From Spirochaetia bacterium (GTDB taxonomy: Bacteria; Spirochaetota; Spirochaetia; UBA9216), in the NCBI GenBank assembly GCA_965140585.1, contig OZ223265.1, forward strand, positions 343,118 to 407,117: a stretch of 64,000 bases of DNA, in the 5' to 3' direction. Position numbers and translations under genes: made by a program. This document shows, in pieces, positions 1-64,000 of this stretch; within the stretch, counting starts at the first letter, position 1, and each line of letters begins with the position of its first letter. A model generated the notes under the pieces. The model saw only the letters and a list, made by a program, of their open reading frames with translations, was not told where the DNA came from and did not search any database.

Positions 1-936
1 GGAGACCGCAACATACTTATTGTAGCCCACACAGACAGTATTTTTGACGAAAAGATTGATCATACAATTAGTGTTCAGCCTCAGTATATTACAGGCCCCG
101 GAATAGGCGACAATGCCCTTGGTGTAGCAGCAATTGCCAGCCTTCCCACAATACTGGAACACCTGGACATTAAGCTGCGGTCCAACCTGGTGCTTATGGG
201 ATCTTCCCGGAGCCTCGGCCGCGGCGATATCGAGGGGCTAAGCTTCTTTCTTGACAATTCAAACATTCCCATCCACGCAGGATTATGTGTAGAGGGAGTA
301 AAACTCGGGAGACTGAGCTACAGTTCAATAGGAATGATAAGATGTGAACTGAAATGCGAGGTTCCGGAGCAGTATGACTGGACCCGCTTTGGCGCGGTCG
401 GTTCAATAGTAACCATAAACGAGGTTATCAACCGGATTCTTGAGATACCGCTGCCTAAACGCCCCAGGTGCAACATTGCTTTCGGTTCAATCGAAGGCGG
501 AAAATCATTCAATGCCCTGGCCTCAAAGGCTATTCTGCGTTTTGAGATTCGCAGTGAATCCGGCGATATGGTTTCCAAGGTTCTCCGATCTATTTCAAAC
601 ATTGCATCCGAGGTTTCAAGTCATACCGGGGAAGAAATAGAACTTGATGTACTTGCCAGAAGACATCCGGGAGGAATTGATTTTTCACATCCTCTGGCTT
701 CATCAGCAAGGCAGATAATGACACATCTAAAAATTAAACCGAGAATCTCGCCGAGTACATCTGAACTGGCAGCTTTTATTGCCCATGACATTCCGGCTCT
801 TACAATCGGTCTTACAACAGGTGATTATCTGGACGGAATAAATGAAAGCATAGAGGTTGACCCCATCTATACGGGGCTTACCCAGCTGATAGGACTGATT
901 CTTGCAATTGACCGGGGGTATTCCAGTGAATCTTGA
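1..936 (+). CDS. M20/M25/M40 peptidase-like protein with dimerisation domain, 5'-truncated by the window; active site looks degenerate
   Basis: Frame is open from base 1 (GDRNILIVAHTD...GPGIGDNALG). It contains the M20 motifs AHxD, GxxDN and IEGGKSFNA. Confidence 0.8.
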   Translation, partial: GDRNILIVAHTDSIFDEKIDHTISVQPQYITGPGIGDNALGVAAIASLPTILEHLDIKLRSNLVLMGSSRSLGRGDIEGLSFFLDNSNIPIHAGLCVEGVKLGRLSYSSIGMIRCELKCEVPEQYDWTRFGAVGSIVTINEVINRILEIPLPKRPRCNIAFGSIEGGKSFNALASKAILRFEIRSESGDMVSKVLRSISNIASEVSSHTGEEIELDVLARRHPGGIDFSHPLASSARQIMTHLKIKPRISPSTSELAAFIAHDIPALTIGLTTGDYLDGINESIEVDPIYTGLTQLIGLILAIDRGYSSES

Positions 937-1927
937 TAAATGGATTAAAAATAACACATTTCATCATTCAGATTTCGAGGATCTGAATGCGCTAGTAAAA
1001 GAAAAGGAAAAAAAGAACCTTAAAATATCCCTTTGTATTCCCACTTTAAATGAGGAGAAGACAATCGGTAAGGAAGTCGTCATATTCAAATCAGAGCTGA
1101 TGACAAGGATTCCGCTGCTTGATGAGATAGCCATTATTGACTCAGGTTCAGAAGATCGAACCCTTGAGATTGCAAGCTCCTTCGGCGCAGACACCTACCT
1201 TGCTTCGGATATTCTGCCCGGCATTGAACCCAGACGCGGTAAGGGCGAGAACTTATGGAAAGCGATATACCAGTTGAAAGGTGACATTATCGTCTATATT
1301 GATGCTGATATCAAAAACATTCACCCCAGATTTGTCTACGGCCTTGTTGCGCCGCTTATTTTCAACGATGAAATTCAATACGTAAAGGCCTTCTATGACA
1401 GGCCGCTGGCTTTTTCTGAGGGTATAAGGCCATCAGGAGGCGGCAGGGTAACAGAGATTCTTGTACGCCCGCTTTTTTCACTTTATTTCCCTGAGCTTTC
1501 AGGCGTTATACAGCCTCTTTCCGGCGAATATGCTGTAAGACGTGAAGTTCTTGAAGCAATCCCCTTCCCTATCGGCTACGGTGTTGAAACCTCACACCTT
1601 ATTGATGTTTACTTAAAATGGGGGCTTAAGGCTTTTGCACAGACTGATCTGGATCAGAGGGTTCACCGGAATCAGGCCACCAGAGACTTAGGAAAGATGG
1701 CTTTCGGTATTCTGCAGGCCTTCCTGAAAAGGCTGCATATGAAGGGTTTGGTAAATGATATTCCGGAACACAATATTCTAAGACAGTTCATCGCGCATGA
1801 CAGTGTTTTTGAGGCAATTGAGCACCGGATTATAGAATTCGAAAGGCCTCCAATGATAGAAATACCTGAATACCTTGAACGACGGAAAGAGCTTCAGAAT
1901 GAGATTGAGCAACCGGGAAAGAAATGA
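926..1927 (+). CDS. gpgS: glucosyl-3-phosphoglycerate synthase
   Basis: GT-A motifs IPTLNEE, GKGENLWK, DAD, GGGRVTE, QPLSGEYA, GYGVE and RVHRNQ. GTG start at 926 overlaps the upstream stop. Confidence 0.9.
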   Translation: MNLDKWIKNNTFHHSDFEDLNALVKEKEKKNLKISLCIPTLNEEKTIGKEVVIFKSELMTRIPLLDEIAIIDSGSEDRTLEIASSFGADTYLASDILPGIEPRRGKGENLWKAIYQLKGDIIVYIDADIKNIHPRFVYGLVAPLIFNDEIQYVKAFYDRPLAFSEGIRPSGGGRVTEILVRPLFSLYFPELSGVIQPLSGEYAVRREVLEAIPFPIGYGVETSHLIDVYLKWGLKAFAQTDLDQRVHRNQATRDLGKMAFGILQAFLKRLHMKGLVNDIPEHNILRQFIAHDSVFEAIEHRIIEFERPPMIEIPEYLERRKELQNEIEQPGKK

Positions 1928-2799
1928 AGCGGTTTTCCAATAAACGCTGATAGTTCAGAATAATGATTTATACGGCTGCTGTCGGAAGGGTTAATCTCCG
2001 ATACGCAGCCTTTTTTAATTGAAAACCTGTAGTTTTCGGCTGAATCCCCGGCCTCTGCTGTATAAAGAAATGAAAACTCGGGTGTGTTTCCATATATCCA
2101 TTCAGGGCTTATCATCCGTTTATAAAACCCATCTTTAACAGCTCCAGCCCCGTCAGCAGTTGCTGTATCAGCACTGCCGTATTCCGATTCAAATGAATCA
2201 GAGAGGGCTGTTTTCAATACATCAACAGTTAGATTCGGATTGTAACGGCTAAGATTAACAACACTTGAGCGGACAGAGCGAATGCCCTTTGATTCTATAC
2301 CTTCAAGCGAAGGGCCTGAAAGCGATGCCTTTAACGGATGAAGATCTGAAGAAACCAGCAGGGTTCCGTGATGAAGAACACGTCCGCTGCTTATCCTAAA
2401 GGCGCTTCCTGATACCTTTTTACCTTCGACAACAACATCATGACGCTCATTAATCTCTGCGCTGACACCCAGAGCTCCAAGGGCTTTGACTACTGTTCTT
2501 AAGTTTCTTTCCCTATCGTATAGCTCCTTCCCGCAGATAAAACTGAAATTGAGGTTGCCTTCATCATGATAGACAGCTCCGCCTCCGCTTTGCCGCCTTG
2601 CAAGACTGATACCGGAATCATTCATTGACTCAAAACTGCATTCAAGCCATGGATTCTGGTAACGGCCGATGATCACAGAGGGATTGTTTACCCAGAGTAA
2701 CAGCGTATGTCCGCTTCCGGATGCATCCGTAAAGAGAGAATTTTCTATTGTAAGATTTATGTAAGTATCTCTATTCTGTGATATAACAAGCCTGTTCAA
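1894..2799 (-). CDS. lplA: lipoate-protein ligase A
   Basis: Motifs IGRYQNPW, RRQSGGGAVYHDEGNLN, KKVSGSA and HHGTLL. Confidence 0.9.
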   Translation of the reverse strand: MNRLVISQNRDTYINLTIENSLFTDASGSGHTLLLWVNNPSVIIGRYQNPWLECSFESMNDSGISLARRQSGGGAVYHDEGNLNFSFICGKELYDRERNLRTVVKALGALGVSAEINERHDVVVEGKKVSGSAFRISSGRVLHHGTLLVSSDLHPLKASLSGPSLEGIESKGIRSVRSSVVNLSRYNPNLTVDVLKTALSDSFESEYGSADTATADGAGAVKDGFYKRMISPEWIYGNTPEFSFLYTAEAGDSAENYRFSIKKGCVSEINPSDSSRINHYSELSAFIGKPLHFFPGCSISF

Positions 2800-2842
2800 G
2801 CTAAATTTCCTCCTGAATGAGCATATAATGGGATTAATCTAC

Positions 2843-2864
2843 GAATCACCCCTATGGGTGATTC
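2843..2864. promoter_or_regulatory. perfect palindrome, candidate operator between the divergent lplA and acyl-CoA ligase genes
   Basis: GAATCACCC-CTAT-GGGTGATTC. Confidence 0.45.
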
Positions 2865-2917
2865 AATCATACCATAAAACTATAGCTAATTTGTAAAATC
2901 AGCTTTATATTAATATT

Positions 2918-4522
2918 ATGAAAAGCCTTTATAATTACAGCATCGGCGAGGTATGGGACTTTGCAGCTTCAAGCTATTCCGACCTTCCGTTCACAGCGTC
3001 ACTTAACGGACGAAACTTCACATATAAAAAAGCAAATTCAGTAATAGACAATCTCATCAGTCACCTGGAGTTAACCGGAATTGAAACCGGCAGCAGAATA
3101 GCTCTTTTGAGTGAAAACAGGTCCGAATGGGGATTATGCTGGCTTGCAGCAGTTACGTCCTCCAGGATTGCCGTTCCTATTATGACTGATTTTGCTGCTG
3201 AACAGATTCAGAATATACTTGAGCATTCCGATGCATCATTTATATTCATCTCTGAGAAGATGCTTCCCAAAATCAGGGATACAAAACTTTTCAGTGAAAG
3301 GAAATTCCTGCTTATAGATGAGGCTGAACTCTTTGATAAGCCTGATACTGCGCTTTCTATCTCAGAATACAGCCCTGCATCAGAAGATACTGCAGCTATA
3401 ATATACACATCAGGCACAACAGGAACATCCAAGGGAGTTATGCTCTCTCATAAGAATATTGTTGTAAATGCCTGTGATTCAACACTTGTCGGCGGAATGG
3501 AGGCAGGAGATGCGCTTCTGTCGGTTCTTCCTCTTGCACACATGTACGAGTTCACTCAGGGTTTCATGCTTCCTATTCTTGAAGGGGCTAACATAACCTA
3601 TCTTGGAATGAAACCCTCTCCCAGACTGATGCTTGACGCAATAGCGAAGACTAAACCTCATTTTATTCTTAGTGTTCCCCTGCTGATAGAAAAAATATAC
3701 CGAAGCTCTGTACTTAAAAATATCAACAGCAGTAAAGTACTGAAAACTGTCTACAAAATTTTACCGGTTAGAAAACTGCTTAACCGCTTTGTAATCGGAA
3801 AAAAACTAATGAAAACCTTCGGAGGCAGACTCAAATTCTTCGGAATCGGAGGAGCTCCGCTTTCTGAAGATGTTGAAAGATTCCTGAGGGAAGCAAAATT
3901 CCCCTACGCTGTAGGATACGGACTTACCGAGACAGCTCCCTGCCTTGCAGGCTCTCCACCGAATAAATCAGTCTTCAGAGGCCCGGGACAGCCGTTTAAA
4001 AGTGTTGAACTTAGAATATTAGATGGTGAGATCCAGGTTAAAAGCGACTGTGTAATGCAGGGCTATTACCTTGATGAAGAAAGAACTGCAGAAGTCTTTA
4101 CTGAAGACGGCTGGTTCAGAACCGGGGATATCGGTGAACTTGATGCTGCAGGCAACCTTTATGTTAAGGGTCGTATAAAAAATGTCATTCTCGGCCCGGC
4201 AGGTGAAAACATCTATCCTGAAGAAATTGAAAACATCCTCAAAACAGATCCTGTTGTTGCTGAATGCCTTGTTCTTGGCAAGGGGTCCGAGCTTGTTGCC
4301 AGGGTAATGCTGGATGAAGAAAAGCTGAAGCAGTATTTTGAAGAGCTTAAGCACAACATCAGTCATTTTCCGCAATGGAAGGAAGAATTCCTCGAGAATA
4401 TGCGTAAAAAGATGAATACAAGTCTGAGCTCTTTCTCAAAGATAAGCAGAATAATTGAGCAGGAAGTGCCCTTCGAACTAACTCCTTCTTTAAAAATAAG
4501 AAGATTTCTTTACCAGAACTGA
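2918..4522 (+). CDS. long-chain fatty-acid-CoA ligase (AMP-binding family)
   Basis: Motifs YTSGTTGTSKG, GYGLTET, GWFRTGD and GENIYPEEIE. Confidence 0.9.
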   Translation: MKSLYNYSIGEVWDFAASSYSDLPFTASLNGRNFTYKKANSVIDNLISHLELTGIETGSRIALLSENRSEWGLCWLAAVTSSRIAVPIMTDFAAEQIQNILEHSDASFIFISEKMLPKIRDTKLFSERKFLLIDEAELFDKPDTALSISEYSPASEDTAAIIYTSGTTGTSKGVMLSHKNIVVNACDSTLVGGMEAGDALLSVLPLAHMYEFTQGFMLPILEGANITYLGMKPSPRLMLDAIAKTKPHFILSVPLLIEKIYRSSVLKNINSSKVLKTVYKILPVRKLLNRFVIGKKLMKTFGGRLKFFGIGGAPLSEDVERFLREAKFPYAVGYGLTETAPCLAGSPPNKSVFRGPGQPFKSVELRILDGEIQVKSDCVMQGYYLDEERTAEVFTEDGWFRTGDIGELDAAGNLYVKGRIKNVILGPAGENIYPEEIENILKTDPVVAECLVLGKGSELVARVMLDEEKLKQYFEELKHNISHFPQWKEEFLENMRKKMNTSLSSFSKISRIIEQEVPFELTPSLKIRRFLYQN

Positions 4523-4559
4523 TGCAGATATAAACCGCATTAGAAACTGATTAATCAAA

Positions 4560-4592
4560 AAAAAAGGCTGTTCAAACTGAACAGCCTTTTTT
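4560..4592. terminator. bidirectional intrinsic terminator
   Basis: AAAAAAGGCTGTTCA-AAC-TGAACAGCCTTTTTT between convergent genes. Confidence 0.9.
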
Positions 4593-4623
4593 CATATACG
4601 CAGCTTTCTAAAAGCCGCGTCAT

Positions 4624-5331
4624 TTACATTCCAAGATAGGCTTTCTGTACCTCATCGTTTTTAAGCAGGTTCTCACAGGTATCAGCCATGGTAATACGGC
4701 CGGTTTCCATAACATAGCCCTTGTGAGCTATCTTGAGAGCCAGGTTGGCGTTCTGCTCAACAAGGAATACTGTTGTACCCTGTTCTTCATTTATCTTCTT
4801 AACAATGTCGAAGATCTGACGAACGATGATTGGAGCAAGCCCGAGTGAGGGCTCATCAAGAAGCAGTATCCGCGGTTTTGCCATAAGCGCACGGCTTATA
4901 GCCAGCATCTGCTGTTCACCGCCGCTGAGGGTACCTCCACGCTGGTTTCTTCTGCGTGAAAGGATAGGAAACAGTTCGTAAACATATTCAATGTCACGCT
5001 TAATCTGTTCCTTGTCCTTTCTGAGGAAGGCTCCCATATCGAGATTCTCAGCAACCGTAAGATCGGGGAAAATCCGCCGCCCTTCAGGAACCTGAATAAT
5101 TCCCATAGGAACTATATCATCAGGATTCTTTCCTGTAATATCCTTACCGTCGAGGGTAATTCGACCTGACCGGGCGGGAACTACTCCGCTGATTGACATA
5201 AGAGTTGTTGTTTTACCGGCACCGTTGGCGCCGATAAGAGTAACTATTTCACCGTCGGCAACTTCAATACTTATCCCTTTAAGGGCCTGAATGTTTCCGT
5301 AATAGGTTTCAATTTTATCAAGTTTAAGCAT
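4624..5331 (-). CDS. livF: branched-chain amino acid ABC transporter ATPase
   Basis: Motifs GANGAGKT, VPEGRRIF, LSGGEQQ and DEPSLGLAP. Confidence 0.93.
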   Translation of the reverse strand: MLKLDKIETYYGNIQALKGISIEVADGEIVTLIGANGAGKTTTLMSISGVVPARSGRITLDGKDITGKNPDDIVPMGIIQVPEGRRIFPDLTVAENLDMGAFLRKDKEQIKRDIEYVYELFPILSRRRNQRGGTLSGGEQQMLAISRALMAKPRILLLDEPSLGLAPIIVRQIFDIVKKINEEQGTTVFLVEQNANLALKIAHKGYVMETGRITMADTCENLLKNDEVQKAYLGM

Positions 5332-6115
5332 CTACATCCTCCCCAAGGTAAGCCTTGATTACATCAGGGTTTTTCTTAATATCTTCAGGAACTCCAGTTG
5401 CTATCAGTTTTCCGTAATCGACAACATAGATTCTCTCGGACAGGCTCATTACCAGGCTCATATCATGCTCGATGAGCAGAATTGTTATCCCCTCAGTGTC
5501 ACGAATCCTGACAATGGTCTCGTCGAGTTCCCTGGTTTCCTGTGGATTCATACCGGCTGCAGGTTCATCAAGAAGAAGCAGGAAGGGGTCGGTAGCCATA
5601 GCTCTGGCTATTTCAAGCCGTCTCTGCGCACCGTAGGGAAGATTCTTGGCCAGGTCATTGACATGCTGCTCAAGATTCAGTTTTTTGAGAATTTCGTAAC
5701 TCTCATCAATGACATTCCGTTCTTCCGCTCTGGTTCTGGGATCCCTGAGAATTGCGCCGGGAACACCGGCTTTCATCCTTGGATGCCGTCCGATCATAAC
5801 GTTCTCAAGCACACTCATGTTCTGGAACAATCTGATATTCTGAAAGGTTCTTGCAAGACCCTTTTCTGTTATCTTGTTCGGCTTCATGCCGTTAATCCGC
5901 TGCGCCTTGCCTGTTGAGGGAGGGGTCAGAATAATATCGCCTGCGGTAGGCTTGTTTACACCTGTAATACAGTTAAAAAAGGTTGTCTTGCCTGCACCGT
6001 TTGGCCCGATCAGGGCAACAATCTCTTTCTCGTTTATAAAAAGATCGACATCATTTACAGCTCTGAGTCCGCCGAAGTCCATCCTGAGTTTTTTAACATC
6101 TAGTATAGGGGCCAT
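5324..6115 (-). CDS. livG: branched-chain amino acid ABC transporter ATPase
   Basis: Motifs GPNGAGKT, RTFQN, LPYGAQR, DEPAAGMN and IEHDM. Confidence 0.93.
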   Translation of the reverse strand: MAPILDVKKLRMDFGGLRAVNDVDLFINEKEIVALIGPNGAGKTTFFNCITGVNKPTAGDIILTPPSTGKAQRINGMKPNKITEKGLARTFQNIRLFQNMSVLENVMIGRHPRMKAGVPGAILRDPRTRAEERNVIDESYEILKKLNLEQHVNDLAKNLPYGAQRRLEIARAMATDPFLLLLDEPAAGMNPQETRELDETIVRIRDTEGITILLIEHDMSLVMSLSERIYVVDYGKLIATGVPEDIKKNPDVIKAYLGEDVDA

Positions 6116-7380
6116 TATTTCTCTCCCTCAGCAGGTGCTTTTTTCTGTTTGAACTCGTACTTCTGCCTGATAGCAGGAATAATTCCGCCCGGCTTGAATA
6201 CCATCATCAGTACAAGAACAGCACCGAAAATAATCATTCTAAGCTCGGAGAAAGCACGCAGATATTCGGGAAGAAGCGTCATTATCAGCGCTCCGGCAAT
6301 TACACCCGGAATTGACCCAAGGCCGCCAAGAACAACCATACATAGAACTATAATTGACTCCCACATTGTGAAACTTGCCGGGTTAATAAACGTTGTCTTA
6401 CCCGCAAAGATTACACCGGCGACTCCGGCCCAGAAAGCACCGAGAGCGAAGGCGGCAAGCTTTGCCTTGGCAATATCGATTCCCATTGACTCACTTGCAA
6501 TTTCATCTTCACGCATAGCAACCCAGCTTCGGCCCAGTCTTGAATCTTCAAGCCTTCGAACAACAAAAATTGTTACGATTACAAAAACAAGGATAATGTA
6601 GTAAGTGAGGTTTGTTGACTGCTTCAGACCGAAATCAAAACCGGGGAGCGAAGGCCTGGGGATATTTGCAATTCCGCTGGGACCGAAACTGAAAGCATTC
6701 CAGTTTTCCATAACAATCCTGAATATCTCACCGAAAGCCAGTGTAACTATTGCAAGATAGTCGCCGCGAAGCCGGAGTACCGGAATTGCTATGATTGTGC
6801 CGAATAATGCTGCAAAAATACCGCCGAGAGGCAGTGCAAGCCAGAAATTGACCCCGAAGTGGTGGTTTAAAAGTGCATATGTGTATGCTCCTACACCGTA
6901 GAAAACGATGTAGCAGAGGTTAAGCAGACCGCCAAGACCGACAACGATATTAAGACCGAGAGCAAGCACCACATAAAGCAGAGCTGTGGTCATGATGCTG
7001 GTCTGGTACATGCCGGTTATAAATGGAAAAATTGCCGCAAAGGCAAGAATCACAATGCTTCCGGTTCGTACTATCACAGGCTTCTGTCCAATCCGTTCCC
7101 GGAGGGTCACAGTCTCAGCCTTGTCCGCTGAAGGTTTTTTCCCGATAAGACCGTTCTTGCGGTCGATCAGAAGCTTCCATACATGTGAAAGGATAAAGGA
7201 GGCGAAACCTACAATTATCATATTTTCCCATCGCCACTCTACCGTATCGGTTACAGTGTTGACCTTAATAACCATAATAGGAAAGGTCAGGAACATAAAC
7301 CATACAGCAAGTATTGCCGAACGTTTAATATCCGCAGGCGTCAGAAGTTTATAGCTGTTATCTTTAATAGTATCAGACAT
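6115..7380 (-). CDS. livM: branched-chain amino acid ABC transporter permease
   Basis: Motifs LRLRGDYLAIVTLAFGEI and VVLGGLGS; multiple TM segments. Confidence 0.92.
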   Translation of the reverse strand: MSDTIKDNSYKLLTPADIKRSAILAVWFMFLTFPIMVIKVNTVTDTVEWRWENMIIVGFASFILSHVWKLLIDRKNGLIGKKPSADKAETVTLRERIGQKPVIVRTGSIVILAFAAIFPFITGMYQTSIMTTALLYVVLALGLNIVVGLGGLLNLCYIVFYGVGAYTYALLNHHFGVNFWLALPLGGIFAALFGTIIAIPVLRLRGDYLAIVTLAFGEIFRIVMENWNAFSFGPSGIANIPRPSLPGFDFGLKQSTNLTYYIILVFVIVTIFVVRRLEDSRLGRSWVAMREDEIASESMGIDIAKAKLAAFALGAFWAGVAGVIFAGKTTFINPASFTMWESIIVLCMVVLGGLGSIPGVIAGALIMTLLPEYLRAFSELRMIIFGAVLVLMMVFKPGGIIPAIRQKYEFKQKKAPAEGEK

Positions 7381-7389
7381 ATAATCCCC

Positions 7390-8295
7390 CTAAACCTTTT
7401 TACTCGGAGCCTTACCGAGAAGTCCGGAAGGTCTGAAAATAAGGATGACAATCAGGATGATAAAGGCGAAAACGTCTTCATAGTCACTGGAAATATATCC
7501 GGTTCCGAAACTTTCAGTCAGTCCGAGAACAAAACTTCCGAGCACTGCTCCCGGAATACTTCCGATTCCACCAAGCACCGCAGCAACAAAGGCTTTGATA
7601 CCGGCGATAAAGCCGATATAGAAGTTAATCTGGCCTACATGAGAACTGATTAGAACGCCGCCGATAGCAGCAGTTGCAGAGCCGAGAAGGAAGGTCACCA
7701 TAATCACATTATTGATGTTGACACCTACAAGCTGAGCCATGACCTTATCCTGCGCTGTAGCACGCATAGCCTTACCAATTCTTGTATATTTAATGAGTAA
7801 TGTAAAAAGTATCATTACTACAGTTGATGTCACGAGGATAATGAACTGTGTGGTATTCATGATGTTTTCAATCGGTTTCAGAAATCCAAAATCCGGAATA
7901 AGGATTGGAAATGGCTGAAAGTCTGAAGTCTGAGCAAGAAGCACATAGTTCTGAAGGAACATTGACATTCCGATGGCGCTTATAAGAGCAGAAAGACGCG
8001 GTGCGTTTCTAAGCGGTTTATAAGCTATCTTTTCCATTGTAATACCGTAGCCTGCTGAATAAACTATAGCAACAACCGCGGCAATTAGAAAAATAAGTAC
8101 AGGAGGAAGTCCTGTAAAAGCGAGAGCACCTGAAACAATAAGAGCAGTGAAAGCTCCTATCATGTAGATCTCGCCGTGAGCAAAATTAATAAGCTGAATA
8201 ATACCGTAGACCATTGTGTAGCCCAGGGCGATCAGTGCATAAATACTTCCTCTTGTCAGCCCTCCAAGAAAAAGCTCAATAAAATAAGTATTCAT
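7390..8295 (-). CDS. livH: branched-chain amino acid ABC transporter permease
   Basis: Motifs YALIALGYTMVYG, NFAHGE and AAVLGGIGS. Confidence 0.93.
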   Translation of the reverse strand: MNTYFIELFLGGLTRGSIYALIALGYTMVYGIIQLINFAHGEIYMIGAFTALIVSGALAFTGLPPVLIFLIAAVVAIVYSAGYGITMEKIAYKPLRNAPRLSALISAIGMSMFLQNYVLLAQTSDFQPFPILIPDFGFLKPIENIMNTTQFIILVTSTVVMILFTLLIKYTRIGKAMRATAQDKVMAQLVGVNINNVIMVTFLLGSATAAIGGVLISSHVGQINFYIGFIAGIKAFVAAVLGGIGSIPGAVLGSFVLGLTESFGTGYISSDYEDVFAFIILIVILIFRPSGLLGKAPSKKV

Positions 8296-8390
8296 TGCAG
8301 AATTACTCCTCTAAGTATTTGAGGCTGGATTCATGTCGAGGGTATCAACGAATCCTCAGAAATCCGGATAGGACATTTTATAATTGCAAA

Positions 8391-8413
8391 TAAAAGCGGG
8401 CCGTGTGGCCCGC
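8391..8413 (-). terminator. hairpin with U-tail after livK (partial terminator or mRNA stabiliser)
   Basis: GCGGGCC-GTGT-GGCCCGC, with a T-run after it on the minus strand. Confidence 0.65.
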
Positions 8414-8423
8414 CTGTGATTAA

Positions 8424-9566
8424 CTATTTGAGTTCGACATAAGCGCCGTTCTGTACCTGGAATACAGAGAAACCAACGCCAATTGCATCACCCTTCTCGT
8501 CGAAGCTGATGCTTCCGAGAGTTGTGTCTACGTAGTTGCTCTTAAGAGCTTTTGAAACTGCTTCATAGTCAGTTGAACCGGCTTTTTCAATTGCATTGAG
8601 GATTGCAGCAGTTGCAGCATATGCATTGAGGAAAAAAGCACCTGGATCTTCGCCGTATTCAGCTCTGTGAGCTTCTTCAGCAGCCATTGTCAGTGCGTTT
8701 GTAGATGTATCCATAGGACCTGTTGCGTAAACGCCTTCTGCAAATTCACCTGCAACCTTGATAAAAGTATCGTCTTTTACACCGTCGTCAGAGATGAAGA
8801 TAGTGTCCATACCTTTCTTTTTAATCTGGCTGATAAGCTTTGAAGCTTCCGGATGGTATCCACCGAAGATAATTGCTTCTGCGCCTGAGTTCTTGATTTT
8901 ATTAATTACTGCTGAGTAGTCAACAGCACCTACAGTGATACCTTCATAGAGAACGACTTCCATCTTTCCGTCTGATTCGATCATTGCTTTTGCAAACTCT
9001 GCAAGCCCCTTACCATAGTCGCCCTTATCATGAAGAACTGCAATTTTCTTGATTCCGAGAGTATCAGCAGCGAAATCAACCTCAAGTCTGGCCTGGGCAT
9101 CATCCGGAGCAATAGTTCTATAAAAGTTGGGATAATCGCCGCTCTGTGTAAGAGGCGGGTTTGTGGCTGAAGGTGAAATACAAATTATATTCTCATCTTT
9201 GTAGATACCAAGAGCAGCCTTTGTTGCACCTGAACAGATATGTCCGATAACGGCAACTACGCCTTCACCTACAAGTTTTGCAGCAGTATTTGTTGCAACT
9301 TCGGGTTTACACTGGTCGTCTTCAACAACAAGTTCAATCTGTCTGCCGAGCACGCCGCCCTTAGCATTCCATTCTGCAACTACAAGTTCTGCAGCCTTTA
9401 CTGAAGGAATACCGTAAGAAGCAAGGTCACCTGAGTGAGCGCCTGCAACACCAATTTTAATAGGTGCGCTGCTTCCGGCTGAATCCTGCTGACCACCGGC
9501 AAAAACGGGAAGTCCAACTGCACTGATAAGTACAGCAACAAGAAGAAGTACGCTGATTTTCTTCAT
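8424..9566 (-). CDS. livK: branched-chain amino acid ABC substrate-binding protein
   Basis: Signal peptide plus motifs EDDQC, GHICSG, SPSATNP and YGKGLA. ATG at 9566 has a GGAGG RBS. Confidence 0.9.
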   Translation of the reverse strand: MKKISVLLLVAVLISAVGLPVFAGGQQDSAGSSAPIKIGVAGAHSGDLASYGIPSVKAAELVVAEWNAKGGVLGRQIELVVEDDQCKPEVATNTAAKLVGEGVVAVIGHICSGATKAALGIYKDENIICISPSATNPPLTQSGDYPNFYRTIAPDDAQARLEVDFAADTLGIKKIAVLHDKGDYGKGLAEFAKAMIESDGKMEVVLYEGITVGAVDYSAVINKIKNSGAEAIIFGGYHPEASKLISQIKKKGMDTIFISDDGVKDDTFIKVAGEFAEGVYATGPMDTSTNALTMAAEEAHRAEYGEDPGAFFLNAYAATAAILNAIEKAGSTDYEAVSKALKSNYVDTTLGSISFDEKGDAIGVGFSVFQVQNGAYVELK

Positions 9567-9724
9567 TATAAATGCCTCCATTTATTTAATTGAATACGTT
9601 AAACATATCCTTTATAACAAACAGCTATTTTATCAATAAATCTCAAATCGATCTACAATAATATCTGTTAGAAATTGCGGAATATGTTAAAATAGTAATA
9701 TACAAACAACATTTAGCGGAGAAA

Positions 9725-10249
9725 ATGATGATCGATTTACTCTATAAACGAAGAAGCGTTAGAAAGTTTACTAATACTGAAATTGAGCCTGAAAAAATTG
9801 AATTATTACAGCAGGCCCTTTTACTGGCTCCTACATCAAGGAATAAAAAGCCATGCAGATTTTTCTTTGTTCATGGACAAGATGATGTAAAAAAGCTGAA
9901 AGGATGCCGGAAGGCAGGAACTCTGGCGCTTGAAACAGCAAGCCTTGCAGTTGTTATTACATCCGATACTTCAGTCGGTGATGTGTGGATTGAAAACGCT
10001 GCAATTGCAGCAACAATCCTTCAGCTTGAGGCGGATAGTCTCGGCCTGGGCTCCTGCTGGATTCATGGAAGAGACAGGCAGGCCGAAGACGGCAAATCCA
10101 CTGACCAGTGGCTTAAAAACCTGCTTGGTATCCCGGCGGATCTGATGATTGATTCGGTTATCGCTATAGGATACGAAGCTGAAAGACCGCGGGCTTATAC
10201 ACCAGCCGACCTTGACTATTCAAAAGTGTTCACCGTAAAATCTGAATAA
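9725..10249 (+). CDS. nitroreductase family protein
   Basis: Motifs RRSVRKF, APTSRN, LGLGSCWI and IAIGY. Confidence 0.9.
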   Translation: MMIDLLYKRRSVRKFTNTEIEPEKIELLQQALLLAPTSRNKKPCRFFFVHGQDDVKKLKGCRKAGTLALETASLAVVITSDTSVGDVWIENAAIAATILQLEADSLGLGSCWIHGRDRQAEDGKSTDQWLKNLLGIPADLMIDSVIAIGYEAERPRAYTPADLDYSKVFTVKSE

Positions 10250-10251
10250 TT

Positions 10252-10291
10252 AAAAAAAAAGCCGCGGATCTTCTTCAGATCTGCGGCTTTT
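10252..10291. terminator. bidirectional intrinsic terminator
   Basis: A9-GCCGCGGATC...GATCTGCGGC-TTTT between convergent genes. Confidence 0.85.
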
Positions 10292-10325
10292 GCAATTAGC
10301 TGATATTAAAGTTCAAAAAAGGCTG

Positions 10326-11585
10326 TTAATCAAGATTCAACGAGGCTATCCCCTCTTTCACAATCTCAAGCCCCTGCATTAATGTCTCGTCTTCAATTGT
10401 GAGCGGCGGCATTATTTTAAGCACACAGTCATCGGTTCCCGCAAGCTCAATAATAAGACCGCGCTCAAAGCATGCCCGGCTTGCAAGCTTGGCTGTGCCT
10501 GAGGGATATTTCTCAAAGTTAATACCCCAGATAAGACCGATTCCCCGATAATCCAGTTTCGGGCTGAGGGTCGGAACAGTCTCTTTCAGAAAAGCTTCAA
10601 CCATCGCTCCTTTTCGCTCTGTCTCATCCTCAATGTTGTTTTCAAGGGCAAACTCCAACCCTGCCTTGCCGGCCACCATTGCAAGCTGAAATCCACGAAA
10701 GGTTCCGTTATGCTCCCCCGGGGAGAAAACATCGAGTTCCGGCTTCAGCAGAGTAAGCGCAAAAGGCATGCCTATGCCGCCGCCTATTGATTTGGCGAGT
10801 ACTACGATATCAGGAACTATCCCTGCCCTTTCAAAAGAGAAGAATCTTCCGGTTCTTGCACAGCCCATCTGTATCTCATCGAGAATAAGCAGAATATCAT
10901 GTCTGTCACAGAAATCTCTTGCTGCTTTAAGCCAGTCTGAAGGAATGACATTTACACCGCCTTCGCCCTGTACAGCTTCAACAATAAGCGCTGCAGGCTT
11001 ATCAACACCGCTGTGATCATTGGTTAGAAGAGTCTCCATATAATGGATGGTATCAAAGTTTTCGAACATTCCAGGCGCCGGGATATGCGTAACATTTCCA
11101 AGAGGAACTCCGGCTGCATCCCTTGCCGCCCTCTCGGTACAGAGACTGAGCGAACCGAGAGTCATTCCATGAAACCCGCCCATGAGTGCGAATATATTTG
11201 TCCGTTTCTTAATCTTTCTGGCAAGCTTTAATGCTACCTCAACGGAATTGGTTCCGGTTGGACCTGGAAAGAGGAGCTTATATTCAAGTCCGCGGGGTTT
11301 AAGAATTTTTTCTTCAAGAAATTCAATAAACTCACCCTTGGCGGTCGAGAACATATCCAGCCCGTGGATAATTCCGTCTCTCTTCAGGTATTCTATGACC
11401 CTGTCCTTTATTGCGTCATTGTTATGACCATAGTTCAGACTTCCGGCACCTGAGAGGAAATCTATGTATTTCTTTCCCTGTTCATCTATCAGGAAAGCAT
11501 TCTTTGCTGTGTTGAACACAGTCGGGAATTTGCGGCAATAAGATCTTACATTACTTTCATACATTTCGTATGTATCAAGATTCAT
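10326..11585 (-). CDS. ectB: diaminobutyrate-2-oxoglutarate transaminase
   Basis: Motifs ESNVRSYCR, GAGSLNYGHNN, FPGPTGTN, QGEGG, DEIQMGC and PGEHNGTFRG. ATG at 11585 follows an AGGGGG RBS. Confidence 0.88.
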   Translation of the reverse strand: MNLDTYEMYESNVRSYCRKFPTVFNTAKNAFLIDEQGKKYIDFLSGAGSLNYGHNNDAIKDRVIEYLKRDGIIHGLDMFSTAKGEFIEFLEEKILKPRGLEYKLLFPGPTGTNSVEVALKLARKIKKRTNIFALMGGFHGMTLGSLSLCTERAARDAAGVPLGNVTHIPAPGMFENFDTIHYMETLLTNDHSGVDKPAALIVEAVQGEGGVNVIPSDWLKAARDFCDRHDILLILDEIQMGCARTGRFFSFERAGIVPDIVVLAKSIGGGIGMPFALTLLKPELDVFSPGEHNGTFRGFQLAMVAGKAGLEFALENNIEDETERKGAMVEAFLKETVPTLSPKLDYRGIGLIWGINFEKYPSGTAKLASRACFERGLIIELAGTDDCVLKIMPPLTIEDETLMQGLEIVKEGIASLNLD

Positions 11586-11717
11586 ATTGAAGTACCCCCT
11601 ATTCTGGTTTTTGTAGAAATCAATAGACAATACACAGTTATTTCGGGTGAGTAAAGATAAAAAATGTCGATTTATTAGAAATTTATCAAGAATTAATTAG
11701 AGCTATAACAGAGCCTC

Positions 11718-11761
11718 AAAAAAAAGAAGCAGGTCCGGCTTTCAGCTGAAACCGAACCTGC
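11718..11761 (-). terminator. intrinsic terminator of creD
   Basis: Imperfect stem GCAGGT-CCGGCTTTCAG/CTGAAACCG-AACCTGC, followed by a T-run on the minus strand. Confidence 0.7.
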
Positions 11762-11812
11762 AAAGATAGAGAGGATATGTCAAACAGGCTGGAGGGGGCC
11801 TGCCGGAGCCAG

Positions 11813-13165
11813 TTATTCCCCGGACTTATAGAAGTCGATTTTACGGGTAATAAACATCAGAAAGCCCGTGATTGCAAAAACACCTACCGAACCGATGAGA
11901 AGCGACCAATCTTCCGACTGAAGTGCAATAAAAAGAAACAGATAAACAGCAGTCATTACCGGTGCCATATACCAGGCCTTTTTATCGCCTTTCAGAACTG
12001 AAAAAGTATAGAGACAGAGCATGATGGTAACCGAGGCTGCGGATACAAGGTAGGAGAGATTAAAGCTGATATGCTCGGACATCGAGAGCAATAAAAGATA
12101 GAATATTATATTCGCGATCCCGGCGAGTATGTACTGAATAACATGAATCCGGCGCCTGAAGAAGTGCTCAAACAAAAACAGGGTAATAAAGGGTATAAGA
12201 ATAAAAAGTACAGCATATTTGGCAGCCCTTTCATTCTGCTCATAGTGGTCATGAATATTTATAAGCCCTGCATTTATTCCGGCGTCATACAGCTGATATT
12301 CATCAAAGGTCTTTCTGTCATCCCATTTAACCGGGAGTCCGCTTGAAAGACTGCTGCAGTTCCAGACGGCAGAGAAACCGGCGTCAGTAATGTTATGTTC
12401 TGCAGGAAGAGAAAAACCGCTGAAAGAAGGAGACAGCCAGTCCGCGGCTATACTGATCGCAGACGATGAAGCCAGGGGCAAAATCCTGACATTTTCAGCT
12501 CCGGCAGCAAGAATATTGAAATAAAACCCGAAGTTCTCAAGTGAAGCATCAGCTAAGGGAGCCTCCGAATAGATTCCGCCATTACCGAGCTTCAGCCCCC
12601 TGTTTCCGGGTTTAAAGGTGACATTATTTCCATTCCAGGATGCTTCAGCAATACCTCGTATTCCTTTCTGATTGAAAAATGGAATAATTATTTCAGCCTG
12701 ACCGGGATGCAGCACTTCATTTTCGGCTGCATCAGAGGCTAAATCAGCAAGATTAAAACTGCCCTTCAATTCAATACTGCCTGTAAAAACCGGTGTGTAG
12801 AAAATCCCCCTGAATTTATTTTCAGTATCAAGGACTACATTTATATCAAGAGACTCCGGGCTGTACCACATAGAAAAAGATTCTTCATAGTACTCTCTGC
12901 TTTTATGTCCGTCCGCATCGGTAATTACACGTTCAATTCTTCTGGTTCCCGGAACCTTCAGTACAGGACCCGCAAAACTCAATTCCCCGCCTGCGGCAGA
13001 GGATATTTCGCTTTTTACTTCATAAGCCCTGTAAAGGCGCTCATTTATAAGCGATCTCACCATCGAAAGCGGTATAAGCATTATAAGTGTCAGAACCACC
13101 AGTACCGCAGCCTTGAAACCCTGAGTTCCGGTTATCTGCGACAGTTTTTTCTGTCTCTGTGTCAT
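11813..13165 (-). CDS. creD: inner membrane protein CreD
   Basis: N-terminal TM (LMLIPL), PSFSGFSLP, ERAAKYAVLFI, IHVIQY, LLLSMSEH and MFITRKIDFY. Confidence 0.88.
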   Translation of the reverse strand: MTQRQKKLSQITGTQGFKAAVLVVLTLIMLIPLSMVRSLINERLYRAYEVKSEISSAAGGELSFAGPVLKVPGTRRIERVITDADGHKSREYYEESFSMWYSPESLDINVVLDTENKFRGIFYTPVFTGSIELKGSFNLADLASDAAENEVLHPGQAEIIIPFFNQKGIRGIAEASWNGNNVTFKPGNRGLKLGNGGIYSEAPLADASLENFGFYFNILAAGAENVRILPLASSSAISIAADWLSPSFSGFSLPAEHNITDAGFSAVWNCSSLSSGLPVKWDDRKTFDEYQLYDAGINAGLINIHDHYEQNERAAKYAVLFILIPFITLFLFEHFFRRRIHVIQYILAGIANIIFYLLLLSMSEHISFNLSYLVSAASVTIMLCLYTFSVLKGDKKAWYMAPVMTAVYLFLFIALQSEDWSLLIGSVGVFAITGFLMFITRKIDFYKSGE

Positions 13166-13222
13166 AGAATTACTCCTTCATAATTTGATACCAAGCTTAT
13201 ACCCGATCCCGGGCGTTACCGC

Positions 13223-13249
13223 GGCAGAAAAAAGGCAGAATTATGGCAG
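13223..13249 (-). promoter_or_regulatory. three direct repeats at 11-bp period, candidate OmpR-family (ChvI/CreB-type) binding site for creD
   Basis: Minus strand reads CTGCC-N6-CTGCC-N6-CTGCC, directly upstream of the -35 position of a TAAGCT -10 box at 13194-13199. Confidence 0.65.
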
Positions 13250-13309
13250 TTAATAATAGTGTTTAAAGTCATGATTACAGTTCGATATAATTGTGGTATT
13301 TTATTGAAT

Positions 13310-14002
13310 ATGCATAGTGTTGCCGTTGTTGATGATGAACAGGGAATAAGAAATCTCATATCTCTGGCTCTCCGTGAGGAAGGCTTTGATGTAAGCGAAT
13401 ATTCAAATGGAGAAACCGCCTGGACCGACTTCAAAGAACAGAGGCCGGATGTCATTGTACTTGATATAATGATGCCCCGGATTAACGGTCTTGAGCTCTG
13501 CCGCAGAATAAGAAGCATAGACAGTGCTGTTCCAGTTATTTTTTTATCATCACGGGATGATGAATACGACAGGGTCCTGGGTCTTGAAACCGGGGCGGAT
13601 GACTACGTTTGCAAACCGTTCAGCATGATGGAGCTTACAGCACGAATACGGGCTGCCGTAAGGCGGACCGGCGCATCTGTTCCTGCCTGCAATGCCTGGA
13701 ATATAGAAACAGGTCCGCTTCAGATGTGCTCGACAGAACTGTTATGCCGTTGGAAGGCGCAGCAGGTAAAACTGTCGGTTACAGAGTTCAGGATTCTCGA
13801 ATCTCTGGCGGCTGTGCCCGGAACCGTTAAAACCAGGGAGCAGCTGATGTCAGCCGCCTTCCCCGAAGATTTGTATGTCAACGACAAGGCCGCCGACAGT
13901 CATATAAAGCGTATAAGAAAAAAAATCAAGGATTTTGATTCCGATGCTGAAGTATTTGAAGCTGTCTACGGACTTGGATACCGCTTGAGGATTGATGAAT
14001 GA
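13310..14002 (+). CDS. OmpR-family response regulator, ChvI-like
   Basis: Receiver domain (VVDDE, DIMMP, GADDYVCKPF). The C-terminus VKTREQLM...DSHIKRIRKK...VYGLGYR resembles ChvI. Confidence 0.88.
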   Translation: MHSVAVVDDEQGIRNLISLALREEGFDVSEYSNGETAWTDFKEQRPDVIVLDIMMPRINGLELCRRIRSIDSAVPVIFLSSRDDEYDRVLGLETGADDYVCKPFSMMELTARIRAAVRRTGASVPACNAWNIETGPLQMCSTELLCRWKAQQVKLSVTEFRILESLAAVPGTVKTREQLMSAAFPEDLYVNDKAADSHIKRIRKKIKDFDSDAEVFEAVYGLGYRLRIDE

Positions 14003-15591
14003 AGTTCGGACTCCGGAAAATATCGGTAAAGCTGCTGGCTTTCAACATTCTGCTGCTTTCTCTGCCTATGGCAAGCATACTTTATCTGGACACATACGAG
14101 AGCCAGCTGCTGAAAGCCCAGGAAAACTCGATGATACAGCAGGGACGAATGCTGAGCGCTGCACTGAACGCCTCGGAGAACCTGAAGGAGGATTCAGAGC
14201 GGATAATAGGAGATCTCAGGCAGCGGGTTGATTCAAGAATAAGAATAGTTGATGCGCAGGGGAGGCTTCTTGCAGATTCGGCACGTCAACAGGACACGCC
14301 TGAGCTGCTCGAAAATGAATGGACAGCCTCAAAACGGGCAGCTTCCGGATCCTATGAAAAATATTCTGAAGAAATCACCGCAGCGCAGGATACTCTGCTT
14401 TACAGAATCTCTGTCTATCCGCTGAATACAATTGAAAAACTGATATTTCCGCCCTCTCCCGACATGGGCAGCGGTGAATACTACAGCGGAAAAACAATAC
14501 TCGACGGCGCCGAAATCAAAGCGGCGCTAAGCGGCCGGTACGGAGCAGCAACCAGACTTTCCACCGGCGGCCAGCGTTCAATAAACCTCTACTCGGCGCT
14601 TCCGGTTTACTCCGATGAACAGCAGTTCGAGGTCTGCGGGGCGGTTCTGGTTTCGCGGTCAACCTACCAGATTCTCAGCTACCTTTATGAACTACGTCTT
14701 GATATTATCCGGATATTCCTGCTTTTTCTTGCAATTTCGGTACTGCTTTCAATTATTCTTGCCCGCAGCATAACAATTCCGGTAGTGAAATTGAAAAACG
14801 AAGCCGGAACAATCCTTGACAGTTCAGGTAACTTTAGAAACCATTTCACCGGATTTAGACGGGGTGATGAAATAGGCGAACTTTCACGCTCACTTACAAA
14901 ACTCAGCGGTGATCTGGAAAACAAGATGGAGTTCATAGACAGATTTACTTCTGACATGCTGCACGAACTTAAAAACCCGCTCTCTACAATAAAAGCCTCT
15001 GCCGAAATTGCCTCTAAAAAAGCTGCAAAGCTGTCCGAAGACCCGGACCTCTCGATCCTGCTGAACCAGATTCTTGATGAAGAGAAACGGATGGAGAGAC
15101 AGCTTGGTGAACTTCGTGAAATCAGCAGCCTTGAAAATATGTTTGAAACTGAAAAAAAGGAAGAGGTTAATCTTTGTGTGGTTCTTCCAGTTATCCTATC
15201 AAGATACAGCCGGATAAAATTCACCGACCTGACAGGCAAAGAATGCGACATCAGAATAAACATAGACCGCCTTGTTCAGGCAGTGACGAATCCTGTTGAT
15301 AACGCCGTCTCATTCAGTCCGGGAGGGGCTGATGTAGAAGTAATGCTCTGTGACGATGAGAACACATGCAGGATTGAAATATCAGATGCCGGGCCTGGAG
15401 TTCCGGCAGGCACAGAACAGGAAGTGTTCAGACGGTTCTATTCAGACCGGGGTGATGAAGATCGGAAAAATCATTCCGGCCTGGGATTATCCATTGTGCA
15501 GGCGATTACCGACTACTACGGCGGGAGCTGCAGCATAGAAAACCGTAAGCCGGGAGGCTGCCGCTTTGTCCTCTGCTTTCCGAAGGCCTGA
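13999..15591 (+). CDS. sensor histidine kinase, ChvG/CreC-like
   Basis: Two TMs, HAMP (DEIGEL), H-box HELKNPL, N-box NAVSFS, DAGPG and GLGL. Confidence 0.9.
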   Translation: MKFGLRKISVKLLAFNILLLSLPMASILYLDTYESQLLKAQENSMIQQGRMLSAALNASENLKEDSERIIGDLRQRVDSRIRIVDAQGRLLADSARQQDTPELLENEWTASKRAASGSYEKYSEEITAAQDTLLYRISVYPLNTIEKLIFPPSPDMGSGEYYSGKTILDGAEIKAALSGRYGAATRLSTGGQRSINLYSALPVYSDEQQFEVCGAVLVSRSTYQILSYLYELRLDIIRIFLLFLAISVLLSIILARSITIPVVKLKNEAGTILDSSGNFRNHFTGFRRGDEIGELSRSLTKLSGDLENKMEFIDRFTSDMLHELKNPLSTIKASAEIASKKAAKLSEDPDLSILLNQILDEEKRMERQLGELREISSLENMFETEKKEEVNLCVVLPVILSRYSRIKFTDLTGKECDIRINIDRLVQAVTNPVDNAVSFSPGGADVEVMLCDDENTCRIEISDAGPGVPAGTEQEVFRRFYSDRGDEDRKNHSGLGLSIVQAITDYYGGSCSIENRKPGGCRFVLCFPKA

Positions 15592-15638
15592 ACAAAGCAG
15601 CAGAAGTCTGCAGAAAAGACAGAACCGGATCACTGTGT

Positions 15639-16226
15639 TTAAACAGCTTTTTTAACTATCTCATTGATAAAGTATTCATGCACACCGGAATATCCGGCAA
15701 GCTCGGGATGAAAACTGGAAGCAAGGATATTGCCCTGATGCAACATTACGGGGCTGTCACGCCATGATGATAGAACTTCCACATCCTCTCTAAAACTGAC
15801 AACTTTAGGCGCCCTGATAAAAATACCGACAAAATAGCCGCCTTCCATCGGGCCGGACTCCCACTTAAGCGGAGCCTCAAAGCTGTCGGCCTGGGATCCG
15901 TAGGCATTGCGTTCAACCTCAATATCCATCACATCAAGCGTCTTTACGGTTTTTCCCCCGGAGGCTGATTTCGACAGCATGATCATTCCGGCACAGGTAC
16001 CGAATACCGGAAATCCGTCAGCAATCTTTTCTTTAAGCGGTTCAAACATGCCGTTACGTACAAGCAGATCAGCAATCACAGAGCTCTCACCGCCGGGAAT
16101 AACAAGAGCATCCGCCGCGGCCAGCTCCCTTTGAGTCCGAACCTCGGATACTTCAGTACCCATTTTTTCAAGAATGCCCAGGTGGGCGGAAAATCCGCCC
16201 TGCAGAGCAAGCACACCTATTGTCAT
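15639..16226 (-). CDS. pdxT: pyridoxal 5'-phosphate synthase glutaminase subunit
   Basis: Motifs GVLALQG, PGGES, GTCAG, FIRAP and FHPE. Confidence 0.95.
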   Translation of the reverse strand: MTIGVLALQGGFSAHLGILEKMGTEVSEVRTQRELAAADALVIPGGESSVIADLLVRNGMFEPLKEKIADGFPVFGTCAGMIMLSKSASGGKTVKTLDVMDIEVERNAYGSQADSFEAPLKWESGPMEGGYFVGIFIRAPKVVSFREDVEVLSSWRDSPVMLHQGNILASSFHPELAGYSGVHEYFINEIVKKAV

Positions 16227-16227
16227 T

Positions 16228-17118
16228 TCACCATCCTCTGACAGCTATACGCTGTTCCGGAAGCAGTTCATCCATATTTATTCCAGTCATCGGCGCGCCA
16301 AGATTTCTAGACACGGAAACAAGCCTCTCCGCATCTTCATAGTGACTCACCGCTTCAACTATTGCTGATGCTCTTTTAGCCGGATCGGATGATTTAAAAA
16401 TACCTGAACCGACAAACACAGACTCCGCGCCCAGATACATCATTAAAGCGGCATCGGCAGGAGTTGCCACACCGCCAGCTGAAAAGTTCGGCACCGGAAG
16501 CCGCCCCGCCTCCGCCGTCAGGATAACAAGCTCTGCCGGAGCCCCTAGCTCCTTTGCTTTTGATACAAGGGTTTCCCGAGGCAGAGAAGCGAGCTGAGCA
16601 ATATCCTCTTTCAGAGTGCGCATGTGACGTACTGCCTCTACGATATCTCCGGTACCCGCCTCACCCTTGGTCCTGATTAAAGCCGCGCCCTCAGCCATAC
16701 GTCTTAGAGCTTCTCCAAGGTTACGGCAGCCGCAGACGAAGGGAACGCTAAAATCATGTTTGTAGACATGGTAGCGATCATCAGCCGGGGTAAGGACCTC
16801 CGATTCATCGATAAAGTCTATTTTCATAGCCTCAAGCATCCTCGCTTCCATCACGTGACCGATTCTGCATTTTGCCATGACAGGAATGGATACAGCTTCC
16901 TGAATCCGCTGTATCAAATCAGGATCGCTCATTCTGACAACTCCGCCCGAGGCACGTATATCAGCCGGAACACGCTCCAGGGCCATAACCGCCGAAGCTC
17001 CTGCGTCTTCGGCAATTTTAGCATGTTCTTCGGTGACTACATCCATAATCACGCCGCCCTTGAGCATCTCGGCAAGACCGACCTTAAGTTTCCATGTCGC
17101 ATTTTGTTTTTCTTTCAT
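16228..17118 (-). CDS. pdxS: pyridoxal 5'-phosphate synthase lyase subunit
   Basis: Motifs [40 protein letters not shown] and [10 protein letters not shown]. Confidence 0.97.
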
Positions 17119-17136
17119 CTAATCCTCCGATGAAGA

Positions 17137-17910
17137 TCAGTTCAGATTATACAGATGAATCTGTTCGAGTCCGAGGAGGACAAGTTCGGGAACATTTTTG
17201 TCGAATAGGCCGAAGCCTGAATAGAGATCAGCATACATCCCGGTAGAGATAATCCTGCAGCCTTCGGAAGAAAAACACTCATCCTCCATACGGCCGGTAA
17301 GTTCCTTCAGCATTCCAAGGGTACCGTAATACAGTCCGCTCTGAATTCCGCCGGACACATCCCGGGCACAGACCTTTTCAACAGGCTGTATTTCAACCAC
17401 CGGCAAGCCCGCAGTCCTTGTAGACAGGGCTTCCATAGCAACGGCAAGCCCGGGAATCAGGGTACCGCCGAGGTATTCGCCTGCCGAACTGACCGCGCAG
17501 AGGCTTGTAGCCGTACCGAAGTCAACGATAATCAGGTTTTCATCCGGATACAGTTTGGAAGCCGCCACAGCGTTTGCAATAAGATCAGCCCCAAGCTCAC
17601 GGGGATTTGAATACCTCAGCTTAAGCCCGCTTTTCACGCCGGCCTTCAGGCTAAGGGCCTGAATACCGAAATATTTCCTGATGCAGCCGTTCATAACCGC
17701 ATTGAGCTCCGGCACAACCGAGCAGAAGACTGCATCGTCAACGTCATCCCGGCTTTTCCCGTTTGCAGCCAGCCAGCTCAGAAAAAAGAGTCCAAGCTCA
17801 TCCTCCGTCAAGGCAGAAGCCGTACTCTTTCTGAAATCGGCTAGAAGCCTTCCTTCCTTCAGGAGTCCGCCGAAGATTACAGTGCTGCCGATATCAACCG
17901 CAAGAACCAT
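17137..17910 (-). CDS. coaX: type III pantothenate kinase family protein with motif variants
   Basis: Motifs VDIGST, SVVP, LGADL, DFGTATS and GGTLIPG. Likely ATG at 17910. Confidence 0.8.
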   Translation of the reverse strand: MVLAVDIGSTVIFGGLLKEGRLLADFRKSTASALTEDELGLFFLSWLAANGKSRDDVDDAVFCSVVPELNAVMNGCIRKYFGIQALSLKAGVKSGLKLRYSNPRELGADLIANAVAASKLYPDENLIIVDFGTATSLCAVSSAGEYLGGTLIPGLAVAMEALSTRTAGLPVVEIQPVEKVCARDVSGGIQSGLYYGTLGMLKELTGRMEDECFSSEGCRIISTGMYADLYSGFGLFDKNVPELVLLGLEQIHLYNLN

Positions 17911-17977
17911 AACCCTTCCCTTCTTCAATATTCTTTATGTGTAAATTTAAAATTTGCTGATTACTGAATTTGTTCAT
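17894..17977 (-). CDS. putative 27-aa leader ORF overlapping the coaX start
   Basis: GGGGAGG RBS then ATG at 17977: MNKFSNQQILNLHIKNIEEGKGYGSCG. Its stop lies just inside coaX. Confidence 0.35.
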   Translation of the reverse strand: MNKFSNQQILNLHIKNIEEGKGYGSCG

Positions 17978-18121
17978 TAGTACCTGTCCTCCCCAGATCA
18001 AGTCTGAACCAATTAATAAGATATGATTTAAATTCTGCACATCATGGCCGCTGAACCAGTCGACCTGATTATCTCAATTTAATTACTCCCGCTTGTATAG
18101 TCAAGAAGAGACGGCTATTTA

Positions 18122-18150
18122 TTGCCGGGATTGTTTTTCTGGTATATATT
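18122..18150 (+). promoter_or_regulatory. sigma70-like promoter of the lipoprotein/PqqD cassette
   Basis: TTGCCG-N17-TATATT, ending 9 nt before ATG 18160. Confidence 0.5.
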
Positions 18151-18159
18151 TGGAAACAT

Positions 18160-18372
18160 ATGAAAAAAATTACAGCCGTATTACTAATGTTAATGCTAAT
18201 AATCGGTTTTTCCCTTTCCGCCTGTAATCCCGATCCCGGGGCAGGTACCGACACGACCGATACCGACACGGAACAGGATTATCCGGATACTGATACTGAC
18301 AGCGATACTGCAGCATCAGATTCAGATACTTCAGAACCTGACGACACTTCCGGAGCGTCTACCTCAGGCTGA
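18160..18372 (+). CDS. small acidic Asp/Thr/Ser-rich lipoprotein, candidate precursor or substrate of the downstream modification cassette
   Basis: MKK, hydrophobic core and lipobox LSA-C22. The 49-aa mature part has 13 Asp, 11 Thr, 7 Ser and no Lys/Arg. Confidence 0.75.
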   Translation: MKKITAVLLMLMLIIGFSLSACNPDPGAGTDTTDTDTEQDYPDTDTDSDTAASDSDTSEPDDTSGASTSG

Positions 18373-18424
18373 CATGCGTGGGGGCCTTATTACAGAAAAC
18401 AGCAGTTTTTCATAAAACAAAAAT

Positions 18425-19594
18425 ATGATAAAGTCTTTTTGTAAAATGAAATTAAGCACAAGACTATCAGAGGAAGAGAATTTCATACTCAGTTTCTTTA
18501 CGGATCGAAAAGACCGGACTGCAGAAGCCGGGATAAACACCGCCGATCTTGACTGGAATTTCATTTTTAAACTTCTTCAAACTCATAAACTGCTGAGAAG
18601 TTTCGCACATCTTATATTGGATGAGTCGGAAAGCAGACTTTCTGAAAGGACAATATCTGCATTGCAGCGGATTGATAAACTTGCCGCTGTAGAAAAAAAG
18701 ATATATTTTGAAAAACTTGAACTTATAAAATCACTTCTTGAAAAAGCCGGTATCGAGCTCTGCCTCTTAAAGGGATTCAGCCTTGGCAGCGCCGAAGCCC
18801 CGCGGGATGTGAACGACCTGGATCTCCTGATAAAGGAGAAGGATATAGCGGAAGTACACCGGATTATGCTTGAAAACGGATTCACCTACAAGGGTGATGA
18901 CAGAAAGCTTTATCTGAAAAGCGAAGATCTGGACGGTAATATAGACTCCCTTAAAAACTGGACTAATCAGTTTGAATACCTCGCGAAAAAAGATGATCTG
19001 CTCACTGAAATTCACACCCACCCATTTGAAAGGAGCCGGGTTTACAGTTTCAACCTTGATAAACTATGGCTGCACAGCGACCTTCTTCTCGAACGGGCGG
19101 TTTATTCCAAAGATTTAGACTGCAGAATACTAACACCATCAGACAACCTCTGGCTTATCTGTATGCATAACGCTTTCAGGCGCTCGGTTGTAAAATATAA
19201 GTTTACACTACGGTACATTCTTGATATGAAATACCTGTGTTCACAGCCCGTTTTTGACTGGAAAGACTTTCTTGCGACTGCAGAAATCACCGACACTGTA
19301 GGTTTTTCGCTATTTTCACTGGAAATGCTTGAATACTTTTTTTCAGGAACAGTACCGGAAACAGTCATCATTACCCTTAAAACAAGGCTTCGAAAAAGCG
19401 AACGTTTTTTCAGACTCATCCAGCATGGCTGCCTTCACTCAATGACCGAATCAAAGCGGACATTCACAGTCCTTTATAGCATACTGCTGCCCTTCGTATA
19501 CGGGGGACAGTTAAAAAACAAGGTGAAAAGCATCTTCATCATACATCGGATCTTTAAACCGCCGGTAAAACGCTTTTTCAGAGGCTCAGTCTGA
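18425..19594 (+). CDS. nucleotidyltransferase family protein (NTP_transf_5-like, as found beside lasso/PqqD loci)
   Basis: Motifs DLDW, LLKG, PRDVNDLDLLI, EIH, LICMH, LRYILD and FDW. Confidence 0.8.
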   Translation: MIKSFCKMKLSTRLSEEENFILSFFTDRKDRTAEAGINTADLDWNFIFKLLQTHKLLRSFAHLILDESESRLSERTISALQRIDKLAAVEKKIYFEKLELIKSLLEKAGIELCLLKGFSLGSAEAPRDVNDLDLLIKEKDIAEVHRIMLENGFTYKGDDRKLYLKSEDLDGNIDSLKNWTNQFEYLAKKDDLLTEIHTHPFERSRVYSFNLDKLWLHSDLLLERAVYSKDLDCRILTPSDNLWLICMHNAFRRSVVKYKFTLRYILDMKYLCSQPVFDWKDFLATAEITDTVGFSLFSLEMLEYFFSGTVPETVIITLKTRLRKSERFFRLIQHGCLHSMTESKRTFTVLYSILLPFVYGGQLKNKVKSIFIIHRIFKPPVKRFFRGSV

Positions 19595-20049
19595 TGGCGG
19601 GAGCTGTTAATATTCTCTCCATGAAACCCGGCGACAGGGCGTGGGTCCCGGTACTTTCGGGAAGCATGGCGCCCGGATTTCTGCCCGGAGATGAAGTTGA
19701 GATTCTTATTCTTGACCGGATAGAGGCAGAATCTGAACTCAAGCCCGGTATGATTGCAGTATTTTATGAAAACGGCATTATTTACTTTCATCGTATACTT
19801 TTTATAAATATATTTTCAGGAAGAATCTATCAGAAGGGCGACGGCAATCCCGAAGGCTCATGGATTTCAGCAGGCCGGATTATAGGAAAAGTAACATCCG
19901 GCAGACGAAGCAGTCAGGACGGGAGTCTGGAATATGATGATGGAAGATGGACAACAGGGCAGGCCAGGCGACAGTTTATAAAAACACAAATCATGGCCGT
20001 ACTGCGATATGCTAAAGCTGTATCGAAAAGGATAATAAAGGGTGTTTAA
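19594..20049 (+). CDS. S24/S26-family peptidase (signal peptidase I-like, no TM anchor)
   Basis: Motifs SGSMAP..PGD, FHRI, KGDGN and IIGKV. TGATG overlap with the upstream gene. Confidence 0.8.
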   Translation: MAGAVNILSMKPGDRAWVPVLSGSMAPGFLPGDEVEILILDRIEAESELKPGMIAVFYENGIIYFHRILFINIFSGRIYQKGDGNPEGSWISAGRIIGKVTSGRRSSQDGSLEYDDGRWTTGQARRQFIKTQIMAVLRYAKAVSKRIIKGV

Positions 20050-20884
20050 ATTCATGCTTGAGGCAGGCGAAAAAACAGTCTGCCTTGATTTCAGAAAAAG
20101 ATGGCTCAGGGATAACATGCTTGAGTACTTCATGGGACAAAACAGCAGCAGCCTTCTCGATGTGCGGCTGAAAATAAGGCTGATGGATCGGAATACTGAA
20201 ATTGATCTTGTTCCCGATTCTCTTTTTCATGCAAAACGCCGGAATGGTGACGGATTCACCATCGAGGGCGGCATGATGTCGGGAATGTACGAGGCCGAAA
20301 GAAAAACAGCGGAACTTCTGATTCATCCTTTACTTGTTGAAACTTCCGCATCAAGAGTGTTTGAGCAGATTATCTATCAGGCTTATGTAACCGCCTGTGA
20401 TGAATCATACGGCTTGATGCCGCTTGTGCATTCCAGCGGAGTTATAAAGGACGGCAGGGGATACCTGTTTGTAGGAGCCTCTGAAGCCGGCAAATCAACC
20501 GCCGCGGCGCTTTCTTCCGGTTATAAAATTATAAATGATGAAATATGCATCGCCGACATATCCAAAGAAGTCCCTAAGCTTGTTTCGACCCCCTTCAACG
20601 GGCTGTACAGAATCAAGCAGTCCGGGCGCGCCCCGCTTGCAGGTATTTTCATACTGAAAAAAGCGGACGAACACAGTGTTGCTCCGGTAAGCGGCGCGGC
20701 AGCGGTCAAACTAATCGCATCTCAGCTGATTCCGCCGGTGGGCCTGGGAGATATCATGCAGAGCGAGGATTACCTTAAACAGATTGATATTGCCTCTGAA
20801 TTATGCAGTAGAGTTCCGGTATACGAGCTGAGCTTCAGAAAAGACCCCGGGTTCTGGAAAGAGATTGAGCAGATTTCAGACTGA
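20042..20884 (+). CDS. HPr-kinase-related P-loop kinase (lasso kinase/ScmC-like)
   Basis: VHSSGV..G.GYLFVGASEAGKST (Walker A), INDE, TPFNG, PLAGIFIL and VPVYELSF. Confidence 0.78.
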   Translation: MFKFMLEAGEKTVCLDFRKRWLRDNMLEYFMGQNSSSLLDVRLKIRLMDRNTEIDLVPDSLFHAKRRNGDGFTIEGGMMSGMYEAERKTAELLIHPLLVETSASRVFEQIIYQAYVTACDESYGLMPLVHSSGVIKDGRGYLFVGASEAGKSTAAALSSGYKIINDEICIADISKEVPKLVSTPFNGLYRIKQSGRAPLAGIFILKKADEHSVAPVSGAAAVKLIASQLIPPVGLGDIMQSEDYLKQIDIASELCSRVPVYELSFRKDPGFWKEIEQISD

Positions 20885-20905
20885 GCCGAAAACAGGAGAT
20901 TTTAA

Positions 20906-21187
20906 ATGAATACAGAGAATAAACTTCCCCTAACCGTAACTATAGCCTCCAACCTGAGCGAAAGAGATCTCGGTGATGAAATAGTGGTTGTGATATCAGG
21001 CAGTGATGAAATTCACACATTCAGGGAAACCGGTATGGAAATATGGAAGATGCTGGCAAAAGGCCTGAATACCGGAGATATTATTTCCGCTATGATGAAA
21101 GATTACGGTGTTGAAGAAGAAGAGCTTGAGACCGATCTCAAGCTCTTTCTTGAAGACTGCAGATCGAAGAAACTGATAAATTATTAA
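20906..21187 (+). CDS. PqqD family protein / RiPP recognition element
   Basis: 93 aa with the PqqD pattern R.LGDE.VV, ETG.EIW..L, YGV and D...FL......LI. AGGAG RBS. Confidence 0.85.
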   Translation: MNTENKLPLTVTIASNLSERDLGDEIVVVISGSDEIHTFRETGMEIWKMLAKGLNTGDIISAMMKDYGVEEEELETDLKLFLEDCRSKKLINY

Positions 21188-21277
21188 ACAGATATAACCG
21201 CACCCCATACAGCTGATTTAAATACAGTCGTATTGAGTGCTGCAAAATCGGGTACAGCCGCAGAATACATCCAGCAG

Positions 21278-21595
21278 CTACTCCAGATAAAAAACTTCCT
21301 TAAGCGGAATGCTTACAGGTGAATTGTCCGGATTTGTATCCATAATATCGGCCATATATTCCCACCATCGGTGAACCACAGGATTTGCACCCAGGTCCTG
21401 ACTGCCGCCTTCACCGGAGGATTTCTGAACTGCAAAGAGCGTATTAGTCTCCTCATCCAGGAATATAGAATAATCAGAGACTCCCGCATCTTTGAGCAGT
21501 CCGACCAGTTCCGGCCAGATTGCATCATGCCGGGCCTTATATTCATCTGCCATACCAGGCTTCAGTTTCATCTTAAAGGCAAGCCTTTCTTTCAA
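21278..21595 (-). CDS. rhaM: L-rhamnose mutarotase
   Basis: Motifs AFKMKLKPG, EYKARHDAIWPEL, DYSIFLD and WWEYMADIM. Confidence 0.95.
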   Translation of the reverse strand: MKERLAFKMKLKPGMADEYKARHDAIWPELVGLLKDAGVSDYSIFLDEETNTLFAVQKSSGEGGSQDLGANPVVHRWWEYMADIMDTNPDNSPVSIPLKEVFYLE

Positions 21596-21634
21596 ATCAG
21601 TCCTCCTTGCGCTGACTGGAGAACAGCTGCCGCC

Positions 21635-22675
21635 TTAATCGGCATGCTGCTGTTTAAGCAGTTTCCTTCTGTTCTTTATTGTATCAAGAACTCCGGGAAG
21701 AAGTACAGCGATAATCAGCAGGAGCCCGGTTGTAATAATCATCACCTTTGCCGAAAGATTCAGCAGTCCCATACCGAACTTCAGGTAGCCGATAAAAAAG
21801 GTTGCCACAATAACACCGAAGATATTGCCCTTTCCTCCGGTTATTGCAACACCGCCCAGAACTACGAGGGCAATTGCCTCCAATTCAAAACCAGTGGCAA
21901 TATTAGGCCTTGTACTGCCTATTCTAGATGTAAGGAGAACAGCAGAAATTCCTGCAAAAAGTCCGTTGAGTGTAAAATTGATAAATCGAATCCGGTTTAC
22001 CTTTATACCTGAAAACCTGGCGGCTGAACTTGAATTTCCAATCGCGTACAGCTTTCTGCCGTAGGTAGTTTTATGAAGAATATAACCCATTACTGCTGCA
22101 AGAATTATAAAGAGCAGCAACTCAAAGGGGACCAGACTGTCGCCTACATAACCCTGTCCGAAGTATGCGAAGGATTCGGGATAAACAGTATATGCCTTAT
22201 CTTCAAGTATCGCCTGTGAGATTCCTCTGAAAAGCGAGGATGTTGCAAGGGTTACCGCAATCGCCGGCATTCCGAATCTGGTGATAAAAAAGCCGTTGAA
22301 CGCTCCGGAAAGAGCTCCCACGAGAAGACCTATAACAGTTATAGTTCCGGCACTCATCCCGGCGTCGGCGCCGAAGCCCATCGCGAAGGAACACAGGGCT
22401 ATGATGGCTGCAACTGAAATATCAATATCACCGGACATGATTACGAAGATCATTGGAAGCGCCAGAATTGCTTTTTCCATAAAAGTGAATGTGGCATTCA
22501 TCAGGTTGAAATAATCGAGAAAATAAGGGGTTATACTGCTGAAGAGGATAACCTCGGCTATAAACATTATGACCAGGATAAATTCCCACTGTACTATAAG
22601 GTTGCCGAGACGGCTTTTGAGGCTGTTTTCGTTAATTAGTCTTGAGCCGTCTACAAGGCTGTTTCTGTCACTCAT
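21635..22675 (-). CDS. rhaQ: rhamnose ABC transporter permease
   Basis: Motifs DIDISV, GRKLYAIG, ARFSGI and VVLGGVAITGG; rha gene context. Confidence 0.85.
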   Translation of the reverse strand: MSDRNSLVDGSRLINENSLKSRLGNLIVQWEFILVIMFIAEVILFSSITPYFLDYFNLMNATFTFMEKAILALPMIFVIMSGDIDISVAAIIALCSFAMGFGADAGMSAGTITVIGLLVGALSGAFNGFFITRFGMPAIAVTLATSSLFRGISQAILEDKAYTVYPESFAYFGQGYVGDSLVPFELLLFIILAAVMGYILHKTTYGRKLYAIGNSSSAARFSGIKVNRIRFINFTLNGLFAGISAVLLTSRIGSTRPNIATGFELEAIALVVLGGVAITGGKGNIFGVIVATFFIGYLKFGMGLLNLSAKVMIITTGLLLIIAVLLPGVLDTIKNRRKLLKQQHAD

Positions 22676-23658
22676 CAGCTTGCTCTCCTTTTCATTGCTG
22701 CCTTATCCTGCTTCTGGTCCATCAAAGTATTGATAAGCATGGCAGCAAGAACAACAACACCCTGTATCAACATCTGAAAGAAAGGCGACAGGTTAACAAC
22801 CGGCAGTGCATTGTTGATAATACCCAGAAAAAGAGCACCGAGAACAACTCCGGGAATGGCTCCGGCGCCTCCTGCAATATTCACACCGCCGAGAACACAG
22901 GCGGCTACAGTCTGAAGCTCGAAGCCGCTTGCAGTTTCATTCACAGCCGCGGCATATCTTGATGTCCACATTACCCCGGCAAGCCCGCAGAGCAGTCCGC
23001 TGATGGAGAAAATGATCATGTTCACCTTTTTAACGCTTACACCGACAAACTTTGCAGCGGTCTTGTTTCCGCCGATTGCATATATTTCGCGGCCGGAGCG
23101 TGAGTACCTGCTGAAGTAATATGTGATGGCAACTACGATAATCGCTGACCATATCAGGTTTGTAATACCCAGAAAGCTTCCGTGAGGAAGAGCCATGTAG
23201 TTTTCAGACATCTCATGGGCTGTAACCCACTGGCCGCGGCTGAGAACAAAGGTGAATCCGCGGTAGATACTCATTGTACCGAGAGTTGCAATAATTGGCG
23301 GAACCTTGCCGAAGGTAACTACTGCTCCGTTGATTGCGCCGAGTCCCAGTCCAATTACTGTTCCGAAAAGCAGTACGATAAAAACCGGAACCGCCGGGTA
23401 ATACTGATTCAGCATGGAAGCGGCCATACCTGCAAAAGCAATTATTGACCCTACCGAAAGATCGATACCGCCGGTAAGTATTACAAAAAACTGACCTATT
23501 GCAACCATTATCAGGATAGATGTATCATTGATAATCCTGTTTATATTTTCGCCCTTGATAAATCCGGGAGCCCTGGCTGTTACGATAATAGTGAGCAGTA
23601 CAATCAGAACAATCAGAGTTGCTTCACGCCGCGCTGCCAGCTGTTTAATCTTTGTCAT
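22675..23658 (-). CDS. rhaP: rhamnose ABC transporter permease
   Basis: Motifs [19 protein letters not shown] and FELQTVAACVLGG. Confidence 0.85.
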   Translation of the reverse strand: MTKIKQLAARREATLIVLIVLLTIIVTARAPGFIKGENINRIINDTSILIMVAIGQFFVILTGGIDLSVGSIIAFAGMAASMLNQYYPAVPVFIVLLFGTVIGLGLGAINGAVVTFGKVPPIIATLGTMSIYRGFTFVLSRGQWVTAHEMSENYMALPHGSFLGITNLIWSAIIVVAITYYFSRYSRSGREIYAIGGNKTAAKFVGVSVKKVNMIIFSISGLLCGLAGVMWTSRYAAAVNETASGFELQTVAACVLGGVNIAGGAGAIPGVVLGALFLGIINNALPVVNLSPFFQMLIQGVVVLAAMLINTLMDQKQDKAAMKRRAS

Positions 23659-25166
23659 TTATCTCCTCCGGCTTCAATATGACCGGTAGCGGCCTTGATG
23701 ATGTTGTCGGAATCCGCTTCATCACGTTTAAACTCGGCGGTCATTTCCCCCTCATGCATGACGATAATCCTGTCCGACATTCCGAGGACCTCCGGAAGTT
23801 CCGATGAAACCATGATTACCGCCAGCCCTTCCGCCGCAAGTTCGGATACAAATTTATGCACGGCAGCCTTTGTGGCGACATCAATACCCTTTGTCGGTTC
23901 ATCGAGGATGAGTATCTGCGGTTTTGTTGCAAGCCATTTGGCCAGAACTACCTTCTGCTGATTTCCTCCGGAGAGGGTATCGGCATCCACATTCCATCCG
24001 GCTGCCTTTATTTCCATCATGCTGCCGTATTCCTGGGTAATCTGCTTTTCTGTCGAAGATTTCAGGTATCCGAGAGTACTGATCATGTCGATCTGAGGAA
24101 GTGTTATATTCTTACCTATGCTCATCTCAAGGATAACACCCTGAGTCTGACGGTCTTCCGGTACATAGGCTATTTTTTTCTTCATTGCGTCGCCGGCTGA
24201 ACCGGGATTGAATTTCTGTCCGAAGAGGGTAATTTCACCCCCCGTTTTTTTATCGATACCGAAGATGACCCTCATTACTTCGGTCCGGCCTGCGCCGACA
24301 AGACCAAAGAATCCGAGGATTTCTCCCTTCCTGAGGCTGAACGAAATATCTTTAAAAACACCCTCATTTGAGAGGCCGTCAACCTTGAGTACCTCTTCGC
24401 CGGGTTCAACATCCTTCTTTGGAAACATCTGGTCAAGGCTTCGTCCGACCATCATCTTTACAATATCGTCTACTGTGTGTTCGGAAACCTTACCTTCGCC
24501 GATATAGCGCCCGTCCCGCAGAACGGTAAAATAATCGCAGACATCAAAAATCTCTTCGAATTTGTGGGAAATAAATATTATTGCCTTCCCGTCGGCCTTG
24601 AGCTGCCTGACAATCTTGTAAAGGTCTTCAACTTCTCTCAGCGTCAGTGCCGAAGTAGGTTCATCCATAATGACTACCTCAGCATCGATTGACAGCGCCT
24701 TTGCTATTTCAACCATATGCCTCTGAGCTGTTCCCAGATTCTTTACGAGTGTGTCAGGGTTTATATTAAGCTCCATCCGGTCCAGAAGAGCTTTGGTATT
24801 CTTCTTCATTGCGGACCAGTTAATCTTTCCGATGCCCCTGCCCCGTAAATGATGCCCCATATATATGTTTTCGGTAACGGAAAGTTCTGAAAACATTGAG
24901 GCTTCCTGATGAATGGCGGTAATGCCTGCTTCCTGAGCTTCAATTGCATTTTTAAAAGCAGCGGGTTCGCCTTTGTAGATAATATCTCCGGAGGTTGGAG
25001 AATAGACTCCTGTCAGAATCTTTACAAAGGTGGATTTACCTGCACCGTTCTCTCCGATAAGTGCATGAACCTCACCGGGACGTATATTAAGATTAACACC
25101 GTCCAGTGCTTTGATTCCGGGAAAATATTTTGTGATGTTTCTGAGTTCTAAAATAGATTCACCCAA
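23655..25166 (-). CDS. rhaT: rhamnose ABC transporter ATPase (two ABC domains)
   Basis: Motifs GENGAGKST, DEPTSAL, LSGGNQQK and DEPTKGID. Likely TTG start at 25166 after AAGGAG. Confidence 0.88.
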   Translation of the reverse strand: MGESILELRNITKYFPGIKALDGVNLNIRPGEVHALIGENGAGKSTFVKILTGVYSPTSGDIIYKGEPAAFKNAIEAQEAGITAIHQEASMFSELSVTENIYMGHHLRGRGIGKINWSAMKKNTKALLDRMELNINPDTLVKNLGTAQRHMVEIAKALSIDAEVVIMDEPTSALTLREVEDLYKIVRQLKADGKAIIFISHKFEEIFDVCDYFTVLRDGRYIGEGKVSEHTVDDIVKMMVGRSLDQMFPKKDVEPGEEVLKVDGLSNEGVFKDISFSLRKGEILGFFGLVGAGRTEVMRVIFGIDKKTGGEITLFGQKFNPGSAGDAMKKKIAYVPEDRQTQGVILEMSIGKNITLPQIDMISTLGYLKSSTEKQITQEYGSMMEIKAAGWNVDADTLSGGNQQKVVLAKWLATKPQILILDEPTKGIDVATKAAVHKFVSELAAEGLAVIMVSSELPEVLGMSDRIIVMHEGEMTAEFKRDEADSDNIIKAATGHIEAGGDK

Positions 25167-25180
25167 CTGAAACTCCTTAG

Positions 25181-25212
25181 AAAAAGAAGCAGACCCTTTT
25201 AAGGTCTGCTTC
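25181..25212 (-). terminator. hairpin with U-tail between the binding-protein and ATPase genes
   Basis: GAAGCAGACC-CTTTTAA-GGTCTGCTTC, with T5 after it on the minus strand. Confidence 0.7.
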
Positions 25213-25231
25213 ATTAAATTATTGATTCTGT

Positions 25232-26248
25232 TTAGAACATTGCCGCATAAGTGGCTATGTTGTCCTTGTTGAATACGAAGGGTTCGCCCATAACTGTAAC
25301 ACCGTTTTCACCGATTGTTATGTCACCCATTCTTCCGGCCTTAACAACATCACCGGGGTTACCCTCAATTTTACCTGTTGCAAGAGCTTCAAGAATATAG
25401 GTTGATGTATAACCGAGATCTACCGGATTCCAGAGAGCCATCTGGCCGCAGGTTCCGTTTTCTACGTAGTGCTGCATTTCTGATGGAAGACCAAGACCGG
25501 TAAGCTGAACTTTGCCCTGCTTTCCTTCATCTTCAATAGCCTTAGCTGATGCAAGAACACCAACGGTTGTCGGAGAAATTATACCTGCAAGGTTGGGATA
25601 TTTCTGCATAAGGCCTACAGCTTCTCTGTAGCTCTTGTCTGCAGCGTCATCACCATAAACAACTTCAACAATCTTCATGTCTTTGTATTCAGGTTTCTTG
25701 ACTTCTTCGTACATCCATTCAATCCATGCATTCTGATTTGTAGCCTGTGAGGTAGCTGAAACTATACCAATGTCACCCCTGTAATCACAGAGTTCAGCAA
25801 TAAGTTTAACCTGCTGTCTTCCGATGAGTTCTGTAACTGAAGGTACGAGGTCTGCAATTCTTCCGCCGGGATTGATACCGGAGTCAAAAGAAATAACCTT
25901 GATACCTGCTTTCATTGCTTTTTTGGCAACGGGAATAAGCGCATCAGCATCATTTGCTGAGATAGCAATACCGTCAACCTTCTGAGCAATCAGGGTTTCA
26001 ATAATATCAATCTGGCCTTCAGCAGTAGCTGAACTTGGTCCCATATAAATTGATTCAACATTTCCGAGTTCTGCTGCGGCTTCCTTTCCGCCGTCTGCAC
26101 ATGCTTCGAAGAATCCGTTTCCAAGACTCTTAACAAGCAGAACAAGCTTAAGCTGTTCACCGCCGGCAGCTGCTTCTTTCTGTCCGCCTGCGAAGGCAAG
26201 ACCGCTCACCAGAGCAAAAACTGTCAAAAGTACAAGCAGTTTTTTCAT
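25232..26248 (-). CDS. rhamnose ABC transporter substrate-binding protein
   Basis: Signal peptide plus motifs VKSLGNGFF, ATNQNAWI, YGDD, LTGLGLPSEM and LWNPVDLGY. Confidence 0.9.
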   Translation of the reverse strand: MKKLLVLLTVFALVSGLAFAGGQKEAAAGGEQLKLVLLVKSLGNGFFEACADGGKEAAAELGNVESIYMGPSSATAEGQIDIIETLIAQKVDGIAISANDADALIPVAKKAMKAGIKVISFDSGINPGGRIADLVPSVTELIGRQQVKLIAELCDYRGDIGIVSATSQATNQNAWIEWMYEEVKKPEYKDMKIVEVVYGDDAADKSYREAVGLMQKYPNLAGIISPTTVGVLASAKAIEDEGKQGKVQLTGLGLPSEMQHYVENGTCGQMALWNPVDLGYTSTYILEALATGKIEGNPGDVVKAGRMGDITIGENGVTVMGEPFVFNKDNIATYAAMF

Positions 26249-26315
26249 AATACTCTCCTTTAACCTCTATAAATATTTATTAATAATTTTAAACCTGATG
26301 ATCGTGTATGTGTTA

Positions 26316-26351
26316 GGACGGTAATCTACGAAAAGGGATCTAAATCTACGA
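26316..26351 (-). promoter_or_regulatory. direct repeat at 20-bp period, candidate activator site for the rhamnose ABC operon
   Basis: GGA-N4-AATCTACGA occurs at 26316 and 26336, just upstream of the -35 position of a TAAAAT -10 box (26286-26291, minus strand). Confidence 0.55.
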
Positions 26352-27563
26352 TCCTGCAATAAAATCAGACGGAGATTTCCCGTATTTTTCCTTAAACAGC
26401 CGTGCGAAATGCCTGCTTGACTGATATCCCAGACCGGTTGCGACTTCTTTTACAGTAACTCCCGGTTCGCCCAGCTTTCTGGAAGCCTCTTCCAGACGGA
26501 TGTCGGTTATAAATCGGGTAAACGGCATGGCCTTGTGTTTTTTAAATATCGAGCTTAAATAGTTGGGTGTCACATTCAAAAGATCTGCAATTTGAGCTAC
26601 ACCGACAGCTTCCATATACTTCTCACGTACAAGAACCTCCGCCTGCCTGACCAGGCGGACCGATCTGTCGCTTATTTCGGCAGTATCCGCCGGAGCAGTC
26701 GGTACGGAAGGTTTTGACTCTCCGGCATAAATAAGTTCACCGAGAGAACAGATTCTCTGTCCGCTGAGCAGCACCTCTACTGAGGAGTAATCATCAATCT
26801 TTTCGATGTCGGCAATCAGGCCTCCAAGTGATTCGTTTTCCGGAATTAAAACCATGGAATGGAAAAATGCGTCCGTATCCTCCAGCTTCCCGGCAATTGT
26901 TTTTACAAGCCTTTCAGGATCAGCACCGCTTGTTATAAGAGCCGGACTGCCGTCCTGGAGCACAACTACAGCAATGAGGTGCCTGTGATCAATTTTATAA
27001 ATATCGCTTCTAAGTTCTGAAAATTTCATGTTGAATATTTCCGCCGAAGGCTGCTGATCGGAAGCGGACAGGCAGAAAACCATTCCGGAAAATCTACCGG
27101 TCCCGTTAAAGTAGGTATCGAATTCTTCAGAAAGTGTATTATTAAGGACGGCGGAAACCTTCTGTTCAAAAAGCTGCAGCCGTGTTGCCTTAATCTGCTC
27201 TATCCTCTCCCCGGCTCTGATCATAACAGCTTTCAGTTCCGATGTAGCCGCGGGTTTAAGCAGATAATCCATAATCCCCAGGTTTATGGCTTTTCTTGCA
27301 TACTGAAACTCCGAATATCCGCTGAGTATTATCCAGAGGATATCCTTCTTTTGCGCACTGATGGTCTCGATGGCTTCAAGTCCCGAGATCCCGGGCATCC
27401 TGATATCGACGAAGCAAAGATCGGGGTTTATTTCATCTACAAGGCGAATCAGCTCCCGCCCGTTTACAGCCTCATGAATTTCATATCCGGGTTCAATTTC
27501 AAGAAGCTGATTTCTGATATCAAGCCTTACAAGCTCTTCATCATCAGCTATGAGTATTTTCAT
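26346..27563 (-). CDS. YesN-type response regulator (receiver + AraC HTH)
   Basis: Motifs IADDE, DIRMPG and DYLLKP; C-terminal NYLSSIFK...GYQSSRHFARLFK. Confidence 0.9.
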   Translation of the reverse strand: MKILIADDEELVRLDIRNQLLEIEPGYEIHEAVNGRELIRLVDEINPDLCFVDIRMPGISGLEAIETISAQKKDILWIILSGYSEFQYARKAINLGIMDYLLKPAATSELKAVMIRAGERIEQIKATRLQLFEQKVSAVLNNTLSEEFDTYFNGTGRFSGMVFCLSASDQQPSAEIFNMKFSELRSDIYKIDHRHLIAVVVLQDGSPALITSGADPERLVKTIAGKLEDTDAFFHSMVLIPENESLGGLIADIEKIDDYSSVEVLLSGQRICSLGELIYAGESKPSVPTAPADTAEISDRSVRLVRQAEVLVREKYMEAVGVAQIADLLNVTPNYLSSIFKKHKAMPFTRFITDIRLEEASRKLGEPGVTVKEVATGLGYQSSRHFARLFKEKYGKSPSDFIAGS

Positions 27564-29473
27564 ATCTTCAGCTCCACTGAAGTTCCCGCCCCCGGACTGC
27601 TTTGAATTCTGAATGTGCCTTCAGGAAAAACAACATCGAGCCGCTGCCTTACATTGCTTATACCGATATTCGCTCCGGTTTCAAGATTTTCCACCATAAA
27701 GCCTGTACCGTTGTCACTGATATTAATATCAGCCCGCATTTCACCGCGGCGACGGACGGCTTTTGCATATATGAAAAGCTTACCTCCCCCTTCAAGCGGT
27801 TCAATGCCATGAATTACCGCGTTCTCAACAACAGGCTGAAGAATAAGCCGCGGAAGCTGAAGATGTCTGATTTCATCATCTATATCAATCTCAAAATCAA
27901 GACGCTCGCCGAAGCGTATCTTCTGAAGAAGCAGATACTGTCTTATAAAATCAATCTCCTCCTCAAGAGATGTCCAGCTGTTGCCCGACTGTATGTAGCG
28001 AAGCATCCCTTTAAGAGCTTCAATGGTACGGCGGATGGCCTCACGATCACCCCGGCTGTTCAGCCCGAGAATCCCGCTCATGACATTGTAGATAAAATGC
28101 GGCTGAACCTGTGAGCTTAAGGCCTGGTACTGGGCCTCGCGTCTTTCAAGCAGCTCGTTGTATGTAAGAAAATTTTCAATCGACAGGGAGGCATATTCGG
28201 CAAATGTCATGAGCCTTGTGATACCCAGGTCGGAAAACGGGTCATCCTCGGAATTCTTAACAGAAACCAGCAGCCCGAAAGTCCGCCCCTGAACAACAAG
28301 CGGTACCGCAAGAAATGAGGTTACCAGTTCCATATCAAGAACAGACCTGTCATCGAAAACCTGTGCGGCTGCCGACCTGTATAGAAAATGACTGTTGGGT
28401 CTTATAATTCTCCGGTTTATTATTCCAAGCATCTTCTCCAGATCTTTTTCATTCTGCTCTGCCCCCTTGCTTAGATCAAGGCTTGCTGCTCCGTCATGGT
28501 CAAAACGGTAAATTACAACTGCATCTGCAGTTGTGTCCTGAATAACAGCCTGGGCTACAATATCAAGAAGATTTGTAAGATCGGAGCCGTCGGTAATAAA
28601 AGCTCCTATATCTCTGGTCAGATTAAGAATACTGTCTACATTTTCTTTGAGATCCGTGACAAGATTGGTAAAAGTGGTTGCAAACGCCCCGAACTCATCC
28701 TTTGAACTGATATCGATGCGGACCGAAAAGTTTCCGTGCGAAACCTGCCGGAACGACTGCTCTACCTTCAGCAGCTTTCGACTTAGATCCCTTGCAATGT
28801 ATAGTGTCAGAAATACGGAAACACAGAGGATCAGCACAGCAGAGACAATAAAAAAAGTAGTAAGCCGCCGTCTAAGCCGGGCGCCCTCCTCCTCGAGGGT
28901 TTTAATAAAGTAATTCATGAAACTCTCAAAGCTGTTGGTAAAGTAATATGATGTTTCCTGAAATTCCCTGAAAAATGAATTGAGTGAATCATTCTTCTGC
29001 ATTTCATTGTAAAGATTGTCTGAGGTCCGGTATTTTTCACGGAGAATGAAAAGAGTGCTTTCCATCTTATCAAGCATCTCCATTGCCTTGTCATTCATCA
29101 TGAGAGCGGTAAAATACTGATCACGTATTACCTCATCATCCGATTTAACCAGATCAGAAAGCCCCATGAAATCCGAGAAGGTTTTTTTATACTTGAGAAC
29201 AGCTTCCTGCCACTGCTTCAGTGTCACAGCGGAACGCGGAGAATAAGTCAGTGAGCGGACCTGTCCATAAACCTTCGGAGTAAAGAGATCGAAAACAATA
29301 TCTTTCATAAGACTCTTTACTTCCCGGGACTCCTTCTGAAGCTCTACTCCAAGGTTTATAGAATCCTGTATCTGCATATTCCGGTTCCAGCTGTATACTG
29401 AAAGAATAGCAAAGGAAACAATACCTGCTACATAGAGTACCATCAGGATACTGAGCTTATATCGGATTTTCAT
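27560..29473 (-). CDS. LytS/YesM-type sensor histidine kinase with HAMP and a GAF-like segment
   Basis: Two TMs, DEFG (HAMP), FLAVPL..G..FG (GAF-like), QVQPHFIYN, LQPVVENAVIHG and DNGTG. Confidence 0.88.
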   Translation of the reverse strand: MKIRYKLSILMVLYVAGIVSFAILSVYSWNRNMQIQDSINLGVELQKESREVKSLMKDIVFDLFTPKVYGQVRSLTYSPRSAVTLKQWQEAVLKYKKTFSDFMGLSDLVKSDDEVIRDQYFTALMMNDKAMEMLDKMESTLFILREKYRTSDNLYNEMQKNDSLNSFFREFQETSYYFTNSFESFMNYFIKTLEEEGARLRRRLTTFFIVSAVLILCVSVFLTLYIARDLSRKLLKVEQSFRQVSHGNFSVRIDISSKDEFGAFATTFTNLVTDLKENVDSILNLTRDIGAFITDGSDLTNLLDIVAQAVIQDTTADAVVIYRFDHDGAASLDLSKGAEQNEKDLEKMLGIINRRIIRPNSHFLYRSAAAQVFDDRSVLDMELVTSFLAVPLVVQGRTFGLLVSVKNSEDDPFSDLGITRLMTFAEYASLSIENFLTYNELLERREAQYQALSSQVQPHFIYNVMSGILGLNSRGDREAIRRTIEALKGMLRYIQSGNSWTSLEEEIDFIRQYLLLQKIRFGERLDFEIDIDDEIRHLQLPRLILQPVVENAVIHGIEPLEGGGKLFIYAKAVRRRGEMRADINISDNGTGFMVENLETGANIGISNVRQRLDVVFPEGTFRIQSSPGAGTSVELKI

Positions 29474-29530
29474 TAATTTCGATCATACTGTGTTATATTC
29501 GGCTCTGCAACAATAATTTATATGAGTATG

Positions 29531-29560
29531 GCTGCGGAAAATGAAAAATATTTCCGCAGC
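29531..29560 (-). terminator. stem-loop downstream of the aldolase gene
   Basis: GCTGCGGAAA-N10-TTTCCGCAGC with a weak U-tail. Confidence 0.5.
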
Positions 29561-29576
29561 TGCTTTTAACGGCCTG

Positions 29577-30695
29577 TTATTTCTGAACCGAGGCCCGGTA
29601 GCTTTCAACTTCCCAGTCACGTATGAAAATTATCTGTTCTTCGGTCATCGGCTTAGGCCCTCCGAAGGATTCCGAATAGATGGCAATTGCAGCAGAATCA
29701 AGAACGAGGGATCGCGCAGACTCGGTTTTTTTTTCAGTTACATCGAAAGCAAAAAGCCCCTCTCCGGCAACAAGCGCCCCCCCGGGCTTACGGTTCCATC
29801 GCTTCATATATTTTTTATATACAGAGCCGAAGTCGGTAACCTTATCAAGCCTAAGCGGGCCGGGACCGGAATATACAATCTGATCAGGATTAAACGGCAG
29901 GCTTAGCGGCTCAAAAGCTGTTTCTGATTCGGCAAAAGCAAGAATATCGCGGTTAACCGCTGTTTTTATAAAAAGCTCCCCGCCGAGAACCGCTTCGGCC
30001 TCCGATTTAAAAGCACCGACAAGAGCCGCATCCCCAATCTCTTTGGTGTCGGAAAGACTTACAGGTGTCCGTTTAAGTCTCGCTTTCAGTTCAGCAGTCA
30101 CCTCGCTGTGGATGCTGTCAATCTGCTCTTTTGATTCACCGGAGACAAAAAGGCCGTGATTCTGCAGGACGAGTATTGCAGGATAGGGTTTTCCTGCCGA
30201 GACGGCGGCCTCAATCCTGTCACGGATTTCCTTTGCAAGAATATATCCTGGATTAACAGAAGGAACCCATACAGCCATGTCCCCGAATATTTCAGCAGTC
30301 ATTGCTTCACCGGACTTCCCGCAGGTCAGCCCGTTTATAAGACCGGGATGGGTGTGTACGACATATTTGCCCTTAATAAGCGAATGAAGCAGAGCCTCAA
30401 CACTCGGCCGTGCGGTTTCACCTTCAAGCCTCGCAGCCATCATATCGGCCAGAACCTCAGCCTCCCTCGCTTTTACCTCATCCGGATAGTTTTTGCTCCA
30501 GATGGCATTCAGAGAATCCATGCTCATTTTTACAAAGCCTTCCTCCCCGATTGTAGCCAGGGGATAGCCTGAAGCCTTCACATAGAGGGTGCCATCGTGC
30601 TTGAGCGAGGTATTACCTCCCCCGGCAAGAACATAATCCGGATTGCTCCCGTAACTTCTGGAAAGATCAATTATTGTCTGCAGCTCATTAAACAT
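29577..30695 (-). CDS. class II aldolase, probable rhamnulose-1-phosphate aldolase (aldolase half of the RhaEW-type protein, no SDR domain)
   Basis: Motifs VLAGGGNTS.K, VKASG, RPSVEALLH, VHTHP, LQNHG and WEVESYR. Confidence 0.8.
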   Translation of the reverse strand: MFNELQTIIDLSRSYGSNPDYVLAGGGNTSLKHDGTLYVKASGYPLATIGEEGFVKMSMDSLNAIWSKNYPDEVKAREAEVLADMMAARLEGETARPSVEALLHSLIKGKYVVHTHPGLINGLTCGKSGEAMTAEIFGDMAVWVPSVNPGYILAKEIRDRIEAAVSAGKPYPAILVLQNHGLFVSGESKEQIDSIHSEVTAELKARLKRTPVSLSDTKEIGDAALVGAFKSEAEAVLGGELFIKTAVNRDILAFAESETAFEPLSLPFNPDQIVYSGPGPLRLDKVTDFGSVYKKYMKRWNRKPGGALVAGEGLFAFDVTEKKTESARSLVLDSAAIAIYSESFGGPKPMTEEQIIFIRDWEVESYRASVQK

Positions 30696-31960
30696 TATGC
30701 CCTTCCTTTAAGAACGGAAGATTCATATTCACTGACAGCAGGAAATATTTCAGCCTCGGTCGGAACACCCTCGGTTGCGCAGTAATAATCCCAGACGGCA
30801 CCTACAGGCATTGTTTTCAGCCTTTCAAGAAGGGCAATTCTACCATAGTAATTGCCTTCCGCTTCATACTTTATAAGAGTTTCGGTCGGCTCAAGCATTG
30901 CGGCAAGCAGGCCTTTTAACGTTGATCTTGAACCGGTTGTCCAGGCTCCAATCCTGTTGAGAGTAGCATCGAAGAAATCAAGGCCGATGTGAACCCGGTC
31001 TATCATCTTTGAACGGACAAGTTCCTCAGTGAGGTATCTTATGTCATCATTGAAAATAACCACATGGTCACTGTCCCATCTCATCGGCCGGCTTACATGA
31101 AGCAGAAGCTCATCTGAAAAAAGAAGGGCTGATGATATTTTGTCCGCGATAAGTTCAGTCGGATGAAAGTGACCAAGGTCAAAACAGGGCATTTTATTAT
31201 TCTGAAGGGCATAGCCCATATAAAATTCATGTGAACCGACAACAAAGGCCTCGCTTCCTATGCCGAAAAGCTTGGTCTCAACAGCGTCCTTCATATATTC
31301 AGCAGGAAGATCTTCACTGAAAACTTCATCAAGAGCATCCTTGAGAATTCGGCGGTAACCAATTCTGTCTACAGGGATATCCTTGTGACCGTCGGGAATC
31401 CAGAGGTTTTCAATACATGGAGAGCCCTGGTTCCTGCCGAATTCAGCAGATATAGTTCTTACGCGTTTCGCATGTTCGATCCAGAACTTTCTGATATCAG
31501 GATCTTTGCTTGACAGGGTAAATCCCGCATCTGCCTTTGGATGAGAAAAAAAGCTTCCGTTAAAATCGAGCGGAATCTTATTATCTGATGACCACTTCAT
31601 CCAGCCTTCAAAGTGGGATGGTTCAATTTCATCGCGGTCGACCATTTTGCCGCCGAACTCTCCGTAGATGGCATGAAGATTAAGCCGGTGATTTCCGGGA
31701 ATCATTGAATATACCTTATCAAGATCTCTACGCAGCTCTTCAACGCTGCGTGCTTTTCCGGGGTAATTTCCGGTAACCTGAATTCCGCCGCCTGACAGCG
31801 AAGAGTCGGGAGTTTCGAATCCGCCTACATCATCACCCTGCCAGCAGTGTATGGACAGAGGAACCTTCTTAAGATTCTCCATTGCTTTCTGTGTATCAAC
31901 TCCAAGCTCGGCATACTGCTCTTTTGCCAGCTCATAAGATTTAGCTAAGTTCTCTTTCAT
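30695..31960 (-). CDS. rhaA: L-rhamnose isomerase
   Basis: Motifs SIHCWQGDDV.GFE, TGNYPGKAR, WIPDG, KLFGIGSE, GHFHPTE and RWDSDHV. ATG at 31960. Confidence 0.96.
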   Translation of the reverse strand: MKENLAKSYELAKEQYAELGVDTQKAMENLKKVPLSIHCWQGDDVGGFETPDSSLSGGGIQVTGNYPGKARSVEELRRDLDKVYSMIPGNHRLNLHAIYGEFGGKMVDRDEIEPSHFEGWMKWSSDNKIPLDFNGSFFSHPKADAGFTLSSKDPDIRKFWIEHAKRVRTISAEFGRNQGSPCIENLWIPDGHKDIPVDRIGYRRILKDALDEVFSEDLPAEYMKDAVETKLFGIGSEAFVVGSHEFYMGYALQNNKMPCFDLGHFHPTELIADKISSALLFSDELLLHVSRPMRWDSDHVVIFNDDIRYLTEELVRSKMIDRVHIGLDFFDATLNRIGAWTTGSRSTLKGLLAAMLEPTETLIKYEAEGNYYGRIALLERLKTMPVGAVWDYYCATEGVPTEAEIFPAVSEYESSVLKGRA

Positions 31961-32161
31961 AAAACACTCCTTCGATAATATCTTCAGAATCCTGCCACGA
32001 TGGCAAGAGAAAACATGAAGTTGCAATGTGAAACATTCAAGGTTTTTCTCTGCAACTTCAAAATATACACAGCACAGAGAGGTGCGGTGTATATTCAGTG
32101 TAAAACGGGTATAGAAAATCTGCCTTGACTAAACAGTCTATTTTTAGCACAATTCCGTCAT

Positions 32162-33028
32162 ATGCCGGAATCCATTAAAAGCCATCTTAAGCACAGCGAT
32201 GTTTTCCCCAACCCGGATCTCCATCTCACGGTGCTAAACCGTGCTCCCCAGATACCCTTTCCCAGTCATACTCATGATTTTTCCGAGCTGGTTATTGTAT
32301 ATAACGGAAAGGGAGTTCATTTTACCGAGGATGAGGAATACACGGTAAAACGAGGTGATGTTTTTGTGCTGCACGGAGACAGGGCTCACGGCTACCGTGA
32401 AATAGAAGATCTCAAGCTAGTGAATATCCTGTTTGATCGCGAAAACCTCTATCTGCCCGGCATGGATCTTTTCGACATTAAAGGCTATCACGCTCTTTTC
32501 ACCTGGGAACCAAGACTGCGCAGCGAGCTGAAGTTCAGAAGCCGTCTGAGACTTAACAGAAAGGATCTCGCTGAAGCCCTTGATTATATAAAACTGATCG
32601 AAATTGAACTTGATAAGAAAACTCCCGGATACCGCTTCATGAGCATATCACTTTTCATGCAGCTTGCTGCATATCTGAGCAGGCATTATGAATCTAGCGA
32701 AGTTCCGGAGATGAAGGAACTATCGAGAATAAGCAGTATTCTCAATTATCTTGAGCAGAATTCCAGCCGCTTTGTGAATATCGCTGAGATTCTTGAAGTA
32801 GCCGGAATGTCTGAGAGCAGCCTTCTTCGGCTGTTCAAGAAGAATACCGGTTTAAGCCCCATTGAATACCACAGCAGGATGCGTATTCAGCAGGTACGCA
32901 GGATGTTGAAAACTACCGATATGAGCATCACTGAAATAGCCTATGAAACAGGCTATACAGACAGTAACTACCTCAGCCGGCAATTCAAGAAGATAACAGG
33001 ACTTTCACCAACCGAATATCGTAATTAA
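32162..33028 (+). CDS. AraC-family regulator, RhaR/RhaS-like
   Basis: HTHDFSELVIV cupin motif and C-terminal double HTH (DSNYLSRQFKK); divergent from rhaA. Confidence 0.88.
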   Translation: MPESIKSHLKHSDVFPNPDLHLTVLNRAPQIPFPSHTHDFSELVIVYNGKGVHFTEDEEYTVKRGDVFVLHGDRAHGYREIEDLKLVNILFDRENLYLPGMDLFDIKGYHALFTWEPRLRSELKFRSRLRLNRKDLAEALDYIKLIEIELDKKTPGYRFMSISLFMQLAAYLSRHYESSEVPEMKELSRISSILNYLEQNSSRFVNIAEILEVAGMSESSLLRLFKKNTGLSPIEYHSRMRIQQVRRMLKTTDMSITEIAYETGYTDSNYLSRQFKKITGLSPTEYRN

Positions 33029-33043
33029 AATTCAGAAAAAAAT

Positions 33044-33108
33044 TTGACAGCTTATTTTGATGGTGTTATCATGTTCACAAATTGGAACAGTGTTTATAAT
33101 TGGGAACA
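33044..33108 (+). promoter_or_regulatory. sigma70 promoter with tandem palindromic operators (candidate IclR/KdgR sites)
   Basis: TTGACA (33044)-N17-TATCAT (33067) with extended TG. TGTTC-N8-GAACA at 33072-33089 and TGTTT-N8-GAACA at 33091-33108. Confidence 0.75.
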
Positions 33109-33121
33109 CCATACAGGAGGT

Positions 33122-33388
33122 ATTTATATCGGAGTTTTTACCGACAACCTTCCAGTACCGGCTAAAGCTGTTGTTGAAATTATTGGAATTATCCTGATTG
33201 CTGTTCTGAATATTGTCTTTATCAAATACAGCCTTCCATGGATTTCCAAGGTAGGTGCATCCGAATCTCCTGTGCTTAGAATGCCCATGAAATACATCCA
33301 GATGAGCGTACCCCTGAGCTGCGGAATGTCAGTACTCTACTGCTTTTTCAACATATTTAAAATCAGAATCAGAGGAGCGCAAAGGTAA
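33122..33388 (+). pseudogene. 3' half of a TRAP small permease (DctQ), with no start codon
   Basis: IYIGVFTDNLP...SESPVLRMPMKYIQMSVPLS matches the DctQ C-terminal half. The sequence upstream is promoter/operator DNA, not coding. Confidence 0.7.
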
Positions 33389-34662
33389 TGGCATTTCTGT
33401 TAATCAGTCTTACAATTTTACTAATTCTCGGAATCCCCATTGCATACTCACTTGGAATCTCCGGCTTTCTATATTTCACCATTCTCCAATCCGAACTGAT
33501 ATCAATACTGCCCCAGCGGCTGTTTGCAGGTATGCAGTCATATTCAATGATAGCATTGCCGCTGTTCTGCCTTATGGGTTCACTTATGAACTCCAGCGGA
33601 ATTACCGGAAGGCTTATCGAGTTCTGTCAGCTCTTTGTAGGAAGACTTCGCGGTGGTTTGGGTCTGGTTAACGTTTTTGCAAGCATGATCTTCGGCGGGA
33701 TATCCGGTTCTTCAGTATCAGACACGGCTTCAGTTGGAGCCATACTGATCCCCGAAATGAATAAAAAGGGCTATTCACTGGAATACGCAAGCGGAATCAC
33801 GGTTGCATCTTCTACAATGGGCATGATTATTCCGCCGAGTGTACCAATGGTTGTCTACGCAATGGCAGCCGAGGAATCAGTAGGAAGACTCTTTCTGGGG
33901 AGCGCAATACCCGGAATAATGATCGGTCTGATAATGCTTGCCGTAACACTGCTTATAAGCTACATAAAACAGCATCCGCGAGAAGAAGTAAAACCGGGAG
34001 CTGCTGAAACTGCAGTAACCATTCAGCGTTCGATTCTGGCTCTGATAATGCCGCTTTTTGTAATCGGCTCGGTAGTTCTGGGAATAGCTACAGCTACTGA
34101 ATCGGCGGGTATCGGAGTACTGTATGCATTGATAATCGGGATGTTTGTGTTCAAAAGCCTTAAACTCAGGGACCTGCCTCCGCTTATTAGAGATGCAGCT
34201 TTTACAAGTGCCAGAGTCATGATTATTATCGCACTTTCAAAACTGTATATCTGGATTCTTGCCATCGAGAGAGTTCCTGAAACCCTCGGCATGTTTGTAT
34301 CAGGACTTGATATTCCGCCCTTTGTTGTTCTTTTGATAATTGATGTAATCATCCTGCTGGCAGGAACTTTTCTTGATGTTACCCCGGCCATACTGCTTCT
34401 TACCCCAGCGTTTCTTCCGATTGCATCGATTCTGGGTATCAATGCAGTACAGTTCGGTGTAATTCTAATATCAGGTCTTGCTGTAGGCCTTGTAACTCCC
34501 CCGGTCGGAATGTGTCTGAATGTAGCCTCTTCACTGTCCGGACTTGAAATAGGAACAATATTCAAGTCAGCGCTGCCCTTTCTTACCGCAAATCTGACAA
34601 CTCTGGTTGTCATCACTTTTATACCGCAGCTTACATTATGGCTGCCGTCAATACTAATGTAA
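33388..34662 (+). CDS. dctM: TRAP transporter large permease
   Basis: Motifs ALPLF, FGGISGSSVSD, IIPPSVP, ATATES and VTPPVG. Confidence 0.92.
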   Translation: MAFLLISLTILLILGIPIAYSLGISGFLYFTILQSELISILPQRLFAGMQSYSMIALPLFCLMGSLMNSSGITGRLIEFCQLFVGRLRGGLGLVNVFASMIFGGISGSSVSDTASVGAILIPEMNKKGYSLEYASGITVASSTMGMIIPPSVPMVVYAMAAEESVGRLFLGSAIPGIMIGLIMLAVTLLISYIKQHPREEVKPGAAETAVTIQRSILALIMPLFVIGSVVLGIATATESAGIGVLYALIIGMFVFKSLKLRDLPPLIRDAAFTSARVMIIIALSKLYIWILAIERVPETLGMFVSGLDIPPFVVLLIIDVIILLAGTFLDVTPAILLLTPAFLPIASILGINAVQFGVILISGLAVGLVTPPVGMCLNVASSLSGLEIGTIFKSALPFLTANLTTLVVITFIPQLTLWLPSILM

Positions 34663-34677
34663 TCCAAGGAGTTCTAA

Positions 34678-35508
34678 ATGGATATTCGTTATCCGGTACA
34701 TCCGGACCATGCTAAAAAAATGGAAACAACACAACTGAGGGATGAATTTCTTATCAGCAGCCTGTTCGTCGAAAACAATATAAGTCTTATTTACAGCCAT
34801 TTCGATCGAATCATAACTTCAGGCATCGTGCCTGCAGGAAAAACCCTAAAACTTGAGGCCGGAACCGAACTTGCCAGTGATTTCTTCTTTGAAAGAAGAG
34901 AGGGCGGCATTATAAATGTCGGAGGTAAAGGCAGCCTTAATATTGACGGTAAAAGCTATAATATGGAGAAAAGCGACGGTTTCTATATTGGTATGGGGAC
35001 CAGGGAGATTTCATTCACCAGTGAAAATCAGAAGGATCCGGCTAAATTCTACATGCTCTCAGGTCCGGCCCATGCAGCCTACACTTCAAAATGGATTCCG
35101 CTTTCAGAAACAAAACAGGTAAAACTCGGGTCCCTGGAGGAATCAAACAAGAGGACTATTCATCAGTATCTGCATCCTGCGGTCTTAGAGACCTGCCAGC
35201 TCTGCATGGGTATGACTATACTTGAACCGAACTGTATATGGAACACAATGCCTGTACATACACATGAACGACGAATGGAAGTGTATTTTTATTTTGACAT
35301 GGAGAAGGATACTGTCGTATTTCATCTGATGGGAACGCCTGATGAAACAAGGCACATTATTGTGCGAAACGAGGAAGCAGTAATTTCCCCAAGCTGGTCT
35401 ATTCACTCCGGTGCAGGAACAAAAAACTACACATTCATTTGGGGAATGGTAGGTGAAAACCAGACATTTACTGATATGGACGGTGTTTCAATGGAGAACC
35501 TGAAATGA
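34678..35508 (+). CDS. kduI: 5-dehydro-4-deoxy-D-glucuronate isomerase
   Basis: Motifs YSHFDR, WNTMPVHTHERRMEVY, SPSWSIHSG and GENQ. Confidence 0.96.
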   Translation: MDIRYPVHPDHAKKMETTQLRDEFLISSLFVENNISLIYSHFDRIITSGIVPAGKTLKLEAGTELASDFFFERREGGIINVGGKGSLNIDGKSYNMEKSDGFYIGMGTREISFTSENQKDPAKFYMLSGPAHAAYTSKWIPLSETKQVKLGSLEESNKRTIHQYLHPAVLETCQLCMGMTILEPNCIWNTMPVHTHERRMEVYFYFDMEKDTVVFHLMGTPDETRHIIVRNEEAVISPSWSIHSGAGTKNYTFIWGMVGENQTFTDMDGVSMENLK

Positions 35509-36266
35509 TTCTTGATCAGTTTTCGCTTAAGGGGAAGACCGCTATCGTAACTGGCAGCTCGACCGGCCTCGGTCAGGCAATCTGCTGCGGGCTTGCGGAA
35601 GCTGGTGCAAATATTGCCGGAATAGGCAAAACCAGGCCAGAGGAAACCTCAGGAATGATCAAAAAGTCAGGCGGACAATTTGAATGGATTGAAGCTGATC
35701 TGATCAGCACAGAACCGGTTGACAGGATAATCAATGAAACCCTCGAGGCCTTCGGTTCTATTGATATCCTTGTTAATAATGCAGGGATAATCAGACGGGA
35801 GGATGCAGTAGAATTCAGTGAAAAAGACTGGGATGATGTAATGAATATCAACCTTAAATCTTTATTCTTCCTGTCCCAGGCGGCGGGGAAGCAGATGATA
35901 AAACAAAACCACGGAGGGAAAATAATAAATATAGCTTCAATGCTATCATTCCAGGGCGGCATAAGGGTAGCATCCTACACCTCCAGCAAAAGCGGAGTTC
36001 TCGGATTAACCCGCCTGCTTGCAAATGAATGGGCTGCTCACAATATAAACGTAAACGCTATCGCTCCCGGATATATGGTAACAAACAATACCGAAGCACT
36101 GCGTGCCGATCAAAACAGGTATAATGAAATCCTTACACGAATACCAGCCGGACGCTGGGGAAACCCATCCGACCTTGCAGGAACAGCGGTCTTTCTGTCG
36201 TCGGCAGCATCCGACTATATAAACGGTTTTACGATAGCAGTAGACGGAGGCTGGCTTTCCCGTTAG
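35505..36266 (+). CDS. kduD: 2-dehydro-3-deoxy-D-gluconate 5-dehydrogenase
   Basis: Motifs NNAGIIRR, ASMLSFQGGIRV.SYTSSK and RIPAGRWG. Confidence 0.95.
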   Translation: MILDQFSLKGKTAIVTGSSTGLGQAICCGLAEAGANIAGIGKTRPEETSGMIKKSGGQFEWIEADLISTEPVDRIINETLEAFGSIDILVNNAGIIRREDAVEFSEKDWDDVMNINLKSLFFLSQAAGKQMIKQNHGGKIINIASMLSFQGGIRVASYTSSKSGVLGLTRLLANEWAAHNINVNAIAPGYMVTNNTEALRADQNRYNEILTRIPAGRWGNPSDLAGTAVFLSSAASDYINGFTIAVDGGWLSR

Positions 36267-36332
36267 GGGATAGCCGGCGCCCTGCCCTATGCAGAATTAT
36301 CATTATTCTGTATTATCAACAGGCGGGTAAGC

Positions 36333-37094
36333 ATGGCAGCAAGTTATAATGTTCCGGTACTGGAAAAAACTTTTAATGTAATAAAATATATCTCCGAGCA
36401 TGATGAAGGGCTTACACTCAGCGATCTGGTAAAAAAAAGCGGTATAGCCAAGACAACAGTCTATAAAATTTTATTCACACTTGAAAAAGAGCTGATTATA
36501 GAAAAACGGGGTGACAGATATTTTCTAGGCAGTATGCTTATTCATTACGGGCTTCAGACACTGTCGAGAAGAGATTTGAAGGCTGTAGTAAATCCATACC
36601 TTATTAAATTAATGGAAAAAACAGGTGAAACCGCACATCTGGCAGTACCGGTCGGCATGCAGTCAATGATACTGGATGTGGTACTGACCACTCATCCTAT
36701 TCGTTTCTCTTCACCGGTCGGAAGCCTCTTTCCGCTCTACTGCACATCCCATGGGAAGATATTTCTTGCAATGGAAAGCAATTTCACTCTTGATGAATAC
36801 CTGACCGGCAACAGCATTCCTGCCAGAACAGAACATACAATAGTGACACACCAGCAGATGAGAAAGGAAACAGAAAAAATTCGCGAACAGGGATTCTCCC
36901 TTGATGAACTTGAATTTGCAGATGATATCAGATGCTGTGCGGCACCGATTTTCAATAGTGAAGGAAATTGTATCGGGGCGATAGGTATAACATCAACAGT
37001 CATTACGTTTACCGCTGAAAGAATTCCCGAGATATCACGGGAAGTGAAATCCGCAGCTGAAGAGATATCACTTAATATGGGATATAGAAAATAA
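36333..37094 (+). CDS. IclR-family transcriptional regulator (KdgR-like)
   Basis: N-terminal HTH plus motifs TGETAHL, PLYCTSHGK and RCCAAPIF. Confidence 0.9.
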   Translation: MAASYNVPVLEKTFNVIKYISEHDEGLTLSDLVKKSGIAKTTVYKILFTLEKELIIEKRGDRYFLGSMLIHYGLQTLSRRDLKAVVNPYLIKLMEKTGETAHLAVPVGMQSMILDVVLTTHPIRFSSPVGSLFPLYCTSHGKIFLAMESNFTLDEYLTGNSIPARTEHTIVTHQQMRKETEKIREQGFSLDELEFADDIRCCAAPIFNSEGNCIGAIGITSTVITFTAERIPEISREVKSAAEEISLNMGYRK

Positions 37095-37181
37095 TCAGAA
37101 TCGCAGCCTAATAATTTCTCAATGTATATTTTACTTAACGTTAGTATACTGGTATAATTCCACTCATGGAGGCGGCATAAA

Positions 37182-37598
37182 ATGGACCATGAACATCTTG
37201 AAAAACTTAAGGAAGAGCAGCTCCAGCTGCAGGAAGAGATAGCAGAATTCAACAAGGAAAAAGAAAGGATAAAAACCCTCATCGGGGGCATCGGGGGACA
37301 GACATATTCCAAAAGAGACAATATTATAAACATTGCCTTTCTGTTCCTGATTCTCACTTTTTTCATACTTGAAGTTACAACACACTGGCTTCCAAGTAAC
37401 ATCTCAATTGAAGTATCAATCCTGCTGGTATCGGTCAAGATTGTATGGATGATACATTCACAGCACAAATATAATCACTTTATCTTCTGGATGCTTAATT
37501 CAATTGAATACAGAATAAATGAAACTACAAAAAAAACTCCGAGAGATAGACAAGAAAGTCAGCTGATAAAAAACTCGGAGGATTACCAAAACGGCTGA
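37182..37598 (+). CDS. hypothetical membrane protein (coiled coil + 2 TM); the C-terminus is possibly frameshifted
   Basis: GGAGG RBS, charged N-terminal helix and two hydrophobic segments. Removing one A from the A8 run at 37529-37536 gives the ending TKKLREIDKKVS*. Confidence 0.7.
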   Translation: MDHEHLEKLKEEQLQLQEEIAEFNKEKERIKTLIGGIGGQTYSKRDNIINIAFLFLILTFFILEVTTHWLPSNISIEVSILLVSVKIVWMIHSQHKYNHFIFWMLNSIEYRINETTKKTPRDRQESQLIKNSEDYQNG

Positions 37599-37608
37599 TA
37601 ATGCTAAA

Positions 37609-38538
37609 TCAGCCTTTTTTTTTAGCTTTACCGGGAATCTGTATAAACATTATTGCTGCAAGAACAACGGCAATCCCCAGGTAGACCCAGAGATTGGCTC
37701 TTTCACCCAGAAGTATAACGGAGAGAACCACTCCGAATACCGGGACAAGAAACTTGAATCCTATAGCCTTTGTGATACCGATAACATTCAGAGCCTTGTT
37801 GAAAATAATATTGGACAATCCCGTTGCAATCACGCCGATATAGAGCATCTGCAGCCATGAGACAGGACTTACATCTGTAAGGCTTCGAAAATCAGCTCCA
37901 CCTGCAATTGCAGCAAAAAGAAGTACTATCGCACCCGATACTGAGGTTATCAAACTAGGAATAGTTGAGCCGTAGATATTTATATATTTTTTAAGGTAGA
38001 CATAATGCAGACTGATAAAGAAGGCTCCCGCAAGACACATAAGATTGCCAATCAGATAATCATTTGCAAATGAAAGAGAGGTAAAGTCTCCCCTTGTAAC
38101 AACCATTACAATTCCGAAGCATCCCAGAATAAGACCAAGCAGAGGCCGTGTTTTAATCTTATCTTTCAGAAGCACGGCTGCCAGAAAAACAGTAAAAACG
38201 GGCTGAGAATTGATAAGAATCGAACTGCTCGTTGCGTTTGTATAGCTGAGCCCGAAGCTCAAAAGCAGTGAAAAAAAACCTACACCGTAGAGGCCCAGAA
38301 CTGCCATAACTGCAGCATCCCTGAAAACAAGCTTCTTCCGGCCCTCTGATTTTACAAAACAAAAAGGCAGAGTTGTCATTGAGGCAATAAAAAATCGAAG
38401 AAAGGCAGCCAGAAAAGGAGCCATGCCTGAATTGAGTACACTCTTAAGTGAGGGATGAATACCTCCCCAGGACAATGCACAGAGAGTAATAACAACTGAC
38501 CATCCTATCATTTTTTTGTTTGACAGTTTCACTTCCAC
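37609..38538 (-). CDS. DMT/EamA family transporter
   Basis: About 10 TMs, WG, LRF, GL.YT.A and PVFGV.LS..LLGE. Probable GTG start at 38538. Confidence 0.88.
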   Translation of the reverse strand: MEVKLSNKKMIGWSVVITLCALSWGGIHPSLKSVLNSGMAPFLAAFLRFFIASMTTLPFCFVKSEGRKKLVFRDAAVMAVLGLYGVGFFSLLLSFGLSYTNATSSSILINSQPVFTVFLAAVLLKDKIKTRPLLGLILGCFGIVMVVTRGDFTSLSFANDYLIGNLMCLAGAFFISLHYVYLKKYINIYGSTIPSLITSVSGAIVLLFAAIAGGADFRSLTDVSPVSWLQMLYIGVIATGLSNIIFNKALNVIGITKAIGFKFLVPVFGVVLSVILLGERANLWVYLGIAVVLAAIMFIQIPGKAKKKG

Positions 38539-38555
38539 AAAGACTCCATAGTAAT

Positions 38556-38586
38556 AAAAAGGGCAGAACAATAAGCTTGCCTGCCC
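38556..38586 (-). terminator. intrinsic terminator after iolD
   Basis: GGGCAG...CTGCCC stem, followed by T5 on the minus strand. Confidence 0.55.
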
Positions 38587-38634
38587 CGGTTATCATGATT
38601 ATAAATCAATTATTAAATATTTTGCGAGATATTT

Positions 38635-40569
38635 TTAATACTTTCTGGCTTTCTTAAGCTCTTGCTTCATATTTCTGTTCAGGTTGACAATTTCGGGATT
38701 CTTTGCGACTTCTGCGCTGCCGACTCTCCAGAAAGCCTCATAACCATGAGTCATGGTTTTGGGAAGAACCTTGATATCAATTAAAGTGGATACTGTCTGC
38801 TTCTTAGCGTCTTCCAGCGCTGCAACGAGCTCATCCTCTGTTTTGGCAGTATAGGTTTTACATCCGTATGCGGCTGCGCTCATTGCATAATCGATATTGA
38901 TAAAAGGTCCGTCAAGTTTACCGGTTTCAGGGTTTCGATGCCTTGTTTCAGTACCGAAGCTGCCCTGACCGTGCTCCATCTGAAGATTATTGATACAGCC
39001 GAAGGAGGCATTATCCAGAAGAATTACATTTATCTTCCGGCCTTCCTGAACGGCGGTAACCAGTTCCGAATGAAGCATCATGTAGGAACCGTCTCCTACC
39101 AGCGCATATACTTCCTGTTCAGGACAGGCAAGCTTGACACCGAGTGCAGCATTTATTTCGTAGCCCATACAGGAAAATCCGTATTCCATATGGTAGGTTT
39201 CAGGTCTTTTGGCCCGCCAGACTCTCTGCAGGTCTCCCGGAAGTGACCCCGCAGCACCCACAACAATTGAGTCATCGGCAAGGTTGGCATCAAGCAACCC
39301 TAAAACCTTGGTCTGAGTGAGTGCGGCACCGAACTGACTGTAGAACTCAGGCAGGATCTCATCACGCTGGCCGTCAACCTCCGGAACAAAGCCATCACCA
39401 GTAAAATCAATATCATAGAGTCTCTGAAGTTCAGCTGCCCATTTAGCACAGGCGTCTGAAATCTCGTTCTTCCAGCTGCTCTTATAGCCTTCTGCCTTAA
39501 GCGCCTCAGTCAGCCTGGAAAGAGCTGTGCCGGCATCTGCGGTTACCCTGACAGCATCCATCTTGTAGCTGTCAAATGGCGCTACATTTATATTTACAAA
39601 CTTGACATCTTCATTCTGATAGAGCCATTTTGACGCTGTTGTGAAGTCGGTATATCTTGTGCCCACACCGATTACAAGATCAGCTTCAGGAGCAATAAGG
39701 TTGGCAGCAAGGTTTCCGGTTGTTCCGACACCGCCAAGATTCAGTTCATGATCCCATACAATTGCAGACTTTCCGGCCTGGGTTTCACCGAAGGGAATAT
39801 TGAATTCCTCAGCAAATTTCCTGAATTCTTCGGCCGCCTCAGAGTAGCGAACTCCTCCTCCGCAGATAAGCATCGGCTTTTTAGCAGCCTTAACTGCTTT
39901 AACCGCATCGGCTATCATAGCATCAGTCGGCGGTCTTCTTTCTATTCTATGTACACGCTTTTCAAAAAAAGATTCAGGATAGTCATAGGCTTCACCCTCA
40001 ACATCCTGCGGCAGCGCAACAGTTACTGCTCCGGTATCAGCAGGATCGGTAAGTACTCTTACCGCATTTATCATCGCGGTCATAAGCTGTTCAGGACGGT
40101 TTACCCTGTCCCAGTACTGGCTTACAGCCTTGAATGAATCGTTTACGGTTACCGTATAGTCGCTGAACCTCTCAACCTGCTGTAGAACAGGATCCGGCTG
40201 TCTTGTAGCATAGGTATCGCCCGGCAGAAAAAGCACAGGGATTCTGTTTGCCGTGGCATTGGCTGCAGCGGTGACCATGTTTGCTGCACCCGGTCCGACA
40301 GATGATGTACAAACATAGATCTGCTTGCGAAGCATCTGCTTTGCAAACCCCATGGCGGCATGACCCATACCCTGCTCGTTCTTTCCCTGGTGAACGATAA
40401 GATCGCCCGCATCCTCTTCCAGCGCCTGTCCAAGACCTACTACGTTTCCGTGACCGAAAATTGTAAAAACCCCTCTGAACATCTTGTTCTGCTTTCCATC
40501 AAACTCAATCCACTGGTTATCGAGGAAACGTACAAGTGCCTGGGCTACTGTTAATCTTACTGTTTTCAT
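38635..40569 (-). CDS. iolD: 3D-(3,5/4)-trihydroxycyclohexane-1,2-dione acylhydrolase
   Basis: Motifs [32 protein letters not shown] and GDGSYMM. ATG at 40569. Confidence 0.96.
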
Positions 40570-40585
40570 ATTCTCTCCCGCTCTC

Positions 40586-41398
40586 CTATTCAGCTTCCGA
40601 ATACTTAAGTTCCGGCCAGATTTTGGCATCCTTTTCCTTAAGCCATTCATGGTCTTTTCTGAAGAATCTTGTTGTAGGAAGCCATTTATCGCCGGGAAGG
40701 TGAGCAATCATCCAAATATAGTACATTGCATAACCGGCTGAGGCAACCTGTGAATGTGTCTTATCGGGAAAGATTAGACTTGAATCTCCATCCTTGACAA
40801 CATAGGCATCTTCTTCAAGAAGTGAAACACCGAAGCCCTGCTTCGGGAAAAAACGGTAATGATAAATTTCCGGATGCGGATGATCATGGGGCGGAAAGCT
40901 CGACCACTTTCCCGGATGATTTATCACCTCGCCCATTACCATATTCGAGGCCGGCTCAATTTCACCGTCAAATACAGTCCGTACAGTCCTGGTTGAAGCC
41001 TCATTGAGAGTGCCGGCACCGAAAACATCGCACCTTATATCTTCTTGAGCGTAAAACTTGGCATTGAAGCTGTTTGAATTATCACAGGCTTCAACCGCGA
41101 TCTCACAGTCTGTCGCAGCAGTAATTTTAACAGCAACGCCGGCCGGAACATGCAGCACTACCGGATTTTCATCAAAGCATGAAACCCGTTTACCGGAAGC
41201 GGTTTTACCTTCCCATTCAAAGGAAAGTTCACCCTTGATAAGCAGCCAGGCTCTTTCCTTATTCTGAGAATCTTCATGAATTTCGCTGCCTTCCAGCATC
41301 AGTATTCCGAAATCAAGCAGCATTTCAGGATGTTTCCCATGCTGCTCGGTTATTGAATTATATCCTTTCGTAAAAGGTTTTTCTTTTCTTGCAATCAT
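40586..41398 (-). CDS. iolB: 5-deoxy-glucuronate isomerase
   Basis: Motif [19 protein letters not shown]; iol gene context. Confidence 0.9.
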
Positions 41399-41419
41399 AT
41401 AAACTCCCTTATTGGAAAA

Positions 41420-42433
41420 TTAGTACTTAACTTTTACAGGCTTGCCGGTATCAAGGGATTCACGCGCAGCCTTTGCTATCTGAACAGGACGCAGGGCATC
41501 AAGAGCACCAACCGGTGTTTCTGTTCCGTTCTTTACTGAATCAACAAACATTCTTACTTCACGTGAGAATGACTCCATGTATCTTTCAAGAAAGAAGTAA
41601 AGTGGTTTTTCAGCAGTTACACCTGCCTCATTACTCATAACCATTGTGCTTGGAGCGTCATTTGAGGTTTCAACAGCGCCCTTGCTTCCGAAAACCTCGG
41701 CTCTCTGATCATATCCATAAGCAGCCTTCCTTGAATTGTCTATAACCGCAATTGCTCCGTTCTGAAGTTTCATCGAAATCACGGCGGTATCAATATCGCC
41801 TGCCTTTCCAATTTCAGGATCCACCAGAACTGCACCCTGAACAAATATCTCATCAACCTCACTGCCGCTTAAATACCTGACCATATCAAAGTCATGAATA
41901 GTCATATCCATGAATATACCGCCGGACACAGCAATGTATCTTGGATCAGGAGGCGCCGGGTCTCTTGAGGTTATTCTCACGATATGTGGTTCACCCACGG
42001 AACCTGCTACAACTGCATCCCTTACAGCCTTGAAGTTGTGATCAAAACGTCTGTTAAAACCAATCTGAAACTTAACGCCTGCGGCTTCAACAATTTTCAG
42101 GGTTTCCTTGATTCGGTCGATATCAAGATCAAGCGGTTTCTCACAGAATATATGCTTACCGCATTCTGCCGCCTTTCTTGTAAATTCTGCATGTGTATCG
42201 GTTGAAGAACAGATCAATACTGCATCTATTTCACTGTCATTAAAGATATCTGCAGCATCCTTTGTCACATTGGGGATGCCTTTTTCCTTGAACCATTTTT
42301 CAGTTTCTTCATTTATATATGGGTCGGCAACAGTTTTTATCTCTGCCGCGGCGATGGCCGATGTAATACTCTCAGCATGTACCTTTGCTATACGACCTGC
42401 GCCGATAATTCCAAGTGTAATTTTATTATTCAT
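41420..42433 (-). CDS. iolG: inositol 2-dehydrogenase
   Basis: Motifs GAGRI, FCEKP, GFNRRFD, SRDP, DMTIHDFD and YGYDQRAE. Confidence 0.93.
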   Translation of the reverse strand: MNNKITLGIIGAGRIAKVHAESITSAIAAAEIKTVADPYINEETEKWFKEKGIPNVTKDAADIFNDSEIDAVLICSSTDTHAEFTRKAAECGKHIFCEKPLDLDIDRIKETLKIVEAAGVKFQIGFNRRFDHNFKAVRDAVVAGSVGEPHIVRITSRDPAPPDPRYIAVSGGIFMDMTIHDFDMVRYLSGSEVDEIFVQGAVLVDPEIGKAGDIDTAVISMKLQNGAIAVIDNSRKAAYGYDQRAEVFGSKGAVETSNDAPSTMVMSNEAGVTAEKPLYFFLERYMESFSREVRMFVDSVKNGTETPVGALDALRPVQIAKAARESLDTGKPVKVKY

Positions 42434-42451
42434 TTTCCTTCCTCCCTGAGC

Positions 42452-43342
42452 CTAAAGCCCGGCGTGTTCCTGGATATATTTTCTTGCTTTCAATGCATAT
42501 TCAAATGGATTGGCCTTAGCAGGATCCTGCTCAGCCTCAACAACCATCCAGCCCTCGTATCCGGCATCATCAAGCAGACTGAAAATTGAGTCAAAATCTA
42601 TGCTTCCGTCTCCTGGAACCGTAAAAACTCCCTTCCGTACCGCGTCAAGAAAGGATGAATCTGCAGCTGTTACCTCTTTATAAACATCAGATCTGATGTC
42701 TTTAAGATGAACATGTCCTACCCTGCTGATAAACTTCTTCAGGGCTGCAACCGGATCCTGCCCTGCATAGGCAAAATGTCCGGAATCAAAAAGCAGATAG
42801 ACAAGATTAGGGTCGGTATCGTTAAGAAAACGTTCGGTTTCTTCAATAGTCTGTACACCTGTCCCCATGTGATGATGGAAAGCGAGCCTGAGTCCTTCAT
42901 CTTTTGCTATTTTTCCGAGCTTGTTCATTCCGTCAGTGAGCTTTTTAAACTCTTCATTGTCAAAAACAGCCTTACCGGAAAATACAGGAACAGCCTGCCC
43001 CTGACTTGATCTGGTCTGCTCTGAAGGACCGATAACATCAGCTCCAAGAGCTTTCAGAAATGAAAGCTGCGTCCGGAAAGCCTTCTCAACTTCGGCATAG
43101 GGCTGTGAACACAGAAATGAACTGAACCACTGATTGCAGATCTTTATTCCCCTGATATCAAGATAGGGTTTCAGCTCAGCAGCATCGGAGGGATACTTAT
43201 TTCCGACCTCAGAACCGGTAAATCCGGCGAGAGCCATTTCACTTACACACTGCTGAAAAGAGTTTTCACTTCCCAGATCGGGAAGATCATCATTGGTCCA
43301 GCCTATGGGGGCCATACCCAGCTTAATTTTGTTTTTATCCAT
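42452..43342 (-). CDS. iolE: myo-inosose-2 dehydratase
   Basis: Motifs PIGWTNDD, HHHMGT, HVHLKD, FTVPGDG and VEAEQDP. Confidence 0.95.
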   Translation of the reverse strand: MDKNKIKLGMAPIGWTNDDLPDLGSENSFQQCVSEMALAGFTGSEVGNKYPSDAAELKPYLDIRGIKICNQWFSSFLCSQPYAEVEKAFRTQLSFLKALGADVIGPSEQTRSSQGQAVPVFSGKAVFDNEEFKKLTDGMNKLGKIAKDEGLRLAFHHHMGTGVQTIEETERFLNDTDPNLVYLLFDSGHFAYAGQDPVAALKKFISRVGHVHLKDIRSDVYKEVTAADSSFLDAVRKGVFTVPGDGSIDFDSIFSLLDDAGYEGWMVVEAEQDPAKANPFEYALKARKYIQEHAGL

Positions 43343-43377
43343 AACTTACCTTCTCTAAATAAAGAATTTAAAAAGTA

Positions 43378-44403
43378 TCAGGTGGAATCTCTTTCTATAA
43401 GAACAGGCTGAATACTCATCAATTTCTTCAGAAACTCCTGCTTCTCTTTTTTCTTTTCCATCTGATGAAAAAGCCGCTGACACGCAAACATGGCAAGTTC
43501 TTCCTTGGGCTGATGCACAGAAGTCAGCATAGGAACACTGTAACGGCTGAACTCACTGTCGTCGTAGCCGACTACCGCAACATCTTCAGGAACCCGGATA
43601 CCCGCTTCAAGCAGCGCTTTTATGGTTCCGAGTGCCATGAGATCATTAAGAGCGAAAACTGCATCGTACTTTCTAACCTCATCAATCATCGACTTAGTTG
43701 TCTCATAAGCAGCATTGAATACCGACTTTGTTTCAAACCTTGCGACTTCAAATCCGGCTTCCTTCACTACCTTTGTGAAGCCTTTTTCACGAAGCTGAAA
43801 CTCCAGGTGTACATCCTCAACAGCAAGAATCATAAACCGGCTCCTGCCCTTTCCCATAAGATGTTCAGCCACCAGTTTGCCGCCTGCATAGTGATCTGTA
43901 TAGATAACATCCTGATTTTTGATGTTATCGGCAGGCGGATAATGAGTGCAGACAAAGGGGACAGATCTTGCTTCGAGAAAATCCAGGGTTTCCTGTTCAA
44001 TATTCTCAACCAGCATTATCAGTCCGTCTATTTTCCGCCGCGTTACCAGCCTCATAATATTGTTTTTGCCTGTAAAATGGTTCTTTTGATAAGTAACTAT
44101 CAAATCCACATCAGCCTTTTCAAGGCTTGTCCGCAGGCTGTTCATAAGCATCCCGTGGTATACGTTAACTGAAATCTCGGTAAACTGTTCCGGAAGAATA
44201 ATTCCGACAGTTCCCACTGTGGAAGTAATCAGCCCCCGCGCTGAAGAGTTGAACTCAAAGCCCATTTTATCCGCAATATCGCAGACCTTCTTCTTAGTCT
44301 CCGGCGAAACAACGGAACTGTCGTTCAGACAGCGGGAAACTGTGGAAAAGCTTACTCCTGCAATTTCAGCTATATCTTTGATCGTAACCTGGGATCGCTT
44401 CAC
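43378..44403 (-). CDS. LacI-family transcriptional regulator of the iol operon
   Basis: HTH TIKDIAEIAGVSFSTVSR and motif VPEDVAVVGYDD. Confidence 0.92.
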   Translation of the reverse strand: MKRSQVTIKDIAEIAGVSFSTVSRCLNDSSVVSPETKKKVCDIADKMGFEFNSSARGLITSTVGTVGIILPEQFTEISVNVYHGMLMNSLRTSLEKADVDLIVTYQKNHFTGKNNIMRLVTRRKIDGLIMLVENIEQETLDFLEARSVPFVCTHYPPADNIKNQDVIYTDHYAGGKLVAEHLMGKGRSRFMILAVEDVHLEFQLREKGFTKVVKEAGFEVARFETKSVFNAAYETTKSMIDEVRKYDAVFALNDLMALGTIKALLEAGIRVPEDVAVVGYDDSEFSRYSVPMLTSVHQPKEELAMFACQRLFHQMEKKKEKQEFLKKLMSIQPVLIERDST

Positions 44404-45417
44404 TTAAAACCTCAACATTTCGCCCTTCTCAAAAGCCTCTTTGCATTTGTATGCTATCTCTGAAACTCTCGTTCCGTCATAGACGGTAACTCCGGGTTTT
44501 TTATTTTTTATTATGCAGTCAACAAATTCCTGGATTTCATTAACGTAACTTGATTCAAATCTTTCCAGAAAGTTTTCACTGCATTCTCTTCTTACACCAT
44601 ATGGGTCCAGTATTTCAACAAGGTTTTTCTGGGGTACCGATGCGATTCGAAGGGTTCCCTTTGTGCCGATTATTTCGGTTTCTACATTATATCCGTGAGG
44701 TGCAGTTCTTCCTGCAAACAGGAAAGCCATAGCGCCTTTTTTGAATTTCATTAAAGCCGAAACATTGTCACCGTCCTGATACTGTGCGAATTCAGGATGA
44801 GCATAACAGCCGCCTATTGCATAAACTGTTTCAGGCTCATCATCTAGGAACCACCTGGCAAGGTCTATATCATGTACAGCCATATCAAGAAACTGCCCGC
44901 CGCTGTGCGGGGCGAACGCTATTGCTCCATCGATAAACTTTTCGGGATCCTGACTGTAGGATCTGAACAGAACCGGAGTACCGATTTCTCCTGCAGCAAC
45001 CTTGTCATGGGCATATTTGTATGATTCATCAAAACGCCGCATAAAGCCAAGCATAAAAACCTTGTCGGAATATTTTTCTACAGCCTTCTCGGCTTTCAGA
45101 CATTCCTCAACAGTAACCCCGAGCGGTTTTTCAGAAAACACATGCTTTCCTGCGGCAAGTGCAGCTTCAATCTGCCCGGTATGCATTGCGGAGGGAGAAA
45201 CGAGAACAACAGCATCTATTTCATCTGATTTAATCATGTCATCAAAAGATGTAAACCTGTTTTTTACACCAAGTCTGTCTGCTGTTGCATTGAGTTTCTT
45301 TTCATCAAGATCACAGAGCGCTGTAAGCTGCGCTCCCTGAATCCTGTTTGTTATATTCTCAGCATGGGCAAGACCGAGTCTTCCCAGACCTACAGAACCA
45401 ATTCTTACTGTATTCAT
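44404..45417 (-). CDS. second Gfo/Idh/MocA inositol dehydrogenase
   Basis: Motifs GLGRLG, EKP, GFMRRFD and DMAVHDID. Confidence 0.88.
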   Translation of the reverse strand: MNTVRIGSVGLGRLGLAHAENITNRIQGAQLTALCDLDEKKLNATADRLGVKNRFTSFDDMIKSDEIDAVVLVSPSAMHTGQIEAALAAGKHVFSEKPLGVTVEECLKAEKAVEKYSDKVFMLGFMRRFDESYKYAHDKVAAGEIGTPVLFRSYSQDPEKFIDGAIAFAPHSGGQFLDMAVHDIDLARWFLDDEPETVYAIGGCYAHPEFAQYQDGDNVSALMKFKKGAMAFLFAGRTAPHGYNVETEIIGTKGTLRIASVPQKNLVEILDPYGVRRECSENFLERFESSYVNEIQEFVDCIIKNKKPGVTVYDGTRVSEIAYKCKEAFEKGEMLRF

Positions 45418-45428
45418 TTCGATCCTGA

Positions 45429-46430
45429 TTATTTCTTTTTAGCGTTTTTACGCATATCGATAATAACTGCAACAACAATTATTGCACCCTCAGTAACCTG
45501 CTGCCAGTAGGCATCAACACCAAGAAGAGTAAGACCGTTTCTCATAACAGCCAGAACCAGAGCACCTACAAAGGCTCCCCATATTGTTCCGATACCGCCT
45601 GAATGGCTGGTTCCGCCGATTGTTGTTGCTGCAATTGCAGTAAGCTCATAACCGGTTGCAGCACCGGGATGAACAGACCCTACACGTCCGGCAAAAACAA
45701 CAGCCGCAAGACCTGCCAGAAGACCGCTGTAAGCATATATACCGATGAGGTTCTTGCTTACATTAACGCCGGAAATCTCAGCAGCGGTAATATTACCGCC
45801 AATGGCATATGTATTCTTTCCGAATCTTGTGTAGTTCAGCAGGATCGAACTGATTATTATCATTATTACATAGATAACTACCGGTATAGGAAGGAATCCG
45901 AAAAGCTTTCCTCCAAGCGCTGTCATTCCGGGAATGAGTGTACTTACAGGTTTACCGTCTGAATAGATAAGCGCAAAACCCCTGGCAACAGTCATCATAC
46001 CCAGCGTGGCAATGAATGCCGGTATTCTGGTTTTAGCTATAAGCGCACCGCTTATACCTCCGCAGAGAGCACCTATTGCAAGTGCGGCCAGAATAGGTAC
46101 AAAAACCGGAAGTTCCGGAAGGTTGGGAAAATATTTTGTAGTTGCGGTAGCAGCCTGAGCCAGACTTGCAGCAACAACACCTGAAAAGGCGAGAACGGAA
46201 CCTACTGAAAGGTCAATTCCCTTTGCAATAATTACAAACGTAAGTCCCAGGGCCATAATTCCAAAGATTGCGCTCTGGGTGAGAACATTAAAAATATTAT
46301 GCGGACTCAGGAATGCCGGAGAGGCTATACTCAACCCGATAATCATTAAAATAAGTACGAATACAATTCCATATTTTTGAAGCGTCTGCTTTAAAGCAGC
46401 ATTATTAAAACTCGATTTAACATCGCTCAT
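45429..46430 (-). CDS. inositol ABC transporter permease
   Basis: Motifs [14 protein letters not shown] and [13 protein letters not shown]. Confidence 0.88.
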
Positions 46431-46441
46431 TATTTTCCTCC

Positions 46442-47962
46442 TTATGCCGTCTTGTTGCCGGAATGAGTATTGGTCGCGTATGACATCAATACTTCCTGTG
46501 TCAGTGATTCATCGTTATCAACAATCCCTGTTACCCGGCCCTCATGCATTACAACTATTCTGTCGCTCATTCCCATAACTTCCGGCAGCTCTGAGGAAAC
46601 CATTATTATTGATTTACCCTCACCTGCAAGTTTAGTGATCAGCTTGTGTATTTCAGCCTTGGTACCTACATCAATTCCCCTTGTAGGCTCGTCCAGAAAA
46701 AGAATTTCCGGATCAGTCATCAGCCAGCGCGCTACCAGTACTTTCTGCTGGTTTCCTCCGCTGAGGTTTTCAATCCGCTGCATCAGACTTGGTGTCTTAA
46801 CCTGTATTTTTGTTACATACTCATCACAGGTGTCCTTGAGCTTTTTAGTTTTCAGCAGACCGGCACGGTTAAGAAACTTGGGAATGGTAGCTATTGCCAT
46901 ATTCAGTCTTACTGAAAGCATTGGGAAGATACCCGAAAGGCGCCTGTCTTCGGTCAGAAGTGCCAATTTAAGTTTTATGGCATCCCTTGGAGAATCAATC
47001 TTGACCGGTTTACCGTCAATCAGAATTTCACCGGACTGTCTTGTTCTGATTCCGAAAATAGTTTCAATCACCTCGGTTCTTCCGGCTCCTACCAGCCCGG
47101 CAAAACCAAGAATCTCCCCCTTTCTGACAGTGAATGATACATCACTGAAAGATGTCGGATGTGTAAGGTTTTTAACTTCCATCTTTACATCACCAATCTC
47201 GCAGGGAATTTTCGGAAACATTTCATCGACATTACGTCCAACCATCATATTTATCATTCGATCTACAGACAGCTCAGTGGTTTTTTCGGAACCGATATAA
47301 TCACCGTCCCTGTATACTGTAACCTGGTCCGTTATCTCGTAAATTTCATCAAGCTTGTGTGAAATATATATGATGCTCTTATCCTGAGCCTTTAACTTTC
47401 TCATGATCTCAAAAAGATGATTTACTTCCTTATCCGTAAGGGCTGATGTGGGCTCATCCATAATAATGAGTTTTGAATCATAGGAAACAGCCTTGGCTAT
47501 TTCAATCATCTGCATCTTTGCTACAGTCAGATTAACCATTAAAGTTCGGGGATCTTCTTTAAGATCGATCTGTTTGAGGACATCTTTGGTCATCTCATAC
47601 ATTTTATTGTGATCAACCAGCCCGAACTTGTTGAGAGGCTCTCTGCCAAGCCATATGTTCTCCATGATAGTCCTGTGAAGTACAGGGCTTAATTCCTGGT
47701 GAATCATGGAGATACCCATGCGTAGTGCCTGAGCCGTGTTATAATTTTCCCGGATTTTTCCGTCAAAAAGGATCTCTCCGGAAGTCTGACTGTGAATACC
47801 GGCTAAACATTTTACAAGGGTCGATTTTCCGGCTCCATTTTCTCCCATAAGGGCATGGATCTCACCTTTCTTAACGATCAGCTCTACACCTTTCAGGGCT
47901 TGAACACCCGGAAAAGTTTTTACAATATTCGACATTTTCAGAAGAATCTTATCTTCGTCCAT
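46442..47962 (-). CDS. inositol ABC transporter ATPase
   Basis: Motifs GENGAGKST, LSGGNQQK and DEPTRGIDVG. Confidence 0.9.
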   Translation of the reverse strand: MDEDKILLKMSNIVKTFPGVQALKGVELIVKKGEIHALMGENGAGKSTLVKCLAGIHSQTSGEILFDGKIRENYNTAQALRMGISMIHQELSPVLHRTIMENIWLGREPLNKFGLVDHNKMYEMTKDVLKQIDLKEDPRTLMVNLTVAKMQMIEIAKAVSYDSKLIIMDEPTSALTDKEVNHLFEIMRKLKAQDKSIIYISHKLDEIYEITDQVTVYRDGDYIGSEKTTELSVDRMINMMVGRNVDEMFPKIPCEIGDVKMEVKNLTHPTSFSDVSFTVRKGEILGFAGLVGAGRTEVIETIFGIRTRQSGEILIDGKPVKIDSPRDAIKLKLALLTEDRRLSGIFPMLSVRLNMAIATIPKFLNRAGLLKTKKLKDTCDEYVTKIQVKTPSLMQRIENLSGGNQQKVLVARWLMTDPEILFLDEPTRGIDVGTKAEIHKLITKLAGEGKSIIMVSSELPEVMGMSDRIVVMHEGRVTGIVDNDESLTQEVLMSYATNTHSGNKTA

Positions 47963-47982
47963 CTAAAACTCCATTTCAGTTT

Positions 47983-48016
47983 AAAAAAAGGGAAAAGACT
48001 GCTCTTTTCCCTTTTT
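47983..48016 (-). terminator. hairpin after the binding-protein gene
   Basis: AAAAAGGGAAAAGA-CTGC-TCTTTTCCCTTTTT. Confidence 0.75.
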
Positions 48017-48031
48017 GTCTAACAGTTCTTT

Positions 48032-48973
48032 TTACTGAAAATCAGCAAGATTTTCTTTTGTAATAAGAACGAACGGTATCCATGTGATCTTGTCCGGTGT
48101 AGCGCCTTTAAGTGCTTCATGAATAACCATGGCACTTCCTCTACCCTGACCAACAGCATCCTGGAGAACTGTTGCTGCAAGGTCGCCGCTACCTACTGCT
48201 ACCTTTGCATCAGGTATAGCATCAACACCCATTACATAAATATCCTGTCTTCCTGCAGCCTTGAGAGCTTCCACAGCACCGAGTGCCATTTCATCATTGT
48301 TGGCAAGAATACCGTTAAGATCTGAGCCATATGCAGTCAGCCAGTTCTCTGTAAGTACCATACCCTGGTCTCTCTGCCAGTTTCCGGTTTCTTTTGCAAG
48401 AATCTTAATATTGGGATATTTTTCACTGATAACCTGTTCGTTACCTTCGGTTCTCTTAAGAGCGCCTTCGTTATCAAGTTTACCCATAAGGATAGCAACT
48501 CCGCCCTTTCCGCCGAGAAGCTCACCCATTGCATTCATCTGCTGCTGACCTGCAATAATTTCCTGTGAACCTACATAGTAAACATTTGCGGGTGGGTCAT
48601 CCTGGCCATAGGGGTTTCTGTTAACAAAGCAGAGAGGTATACCTGCTTCATTTGCTGCAGTTACGATCGGTCCCATAGCACTGGTATCAACCGGTACTAC
48701 GATCAGAGCATCTACACCCTGTGCGATAAAAATGTTAACAAGATCCTGCTGCTTGATAACATCTTCCTGTGCATCCTGAAGAGTAATTGTGATGTCTGCG
48801 TTTTCGTTGAAATAAGCTTCCGCAGCATCCATAACGTAGGTCTGGAATGTGTCGTTAAAATTGTTACAAACATAACCTACTTCAAATCCGCTCTTTGCAT
48901 CCTGCTGTCCACCGGCGAAAACTGTTCCTGCAATCGCCAGTAATACTACAAGTACTAACAAACCTTTCTTCAT
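48032..48973 (-). CDS. inositol ABC transporter substrate-binding protein
   Basis: Signal peptide plus motifs VNR, ANNDEMALGA, GVDA and ATVLQDA. ATG at 48973 has an AGGAGG RBS. Confidence 0.88.
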   Translation of the reverse strand: MKKGLLVLVVLLAIAGTVFAGGQQDAKSGFEVGYVCNNFNDTFQTYVMDAAEAYFNENADITITLQDAQEDVIKQQDLVNIFIAQGVDALIVVPVDTSAMGPIVTAANEAGIPLCFVNRNPYGQDDPPANVYYVGSQEIIAGQQQMNAMGELLGGKGGVAILMGKLDNEGALKRTEGNEQVISEKYPNIKILAKETGNWQRDQGMVLTENWLTAYGSDLNGILANNDEMALGAVEALKAAGRQDIYVMGVDAIPDAKVAVGSGDLAATVLQDAVGQGRGSAMVIHEALKGATPDKITWIPFVLITKENLADFQ

Positions 48974-49010
48974 TAAATAATCCTCCTTAATGAATTGTTT
49001 TAGCTTTCTT

Positions 49011-49062
49011 TGCAAACGTTGTCATTTAATCATATTATCATTCTAGATTGTTTCTTTGTCAA
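49011..49062 (-). promoter_or_regulatory. iol operon promoter with LacI-type operator O1
   Basis: Minus strand TTGACA (49057-49062)-N17-GATAAT (49034-49039). TGCAAACGTTGTCA at 49011-49024. Confidence 0.7.
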
Positions 49063-49204
49063 CAGAAAAGTTTTTCCTGATAAATTGCCCTTATTTCTAT
49101 ATCTTATAATTATTTACATTGTTTTTAGAAAAAATGCACATATTTTTATTATGTAAAACATTAGTCCAGTTTTCCGATATAAAGTGATTTTTTTATCGTT
49201 ATCA

Positions 49205-49218
49205 TACAAACGTTTGCA
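49205..49218. promoter_or_regulatory. LacI-type operator O2
   Basis: TACAAACGTTTGCA, near-palindromic with central CG and similar to O1. Confidence 0.65.
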
Positions 49219-49297
49219 GTAATTTTTTATCTATTCGAACAGATTCGATGAATATTCTCATATTGTAATAAAATCACAATTTCATATTGTCTGACAA

Positions 49298-49326
49298 TTG
49301 ACAAAGTATAAATAAAGCCTTAAACT
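49298..49326 (+). promoter_or_regulatory. sigma70 promoter of the transaldolase-family gene
   Basis: TTGACA-N17-TAAACT. Confidence 0.7.
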
Positions 49327-49365
49327 TCTTGCATAGATACGAAACCAATCCAGAAGGAGACATTT

Positions 49366-50442
49366 ATGGGATACAAAAGTCCGCTTCACGAGACTGTTGA
49401 AACAACAGCAACCGACGTGTGGAATGATTCATGTTCTATCGAAGAGCTTAAATATTCAATCGAAAACGGAGCAACAGGAGCTACAACAAACCCCGTTATT
49501 GTTGGAAATGTGCTGAAAAAGGAGATGCATCTTTGGAAAGACAGGATCAAAGAGCTTGTTAAGGAAATGCCTGAAGCTACCGAGATCGATATCGCCTGGA
49601 AACTCAATGAAGAAATGGCTGTTAAAGGCGCAGAGCTTCTTATGCCTGTCTTCAAAAAATATGACGGAATGAAAGGACGCATCAGTATACAAACCAACGC
49701 ACAATATTACCGTGACTGGAAAAAAATGGCTGATCAGGCTATAGGATTCAATACACTGGCCGAAAACATGATGGTAAAAATGCCTGTGACCGCAGCAGGT
49801 GTAAAAGCAATTGAAGAAGCAACATACGCCGGTGTAAACATAAATGCAACTGTTAGTTTTTCATGTCCGCAGGCTGTGGCAGTTGCAGAAGCCGTAGAAA
49901 GAGGGCTTAAGAGACGTGAAGCAGAAGGTAAGGATGTATCAAAAATGACCCCCGTCTGCACCATAATGGTCGGCCGAATTGACGACTGGCTGAAAGTAAT
50001 TGCAGGCAAAGAAAACATTGCAGTTACTCCGGGCGTCCTTGACTGGGCCGGTGTAGCAGTTTTCAAGAATGCATACAAGTATTACAACGAGAAGGGATTT
50101 CGAACAAGACTTCTTGCTGCAGCATACAGAAACCACCTTCAGTGGAGTGAATTCATCGGCGGTGATGTAGTTCTTACTATTCCATACAAATGGCAGGTAC
50201 AGTTCAACCAGTCGGATGTTAAGGTTAAACCGAGAATGGATGACCCTGTTGATCCTGCAATTATTGATGAGCTTAAAAAGAAATTCCCTGATTTTATCAA
50301 AGCATACGAACCGGACGGTCTTACACATGAAGAATTTGAAACTTTCGGAGCAACAGCCCGGACACTGCGGGGCTTCCTCGCAGGCTATGCTGATCTCCTG
50401 GCAGTAATCAGAGACTTTATGGTTCCGAATCCGGATCTATGA
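49366..50442 (+). CDS. transaldolase-family protein with atypical active-site residues
   Basis: Motifs WNDS, GATTNP, VKMP (Schiff-base Lys), NATVSFS, MVGRIDD and AAAYR. Confidence 0.85.
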   Translation: MGYKSPLHETVETTATDVWNDSCSIEELKYSIENGATGATTNPVIVGNVLKKEMHLWKDRIKELVKEMPEATEIDIAWKLNEEMAVKGAELLMPVFKKYDGMKGRISIQTNAQYYRDWKKMADQAIGFNTLAENMMVKMPVTAAGVKAIEEATYAGVNINATVSFSCPQAVAVAEAVERGLKRREAEGKDVSKMTPVCTIMVGRIDDWLKVIAGKENIAVTPGVLDWAGVAVFKNAYKYYNEKGFRTRLLAAAYRNHLQWSEFIGGDVVLTIPYKWQVQFNQSDVKVKPRMDDPVDPAIIDELKKKFPDFIKAYEPDGLTHEEFETFGATARTLRGFLAGYADLLAVIRDFMVPNPDL

Positions 50443-50467
50443 TATCGGCCTGATAATAAACCTTCCG

Positions 50468-50497
50468 CTCCCGGGCACCCCCCGGGAGTCTTTTTTT
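50468..50497 (+). terminator. intrinsic terminator
   Basis: CTCCCGGG-CACCC-CCCGGGAG then TC and T7. Confidence 0.85.
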
Positions 50498-50515
50498 ATC
50501 CTGGTATTTTGGAGT

Positions 50516-51985
50516 TCAGAGAAGAGGCGAGAAGATCCTGAAGATAGAGTTTCGCAGCTTGCTCAGAAATGAAAGCCGCTCACAGTCTTCAAGTGTAACT
50601 TTTCTGCTGTGGGACAGGTCCTCCATAAAAACAGTTCTTAGCTGCTCAGCCTTAACTGAATCATAAAACATTGCATTTATTTCGTAATGAAGCTGAAAGC
50701 TTCGGATATCCATGTTACAGGTACCCAATGTTGCAATTTTGGAGTCTACGGTAATGAATTTACTGTGATAAAAGCCCTTCTGATACTGGTAAATCTCAGC
50801 TCCTGCAGCTATCAGCCGTTCATAGTAAGTTTGGGCAACCCAGAAGGGAATCCACTTATCAGGCGGGGCTCCGCACATGATTATCTTTATCCTGACTCCC
50901 GAAAGGGCGGCAGTAATAATTGCTTCTTCAATTGCAGAATCAATTACAAAGTAAGGACTTGCTATAAAGACTTCCTCATTTGCATTTGAAATAAGAGTAA
51001 AAAACAGCTCTTTCAGGCTGTGCCAGTCGGAATCGGGACCGCTTGTAATTATCTGCATAGGCAGATCGGTATGATAGATATCAGATGGTATAATGTATTT
51101 CTCTTCACTGATAAGTTTTCCGCCGCTGTTTTCCCAGTCGGCCATAAATACCGCCTGCAGAAGATTTACAGTATCTCCCTCAAGTCTCATGTGCGTATCA
51201 CGCCATGTCTCAAAGCGCTTTCCGCCGTCAATATACTCCTGGCCTATATTCATTCCTCCTGTAAATCCGGTTTTTCCATCAATAACAAGAATTTTCCGGT
51301 GATTACAGTAGTTCAGAAGCCATCCTGTGAACGGATTCAGCGGATCAAGAAAATAACGAATCTTTATACCGGCTTTTCTAAGCTCCCGTTTATATTTCAG
51401 GCTCATTGCACGAAAACATCCGACACCGTCAAAAAGCAGCCTTACCTCTACCCCGGCTTTCGCCTTGCTGATAAGAATATCCTTTATCTGCTGTCCAAGT
51501 TCATCAGATCTCCAGATGAAGTACTCCATATGAATTGAACGTTCAGCGTTTTTCAGATCTCCCATCAGCTCCTTGAAAAGATCTTCGCCCGAATTAAAAA
51601 TTGTGCAGGCGTTATTCATTGTCATTATCGAACCGCTGCTGTTCAGCAGCATTCTGATAATTTTTACACTGTCGTTTTCGAAGTCTGAAGGAACATTCTC
51701 AAGAAAGCTGGTCTGTTTCTCAATAAGATCGCTCAGATTCTTTTTAAAAATACGTTCGGGGATGTGTTTTACAATCTTCCGTTTTTTCCAGTCAACGCCG
51801 TTAAAGAAATAAATAAAGAGTCCAAGTATAGGAATAAAATACAGAATCAGAAGCATTGATATTGACCAGCTGGGATTCCGGTTATCAAGAAGAATTCTGA
51901 TCGTAACACCTAAAACAATGAAATACATCACAATATTCAGATAATAACCGAGCGAAAACCTCGCAAAAAACGGAATCAGGGTCAT
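50516..51985 (-). CDS. cls: cardiolipin synthase
   Basis: Two N-terminal TMs and two HKD motifs (HRKILVID, HSKFITVD), plus WRDTH and SPYF. Confidence 0.92.
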   Translation of the reverse strand: MTLIPFFARFSLGYYLNIVMYFIVLGVTIRILLDNRNPSWSISMLLILYFIPILGLFIYFFNGVDWKKRKIVKHIPERIFKKNLSDLIEKQTSFLENVPSDFENDSVKIIRMLLNSSGSIMTMNNACTIFNSGEDLFKELMGDLKNAERSIHMEYFIWRSDELGQQIKDILISKAKAGVEVRLLFDGVGCFRAMSLKYKRELRKAGIKIRYFLDPLNPFTGWLLNYCNHRKILVIDGKTGFTGGMNIGQEYIDGGKRFETWRDTHMRLEGDTVNLLQAVFMADWENSGGKLISEEKYIIPSDIYHTDLPMQIITSGPDSDWHSLKELFFTLISNANEEVFIASPYFVIDSAIEEAIITAALSGVRIKIIMCGAPPDKWIPFWVAQTYYERLIAAGAEIYQYQKGFYHSKFITVDSKIATLGTCNMDIRSFQLHYEINAMFYDSVKAEQLRTVFMEDLSHSRKVTLEDCERLSFLSKLRNSIFRIFSPLL

Positions 51986-51989
51986 TTTC

Positions 51990-53504
51990 TTACAGCTCCC
52001 AGTTATATGTTCTTTCCACTGCGCGGTTCCAGCCCTTAAACCTTGACTCTCTTTCACTACCGCTCATCTTCGGAAGCCAGCGTCTGTCTTCAATCCAGTG
52101 TTCAGAAAGTTCCCTGCGATCAGCCCAGAACCCTGTTGCAAGACCGGCAGCATAGGCAGCTCCCAGAGCGGTGGTTTCAGCTACAACGGGTTTTATTACC
52201 GGGACATCAAGCAGATCAGCCTGAAACTGCATCAGCAGGTTATTGGCAGTCATTCCGCCGTCAACCTTCAGAGAATCAATTTCAATACCCGCATCCTTCT
52301 CCATCGCGTCGAAGATTTCAAGTGTCTGAAAAGCTGTTGATTCAAGTACAGCACGTGCAATGTGAGAGGAGTTTGCATAACCGGTCAGGCCGATTATCAG
52401 TCCCCTTGCATCAGGACGCCATCTGGGGGCAAATAATCCGGAGAAAGCAGGAACAAAATAAACTCCGCCGTTATCATCAACCTTCAGTGCAAGTTCCTCT
52501 ATCTCGGGAGAATTCTGTATCAGCCCAAGATTATCCCGTATCCACTGAACAAGAGATCCTGCGACAGCAACTGAGCCTTCCAGGGCATAACAGGGCTTTT
52601 CCTTACCTATTCTGTACAGGACAGTGGTTAAAAGCCCGTATTTAGAATGAACGATATCTTCACCGGTATTTGCCAGCATAAAACAGCCGGTTCCGTAGGT
52701 ATTCTTGCTATTTCCCTGATTAAAACAGGCCTGCCCGAACATTGCAGCCTGCTGGTCTCCAAGGATACCGCAGACGGGTATGCAAGCACCGAATGGCCCG
52801 TCTTTCCTGGTGAATCCGTATGGTTCAGCAGCTGAGGAAGACCGGATTTCGGGAAGAGAATCGGGATTAACGTTAAAAACTTCCATCATCCCGGAATCCC
52901 ACTGCAGTGTTTTTAGATCCATCAGAAGAGTTCTGCTGGCATTGGTAACATCAGTAACAAATGAACCTCCGTCTGCACCGCCTGTAAGGTTCCAAACAAC
53001 CCAGGAATCTATTGTTCCAAAGACGGCCCTTCCCTTTTCAACCGCCGATTTAACCTCATCAGAATTTTCCGACAGCCACTGCATTTTCGAGCCCGCAAAA
53101 TAGGTATTCAGAGGCAGCCCCACCTTTTCACGGTAACGGTCAGGTCCTTCAGACCCCGAGGCCCGGACAATAAGCTCGCCGGTCCTGGTATCCTGCCAGA
53201 CAATGGCATTGTGCAGAGGTTTTCCCGTATAGCGATCCCAGACCACTGTTGTTTCACGCTGGTTTGTTATACCGATGGAATCAATTTCATCAGGACTGAT
53301 ACTGTTTCTTTTAAGTGTTTCTGTAATAACCGTGCAGGTTTTCTCCCATATTTCAATTGGGTCATGTTCAACCCAGCCCGGTTTTGGAAATATCTGCCTA
53401 TGTTCAAGCTGATAGGAATGTTCTATCAGACCCTTTTCATTAAAAAGTATAAATCTTGTGCTTGTGGTGCCCTGATCAACCGCACCGACGTATTTTTTTT
53501 TCAT
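51990..53504 (-). CDS. glpK: glycerol kinase
   Basis: Motifs [30 protein letters not shown] and ETTALGAA. Confidence 0.96.
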
Positions 53505-53794
53505 AAGGACCTCTGGAGGACATTTTATAATCTGTGGGTAAATAACACAATAAGAAATTGAATCATGATTTCACTTCACCGGTAACGTATACAGTAACAG
53601 CCGAAGACGGCAGCGCTCTGACAAACGATCATATGCCGCTTGTCTGACAACAGCCGTAATCAGGGCACTTGGATAATGTACGGTGCCTGAAGTATACTTT
53701 ATTACCCAAAAAAGTAATGAAAACCACAGTATTTATTGACCCGGAAGAATCATTTTATTAACTTAATATCCAAAACTATTTAAAGGAGTACTTA

Positions 53795-54262
53795 ATGAAA
53801 AAAATAGTACTGATTATGCTGGTGGCTTTAGTTGCAACAGCAGGCGCATTTGCAGAAGGTCCCGATCACTTCAGTTTCACACTTGGAGCAGGTGCAGCTT
53901 ATGACATGGTTGCCGACACAATTGATGCAACACAGGTTTACGGAGTTGATTACAACTTCAGCAACACATTCAGCGGCGGATTCAAGTTTTTCGACATCGG
54001 TGGTACAGACTTATCAGCAGTTAACGTAACTGTAAGCCCTGTAGAAAACGCCTATATTTCACTGTTCACAGGTGCAACAGTTGCACTTGCTCCAGTAGTT
54101 ACTTTCGGCGCAGGTCTTGATTACGACTTTTTCACAAAGAATGACAACCTCTTCACCGGAATGGGAGTATTTGTTAACTGGCTGGCTACTGATGGTGGTG
54201 TTTTCGATATTGCGAGCGGCGGTGTAGTAACCTTCGGTCTTAAGACCAAAATCGGTATCTAA
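53795..54262 (+). CDS. small secreted protein, probable 8-stranded outer-membrane beta-barrel
   Basis: Signal peptide ending AFA, about eight alternating aromatic/Gly strands, an AAGGAG RBS and its own terminator. Confidence 0.65.
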   Translation: MKKIVLIMLVALVATAGAFAEGPDHFSFTLGAGAAYDMVADTIDATQVYGVDYNFSNTFSGGFKFFDIGGTDLSAVNVTVSPVENAYISLFTGATVALAPVVTFGAGLDYDFFTKNDNLFTGMGVFVNWLATDGGVFDIASGGVVTFGLKTKIGI

Positions 54263-54278
54263 TTCTTTTATTAATTAT

Positions 54279-54317
54279 AAAAAGAGGATGCAGCCTAGCG
54301 CTTCATCCTCTTTTTTT
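54279..54317 (+). terminator. intrinsic terminator
   Basis: AAAAAGAGGATG...CATCCTC-T7. Confidence 0.85.
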
Positions 54318-54592
54318 ATGTTAAGTCAGCTTCTTATAAACGCTGTTTTTATCAGGGCAAAAAAAATCAGATGATAAACCCTCAATCGTAAGATCCTCTG
54401 TCCGCCGATGTAACCAGGGTTCCGTCATCTGAAACAATTCTTTTTCTTATATATAATATACTATACCATGAATGTTAATAATTCATGAATAAAAATATAA
54501 ATTATCATTAAAATAGTCAGCAACTGTGCTGATGCTGTATTAAAGCATATTTCGAAAAAAATATCAATTGCATGAACCCTTCCCCTGTGACA

Positions 54593-54647
54593 AAATATAT
54601 AAGCTTCTTGCAAAATCCGGTTAGTTTTGCAAGAAGCTTATATATTT
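54593..54647. repeat. perfect 23-bp inverted repeat with 9-nt spacer
   Basis: AAATATATAAGCTTCTTGCAAAA-TCCGGTTAG-TTTTGCAAGAAGCTTATATATTT. Confidence 0.95.
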
Positions 54648-54667
54648 CAGTTTTACAGGATCCTGCT

Positions 54668-55690
54668 ATGAGAATTACAAAAATTAAATATACTGCCATT
54701 ATTCTTTTTTTTGCAGTGATATCCGTAACTTCAGTTATTGCCGACTCTGCTGAACGTGCACAGCCTCCGCGGATTATATGTTGGGGAAGGGGAAATACAC
54801 TTGTATTAAACATGCTTTATATGTTTCCGGAGGCTCCCGAAGCCCTTATTGCCATGGGAAGTACCAGCCAGGCCGGTGGAAGCTTTCAGCAACTTGTAGA
54901 TCCTGATTTTAAAGCAAAGGCTGTTCTGGATATGGAAATCCAGCCGGAAACAGCAGCCTCATATAAACCTTCCGCAATAATCCTTAAAAGCTATATGCGC
55001 GGTGCAGCCGGAAAACTGAAAGAACTTGGAATCCCCCTGATTTTTATAAATATGGAGTCGCCTGAACAGTATGACGAGGAACTGAAGATGCTCGGGCAAC
55101 TTTTCGGAAATCCATTGCGGGCGGAAGAGCTGAGAGCTTATTTCTCAGAAGAAAGAATTGAAGCGCAGACACTTGTTTCGCGATCGGAAATCCCAAAACC
55201 CAGGGTCCTTTTTCTTTATTACAGCATAAAAGGCGGAAGCAGATCACTGAAAGTGCCGCCCACAGACTGGATCCAGACGCGGATGGTTCAATGGGCCGGA
55301 GGCGAGCCGGTCTGGCTCGAAGGATTTAAGGCGGAGAGCTGGCAGACTGTTTCATTTGAACAGATAGCGGCATGGAAGGCAGAAAAAATACTTATAGTTA
55401 CCTATCATGATGATTCATCTGCCGCCACCGCGGAGTTAAAAGAAGATCCGCTCTGGCAGCTTCTTGAAGCAGATATTCTTGCCTTTCCGGGCGATTTTTT
55501 AAGCTGGGACCAACCCGATCCAAGATGGATACTGGGATTGAACTGGCTTGGCTCCAAGCTTCATCCTGATGTCTTCCCTGCCGGAAGGCTTGATGAAAAG
55601 CTTTTCAGCTTTTACAGCACTGTTTATGGATTTGACAGGGAGAAAACCCGTACAGAAATTGTTTCAAGACTCACAGGAGATTACAGGTGA
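54668..55690 (+). CDS. Fe-siderophore/cobalamin-type ABC substrate-binding protein
   Basis: Signal peptide plus class III SBP patterns (E.....KP, VSFEQIAAW, SWDQP). ATG at 54668. Confidence 0.8.
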   Translation: MRITKIKYTAIILFFAVISVTSVIADSAERAQPPRIICWGRGNTLVLNMLYMFPEAPEALIAMGSTSQAGGSFQQLVDPDFKAKAVLDMEIQPETAASYKPSAIILKSYMRGAAGKLKELGIPLIFINMESPEQYDEELKMLGQLFGNPLRAEELRAYFSEERIEAQTLVSRSEIPKPRVLFLYYSIKGGSRSLKVPPTDWIQTRMVQWAGGEPVWLEGFKAESWQTVSFEQIAAWKAEKILIVTYHDDSSAATAELKEDPLWQLLEADILAFPGDFLSWDQPDPRWILGLNWLGSKLHPDVFPAGRLDEKLFSFYSTVYGFDREKTRTEIVSRLTGDYR

Positions 55691-56688
55691 GAAGGCACGG
55701 ACTTTCTCCGCGCACCGGGCTGTTTCTGCTTTCAGCCGGACTGATCTTAATTTTCGCACTCTCACTCCTGCTCGGCCGCTACCCCGGACCTGGAATTAAC
55801 AGTATCTCAACACTAAAAACCGACCCCATGGCGTTAAAGATATTTCTATCAATCCGGCTGCCCCGCTGCACAGCTGCAGTTCTACTGGGGACGGCACTGG
55901 GCTGCGGAGGTTTTATTTTTCAGCTTATATTTTCAAATCCGCTTGTAGAGCCGGGATTCCTCGGGGTAAGTCAGGGAGCAGCATTCGGCGCAGGACTTGC
56001 TATACTGCTTGGAGGACATGCAATGCTGTGGATACAGGCCTCGGCTGCTGTATTCGGTCTCGCAGGCCTTGTTCTCAGTTATCTTATTGCCCATAAACTA
56101 AGGTTCGGAGGCTGGCTTCTAAGGCTTATTCTTGCAGGGATAGCTGTTTCAGCCCTTTTCTCATCCGGGCTTGGTCTTATAAAAACCCTTGCCGACCCAT
56201 TAACCCAGCTTCCGGAGCTGACATTCTGGCTTCTGGGCGGCTTATCAGGAATAACATCAAAACAGATCCTCACGGTGCTTCCTCTGGTTGTCATTCCAAT
56301 TATAATTCTGCTCCTGTTCAGATGGCGTATGAACGTATTTTCAGCAGCAGACCAGACAGCATACAGCCTGGGAATAAACCCGAAAACCGGAAGACCGGCC
56401 GTACTATTCCTTGCAGTTATTCCGGTCACTGCAATGATATCACTTGCCGGCATTGTCCAGTGGGCGGGGCTGATTGTACCCCATCTCTCACGCAGGCTCT
56501 TTGGAGCGGATGCAAGATACGCCCTTCCCGGCTCAGCACTTGCAGGAGGTATATTCGGACTGCTCTGCGATGATATTGCCAGAGTACTTCTACCTGGAGA
56601 AATTCCCCTTGGCATTCTGACAGCTTTAATCGGAGTCCTGCTGTTCATTCTGATAATGACCAGACCCGAAACGGAGGCTGCAGGCTGA
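55687..56688 (+). CDS. FecCD/BtuC-family ABC permease
   Basis: Motifs IRLPR, NPLVEPGFLGVSQGA, FWLLG, GLIVPH and EIPLG. Confidence 0.9.
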   Translation: MRRHGLSPRTGLFLLSAGLILIFALSLLLGRYPGPGINSISTLKTDPMALKIFLSIRLPRCTAAVLLGTALGCGGFIFQLIFSNPLVEPGFLGVSQGAAFGAGLAILLGGHAMLWIQASAAVFGLAGLVLSYLIAHKLRFGGWLLRLILAGIAVSALFSSGLGLIKTLADPLTQLPELTFWLLGGLSGITSKQILTVLPLVVIPIIILLLFRWRMNVFSAADQTAYSLGINPKTGRPAVLFLAVIPVTAMISLAGIVQWAGLIVPHLSRRLFGADARYALPGSALAGGIFGLLCDDIARVLLPGEIPLGILTALIGVLLFILIMTRPETEAAG

Positions 56689-57455
56689 TGAATTATTCAT
56701 ATAAGCTTGAAAATATTAGCTTTTCATACGGCGGAAGAAAGATAATTGACGATCTCACATTGGAGATTCCTCAAGGTGAGATATGTGCAGTAATCGGCCC
56801 GAACGGTTCGGGCAAAACGACCCTGCTGCACCTGCTTCTGGGCTGGCTAAAACCCGACTCGGGGCGAATCCTGATTGGAGACCGGCAGCTTGAAAGCCTG
56901 GGTTCTGCGGAAAGGGGACGGACTGTCAGCCTCCTGCCTCAAACAGAAAACCTCAGCTTTGATTATACGGTTCAGGAATATGTACTTCTCGGCAGGGCTC
57001 CACATCTTCAACCGCTCCAGCAGCCCGGCAGAATAGATTACAAAGCTGTAAAAGCAGCCCTCGAGAGGGTCAGCGGAAGCTATATAGAAAAACAAAAAAT
57101 ACCGACGCTCAGCGGAGGTGAAGCCAGAACCATGCTGATGGCCAGATCGCTTGCCCAGGAACCTGGGATACTCCTGCTTGATGAACCGTCCAATCACCTG
57201 GATCCGTCAAGGCGCAGGCATATGCTTGATATTATAAAGACATTCAAAGATGAAAACCGTACTGTAATTCTCACAACTCATTCACCGGAATCCGCAGCAG
57301 ATATTGCCGACAGCCTTGTTATGATGCCGCAGAAAGGAAATATTGAATTCGGAAGCCTTCATGAGCTTTTTACAGAGGAAAAACTGTCGGAACTCTACGG
57401 AATAGCCGTGAGAATACACAGGATCGATGCTTCGACCGTTGCTGTAAAATATTGA
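56688..57455 (+). CDS. Fe/B12-type ABC ATPase
   Basis: Motifs GPNGSGKT, LSGGE and LLDEPSNHLD. Confidence 0.9.
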   Translation: MNYSYKLENISFSYGGRKIIDDLTLEIPQGEICAVIGPNGSGKTTLLHLLLGWLKPDSGRILIGDRQLESLGSAERGRTVSLLPQTENLSFDYTVQEYVLLGRAPHLQPLQQPGRIDYKAVKAALERVSGSYIEKQKIPTLSGGEARTMLMARSLAQEPGILLLDEPSNHLDPSRRRHMLDIIKTFKDENRTVILTTHSPESAADIADSLVMMPQKGNIEFGSLHELFTEEKLSELYGIAVRIHRIDASTVAVKY

Positions 57456-57474
57456 TCTAAGCTATTATGCAGCG

Positions 57475-58617
57475 ATGGATACTCTCAAATTAAGAATTGA
57501 TACACTTTCCTACGGCGGTGACGGAATAGGCCGTCATGAAAATATTGTTTACTTTGTGCCCTTCAGTGCTCCCGGGGACCTGCTTGAAGTTAAGATAACC
57601 CGAAAAGAAAAAAACTACAGGAAGGCTGAAATAGTTAGAATCATTGAACCTTCAGCATCCAGAAGGGCTGCACCGTGCGGATATTTCGGGACATGCGGCG
57701 GCTGCCAGTGGCAGCATATCAACTATGAAACACAGCTGTATGAAAAAGAGCGGGAACTAAAAAGTGCTTTCCTGAAAACCGGTCAGGATAATGCAGCATC
57801 AATGATACTGCCGGTTACAGGTTCTGATGATGAGTTTCATTACCGCCGCATAGCCAGATTTAAGCTGCATAAAAACCGGCACAGCGGCCAAACCGAGAAA
57901 GGCTTCTATAAACGTGCATCCAAACAGTTCATGAGAATCAGTGAATGCATGCTTCTTGATAAAAGGCTTGAAGGGACGGCAGTTCCCACGCTCAAAGGCC
58001 ATGCTGCAGGACTTGATGCCTGGATTGATGATTCCGGAAGCGCCAACACTCTCATCCGCTACAGCGAAAAAGATCCCGGTGCAGATTTCGTCCAGGTTAA
58101 CAGCCGGATGAATGAAAAACTGCGTCAGATTGTATATGCTGCTGTGACAGATCATTTTGGAAATAGGCAGTTCAAGGCAGCAGATTTATTCTGCGGTGAC
58201 GGCAATCTGTCGCTTCAGTTTCACGGCAGGGCATCATCGATAATCGGCTGGGATTATTCAATAAATGCAATTAAGAAGGCAAATGAAGAAGCCGCACTGA
58301 AAGTCAGTTCAAGCTGCAGAATTGAATACCACGAACGAAATATTGATCACTCAATTAATAGAATTCTGGGTGAGATAAAAAAATCAGACTGCCTTATCAT
58401 TGACCCTCCCAGAAGGGGGCTGAAAAAGCATGCCTCTGCAATCGCAGAACTCAAGGTACCCCTGGTTATTTACGTTTCATGCTCACCGCCGGACCTTGTA
58501 AGGGATATAAAATATTTCAGTGAACAGGCATATGAGACTACACTAATACAGCCGCTTGATATGTTTCCCCAGACCTATCACCTGGAGACCGTCTGCGTAC
58601 TAAAAAAATCAGATTAA
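57475..58617 (+). CDS. rlmD: 23S rRNA (uracil-5)-methyltransferase, RlmD/RlmCD type
   Basis: TRAM domain, C..FG.CGGC cluster motif, FVQVN, DPPR.G, YVSC and DMFPQTYHLE. Confidence 0.85.
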   Translation: MDTLKLRIDTLSYGGDGIGRHENIVYFVPFSAPGDLLEVKITRKEKNYRKAEIVRIIEPSASRRAAPCGYFGTCGGCQWQHINYETQLYEKERELKSAFLKTGQDNAASMILPVTGSDDEFHYRRIARFKLHKNRHSGQTEKGFYKRASKQFMRISECMLLDKRLEGTAVPTLKGHAAGLDAWIDDSGSANTLIRYSEKDPGADFVQVNSRMNEKLRQIVYAAVTDHFGNRQFKAADLFCGDGNLSLQFHGRASSIIGWDYSINAIKKANEEAALKVSSSCRIEYHERNIDHSINRILGEIKKSDCLIIDPPRRGLKKHASAIAELKVPLVIYVSCSPPDLVRDIKYFSEQAYETTLIQPLDMFPQTYHLETVCVLKKSD

Positions 58618-59713
58618 AAAAGGGGCTGCTTCAGTATTCTTTCTACTTCCACCCTGATTGCCTCTGCAGCATCAAACCGGCGGTTCACAGCCTCAACAAT
58701 TTCCGGCGAAGCACCTTTTTTTGCAATGGACTCAGCCCTCCGATCATTAAGAGTTCTTATTTCGGTACCTGACAGAAGTTTATCTGCCAGATACAGTATA
58801 GAAGCCTCAGATAGAGTTTCACCTGCATTGAATCCCGGTTCCATATGAACTGCGGTAATATCGGCAGCAGCATCGAGGCCGTGGAGCCGAAGAATACCGG
58901 CACCCCGGGCAGCATGATCAGGACGTGTTTTTGCAATATCATGAAGCAATCCGGCCGTCCTCAGCAAGGGAACGGAAAGCTCCAGCCCTTCGGAATTCAG
59001 ACGACTTCCTATATCTGCTGCCAGTTCGGCAGTTTTTTTTACTGTGTTCAATTACCGCCTGCGGCAGCTTATAATATTCCAGCAAGCTCAGACACCTGTC
59101 CGGCACGGGATACTGGCACTCAGCATAGAAATCAACAAGCTGTGCATAGTTCTCTGCGGTATCCATATCCTTAAGAATTGCCGGGTCATCTATATCAAGC
59201 TCAAAAGATATATTCTCATGTGATTCAAGAATCTTTTTCAGTCCCCCCTCCCCGGGGTATGATAAAATGTCATTGAAAATTTCAGCTGGGATAAGCGGAG
59301 GATGTCCCCGCTTCCCATTAAACACCGGATAAACAATCCTGCCGGGAGATACTTCATAGCGTTCAATCATTGAAATTATTGTAAATGCAGTCACAAGCGG
59401 AATATCAACAGGCAGCATGAATACCGCATCGGCGGGATCTGCGGCTCTTATCCCTGCCTTTACCGAGGTGAACATGCCTTCCGGATAATCGGAGTTGTAA
59501 ACTGCACGGGCACCGGTATTTTCTACTGCAGCGGTAATATTCACTGAATCATGCCCCGTAACAGCAATGATATCAGACAGACCAGCAAAGCCTGAACATT
59601 CTGATCATACGTACAACCGCCGGAAACCCGCCTATATCCATAAGAGCCTTGGTCTGCCCCATTCGGGAAGAGAAGCCTGCTGCCGGAATCACAGCTGCAT
59701 AGCGGTATTTCAA
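58614..59713 (-). CDS. MocA-like NTP-transferase fused to an HD domain; two apparent frameshifts
   Basis: Starts TTG 59713 with AAVIPAAGFSSRMGQTKAL, then GMFTS, PVDIP, GHPP, LLHDIAK and LADK. Frames join if one base is removed at ~59587-59589 and one at ~59033-59040. Confidence 0.75.
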
Positions 59714-59718
59714 GAATT

Positions 59719-61242
59719 TCAGCTTTTCTTTTTATTGCTGAGCGGAAATGGATTGACCTTGTCGTAACGGTTACCGTCAGCATCTGAATAGGCTCCGGAT
59801 TTACGATAAATACGAACTTCAAAATGAAGATGGGGACCGGTAGATCGGCCTGTGTTGCCTATGAGTCCGATAGTATCACCGGTATTAACCCAGTCGTCCT
59901 TTTTGACCGGAATATCTTCGTAAAGATGAGCATAGAAGGTTGTCCAGGCTTCAGCATCAGGATATAGAGTCTTTATCTCCCGGGAGAGTGCATGTGATAT
60001 TTCTACAGTATTTCCGTAGCGGGAATCATTCTCCATAGTACGCTTTACAACCCCCTCAAAAGAGGCGACTACATCACCATTCGGCATGCCTTCCCTGACT
60101 ATCTCACCCGCATAGGAAATAAAATCAATATTGGCAACATTGATGATATCAACAGCGAAATGCGGAGAAACTCCTCCTGAACCGAGAGGGTCTTCACGCT
60201 TCTCCATATATCCGTCGGTAATACGAAAGCCGCGGCCGTCATTATCAAGACCTGCTACCTCAACCGGGTATATCATCTCACTGAAAACAGGCGCATAGCG
60301 GCTGAGCGGGTTAACCCTCTGTTCCTCGGTAGCCAGAAAAATTCTCGCCTGATACTCTTCAGACGGAAGCTGAGACATTTCATATATGATTTCACCGTAG
60401 GAAAACAGATTCAAGAATATTCGAGGCTATCAGACGGTAGGCTTCCTTTCGGGCGGGAAGATACTTTGTAAGCTCCTCCGCAAGGCGCATGACATTCACA
60501 TATGCATTATGACGGTTGAAATCGAAGTCAGCCTTTGATTTCTCCATATTTTCTTTCAGCACTTCGAGCTCGCCGCCCGCATCTGCCATGAAAGAATCGA
60601 TATTCTTCATCTGATTGCCTATCTGAAGAAGATATTCGTCAATAGTTACATCCAGGCCCTTCTGTATCCGGTTAACCTGAACAAAATAGCTTCCTACAAA
60701 AAAGGCAAGAACAAGAACAGCAAGGGACAGGATGGGTACAAAAACCGCCGGATGAAGAGCCAGTTCGTTGTAAATTCCGCTAAAAAAACGGGAAATCCTG
60801 CCTTTGGACAGAGAAAGCTTCTCAAAACTGTAATCATAATCGGCCGCAATAAACTCTTCGGTATAGTAGAAACCGGAATTATTAAGTCGGCGGTATATGC
60901 TGTCTATACGGATATTAAGATCTGAAAGTTCATCGAGCAGGTTAACAAGGATTACATGTTTACCCTCGCGTTCGAGGCTTAAAACCTGCCAGTAACCGTC
61001 TTTTTTGAAACTCCAGTTACGGAAAATCCGGTTTTCACCGTCATTTGCAACAAGAATCTCCTGGAGATGGATGTTATGCTCATTAACTTTGGTGATATTG
61101 ATGTAAAAACGTCCGTTCACCCCGCTTCCCCTGGGTATTCAATGACAGGAGAAGAGAAACTTCTGCCGTCACGAAGCCATTCAAGGGCCGAGCTGATAAT
61201 GCGGTGAATCATTTTTGTTGTAATACTGGTCTTATCTGACAT
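59719..61242 (-). CDS. membrane-anchored M23 family metallopeptidase; apparent frameshifts
   Basis: TM and coiled coil, then HFAVD, YGN, YAHL and GNTGRSTGPHLHFE. Frames join at ~60402-60405 and ~61120-61135. Confidence 0.7.
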
Positions 61243-61403
61243 CCTCTTCCATTATAGTAAACTGAAATTCAAACTTCCACATATAAGGTTAAATTCGGCT
61301 TTTCATTGATTATTCTGTTTTAATTTTTTTAAAAGACGCGGGCTGCAGATAAAAAATAATAAAAATCATGATTTGAATCAAGTGAAGTACTCTTAAATCA
61401 GAG

Positions 61404-61440
61404 AAAAAAAGAGCTGACCGGAGAATTTCCGGCCAACTTT
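61404..61440 (-). terminator. intrinsic terminator of the crt-hbd-adh operon
   Basis: CCGGA/TCCGG-centred stem, with a T7 tail on the minus strand. Confidence 0.65.
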
Positions 61441-61507
61441 TGGAACGAAGTTTGCATTATCTGTGAGTTACACAGCCTTCTGCAGCGCATACATCTATGC
61501 GCAGTCC

Positions 61508-62648
61508 TCAGCGTCCCCAGGCCTCTGTATAAATATCAAAGGCGTCTTTCTGAGTCACTTCCCTCGGATTATTGACAAGAAGCCTTGTCTGATCCATTAC
61601 AGAAACCGACATCGGCTGAATGGCTGATTCCGGAATATCAATGGCTTTAAGGTTCCGGGGCAGTTTCACATCAACACAGAGCTTTTCAACCTCAGTAATA
61701 CAGTCCTGCCAGTCGGCACCGGACTTTCCCGAAAGCAGTTCAGCCACATGACCAAAGCGCTCTTTCTTTGCAGAAGCGTTGAATTTAATAATTACAGGCA
61801 GCATAAGGCTGTTCGCCATACCATGAGGGACATGAAACATGCCGCCAAGCGGATAAGCAAAGGCATGAACTGCGGTTACTCCGGCGTTTGCGAAGGCAAT
61901 TCCCGCCATAAGGCTACCAAGAAGCATGTTCTCGCGTGCTTTCACATCACTGCCATTGCTGAAGGCCGTTCTGATATTAGTTCCGATAAGTTCGATGGCC
62001 TTTACAGCCAGTGAATCGCTGAAATCGGTGGCATTTGCCGAGGTATAAGCCTCAACACAGTGGCAGAGAGCATCCATTCCTGTAGGCGCGGTAATGTGCG
62101 GTGGAAGACCGACTGTCAGAAGAGGGTCAAGAAAGGGCGTATTTAGGCATGATAAAGGGTGTACCGAAGCCTTTTTTTGTCTCATTTTCAAGATCTGAAA
62201 GGATTGAGAGGTAGGTAACCTCAGAACCTGTACCCGCAGTCGTCGGAACTGCAAGAATGGGCAGTCCGGGTTTCGCAAGTATTCCAACACCAAGATACTG
62301 CTTTATGCGGCCCTCATTCCCGACAAGGGCCGCAGCTACCTTGGCTGAATCGATTGAAGAACCGCCGCCCAGTCCGATTACCGCCTCAGCACCGCTGTGA
62401 CGTGCCTTCTCGGCAATACTGTCCACCAGCTGCATACTTGGATCCGGCTGAACATCATCAACCAGGACAATCTTCTTTCCAGCATCTTCGAGGATCTTTT
62501 TAACCTTATCGTAGATTCCGACCTTGATTATTCCCTGATCGGTAACCACCATTACAGTATTGGCACTAAGCGCATCCAGAGCTGCCGGAATTTCTGCAAT
62601 AGCATTTTCTCCGATTTTCACCTGCGGAACAGGCCATATATTCATCAT
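61508..62648 (-). CDS. iron-containing alcohol dehydrogenase; one apparent frameshift
   Basis: Motifs GGGSSIDSAK, PTTAGTGSE, GMDALCH, AVHA and PHG. Frames join at ~62131-62137. Confidence 0.85.
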
Positions 62649-62659
62649 AATTTATCTCC

Positions 62660-63510
62660 TTAGTTATATGTGTAAAATCCGCGTCCGGTCTTTCTGCCGA
62701 GATATCCGGCAGCTACCATTCTGCGAAGAAACGGTGAAGGCCGGTATTTGGGGTCACCGAAATCGCTGTATAAAACTTCCATAATCTTGAGGCAGACATC
62801 AAGTCCTACAAGATCACCCAGAGCCAGCGGTCCAATGGGATGATTAGCTCCCAGCTTCATTATTGAATCGATCGATTCAGCATCGGTAATACCGTTATCA
62901 AGACATTCAGCGCCCTCGTTTATAAGCGGAATAAGGATACGGTTGAGAACAAAGCCCGGGAATCCTTTACAAGAACTCCGGTCTTTCCAAGTTTCTCACA
63001 GAGCGCCATCACTGTATCTATTGTCTCCTGCGAACTTTGGAGAGCAGTAATAACCTCGATAAGCTGCATTACAGGAGCCGGGTTCATAAAATGCACACCG
63101 ATAAACCTTTCCTGCAGTTTAACTGCAGAAGCGAGCTCGGTGATAGAAATAGTTGATGTGTTGCTGGCAATAATGCACTGCTCAGAAACAGCGTCCTCAA
63201 CCTGTCTGAAGATGTTCTTTTTCAGTTCCCTGTCCTCAAGAACTGCTTCTATAACAATCCCGCAGTCTGCAAAATCCTTCACATCTGCGGAACTGCTTAT
63301 ATTCGAGAGGATTTCATCCCTCCGTTCAGCAGTAATTTTTTCTTTCTGAACAAGCTTATCAAGGTTCCGGGTTATAGCGGTAAGACTTCTTGAAGCCTCA
63401 CCCTCCACTACTGAAACAAGATGTGTTTTAAAACCGGCAGAAGCAAAAACCTGAATTATTCCGGTTCCCATTGTTCCGCCTCCGAAGACTCCTGCTTTTT
63501 CTATATTCAA
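62660..63510 (-). CDS. hbd: 3-hydroxybutyryl-CoA dehydrogenase; one apparent frameshift
   Basis: Motifs GGGTMG, ASNTS, HFMNP and GANHPIGPL. Adding one base at 62958-62960 restores DSPGFVLNR. Confidence 0.88.
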
Positions 63511-64000
63511 CTTTTATCTCCTTTGTACCAGTCGGGTTTCCGTTTATCGATAAAGGCCTTCTGACCTTCCCTGGAATCAGGATGATCGAAAAGCAGGCCG
63601 AACTTATTCGATTCAAATGCAGTCATTACCTCTATGCTGTTATCCTGGCATTTATTCAGAAGCTCCTTGACTTCACTGACGGCGTTCGGGCTTGCTTTTC
63701 CAATCTCGGCCGCAAGTGCTTTTACAGTATCCATCAGCAGATCTGCCTGAACAACCCTGTTGATAATTCCAAGCCTAAGAGCTTCGGCTGTATCTATCAT
63801 CCTGCCTGTAAAGACCAGTTCCTTGGCTGCAGCCTTCCCGATCCGGTCGGTAAGTCTCTTGCTGCCGCCGAAGCCGGGAATGATGCCGAGGGTGGTCTCG
63901 GGCAGCCCGAGTTTTGCGGTATCTGCAGCATATGCAAAATCACACGACAGTACAAGTTCAAGCCCGCCGCCCAGAGCATAGCCGTTCACGGCCGCAATTA
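63507..64000 (-). CDS. crt: enoyl-CoA hydratase/crotonase, 5' end outside the window
   Basis: Motifs AAVNGYALGGGLEL, GLPETTLGIIPGFGG and EG..AF..KR.P. Confidence 0.85.
   Translation of the reverse strand, partial: IAAVNGYALGGGLELVLSCDFAYAADTAKLGLPETTLGIIPGFGGSKRLTDRIGKAAAKELVFTGRMIDTAEALRLGIINRVVQADLLMDTVKALAAEIGKASPNAVSEVKELLNKCQDNSIEVMTAFESNKFGLLFDHPDSREGQKAFIDKRKPDWYKGDKS

What the first reader, a model, noticed from the sequence alone, without database searches (positions are those of the whole stretch)
18160..21187. Minimal RRE-dependent modification cassette with no cyclase: lipoprotein, nucleotidyltransferase, S26 peptidase, kinase, PqqD
Seen: five co-oriented genes behind one promoter, with the enzyme genes translationally coupled (TGATG at 19594, overlap at 20042-20049), lying between coaX and rhaM. 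Established: a PqqD/RRE, an HPr-kinase-like kinase and an NTP_transf_5 nucleotidyltransferase are tailoring parts of paeninodin/pseudomycoidin-type lasso clusters, where the kinase phosphorylates a precursor Ser. PqqD plus S24/S26 peptidase plus a similar kinase also occur in radical-SAM cassettes such as SynChlorMet. Here I see no lasso cyclase (Asn-synthetase-like), no transglutaminase-like B2 protease, no radical SAM and no exporter. The precursor position is held by a Ser/Thr/Asp-rich lipoprotein. Inference: a RiPP-like system whose only chemistry is Ser/Thr phosphorylation followed by nucleotidylation or phospho-glycosylation of a lipid-anchored surface peptide.
Basis: partly seen in the sequence, partly recalled or inferred. 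Interest (0 to 1): 0.88.

Follow-up and report, generated by a model that had tools for sequence, protein, structure and literature searches.

The report
Split peptide-maturation cassette in a spirochaete
The four enzyme genes are a real, conserved kit for maturing a small ribosomal peptide, but its likely substrate is a dedicated leader-bearing peptide encoded elsewhere in the genome, not the neighbouring lipoprotein.

Summary
The five co-oriented genes exist as described. HMMs, motifs and a fold search confirm NTP_transf_5, a Sec11/SipW-like S26 peptidase, a ScmC-family P-loop protein with a PEPCK/HPr-kinase fold, and a PqqD RRE. The genome holds no lasso protease, no cognate rSAM/SPASM gene and only this one PqqD. 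The lipoprotein-as-precursor idea is not supported. All 16 homologous cassettes from other Spirochaetota genera carry a small conserved peptide beside the enzymes, and none carries a lipoprotein homologue. Its leader reads MKKxYxxPx[ILV]x[ST]E…GVFGxY and includes the lasso-type YxxPxL motif. This genome encodes one clear member on another contig, next to an ABC exporter. Its sister genome keeps the same split, 808 kb apart. An rSAM/SPASM gene is present in 8 of 16 loci, exactly those whose peptide has a C-terminal Cys-Cys pair or a final Cys, so it is accessory. All six genes are under purifying selection (dN/dS 0.07-0.15), so this is not a remnant. Verdict: an uncharacterised ScmC-type RiPP system in a split, rSAM-less form. 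The chemistry is inferred by analogy. The lipoprotein is a genus-specific orphan.

The parts
17929..18159 (.). Divergent intergenic and promoter region between coaX and the lipoprotein gene. It is unusually conserved between the two genomes of the genus.
   Evidence: There are 11 mismatches in 231 nt against G001, and only 1 in the 132 nt of 17958-18089, while synonymous sites of neighbouring genes have dS of about 0.5. A sigma-70-like site lies at 18122-18150 on the + strand and another at 18104-18076 on the - strand. There was no Rfam hit and no significant fold (z -0.3 and -1.2).
18160..18372 (+). Small, extremely acidic lipoprotein (70 aa, lipobox LSAC, mature part rich in Asp, Thr and Ser). 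It is a genus-restricted orphan, probably co-transcribed with the cassette. Its role is unknown; a possible role as an immunity or sink protein is speculation.
   Evidence: ORF. It is conserved in G001 with mostly synonymous changes and one in-frame 6-nt indel, with dN/dS 0.09. It is the only small lipobox ORF in the genome with an Asp+Glu+Ser+Thr (DEST) fraction of at least 0.55, out of 15 lipobox ORFs. No homologue was found in the protein collection or in the 16 other cassette loci.
18425..19594 (+). NTP_transf_5 (PF14907) nucleotidyltransferase-fold enzyme. It is the predicted second tailoring step.
   Evidence: PF14907 at 3.5e-25. The motif G-x-S...D-x-D is intact at residue 117. It is the only copy in the genome. 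Orthologues occur in 12 of 16 other cassette loci. dN/dS is 0.11.
19594..20049 (+). Soluble S26B (Sec11/SipW-like) serine peptidase, the predicted leader peptidase.
   Evidence: TIGR02228 at 8e-8. In an alignment of 14 homologues, the SM of the 'SGSM' box and the R of 'HR' are invariant, H is nearly so, and the GD of 'KGD' is invariant. The profile hits SEC11A/C in the PDB at 4e-9. Only about 20 residues precede the catalytic Ser, so there is no membrane anchor (sequence). It is fused to the kinase in L019 and L024. It is present in 14 of 16 loci.
20042..20884 (+). ScmC-family P-loop phosphotransferase with a PEPCK/HPr-kinase-like fold, the predicted peptide kinase.
   Evidence: TIGR04249 at 1.2e-9, below its cut-off. 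PF27840 is precomputed on all close relatives and is named ScmC. A Walker A motif, an invariant D166 and a nearly invariant E167 are present. The model has pLDDT 95.4. The best PDB folds are ATP-PEPCK (E 3e-7, TMq 0.52), then HPrK/P 1knx, 1kkl and 1kkm (3e-5 to 1e-4). It is present in 16 of 16 loci.
20906..21187 (+). PqqD-family RiPP recognition element (RRE), the predicted binder of the leader peptide.
   Evidence: PF05402 at 9.4e-13 over the full model. The best NCBIfam match is lasso_PqqD_Bac at 6.5e-9, below its cut-off. It is the only PqqD in the genome. It is present in 16 of 16 loci. The complex prediction with the remote precursor gave weak support.

Best explanation
Window 18425-21187 encodes a trans-acting maturation module of an uncharacterised ScmC-type RiPP family. 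Its substrate is most likely the 69-aa peptide at G000:C7:163779-163988. That peptide has the leader MKKTYTKPVVQSEKLEFGVFGRY and a Gly/Asn/His-rich core. It is not the adjacent lipoprotein.

Inferred sequence of events:
1. The PqqD RRE binds the lasso-like YxxPx[ILV] part of the leader.
2. The ScmC-type PEPCK/HPrK-fold P-loop enzyme uses ATP to phosphorylate a hydroxyl of the peptide. Candidates are the invariant Tyr just after GVFG or a core Ser.
3. NTP_transf_5 decorates that phosphate, by analogy with pseudomycoidin PsmN, possibly with a dTDP-sugar-derived group.
4. The soluble Sec11-like S26 peptidase removes the leader, plausibly after the invariant V-F-G.
5. The ABC exporter encoded next to the precursor secretes the product.

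Shown here: the domain and fold identities, the conserved module, the precursor family and its strict co-location with the module in other genera, the split arrangement in this genus, and purifying selection. Inferred: binding, the order of steps, the chemistry and the cleavage site.
For: The module is conserved: kinase and PqqD in 16 of 16 loci from other genera, S26 in 14 of 16, NTP_transf_5 in 12 of 16. S26 and kinase are fused in 2 loci.

A peptide with the conserved leader lies within about 1.5 kb of the enzymes in 16 of 16 loci. The HMM was built from 6 of them, so 10 of 10 are independent detections.

In G000 the same HMM, run against 135,360 six-frame segments, finds one clear member at C7 (E 4.9e-7). 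That gene has an AGGA-type ribosome-binding site and a hairpin plus T-run after it. It is followed by a 625-aa ABC exporter without a C39 peptidase domain.

G001 has the orthologous peptide (91% identity) 808 kb from its cassette, with MFS-peptide-ABC synteny kept.

dN/dS between G000 and G001 is 0.07 for the peptide and 0.11-0.15 for the enzymes, at dS 0.5-0.8.

All 18 leaders read YxxPx[ILV]. The YxxPxL motif is conserved in actinobacterial lasso leader peptides (PMC6784204, passages read). The PqqD's best NCBIfam match is the lasso chaperone.

The complex prediction of PqqD with the precursor gave weak support: score 0.54, best of 3 controls 0.00. The mark was reached by 58 of 80 solved complexes and 2 of 110 mismatched pairs. 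At 0.60 or under, only 7 of those 80 solved complexes reached it, as did both mismatches that passed. The runs agree in at least 89% of contacts and the partner's pLDDT is at least 47. Solved RRE-leader complexes exist, so the pass may come from memory.

Chemistry by analogy: HPr-kinase homologues phosphorylate the C-terminal Ser of lasso precursors, and a nucleotidyltransferase adds hexose to that phosphate in pseudomycoidin (PMC8498205, passages read).

The dTDP-rhamnose genes rmlA/C/D(/B) adjoin the cassette in 3 of 16 loci.
Against: The link between the window's enzymes and the C7 peptide rests on family-level co-occurrence, not on local context.

No promoter motif is shared between the two loci. 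Kinase and leader distances correlate only weakly (Mantel rho 0.19; 52 of 2000 permutations were as high). The complex score is in the weak band and the partner's fold is uncertain.

The C7 exporter is a fused TMD-NBD type. It is unlike the ABC ATPase plus ABC-2 permease pair found in 14 of 16 other loci, so it could be unrelated.

No Ser or Thr is conserved in the cores, and at least one family member has no hydroxyl residue after the invariant Tyr, so the phosphorylation site is unknown.

The kinase assignment is at fold and P-loop level only: PF07475 gave no hit, and ScmC has no tested function in anything I read. No expression or product data exist.
Confidence: 0.68

Rival explanations
1. 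One reading: the acidic Ser/Thr/Asp-rich lipoprotein is the precursor. It would be phosphorylated and then nucleotidylated or phosphoglycosylated by the cassette before or after lipid anchoring.
For: It lies 52 nt upstream, co-oriented, with no terminator-like site between it and the cassette. It is conserved in G001 under purifying selection (dN/dS 0.09). It is rich in Ser and Thr. The genus has no precursor next to the enzymes.
Against: No homologue was found in any of the 16 other cassette loci, all of which carry the dedicated leader peptide instead. It has no YxxPx[ILV] motif (sequence). It has a Sec/lipoprotein signal peptide, whereas RRE, kinase and the anchor-less S26 are predicted to be cytoplasmic. 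A bona fide family precursor exists elsewhere in both genomes of the genus. No homologue was found anywhere in the collection.
Confidence: 0.07
2. Decaying remnant: the cassette lost its rSAM, ABC-2 exporter and precursor and is no longer functional.
For: Compared with its nearest relative outside the genus (L051), it lacks the adjacent precursor and the ABC/ABC-2 pair. The genome has no orthologue of the ABC-2 permease or of the cassette rSAM.
Against: All four ORFs are intact in two genomes that have diverged to dS 0.5-0.8, with dN/dS 0.11-0.15. The catalytic motifs are intact. Translational coupling is kept. rSAM-less cassettes are a recurrent state tied to cores without a C-terminal Cys (8 of 16). 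The remote precursor is itself conserved (dN/dS 0.07).
Confidence: 0.07
3. The enzymes act on a non-peptide target, for example a rhamnose-containing surface glycan or lipid carrier, and the small peptide is a regulator or by-stander.
For: rml genes adjoin the cassette in 3 of 16 loci, and a chain-length-determinant-like gene lies nearby in L010. The window cassette abuts rhaM and a sugar ABC importer. NTP_transf_5 and PEPCK-like folds are not peptide-specific.
Against: A PqqD RRE is present in 16 of 16 loci, together with a peptide that carries a known RRE-binding motif. rSAM/SPASM presence tracks the peptide's C-terminal Cys motif perfectly (8 of 8 against 0 of 8), which shows that the peptide is the modified object in this family. 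A leader-peptidase-like S26 is fused to the kinase in two loci.
Confidence: 0.1

Closest known systems
Kinase and nucleotidyltransferase tailoring set of Firmicutes lasso clusters (paeninodin PadeK type; pseudomycoidin PsmK/PsmN) with the B1 RRE
   Same: A PqqD-type RRE whose best NCBIfam match is the lasso chaperone. The leader carries the YxxPx[ILV] motif known from lasso leaders. There is a P-loop kinase of HPrK/PEPCK fold and an 'uncharacterised nucleotidyltransferase' (PF14907). In lasso systems the kinase phosphorylates the precursor's C-terminal Ser and the NTase adds hexose to the phosphate (PMC8498205).
   Different: No lasso cyclase or B2 protease lies at either locus, and PF13471 has no hit in the genome. 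The leader peptidase is S26/Sec11-like. The kinase belongs to Pfam ScmC, not Hpr_kinase_C, which gave no hit. The cores are long, Gly-rich and linear-looking. A C-terminal Ser is present in only some family members.
SynChlorMet (SCM) cassette as defined by NCBIfam TIGR04249-04251 and Pfam PF27840 ScmC. Its composition is recalled from the family descriptions; no paper was found.
   Same: A ScmC-domain protein sits next to a PqqD homologue. In 8 of 16 relatives there is an rSAM/SPASM maturase that matches ScmE at 1.9e-33, among the best but below its cut-off. More distant metagenomic relatives show the order kinase-PqqD-rSAM-S26.
   Different: The window protein scores 37.9 bits against the 125-bit ScmC equivalog cut-off. 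This genome has no cognate rSAM. NTP_transf_5 is an added component. A precursor family is identifiable here.
Sec11/SipW-type (S26B) signal peptidases
   Same: The Ser box (SGSM), the His-Arg box and the KGD box are conserved. The profile matches SEC11A/C at 4e-9. The box names are recalled knowledge.
   Different: There is no N-terminal membrane anchor. It is encoded inside a RiPP cassette, is translationally coupled to the kinase, and is fused to it in two genomes.

Membership tests
RRE-dependent RiPP biosynthetic system | A PqqD-like RiPP recognition element is encoded with the modifying enzymes | tested here: met
   PF05402 at 9.4e-13 over the full-length model. It is adjacent to the kinase in 16 of 16 related loci.
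RRE-dependent RiPP biosynthetic system | A cognate precursor peptide with a conserved leader and a variable core | tested here: met
   The peptide family is found beside 16 of 16 related cassettes (10 of 10 independent of the HMM's training set). In G000 it is present on another contig, C7:163779-163988, not in the window.
RRE-dependent RiPP biosynthetic system | The precursor is actually bound and modified | not testable with these tools
   There is only a weak complex prediction (0.54 against a best control of 0.00). No product data exist.
SynChlorMet cassette (NCBIfam equivalogs) | ScmC equivalog (TIGR04249 at 125 bits or more) | tested here: not met
   37.9 bits and 36.2 bits in the genome scan. 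The Pfam ScmC domain PF27840 is assigned only by precomputed or Atlas annotation and could not be scanned locally.
SynChlorMet cassette (NCBIfam equivalogs) | Paired rSAM/SPASM maturases ScmE and ScmF in the cassette (recalled definition) | tested here: not met
   There is no rSAM in the window. The best genome hit to the cassette-type rSAM scores 62 bits, against 581-604 for orthologues. The four SPASM proteins are all at other loci.
Lasso peptide gene cluster | Asn-synthetase-like cyclase (C) next to the RRE and precursor | tested here: not met
   The three PF00733 hits lie at C7:122132, C7:103783 and C3:121687. None is beside the cassette on C2, and the nearest is about 40 kb from the precursor at C7:163779.
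Lasso peptide gene cluster | Transglutaminase-like B2 leader protease (PF13471) | tested here: not met
   0 hits in the 98.5%-complete genome.
Lasso peptide gene cluster | Leader with the YxxPxL recognition motif | tested here: met
   YxxPx[ILV] occurs in 18 of 18 leaders, including G000's. The motif is described in PMC6784204.
HPr kinase/phosphorylase family (PF07475) | Sequence membership in Hpr_kinase_C | tested here: not met
   No PF07475 hit at E up to 1. HprK_rel_A scores 19.6 bits against a cut-off of 200.
HPr kinase/phosphorylase family (PF07475) | PEPCK/HPrK-like P-loop fold with Walker A | tested here: met
   Foldseek matches ATP-PEPCK at 3e-7 and HPrK/P (1knx, 1kkl, 1kkm) at 3e-5 to 1e-4, on a model with pLDDT 95. 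The GxxxxGK[ST] motif is invariant.
S26 signal peptidase I | Catalytic Ser box and His/Lys box | tested here: met
   S24-M25 and R67 are invariant and H66 is nearly invariant in 14 homologues. The profile hits SEC11A/C at 4e-9. TIGR02228 scores 32.3 bits, below its cut-off of 51.85.
S26 signal peptidase I | N-terminal membrane anchor (recalled feature of canonical enzymes) | tested here: not met
   The catalytic Ser is residue 24, and the preceding residues MAGAVNILSMKPGDRAWVPVLSG hold no hydrophobic span (sequence).
Bacterial lipoprotein | Signal peptide ending in a lipobox [LVI][ASTVI][GAS]C | tested here: met
   The sequence MKK-ITAVLLMLMLIIGFS-LSAC matches the lipobox pattern used. No dedicated predictor was available.

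The most novel reading that the evidence does not exclude
The ScmC kinase, NTP_transf_5, S26 peptidase and PqqD would together define a new RiPP class of linear peptides. The class-defining step would be phosphorylation followed by transfer of a nucleotide- or dTDP-sugar-derived group, possibly rhamnosyl-phosphate. The system would use a lasso-type YxxPxL leader and RRE but a cytoplasmic Sec11-like leader peptidase, with rSAM thioether formation only as an optional add-on for Cys-Cys cores. In this genus the system is split across the chromosome and has recruited an ultra-acidic orphan lipoprotein as an immunity or sink protein for its cationic, His-rich product.
Probability: 0.3. Interest if true: 0.75.

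Novelty: new variant of a known kind. Interest (0 to 1): 0.55.

Why it matters
ScmC-type cassettes exist in databases as a family definition, but I found no tested function, no product and no published precursor. Searches for 'SynChlorMet', for 'ScmC' with 'radical SAM', and for HPr kinase with rSAM/SPASM or with RRE/S26 returned nothing relevant. Subscription journals and supplements were not searchable.

Three things become testable:
- A precursor family with a recognisable leader can now be paired with the enzymes.
- rSAM-less cassettes isolate the kinase, NTase and peptidase chemistry from radical chemistry.
- The perfect match between rSAM presence and a C-terminal Cys-Cys pair or final Cys predicts what the rSAM does.

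The work also shows that RiPP genome mining which requires a precursor next to the enzymes would miss or mis-assign systems like this one. Here the substrate lies on another contig in this genome and 0.8 Mb from the cassette in the sister genome.

Tried and rejected
- A local hidden precursor. The leader HMM's best hit inside the window is E 3.9, in a 21-codon stretch without a Met at 17961-18023. The intergenic gaps inside the cassette are 52, 21 and 90 nt. Rejected.
- A second genomic precursor on C3 (E 0.007). It lies inside a 436-aa ORF on the opposite strand and has no start codon. Judged a chance match.
- A shared promoter motif between the cassette and the C7 precursor. Only 7-8-mers are shared. 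Nothing found.
- Mirror-tree co-evolution of kinase and leader. It is weak (rho 0.19; 52 of 2000 permutations as high) and was not used as support.
- Insertion boundaries from a same-family genome (G006). Only coaX-pdxS-pdxT are syntenic and the other side differs. Uninformative.
- Genome-contig scan with the single kinase. It found only the sister genome.
- Metagenome-contig scan with the alignment. It found only 5 distant relatives, used for context only.
- Sequence search of the PDB with the kinase profile. It gave only generic P-loop hits; the fold search was needed.
- Rfam scan and folding of the conserved intergenic region. Nothing found.
- The look-up of sequencing runs. No RNA holder was listed, and read laying was not used.
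- Literature. 'SynChlorMet' returned 0 papers. PF14907/NTP_transf_5 returned 2, of which one was listed and is unrelated. 'ScmC'/'GVFG' returned only acronym collisions. 'ScmC' with 'radical SAM' returned 0. PMC10288494 holds none of five relevant terms.

Full report
OBSERVATION. The TGA/ATG overlap at 19592-19596 and the 8-nt overlap at 20042-20049 are real. The GTG start of the fourth gene is the one conserved in the sister genome, where the alternative ATG codon reads Asn. Pfam confirms NTP_transf_5 (3.5e-25) and PqqD (9.4e-13). NCBIfam gives sub-threshold matches of the third protein to archaeal-type signal peptidase I (8e-8) and of the fourth to ScmC (1.2e-9) and HprK-related kinase A (3.9e-4). 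The flanking genes are coaX and rhaM. The organism is a spirochaete: the sister record is titled 'MAG: Spirochaetia bacterium'.

THE TWO WEAK DOMAIN CALLS. I aligned 14 homologues of the peptidase. The Ser-Met of an SGSM box, the Arg of an HR box and the Gly-Asp of a KGD box are invariant, and the His is nearly so. The profile hits the human signal-peptidase subunits SEC11A/C at 4e-9. The catalytic Ser is residue 24 with no hydrophobic span before it, so the enzyme looks soluble. For the fourth protein, an AlphaFold model from 38 homologues has pLDDT 95.4. Foldseek ranks ATP-dependent PEP carboxykinases first (E 3e-7, TMq about 0.5) and then HPr kinase/phosphorylases. A Walker A motif, an invariant Asp and a nearly invariant Glu next to it are present. 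All close relatives carry the precomputed Pfam family PF27840, which the ESM Atlas names ScmC. So 'kinase' holds at the level of fold and P-loop, and the family is ScmC rather than Hpr_kinase_C.

WHAT THE GENOME LACKS. The genome is 98.5% complete. It holds one PqqD, one NTP_transf_5 and no PF13471 lasso protease. Its three Asn-synthase hits are on other contigs. Its four SPASM proteins lie at unrelated loci and score at most 62 bits against the cassette-type rSAM, whose true orthologues score 581-604.

HOMOLOGOUS CASSETTES. The kinase is rare and patchy. It was found in 3 of 61 relatives, 7 of 401 genomes sampled from the phylum, 11 of 401 from the class and 6 of 64 in one family, including 5 of 17 in one genus. 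I fetched up to 20 kb around 16 cassettes from other genera; L052 and L020 are short contigs. The results were:
- kinase and PqqD: 16 of 16
- S26: 14 of 16, fused to the kinase in L019 and L024
- NTP_transf_5: 12 of 16
- ABC-2 permease orthologue: 14 of 16; its ABC ATPase partner was seen beside it in the loci inspected
- rSAM/SPASM gene directly after PqqD: 8 of 16

THE REAL PRECURSOR. In the first seven loci I noticed a small ORF with a conserved N-terminus. An HMM of six leaders then found one in each of the other ten loci, so the tally is 16 of 16. The consensus is MKKxYxxPx[ILV]x[ST]Exhxh-GVFGxY, followed by a hypervariable core. Y5, P8, GVFG and Y23 are invariant in 29 sequences. The collection holds 78 clusters of such peptides. 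Several lie on the same contigs as kinase homologues, and two carry the source names 'putative RiPP precursor' and 'RiPP'. No Pfam or NCBIfam model matches them.

All 18 leaders contain YxxPx[ILV]. The YxxPxL motif is conserved in actinobacterial lasso leader peptides (PMC6784204, passages read). This fits the PqqD's best match to the lasso chaperone model. A distant metagenomic cassette (L036, order kinase/S26-PqqD-rSAM) has a peptide that shares the first half of the leader but not GVFG.

THE rSAM IS ACCESSORY. The eight loci with the rSAM are exactly the eight whose peptide has a Cys-Cys pair in its C-terminal part or ends in Cys. None of the eight rSAM-less loci, nor this genus, has that feature. 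On a kinase tree the trait needs 5 changes, with 2 forced by well-supported branches. It flips between close relatives, for example L049 against L050 and L056 against L057. The rSAM-less form is therefore a recurrent, coherent state.

THIS GENUS. The window has no room for a precursor and gives no HMM hit (best E 3.9, no start codon). The genome has one clear member at C7:163779-163988 (E 4.9e-7 among 135,360 segments). That gene has a ribosome-binding site and a hairpin with a T-run after it. A 625-aa fused ABC exporter lacking a C39 domain follows it, and an MFS gene diverges from it. The sister genome keeps a 91%-identical peptide with the same neighbours, 808 kb from its cassette. Between the two genomes (dS 0.5-0.8), dN/dS values are:
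- peptide: 0.07
- NTase: 0.11
- S26: 0.14
- kinase: 0.15
- PqqD: 0.12
- lipoprotein: 0.09

These values mean nothing here is decaying. The nearest outgroup cassette (L051; clade support 99/98) has the peptide and the ABC/ABC-2 pair next to it. The split is therefore derived.

THE LIPOPROTEIN. It is a real gene: changes against G001 are mostly synonymous, with one in-frame indel. It is also an orphan. No homologue was found in the 16 other loci. It has no paralogue, being the only one of 15 small lipobox ORFs in the genome with a strongly acidic, Ser/Thr-rich mature part. It has no relative in the protein collection. It lacks the leader motif and carries an export signal. I therefore reject it as the RRE substrate (about 7%). 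Its net charge is about -15, against a cationic, His-rich predicted product. Lipoprotein immunity proteins are known from lantibiotic clusters (recalled). Together these make an immunity or sink role a reasonable guess, but nothing here tests it.

MECHANISM. By analogy with paeninodin and pseudomycoidin (PMC8498205, passages read), I propose this order: RRE binding, phosphorylation by the ScmC-type enzyme, decoration of the phosphate by NTP_transf_5, leader removal by the S26 peptidase (V-F-G fits the small -1 and aliphatic -3 rule, which is recalled), and ABC export. A complex prediction of PqqD with the precursor gave only weak support. The score was 0.54 and the best of 3 controls 0.00. The mark was reached by 58 of 80 solved complexes and 2 of 110 mismatched pairs. 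At 0.60 or under, only 7 of those 80 reached it, as did both mismatches that passed. The runs agree in at least 89% of contacts and the partner's pLDDT is at least 47. Solved RRE-leader complexes exist, so memory is possible.

A new lead is that the dTDP-rhamnose genes adjoin the cassette in 3 of 16 loci from three families. In L024, rmlA-rmlC-rmlD lie directly upstream of NTP_transf_5 and are co-oriented with it. A rough chance estimate is 7e-5 to 4e-3. This hints at a dTDP-sugar donor. The phosphorylation site is unknown, because cores share no Ser or Thr. The only universal hydroxyls are Y5, S/T13 and Y23.

VERDICT. This is a split, rSAM-less variant of an uncharacterised ScmC-type RiPP system. 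Its substrate is a dedicated remote precursor, not the lipoprotein.

Noticed in passing
window 17958-18089 (within intergenic 17929-18159): This non-coding stretch is ultra-conserved: 1 mismatch in 132 nt against the sister genome, while neighbouring genes have dS of about 0.5. On the - strand it holds a 27-codon ORF with a GGAGGA ribosome-binding site 9 nt upstream, and the ORF runs into the coaX start. There was no Rfam hit and no significant fold.
   Followed up: partly
L010:11883-15302; L024:4988-7289; L053:3151-6628: The dTDP-L-rhamnose biosynthesis genes (rmlA, C, D, B) lie next to the cassette in 3 of 16 loci from different families. In L024 they are directly upstream of NTP_transf_5 and co-oriented with it. 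The window cassette itself abuts rhaM and a sugar ABC importer. G000's own rml genes are at C7:434-438 kb.
   Followed up: partly
L019:8567-9889 and L024:8668-9948: The S26-like peptidase and the ScmC-type kinase are fused into one ORF (440 and 426 aa) in two genomes. This argues that they act together.
   Followed up: partly
L036:93-3276 (metagenome contig): A distant ScmC cassette has the order S26/kinase-PqqD-rSAM, followed by a peptide MKKTYQKPAIIHTEKIEA.... The peptide shares the first half of the leader but lacks GVFG, so the YxxP leader module looks older than this subfamily.
   Followed up: partly
window 18160-18372 and L011:6102-6308: The lipoprotein ORF has dN/dS 0.09 but does not seem to be in the 5.8-billion-protein collection for either genome. 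Gene callers have probably missed it.
   Followed up: partly
control genomes: Deinococcus radiodurans and Bacteroides thetaiotaomicron both give hits for NTP_transf_5, PqqD and (below cut-off) ScmC. Related modules may therefore exist in well-studied organisms. Their loci were not examined.
   Followed up: no
G000:C7:163560-165985 (L025:9559-11986): The remote precursor gene is followed by a GC-rich hairpin with a T-run and then a fused ABC exporter. It is preceded by a divergent MFS transporter. This gene order is kept in the sister genome.
   Followed up: partly
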